NCBI RefSeq assembly: GCF_003334385.1 | Contig: NZ_QOWN01000157.1 | Direction: 5' to 3' (one strand) | From: Escherichia coli | Lineage (GTDB): Bacteria; Pseudomonadota; Gammaproteobacteria; Enterobacterales; Enterobacteriaceae | Length of the DNA stretch: 638 bases | Shown: piece by piece, positions 1 through 638 of the stretch | How the letters are laid out: each line of letters starts with the position of its first letter | Position numbering within the stretch: the stretch's first letter is position 1 | Program-made: the position numbers and the translations under genes | The notes under the pieces: model-generated | Told to the model about the DNA's origin: nothing | The model's input: only the letters and a program-made list of their open reading frames with translations | The model's database searches: none

Positions 1-638
1 TCAGAGCAGTCACCGCGGGTGGTGCTCTGGGAAATCGACCTGACGGTACAGGGCGGTGAGCGGTATTTTTTCTGTAATGAGCTGAATGAAAAAGGGGAGC
101 CGGTGACCTGGCAGGGGCGGCAATATCAGGCGTACCCGATTGAGGGGAGTGGCTTTGAGATGAACGGAAAGGGCAGCAGTGCCCGCCCGTCGCTGACGGT
201 GTCCAATCTGTTTGGTCTTGTCACCGGAATGGCGGAGGATTTGCAGAGCCTGGTGGGGGCCACGGTGGTCCGCCGCCGGGTGTATGCCCGTTTTCTGGAT
301 GCGGTGAATTTCGTTGCGGGCAATCCGGAGGCGGACCCGGAGCAGGAGCTGAGTGACCGCTGGGTGGTGGAGCAGATGTCGGAGCTGACAGCCATGACGG
401 CCTCGTTTGTGCTGGCGACACCGACGGAGACGGACGGTGCGCTGTTTCCCGGTCGCATCATGCTGGCGAACACCTGTATGTGGGATTACCGGGGAGATGA
501 ATGCGGGTATAACGGTCCTGCGGTGGCGGATGAGTTCGACAACCCCACCACGGATATCCGTAAGGACAGATGCAGCAAGTGCATGCGCGGGTGTGAACTG
601 CGCAGGAATGTCGGCAATTTTGGCGGTTTCCTTTCCAT
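1..638 (+). CDS. L: Phage minor tail protein L (lambda gpL family, tail-tip assembly protein); partial at both 5' and 3' ends, internal fragment in frame 1
   Basis: Seen in sequence: frame +1 (codons 1-3, 4-6, ...) is open for all 212 complete codons, with no in-frame stop. The translation contains long stretches I recognise from lambda gpL, recalled from memory and not from a database search: VVLWEIDLT, GERYFFCNE, EKGEPVTWQGRQYQ, GSGFE, NGKG, RP(S/T)LTVSNL, VTGMAED, QSLVG, TVVRR, VYARFLDAVNFV, ADPEQE, ASFVL, TPTETDGA, FPGRIMLANTC, YRGDECGY, GPAVADE, CSKC and RNVGNFGGFLS. Codon usage is GC3-rich and enterobacterial-phage-like. No start codon is expected in the window because the N-terminus lies upstream. 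Confidence 0.92.
475..594 (+). other. Cysteine-rich C-terminal region of gpL-like protein (5 Cys within 40 codons), a candidate iron-sulfur cluster binding segment
   Basis: Seen in sequence: Cys codons at 475-477 (tgt), 502-504 (tgc), 571-573 (tgc), 580-582 (tgc) and 592-594 (tgt), in the context TCMWDYRGDECGY...DRCSKCMRGCEL. Established knowledge: the C-terminal domain of lambda gpL-family tail tip proteins has been reported to coordinate an iron-sulfur cluster through conserved cysteines. Which four of the five act as ligands is not determinable from sequence alone. Confidence 0.6.

Follow-up and report, generated by a model that had tools for sequence, protein, structure and literature searches.

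Gene L in the Analyzed Stretch

The DNA analyzed here, referred to below as the window, is a single stretch of 638 bases with 59.9% G+C, and it lies entirely within one gene. On the + strand, from position 1 to 638, it carries an internal segment of a gene for a lambda gpL-type tail tip hub protein, corresponding to codons 15–226 of 232, where the codon offset of 14 was taken from the 232-aa L protein of a contig with identical sequence (L012). Contigs of this kind were located by looking up the exact full-length 232-aa L protein, which was found in ten places, six of which (L012, L013, L015, L016, L017, and L018) hold the window at 638/638 identity. In all of these exact-match contigs the L gene is full-length at 232 aa, with its start codon 42 nt upstream and its stop codon 19 nt downstream of the window. 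Whether the gene and its prophage are intact is thus judged throughout from contigs with identical sequence, not from the window's own flanks.

The continuous frame-1 translation on which the original prediction had been built is borne out by the stop codon counts, which are 0, 9, and 12 in the three + strand frames and 2 in each frame of the − strand, leaving all 212 codons of + frame 1 open. Frame 1 is still open in only 7 of 20,000 mononucleotide shuffles of the window, and the analytic probability of such an open frame is 3e-4. Moreover, the G+C content at codon positions 1, 2, and 3 is 0.61, 0.46, and 0.73, which is the usual enterobacterial coding pattern. Comparison with relatives gives a similar picture. 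From E. coli EC2, its nearest relative among complete E. coli genomes, the window differs at five nucleotides, all of them synonymous changes at third codon positions; 16 of the 20 differences from phage 2851 are at third positions in unchanged codons, and 100 of the 155 nucleotide differences from lambda also fall at third positions. With the differences from EC2, 2851, and lambda falling mostly at third positions, the window is a functional coding sequence under purifying selection and not a pseudogene.

It could still be argued that frame 1 is open by chance, or that the functional element of the window is an antisense ORF or a structured RNA, given that the antisense strand has two ORFs, 115 and 66 codons long, and that two weak terminator-like hairpins were reported where 0.4 would be expected. 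In lambda, three internal stops interrupt the longer antisense frame and two the shorter, and hence the − strand ORFs at 126–473 and 221–421 were rejected as genes; they are by-products of the codon composition of the sense strand. The two short sites that combine a hairpin with a run of T lie inside the coding sequence, have nothing but the pattern itself behind them, and were judged to be chance occurrences and not terminators. An Rfam scan of both strands of the window gave no match at E ≤ 1, and neither direct or inverted repeats nor promoter-like sites were found in searches of the window. With overwhelming homology support for the sense frame, as described below, this explanation is extremely improbable.

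Family Assignment and Domain Structure

Searches of four resources with the 212-aa translation assign it to the gpL family. The Pfam family PF05100 (Phage_tail_L) matches with an i-E value of 3.1e-92 and 308 bits over model positions 3–202 of 206, and the NCBIfam equivalog TIGR01600, “phage minor tail protein L,” reaches 362.3 bits over profile positions 5–220 of 224, against a curated cut-off of 70.75 bits; the family thresholds are exceeded over nearly the entire length of both models. PHROG 18 and PHROG 4199, both described as “minor tail protein,” match the translation at an E value of about 1e-136. Among solved structures, the best match is the lambda Tail tip protein L (PDB 8IYK chain L; E 1.6e-118, 397 bits), to which the alignment is gap-free over 211 residues, placing window residues 2–212 on lambda residues 16–226. 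The claim of a gpL homolog is therefore upheld by PF05100, TIGR01600, both PHROGs, and the lambda structure alike, and the HMM search that had been proposed as its check recovers the gpL families. One detail has to be corrected: Phage_min_tail, which had been named as the Pfam family for gpL, is PF05939 and represents the gpM family, the gpL family being PF05100. The window gene is a plain member of an already known family, showing all the defining features that sequence can address, and the earlier view that it does not represent a novel system is correct; RefSeq already lists the protein under the name “phage minor tail protein L.”

[quoted passage not shown] When the window is aligned to 8IYK chain L, positions 1–456 (+ strand) encode most of the N-terminal beta-sandwich HDI (lambda residues 15–166), and positions 418–636 (+ strand) encode the C-terminal iron-binding domain (lambda residues 154–226). 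Identity to lambda gpL is 78% over residues 15–153 and 81% over residues 154–226.

All four [4Fe-4S] ligand cysteines of lambda gpL are kept in the window, each encoded on the + strand: a TGT codon at 475–477 (window residue 159, lambda Cys173), a TGC codon at 502–504 (residue 168, Cys182), a TGC codon at 571–573 (residue 191, Cys205), and a TGT codon at 592–594 (residue 198, Cys212). The window also keeps a fifth C-terminal cysteine (lambda C208) and C39. The two non-ligand cysteines that distinguish lambda gpL from the window gene are C140, which is replaced by methionine in the window, and C12, a position that the window does not cover and at which the full-length allele has no cysteine. 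[quoted passage not shown] The cluster of this type of protein is oxygen-sensitive and, in gpL, exposed at the surface, and its role has yet to be settled in the literature (PMC10721106).

Genomic Neighborhood

In all six exact-match contigs the genes around L follow one order on one strand, namely tape measure (H), M, L, K, I, and J. The families of the neighbors agree with this reading: M belongs to PF05939 and L to PF05100, K combines Prok-JAB and NLPC_P60, I is Lambda_tail_I, and J carries the gpJ domain set. The tape measure gene is preceded by that of tail assembly protein T in all six contigs, and where a contig reaches that far, a major tail subunit and a tail assembly chaperone come before T. 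Further upstream, HK97-type head genes (a capsid/protease fusion, portal, connector, and head closure) were seen in the four exact-match contigs that are long enough on that side. The annotations of E. coli EC2, of phage 2851, and of lambda give the order H-M-L-K-I-J as well, and that of EC2 also includes a terminase large subunit.

The expectation that M lies upstream and K, I, and J downstream on the same strand thus holds in the six exact-match contigs, EC2, 2851, and lambda, the window itself comprising only 638 bases, and the more general assignment to a phage or prophage tail module is in keeping with the head and tail genes that surround L in the exact-match contigs and in EC2. The predicted gene order as such also stands, the exception being that L and K are not always adjacent. 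They are neighbors in lambda and in the exact-match contigs, but in phage 2851 they are separated by a small hypothetical ORF and by a gene whose product is antirepressor-like (L002:8658–10322).

The genes flanking L are tightly packed, an arrangement typical of translationally coupled tail genes. In L012 the stop codon of M and the start codon of L overlap by one base in the sequence TGATG (L012:9998–10002), and K starts after the L stop codon with a gap of 10 nt. The TGATG overlap suggests translational coupling of M and L within a late tail operon, and by homology gene L would be expressed late, as part of the H-M-L-K-I-J operon.

About 8 kb downstream of L, past the tail fiber genes, a gene for a trimeric autotransporter is found (L012:18828–20201; also in L009–L018). 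The encoded protein has a YadA anchor as well as a match to the immunoglobulin-binding EibD (PDB 2xqh, E 7.1e-85), and it appears to be Eib-type cargo carried by the prophage.

Prophage, Prophage Remnant, or Tailocin

Because head genes are present upstream of the tail genes in the four exact-match contigs that extend far enough, the locus is a prophage rather than a tail-only element. This bears on whether the window might instead derive from an F-type tailocin, a phage-tail-like bacteriocin, or from a gene transfer agent. Such an origin has some appeal, as the second-best match among solved structures is the baseplate hub protein (BHP) of an F2-pyocin (25vf_7, E 7.7e-41), and gp13 of RcGTA is likewise a gpL homolog with an Fe-S cluster (PMC10721106). 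In bit score, lambda gpL is far ahead of the F2-pyocin hub protein, at 397 versus 143 bits, and the window shares 96–98% DNA identity with Stx-converting phages deposited as phage genomes, which speaks against both a tailocin and a gene transfer agent. To our knowledge, tailocins carry no capsid, portal, head-tail connector, head-closure, or terminase genes. Here, the first four are found in those exact-match loci that reach upstream and the terminase in EC2. The F-type tailocin was rejected on these two grounds, the head genes in the exact-match loci and the weaker F2-pyocin match, and we attach practically no weight to either a tailocin or a gene transfer agent.

A more serious qualification of the prophage reading is that the window may be a bona fide gpL gene that resides in a defective or cryptic lambdoid prophage, where L would be either a decaying remnant or one maintained by recombination. 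Many lambdoid prophages in multi-copy E. coli genomes are defective, and up to 12 copies of the L gene occur in a single E. coli genome. Furthermore, the portal gene is in two pieces of 454 and 407 aa in the exact-match contig L012 (L012:849–3433), and the portal region is without a called gene in another exact match, L013, and in L009, whereas EC2 (L011) has an intact portal of 861 aa. A split or uncalled portal may reflect either a real defect or an assembly error; we infer that the split calls belong to long-read assemblies, in which homopolymer errors are common. The intact L frame with its almost entirely synonymous variation argues against a decayed remnant, and the complete head and tail gene sets in the exact-match loci argue against a defective prophage. 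On balance, a defective host prophage is unlikely, though considerably more probable than the tailocin. The preferred reading, to which we assign a probability of roughly 0.97 and which none of the results contradicts, is that the window forms the body of the L gene in a lambda-like siphovirus, carried as a prophage in Escherichia-type chromosomes. As far as sequence comparison can tell, the window gene combines family membership and conserved ligands with synteny and purifying selection.

Mosaicism Around and Within L

Gene L of the window's type is found behind quite different sets of upstream genes. The L allele of contig L010 differs from the window by one base and encodes the same protein, and it stands behind a lambda-type set comprising Phage_cap_E, gpZ, gpU, a gpV-like tube, and a lambda-type tape measure. 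When L012 was compared with L010 by BLASTN, similarity set in at position 9982, 19 nt ahead of the L start codon, with none found before it, and from that position through K, I, J, and beyond the identity was 96–98%. The M/L boundary (9982–10001 in both L012 and L010) corresponds, in the exact-match contigs, to the stretch from 61 to 42 nt before the first base of the window. The gpM proteins of the two contigs agree in only 50 of 113 aligned columns (44% identity). From these comparisons it is plausible, with the odds about evenly balanced, that the L-K-I-J tip module is exchanged as a cassette whose left junction lies at the M/L boundary. If this junction were a preferred recombination point, the interface between gpM and gpL/gpJ must tolerate very different partners. 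If the cassette is real, it would add a modest point to our understanding of modular phage evolution and to tail-tip engineering, in line with the long-known mosaicism of lambdoid phages.

Exchange on a smaller scale can be recognized within L itself. A search with an exact pattern of 131 bases found five viral contigs, none of which is identical to the window over its full length. Two of these, L004 and L008, are identical to the window over nt 1–416 and then show 24 differences, 18 of them within nt 465–522, in a divergent region spanning nt 417–580. A third, L007, has a divergent block at nt 117–232, followed by only four differences (nt 407–464). This clustering suggests short gene-conversion patches among co-resident lambdoid prophages, and the patchy variation of L is familiar lambdoid mosaic exchange and not something new.

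Relatives and Abundance

Lambda gpL (PDB 8IYK/8IYL/8K35/8XCG/9E7M; NP_040597) is the reference to which the window gene can be compared most directly. The two proteins have the same length, the L protein of the exact-match contigs also being 232 aa, and align without gaps; 168 of 212 aa (79%) are identical, leaving 44 amino acid differences, at a DNA identity of 75.7%. They share the domain order, in which the HDI beta-sandwich is followed by the iron-binding C-terminal domain, as well as the four cysteine ligands and the place of the gene between M and K in the tail operon. What sets most of the exact-match contigs apart from lambda is the surroundings of the gene, in which L is linked to an HK97-type head and to a different tail tube, tape measure, and gpM.

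Closer relatives are the L genes of Stx-converting and related lambdoid phages and prophages, such as 2851, Stx2a_WGPS6, and Stx1a_10314, which have the same structural module and a DNA identity of 96–99%. The E. coli EC2 protein WP_115187404.1 is identical over the window. The differences within this group amount to patchy mosaic blocks and a small number of substitutions, most of them synonymous, and phage 2851 departs from the exact-match contigs by its extra genes between L and K. [quoted passage not shown] In T5, the equivalent parts form a single fused protein. These are distant homologs, and the window gene is a close member of the lambda type.

Near-identical copies of the window are abundant. 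By megablast they occur in 156 phage records, mostly of Stx1a-, Stx2a-, and Stx2c-converting phages, with a best identity of 98.1%. Of 5,426 complete E. coli genomes, 1,929 carry such copies, at a best identity of 99.2% and with a median of 2 and a maximum of 12 copies per genome. Sixteen of the 6,590 matching places in the E. coli genomes are located on plasmids and not on chromosomes; these may represent phage-plasmids or plasmid-borne prophage fragments.

Significance of the Locus

With regard to the role of the gpL Fe-S cluster, the window adds only another case of conserved ligands. Its practical value lies in annotation, as a marker of the tail module of a lambdoid prophage, around which M, H, and the tail tube genes are to be expected upstream and K, I, J, fiber, and cargo genes downstream. 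The type of prophage marked in this way includes the Stx-converting phages, and roughly one in three complete E. coli genomes contains a lambda-like prophage of the window's kind.

Follow-up and report, generated by a model that had tools for sequence, protein, structure and literature searches.

The stretch of Escherichia coli DNA considered here (638 nt, hereafter the window) raises the question whether the cysteines gathered toward the end of its reading frame mark an iron-sulfur domain in a phage tail-tip protein and, if so, which of them would hold the cluster. The answer in which we place high confidence is that the window encodes a standard lambdoid gpL, in which four of the five C-terminal cysteines hold one predicted [4Fe-4S] cluster, probably with a structural function, and the fifth is a clade-specific extra.

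A gene L fragment of lambdoid prophage type

Frame +1 runs without a stop across all 212 codons of the window, containing neither a start nor a stop codon, and the other two forward frames are interrupted by many stops. The encoded protein is gpL. Aligned by BLASTP with gpL of phage lambda (NC_001416; NP_040597.1) it shows 168 identities over 212 residues (79%), with zero gaps and an offset of +14, window residues 1-212 corresponding to lambda residues 15-226, and the two proteins are colinear from end to end, with the hub domain first and the cysteine-rich domain after it. The NCBIfam equivalog TIGR01600 (phage_tail_L) was matched with 362.3 bits vs. a cut-off of 70.75 (profile positions 5-220 of 224), Pfam PF05100 with an E-value of 3.1e-92 (model positions 3-202 of 206), and PHROG 18 and PHROG 4199, both described as "minor tail protein," were matched as well. 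Among solved structures, PDB chain 8iyk_L ("Tail tip protein L") aligned over its residues 16-226 with query residues 2-212 (E 1.6e-118), and the entries of lambda tail tip protein L that were matched comprise 8IYK, 8IYL, 8K35, 8XCG, and 9E7M.

The whole window (positions 1-638, plus strand) covers codons 15-226 of the 232 codons of gene L, annotated as tail tip protein L or minor tail protein L, and the final six residues of gpL fall outside it. Positions 1-417 (plus strand) encode the N-terminal hub domain HDI, i.e., codons 1-139 or lambda residues 15-153 in gap-free alignment, and positions 418-636 (plus strand) encode the C-terminal [4Fe-4S] domain as defined for lambda (PMC10721106; PMC11101478), i.e., codons 140-212 or lambda residues 154-226; the latter is 81% identical to the lambda domain. 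Three minus-strand open reading frames (126-473, 221-421, and 486-638; 115, 66, and 50 aa) lie opposite the gpL frame, and a PHROG search with them returned zero matches at E ≤ 0.1; they were taken as shadow ORFs in GC-rich coding sequence. A search of both strands of the window against Rfam gave zero matches at E ≤ 1.

Judged from its protein and nucleotide matches, the window comes from the interior of a gene L copy in an E. coli lambdoid prophage. With respect to lambda it differs by 44 amino-acid substitutions and its DNA identity is 75.6%; its closest DNA relatives are not lambda itself but Stx-converting phages and E. coli prophages. Stx1- and Stx2-converting lambdoid phages show 96-98% DNA identity to the window, the best match among E. 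coli chromosomal prophages reaches 99.2%, and the L genes of phage 2851, of Stx2a_WGPS6 and of E. coli strain EC2 represent the same gene, their DNA being 96-99% identical to the window along its full length. The EC2 product (WP_115187404.1, "phage minor tail protein L," 232 codons) is 100% identical to the window translation over its residues 15-226. The EC2 locus, 99.2% identical to the window, carries in succession the tape measure gene, an M-position tail protein, L, a C40 peptidase (K), a tail assembly protein (I), and J; in this locus, and hence outside the 638-nt window itself, gene L lies between M and K-I-J, in the same M-L-K-I-J order as in lambda.

Of 5,426 complete E. coli genomes, 1,929 (about a third) carry matches to the window gene, at 6,590 places in total, with a median of two copies per genome and a maximum of 12, a multi-copy state that arises because lambdoid prophages are stacked in EHEC-type strains. 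Sixteen of these places are on plasmids. The number of copies invites the reading that the window copy belongs to a defective prophage and is decaying, with cysteines inherited without current selection; many lambdoid prophages are indeed defective, and some close relatives of the window gene are fused, truncated or devoid of one ligand cysteine. However, the frame is intact over its 212 codons, the identical protein occurs in EC2 within a complete-looking tail module, and the codon differences from lambda are biased to synonymous changes (71 synonymous, 44 non-synonymous), an excess that points to purifying selection on gene L. What the sequence encodes would moreover be unchanged either way. 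We therefore consider a decaying copy unlikely, and the identification as gpL is unaffected by this or by either of the two further alternatives weighed below, both of them also unlikely.

Position and conservation of the cysteines

Cysteines occur in the window protein at codons 25, 159, 168, 191, 194, and 198. The original prediction described the last five, together with the motifs ANTC, RGDECGY, and CSKC, and all of them were found in frame +1 where it had placed them; the resemblance to lambda gpL that it noted is borne out by the BLASTP alignment, in which LANTC, YRGDECGY, CSKC, and GC are identical residue for residue. Its statement that the five cysteines are packed into the last ~40 codons of the window needs a small correction, as they do span 40 codons (159-198) but 14 further window codons follow. 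By composition alone this clustering is only modestly unusual, at least five cysteines within 40 residues being obtained in 2,042 of 100,000 composition shuffles (p about 0.02), and with so weak a statistic the case for the site rests on homology and conservation.

All cysteine codons lie on the plus strand. Codon 159 (positions 475-477, in ANTC) corresponds to lambda Cys173, codon 168 (502-504, in RGDECGY) to Cys182, codon 191 (571-573, the first cysteine of CSKC) to Cys205, and codon 198 (592-594) to Cys212; these four are conserved, and their lambda counterparts are the cluster ligands reported in PMC10721106. Codon 194 (580-582, the second cysteine of CSKC) corresponds to lambda Cys208 and appears to be a lineage-specific, non-ligand residue. 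Codon 25 (73-75, read from the open-frame translation) corresponds to lambda Cys39 and belongs to the N-terminal domain, outside the cluster site; it is kept in close relatives and replaced by His in 40 of the 71 distant homologs listed. A further lambda cysteine, Cys140 in EQCSEL, is Met in the window (codon 126, positions 376-378).

The preservation of every cysteine in a diverged homolog had been put forward as a sign of functional constraint. The window protein is, however, not strongly diverged from lambda gpL: at 79% identity and the average rate of retention, the chance of keeping all of five given residues is about 31%, so that retention in the window itself says little and the argument is carried by the family alignment. 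For this purpose 266 homologs were pooled from a search of a 90%-clustered database and an exhaustive scan through 1.84 billion representatives of 50% clusters, the latter yielding 2,323 matches at E ≤ 0.001, the best 150 of which were used. Cysteines were counted in alignments made by phmmer with the window protein as anchor, in which 225 of the 266 homologs span all five C-terminal positions; among the matches listed, the 71 with less than 45% identity were regarded as distant. Cysteine was found at codon 191 in 225/225 homologs listed, at codon 198 in 224/225, at codon 168 in 221/225, and at codon 159 in 219/225; below 45% identity the first three positions were cysteine in 71/71 and codon 159 in 69/71. 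At codon 194, by comparison, cysteine was present in 146/225 listed homologs and in only 2/71 of the distant ones, where Arg (39), Thr (13), and Ser (9) prevailed.

A further view was offered by alignment A1 (MAFFT, 42 full-length proteins with 33-91% identity to the query, mean column identity 40%), in which nine columns are invariant. The cysteines C173, C182, C205, and C212 (lambda numbering) occupy four of these, an overlap between nine invariant columns and six cysteines among 232 positions that has a hypergeometric p of 1.6e-5; C208 is not one of the nine and is cysteine in 12/42 sequences. The spacing C-x8-C-x22-C-x6-C occurs in 30/42 sequences, its last element C-x6-C in 42/42. The four cysteines are likewise present in all four solved homologs compared, namely lambda gpL, the F2-pyocin BHP, the T1 minor tail protein, and the hub protein gp21, and the fifth is missing from the F2-pyocin and T1 proteins and present in that of gp21 (23gd_C), as CGGC. 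In these alignments the four putative ligand cysteines are essentially invariant and the cysteine of codon 194 is a clade-specific extra. The alignment check suggested with the original prediction thus upholds four of its five cysteines and, with them, the argument of constraint, which fails at codon 194.

A small number of sequences depart from this pattern. A few close gpL relatives lack one ligand cysteine (C159 replaced by V, T or H; C168 by R, D or V; C198 by V), and singleton E. coli entries labeled gpL (e.g., P0045, P0048, P0051, P0056, P0111) carry unrelated N-terminal PF05876, PF03864, PF00877 or PF14464 domains; both kinds probably stem from chimeric assembly, from frameshifts or from the decay of prophage copies.

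The counts at codon 194 also bear on whether all five C-terminal cysteines might be required, with Cys194 serving as an alternative or exchangeable ligand or as a redox partner of Cys191. The residue is retained in 140/143 listed homologs with more than 60% identity, lies only three residues past the ligand Cys191, and recurs in the distant solved chain 23gd_C. High retention among close relatives is, nevertheless, what shared ancestry predicts, the residue is nearly absent and mostly replaced by Arg, Thr or Ser below 45% identity, and the lambda model places Cys173, Cys182, Cys205, and Cys212 alone around the cluster (PMC10721106). A five-ligand site was rejected on the lambda cryo-EM ligand set and the non-conservation of Cys194, and we hold it to be very improbable. 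Cys194 instead appears confined to the lambda-like clade, with an independent recurrence in 23gd_C. Only as a long shot might its CxxC arrangement with Cys191 allow it to stand in for, or exchange with, a ligand, or to act as a redox-sensitive partner tuning the stability or oxygen sensitivity of the cluster at the exposed surface of the tip.

The iron-sulfur site and the predicted structure

Four-cysteine sites with CxxC-like elements are common among zinc-binding sites, and the window has such an element in CSKC. Since sequence by itself cannot tell metals apart, the four or five cysteines could in principle be zinc ligands or be paired in disulfides stapling the domain, instead of holding an iron-sulfur cluster. 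The evidence from lambda and its relatives points elsewhere. An oxygen-sensitive [4Fe-4S]2+ cluster was demonstrated biochemically in gpL of lambda and homologs, according to the account of Tam et al. (2013) given in PMC10721106, and the lambda protein shares with the window the same cysteine motifs and 79% of its residues. In the lambda cryo-EM map, extra density amid Cys173, Cys182, Cys205, and Cys212 was modeled as the cluster, Cys208 not being one of the four cysteines modeled around it, within a C-terminal domain delimited as residues 154-232 (PMC10721106); the convergence of the four thiols in cluster-binding geometry is thus documented for the lambda protein. Iron-sulfur density in the lambda tail tip was also described in PMC11101478, where the domains are named HDI and 4Fe-4S, and the hub of RcGTA shows such density with the same four-cysteine site (PMC7296036); the density in lambda and RcGTA is of cluster size and lies between the four cysteines (PMC10721106; PMC7296036). 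The second cysteine of the CxxC element is, in addition, the unconserved one, which argues against a zinc knuckle built on it. On the lambda biochemistry and cryo-EM a zinc or disulfide site was rejected, and it is extremely improbable.

T1 gp36 is suspected of carrying the same site (PMC11945409). The central claim of the original prediction, an iron-sulfur C-terminal domain in a tail-tip protein, is therefore supported by the homology with gpL and by the published [4Fe-4S] domain, with four of the five cysteines as the ligands, at codons 159, 168, 191, and 198. By analogy with lambda, the window protein, at 79% identity, would bind the cluster in the same manner. The iron-sulfur site of gpL is already known: its description dates from 2013, and cryo-EM maps have shown it since 2020.

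A model of the full-length EC2 protein, window-identical over residues 15-226, was obtained with AlphaFold2 using alignment A1 as input. Its mean pLDDT was 78.7, with values of about 90 over residues 21-150 and of 76-90 over residues 171-220, and confidence was low over the linker (158-167) and the last nine residues. Apart from a short helix (209-214), the modeled C-terminal domain is nearly devoid of regular secondary structure, a feature that would fit a fold organized around a cofactor. The best Foldseek match of the model in the PDB was 8iyk_L (E 1.2e-36, 232 aligned columns); next in order came hub proteins from T1, Chi, Sf11, JBD30, RcGTA, R4C, and T5. The full chain superposed only loosely on 8iyk_L (TM 0.60, rmsd 15.7 Å), presumably because the two domains are arranged differently in a free monomer and in the assembled tip. 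The linker ETDGALFPGR (window positions 430-459, codons 144-153, residues 158-167) is the sole internal stretch with pLDDT below 50, and its residues P164 and R166 are nearly invariant in A1; the connection between hub and iron-sulfur domains may be ordered in the assembled tip only.

The cluster domain in the tail tip and across the family

In a siphophage tail of lambda type, the conical tip lies below the gpM ring and is built from three copies each of gpL and gpJ, together with gpI and the C-terminal end of gpH. The N-terminal two thirds of gpL make up the hub domain HDI, and the C-terminal ~80 residues would fold into a small domain around one [4Fe-4S] cluster, held by the cysteines of the C-x8-C-x22-C-x6-C arrangement. 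The cluster would most likely serve as a structural core of this loop-rich domain, a staple favoring the stable assembly of gpL with gpJ. A stabilizing role has been proposed (PMC7291167; PMC11945409), and the earlier remark that the role of the cluster is not fully settled agrees with the literature (PMC10721106; PMC7291167). [quoted passage not shown] In the window phage the corresponding module might similarly swing outward, together with gpJ HDII-ins1, as the tip opens following receptor binding. Hubs resembling gpL that have no cluster or cysteine site exist (PMC13243795), so that members of the fold family can do without it.

The layout of the window protein is that of lambda gpL, with the HDI and 4Fe-4S domains in the same order and the five C-terminal cysteines and Cys39 present in both. 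The hub fold and the four-cysteine site are shared with the T1 minor tail protein (9L9P_J), the F2-pyocin BHP (25VF_7), gp21 (23GD_C), and RcGTA gp13 (6TBA), which differ in having 13-40% identity and insertions around the cysteine site. In RcGTA the iron-binding domain of the hub accommodates an oligosaccharide-binding insertion (PMC7296036). Distant homologs of 380-650 aa (P0196, P0246, P0249, P0260, and ~30 others among those listed) match the query in two stretches, at about residues 7-107 and 105-210, a pattern that implies, at the level of the alignments, a large domain inserted between the hub and iron-sulfur domains; this may be the same kind of elaboration as the RcGTA insertion. A full gpL-like module was also observed at the C-terminus of very long proteins (P0204, 2258 aa, residues 2043-2251; P0186, 1170 aa; P0244, 1171 aa), for which fusion to a tail gene located upstream (tape measure or distal tail protein) and an artefact of gene calling are both conceivable.

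The finding of the original prediction is correct but ordinary, as it concerns a feature already known and very common. The window sequence offers no special handle on the purpose of an oxygen-sensitive [4Fe-4S] cluster at the surface of a virion tail tip, and it is best regarded as an unremarkable example of a textbook phage gene, whose importance lies mostly in its correct annotation. As a by-product, the comparison across the family cleanly tells the four ligand cysteines apart from the non-conserved fifth.

Follow-up and report, generated by a model that had tools for sequence, protein, structure and literature searches.

The question raised by this locus was which gene a 638-base stretch of Escherichia coli DNA belongs to, and how that gene is related to its counterpart in phage lambda. 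The window, by which we mean the whole 638-base stretch that was analysed, almost certainly comes from the interior of the gene that encodes the tail tip (hub) protein L in a lambda-like long-tailed E. coli prophage. The gene is an ordinary one that has already been catalogued, and nothing about it is new.

Identity of the gene in the window

On the + strand, frame 1 stays open through the whole 638 bases (212 codons), and the remaining two + frames contain many stop codons. The list of open reading frames in the window held only short or antisense entries because the real frame exits the window at both ends. On the strength of the open frame and of family models, positions 1..638 (+ strand) were assigned to the interior of a gene for a lambda-L-type tail tip (hub) protein. 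The fragment spans codons 15-226 plus 2 bases of codon 227 in a 232-codon gene. The start codon and the stop codon both lie outside the window, as do the first 14 and last 6 codons; relative to the window, the unseen ends of L are 42 bases on the 5' side and 61 bases on the 3' side. In loci with an exact copy of the window, L is 699 nt long with the full 232 codons.

The translation matched Pfam PF05100 (Phage_tail_L) with E=3.1e-92 over model positions 3-202 of 206. The NCBIfam equivalog model TIGR01600 (phage_tail_L) scored 362.3 bits against a curated cutoff of 70.75, and the two PHROG matches, phrog_18 and phrog_4199, are both annotated 'minor tail protein'. The lambda 'Tail tip protein L' in the PDB (8iyk chain L) matched the window translation with E=1.6e-118, which excludes chance resemblance. 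In the six loci that carry an exact copy, L is placed after the genes for the tape measure and M and ahead of K, I and J. We infer that the source copy is expressed and, likewise, that its product assembles as a trimer.

The window was also searched for other features. Rfam gave no match on either strand at a permissive threshold, and no repeats or promoter-like sites were detected in the window. Two terminator-like hairpins, both within the coding frame, were treated as chance. Two antisense ORFs (115 and 66 aa) had no PHROG match and were rejected as genes; that third-position differences are in excess in the + frame speaks against a coding role for them.

Divergence from lambda gpL and the iron-sulfur ligands

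The reference for divergence was lambda L (NC_001416 13429-14127), which aligns with the window without gaps, window base 1 corresponding to base 43 of L. Nucleotide identity is 483/638 (75.7%), with 155 differences, and protein identity with lambda gpL is 168/212 (79.2%), with 44 residues changed. The sequence-only reading had taken the gene for a homolog diverged from lambda gpL, which the alignment bears out; near nucleotide identity to lambda L was not found, the two differing at 155 of the 638 bases. The accession given for gpL in that reading, P03738, is used for 'Tail tip protein L' elsewhere (PMC8954984), and the UniProt entry name of lambda gpL is TIPL_LAMBD; both are consistent with that reading.

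Third codon positions carry 100/155 of the base differences, and codons differ synonymously in 71 cases and non-synonymously in 44. This excess of synonymous and third-position changes identifies the + frame as the coding frame. The Nei-Gojobori method gave dN 0.14, dS 1.36 and dN/dS 0.10, with synonymous sites near saturation between lambda L and the window. A ratio of about 0.10 together with a dS of about 1.4 points to sequences that separated long ago and have been held by purifying selection. The differences from lambda L thus represent the old split of two allele families, and neither decay nor a new function. The window has an overall G+C content of 60%, rising to 73% at third codon positions; the matching lambda segment has 57% and 67%, respectively.

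The distribution of the differences was examined by permutation (n=5,000), using the sliding-window maximum, minimum and variance of difference positions. For amino acids the P values were 0.35, 0.90 and 0.20, respectively, and for nucleotides 0.20, 0.19 and 0.09. Clustering of amino acid, nucleotide or third-position differences was not significant in any permutation test (all P>0.09), and no region of unusually high or low divergence, third positions included, pointed to a recombination patch with lambda inside the window. The earlier description of substitutions scattered along the protein therefore holds, the 44 changes being spread over the whole fragment. The peptides quoted in that description are exact (CMWDYRGDECGYNG at window aa 159-172 and NPEADPEQELSDRWVVEQMSELTAMTAS at aa 108-135), and CTWTYRGDECGYSG, given there as the lambda version, is indeed the sequence of lambda L. 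A different segment had also been singled out. This segment, lambda residues 120-147, is the densest changed patch, where 12/28 residues are substituted (pN is 0.27 at window aa 101-140, equivalent to lambda residues 115-154), but the patch is statistically inseparable from uniform scatter.

The cryo-EM structure of lambda gpL has two domains, an HDI beta-sandwich followed by an iron-binding domain, and a [4Fe-4S] cluster surrounded by Cys173, Cys182, Cys205 and Cys212 (PMC10721106). The domain limits of that study were carried onto the window via the ungapped lambda alignment. Positions 1..417 (+ strand) correspond to lambda residues 15-153, which form part of the N-terminal beta-sandwich (HDI) domain, and positions 418..636 (+ strand) to lambda residues 154-226 in the C-terminal iron-binding domain. 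Residues differing from lambda number 30/139 in the N-terminal domain and 14/73 in the C-terminal domain, which is an equal density.

All four [4Fe-4S] cysteines of lambda are kept in the window. Their + strand codons lie at 475..477 (Cys173), 502..504 (Cys182), 571..573 (Cys205) and 592..594 (Cys212); the ligand assignment is that of the published structure, and all four also align with cysteines in the F2-pyocin hub. Judging from these residues, the C-terminal domain would hold an Fe-S cluster through the four cysteines. Cys208 (window 580-582) is also kept; it is a non-ligand in the lambda structure and is replaced by Arg in the F2-pyocin homolog. Lambda Cys140 is Met in the window.

Occurrence of the allele and the mosaic context of L

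A 232-aa protein recorded as 'phage minor tail protein L [Escherichia coli]' and found on 88 contigs has the window translation as its residues 15-226. Clustering at 90% identity places this protein among 8,943 members, apart from the 10,043-member cluster headed by lambda gpL (TIPL_LAMBD). In the phage collection there were 156 matching records, 150 of them at 90-99% identity and mostly from long-tailed Stx-converting phages; the best matches reached 98.1%, and just six records fell in the 60-80% band. Complete E. coli genomes with a match numbered 1,929/5,426, with a median of 2 places per genome and up to 12, and copies at >=90% identity occur in at least 1,878 records of complete E. coli genomes. 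The proposal that the gene comes from a lambdoid relative and not from lambda itself is accordingly upheld: at 75.7% nucleotide identity to lambda, this is a lambdoid prophage allele that is very common in E. coli.

No exact copy of the window was found in the complete-genome E. coli collection, where the best match (99.2%) was a prophage of strain EC2. The EC2 copy has 5 differences from the window, all synonymous and in third positions, and its protein is identical over the window. Exact copies surfaced solely via the protein-to-contig look-up, which returned ten loci; six of these, in NCBI assemblies (L013, L014 and L016-L019), match at 638/638 bases. A scan of IMG/VR with an exact 85-base pattern returned six loci, none of which has the whole window exactly. 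Five are 94-96% identical to the window, and the sixth is a contig end that matches at 99.7% over 332 bases. The exact pattern of window 280-405 had no match among one-genome-per-species contigs.

Close relatives of the window include L of the Stx phages Stx2a_WGPS6, 2851 and YYZ-2008 and of the EC2 prophage (WP_115187404.1), which are 96-99% identical to it at the nucleotide level. They differ from the window by few polymorphisms, mostly synonymous; L of Stx2a_WGPS6 has 2 residue differences.

The neighbours of the window cannot be read from the window itself because it ends inside L on both sides, and mosaicism was read instead from loci carrying the window sequence or a one-base variant. 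In the exact copies, L always lies between an M-type gene (PF05939) and K, I and J, where K has JAB and NlpC/P60 domains. Upstream of L these six loci encode a 113-aa M, a 1,080-aa tape measure (TMP_3/HK97_TLTM) and an Ig-domain tail tube protein, preceded, where the flank permits, by HK97-like head genes (a Peptidase_S78-Phage_capsid fusion, Phage_portal and HK97-gp10_like). In L011, L is one base off the window and is preceded by a complete lambda-type gene set. This set comprises Phage_portal_2, Peptidase_S49, HDPD and Phage_cap_E, then FI, FII, Z and U, and finally a V-type tube protein, G and T, a tape measure of 857 aa (TMP_2) and an M of 109 aa.

Despite these dissimilar upstream modules, L014 and L011 are 95.5% identical over 8.9 kb, a stretch that takes in L, K, I and J and extends past them. 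The shared block starts at locus position 9982, 19 nt before the L start codon, and opens at ...CAGGTGGTGAACTGATG, the final M codons overlapping the start of L. Nucleotide similarity between the two loci was undetectable upstream of position 9982. The M proteins of L014 and L011 are 44% identical, and lambda M shares 79% identity with the M of L011. From V to I, L011 and lambda are about 78% identical, the same level as L, and so the window allele looks, from these comparisons, like a native part of a lambda-type phage with a uniform divergence of ~22% from lambda. The L-K-I-J tip block appears also to have been joined to an HK97-like shaft and head.

Compared with lambda, the EC2-type context shows identities of 45% for M, 78% for L, 87% for K over the shared part, 67% for I and 66% for J. 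H is 26% identical at its C-terminal end only, and G and T have no match. The window gene thus resembles lambda L in its collinear, ungapped alignment, its domain order, its four Fe-S ligands and, in exact-copy loci, its M-L-K-I-J position. The surroundings differ: most carriers have an upstream gpM that shares only ~45% identity with its lambda counterpart, and their genes for the tape measure, the tail tube and the head belong to other Pfam families.

Lambdoid phages are well known for mosaic neighbours. The earlier reading had allowed that the neighbours of this L may have a different origin and had proposed comparing flanking genes for breakpoints. Both points fared well in the relatives, where one tip module lies beside two dissimilar upstream modules and identity drops sharply 19 nt before the L start. 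In genomes with the exact sequence L is the first gene of an L-K-I-J tail-tip module, which is swapped as a unit among phages whose head and tail-shaft genes are unrelated.

Lambda, L011 and L014 are identical over the final ~19 bases of M (L001:4411-4432, L011:9982-10003 and L014:9982-10003), which read CAGGTGGTGAAC TGA and overlap the ATG of L. All three M proteins end in QVVN, despite the dissimilar 113-aa M of L014. This short conserved linker at the M end coincides exactly with the mosaic junction.

Some of the Stx phages carry a 1.67-kb insertion between L and K. In Stx2a_WGPS6 it is 1,666 bases long (L003:8658-10323) and has three genes, which encode a hypothetical protein (on the opposite strand), a 'regulatory protein' and an antirepressor. 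In the EC2-type prophage just 10 bases separate L and K. The position directly after L looks like a moron-type insertion site.

In relatives, K has 247 aa (JAB plus NlpC/P60), and its first ~48 codons are homologous to the 148-base L-K 'gap' of lambda (L001:5129-5276; NC_001416 14128-14275). The regions compared were L020:940-1100, L021:940-1100 and L014:10700-10860. After GAGCCGGAGGC, DE3, HK629, L011 and L014 have one G that the lambda reference lacks; DE3 and HK629 are otherwise identical to the lambda reference over 251 bases. With the extra G, the K frame opens at the ATG that follows the L stop by 5 bases (MTQTESAILAHARRCAPAESCGF...), and K would have 247 codons and a complete JAB domain, compared with the annotated 199 codons. 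The DE3 and HK629 records keep the short 199-aa K by similarity to lambda. The missing G is either an error in the reference, a strain mutation or a real truncation, and a literature search found no report of it.

State of the source prophage and probable exchange within L

Other origins for the window were weighed against a lambda-like E. coli prophage. Were it lambda's own L, or a piece of a lambda-derived cloning vector or DE3-like lysogen, the family and gene length would be as found, and residues 32-41 and the C-terminal NVGNFGGFLS are indeed identical to lambda. The 155 differences in 638 bases, the lack of any 60-base window above 90% identity and the placement of lambda-type L in a separate 90% protein cluster leave this origin with practically no probability. 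It is also very improbable that the gene encodes the hub of an F-type tailocin, a phage-tail-like bacteriocin, and does not belong to a phage. The F2-pyocin hub (PDB 25vf_7) is the second-best PDB match (E=7.7e-41), and together with the siphophage hubs 23gd_C and 9l9p_J it is of the same family and has the four cysteine ligands in common. These homologs are distant, however, with E values from 7.7e-41 down to 1.8e-12, and come from another biological context; the F2-pyocin match is far weaker than that of lambda gpL, and head genes (capsid, portal, connector) lie upstream of L in every exact-copy locus with sufficient flank.

A greater claim can be made for the window as a relic gene in a decayed, non-inducible prophage, intact only for lack of time, although we consider this unlikely as well. 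An E. coli genome may contain up to 12 copies of the gene family, and structural genes are split or missing in related loci (the portal in L013, J in L011 and K in L015), which means that the source prophage could be defective despite an intact L. Yet the frame is intact over 212 codons, the differences from the EC2 copy are synonymous in 5/5 cases and dN/dS against lambda is 0.10. The tail gene sets are uninterrupted in L014 and L017-L019, and inducible Stx phages bear the same allele family at 96-98%. A gene of a lambda-like long-tailed prophage remains the preferred reading of the window.

Several details of the related loci deserve recording. The portal is called as two genes in L013 (849-3433), as is J in L011 (12281-15810), and in L015 (10700-11101) no K is called and the alignment to L014 has a gap of ~240 bases. 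These broken neighbours suggest that some carriers of the L protein are defective prophages. Past the tail fibre genes, L014 (17556-20194) and also L010-L019 encode a DUF4376 protein, and the same carriers encode a protein of ~390-460 aa with YadA_anchor and sometimes YadA_head, an adhesin-like cargo at the prophage end.

Two sharply bounded patches of divergence within L were found by comparing the window with IMG/VR loci (L005, L009 and L006-L008) that are mostly identical to it elsewhere in the gene. In L005 and L009 a 65-base patch (window 481-545) is 69% identical to the window, and the rest of L is identical except for 4 differences at 411-480; TYRSDECGYTGG...K replaces the DYRGDECGYNGP...N of the window. 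The second patch (window 100-220) comprises 121 bases at 86% identity in IMG/VR relatives. Neither patch matches the lambda version, and both represent intragenic mosaicism, presumably produced by recombination among co-resident prophages.

The segment at window 481-545 (CMWDYRGDECGYNG...) lies between and just after two Fe-S ligands, in a domain located on the outer surface of the lambda tail tip. It is conceivable, but we think improbable, that in the L genes of E. coli prophages this segment is a hotspot for the replacement of alleles, possibly under diversifying selection on an exposed surface. If this were true, the selection could reflect contact with the host or with a defence factor, and the segment would offer a handle on the role of the Fe-S domain.

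The significance of the window itself is small, as it is part of a routine prophage structural gene that is already present, and named, in public databases. The loci that carry it show cleanly a textbook point, that lambdoid phages swap tail genes as blocks whose sharp junctions fall at gene boundaries. Given such block exchange, a single gpL allele must work with two very different gpM partners.
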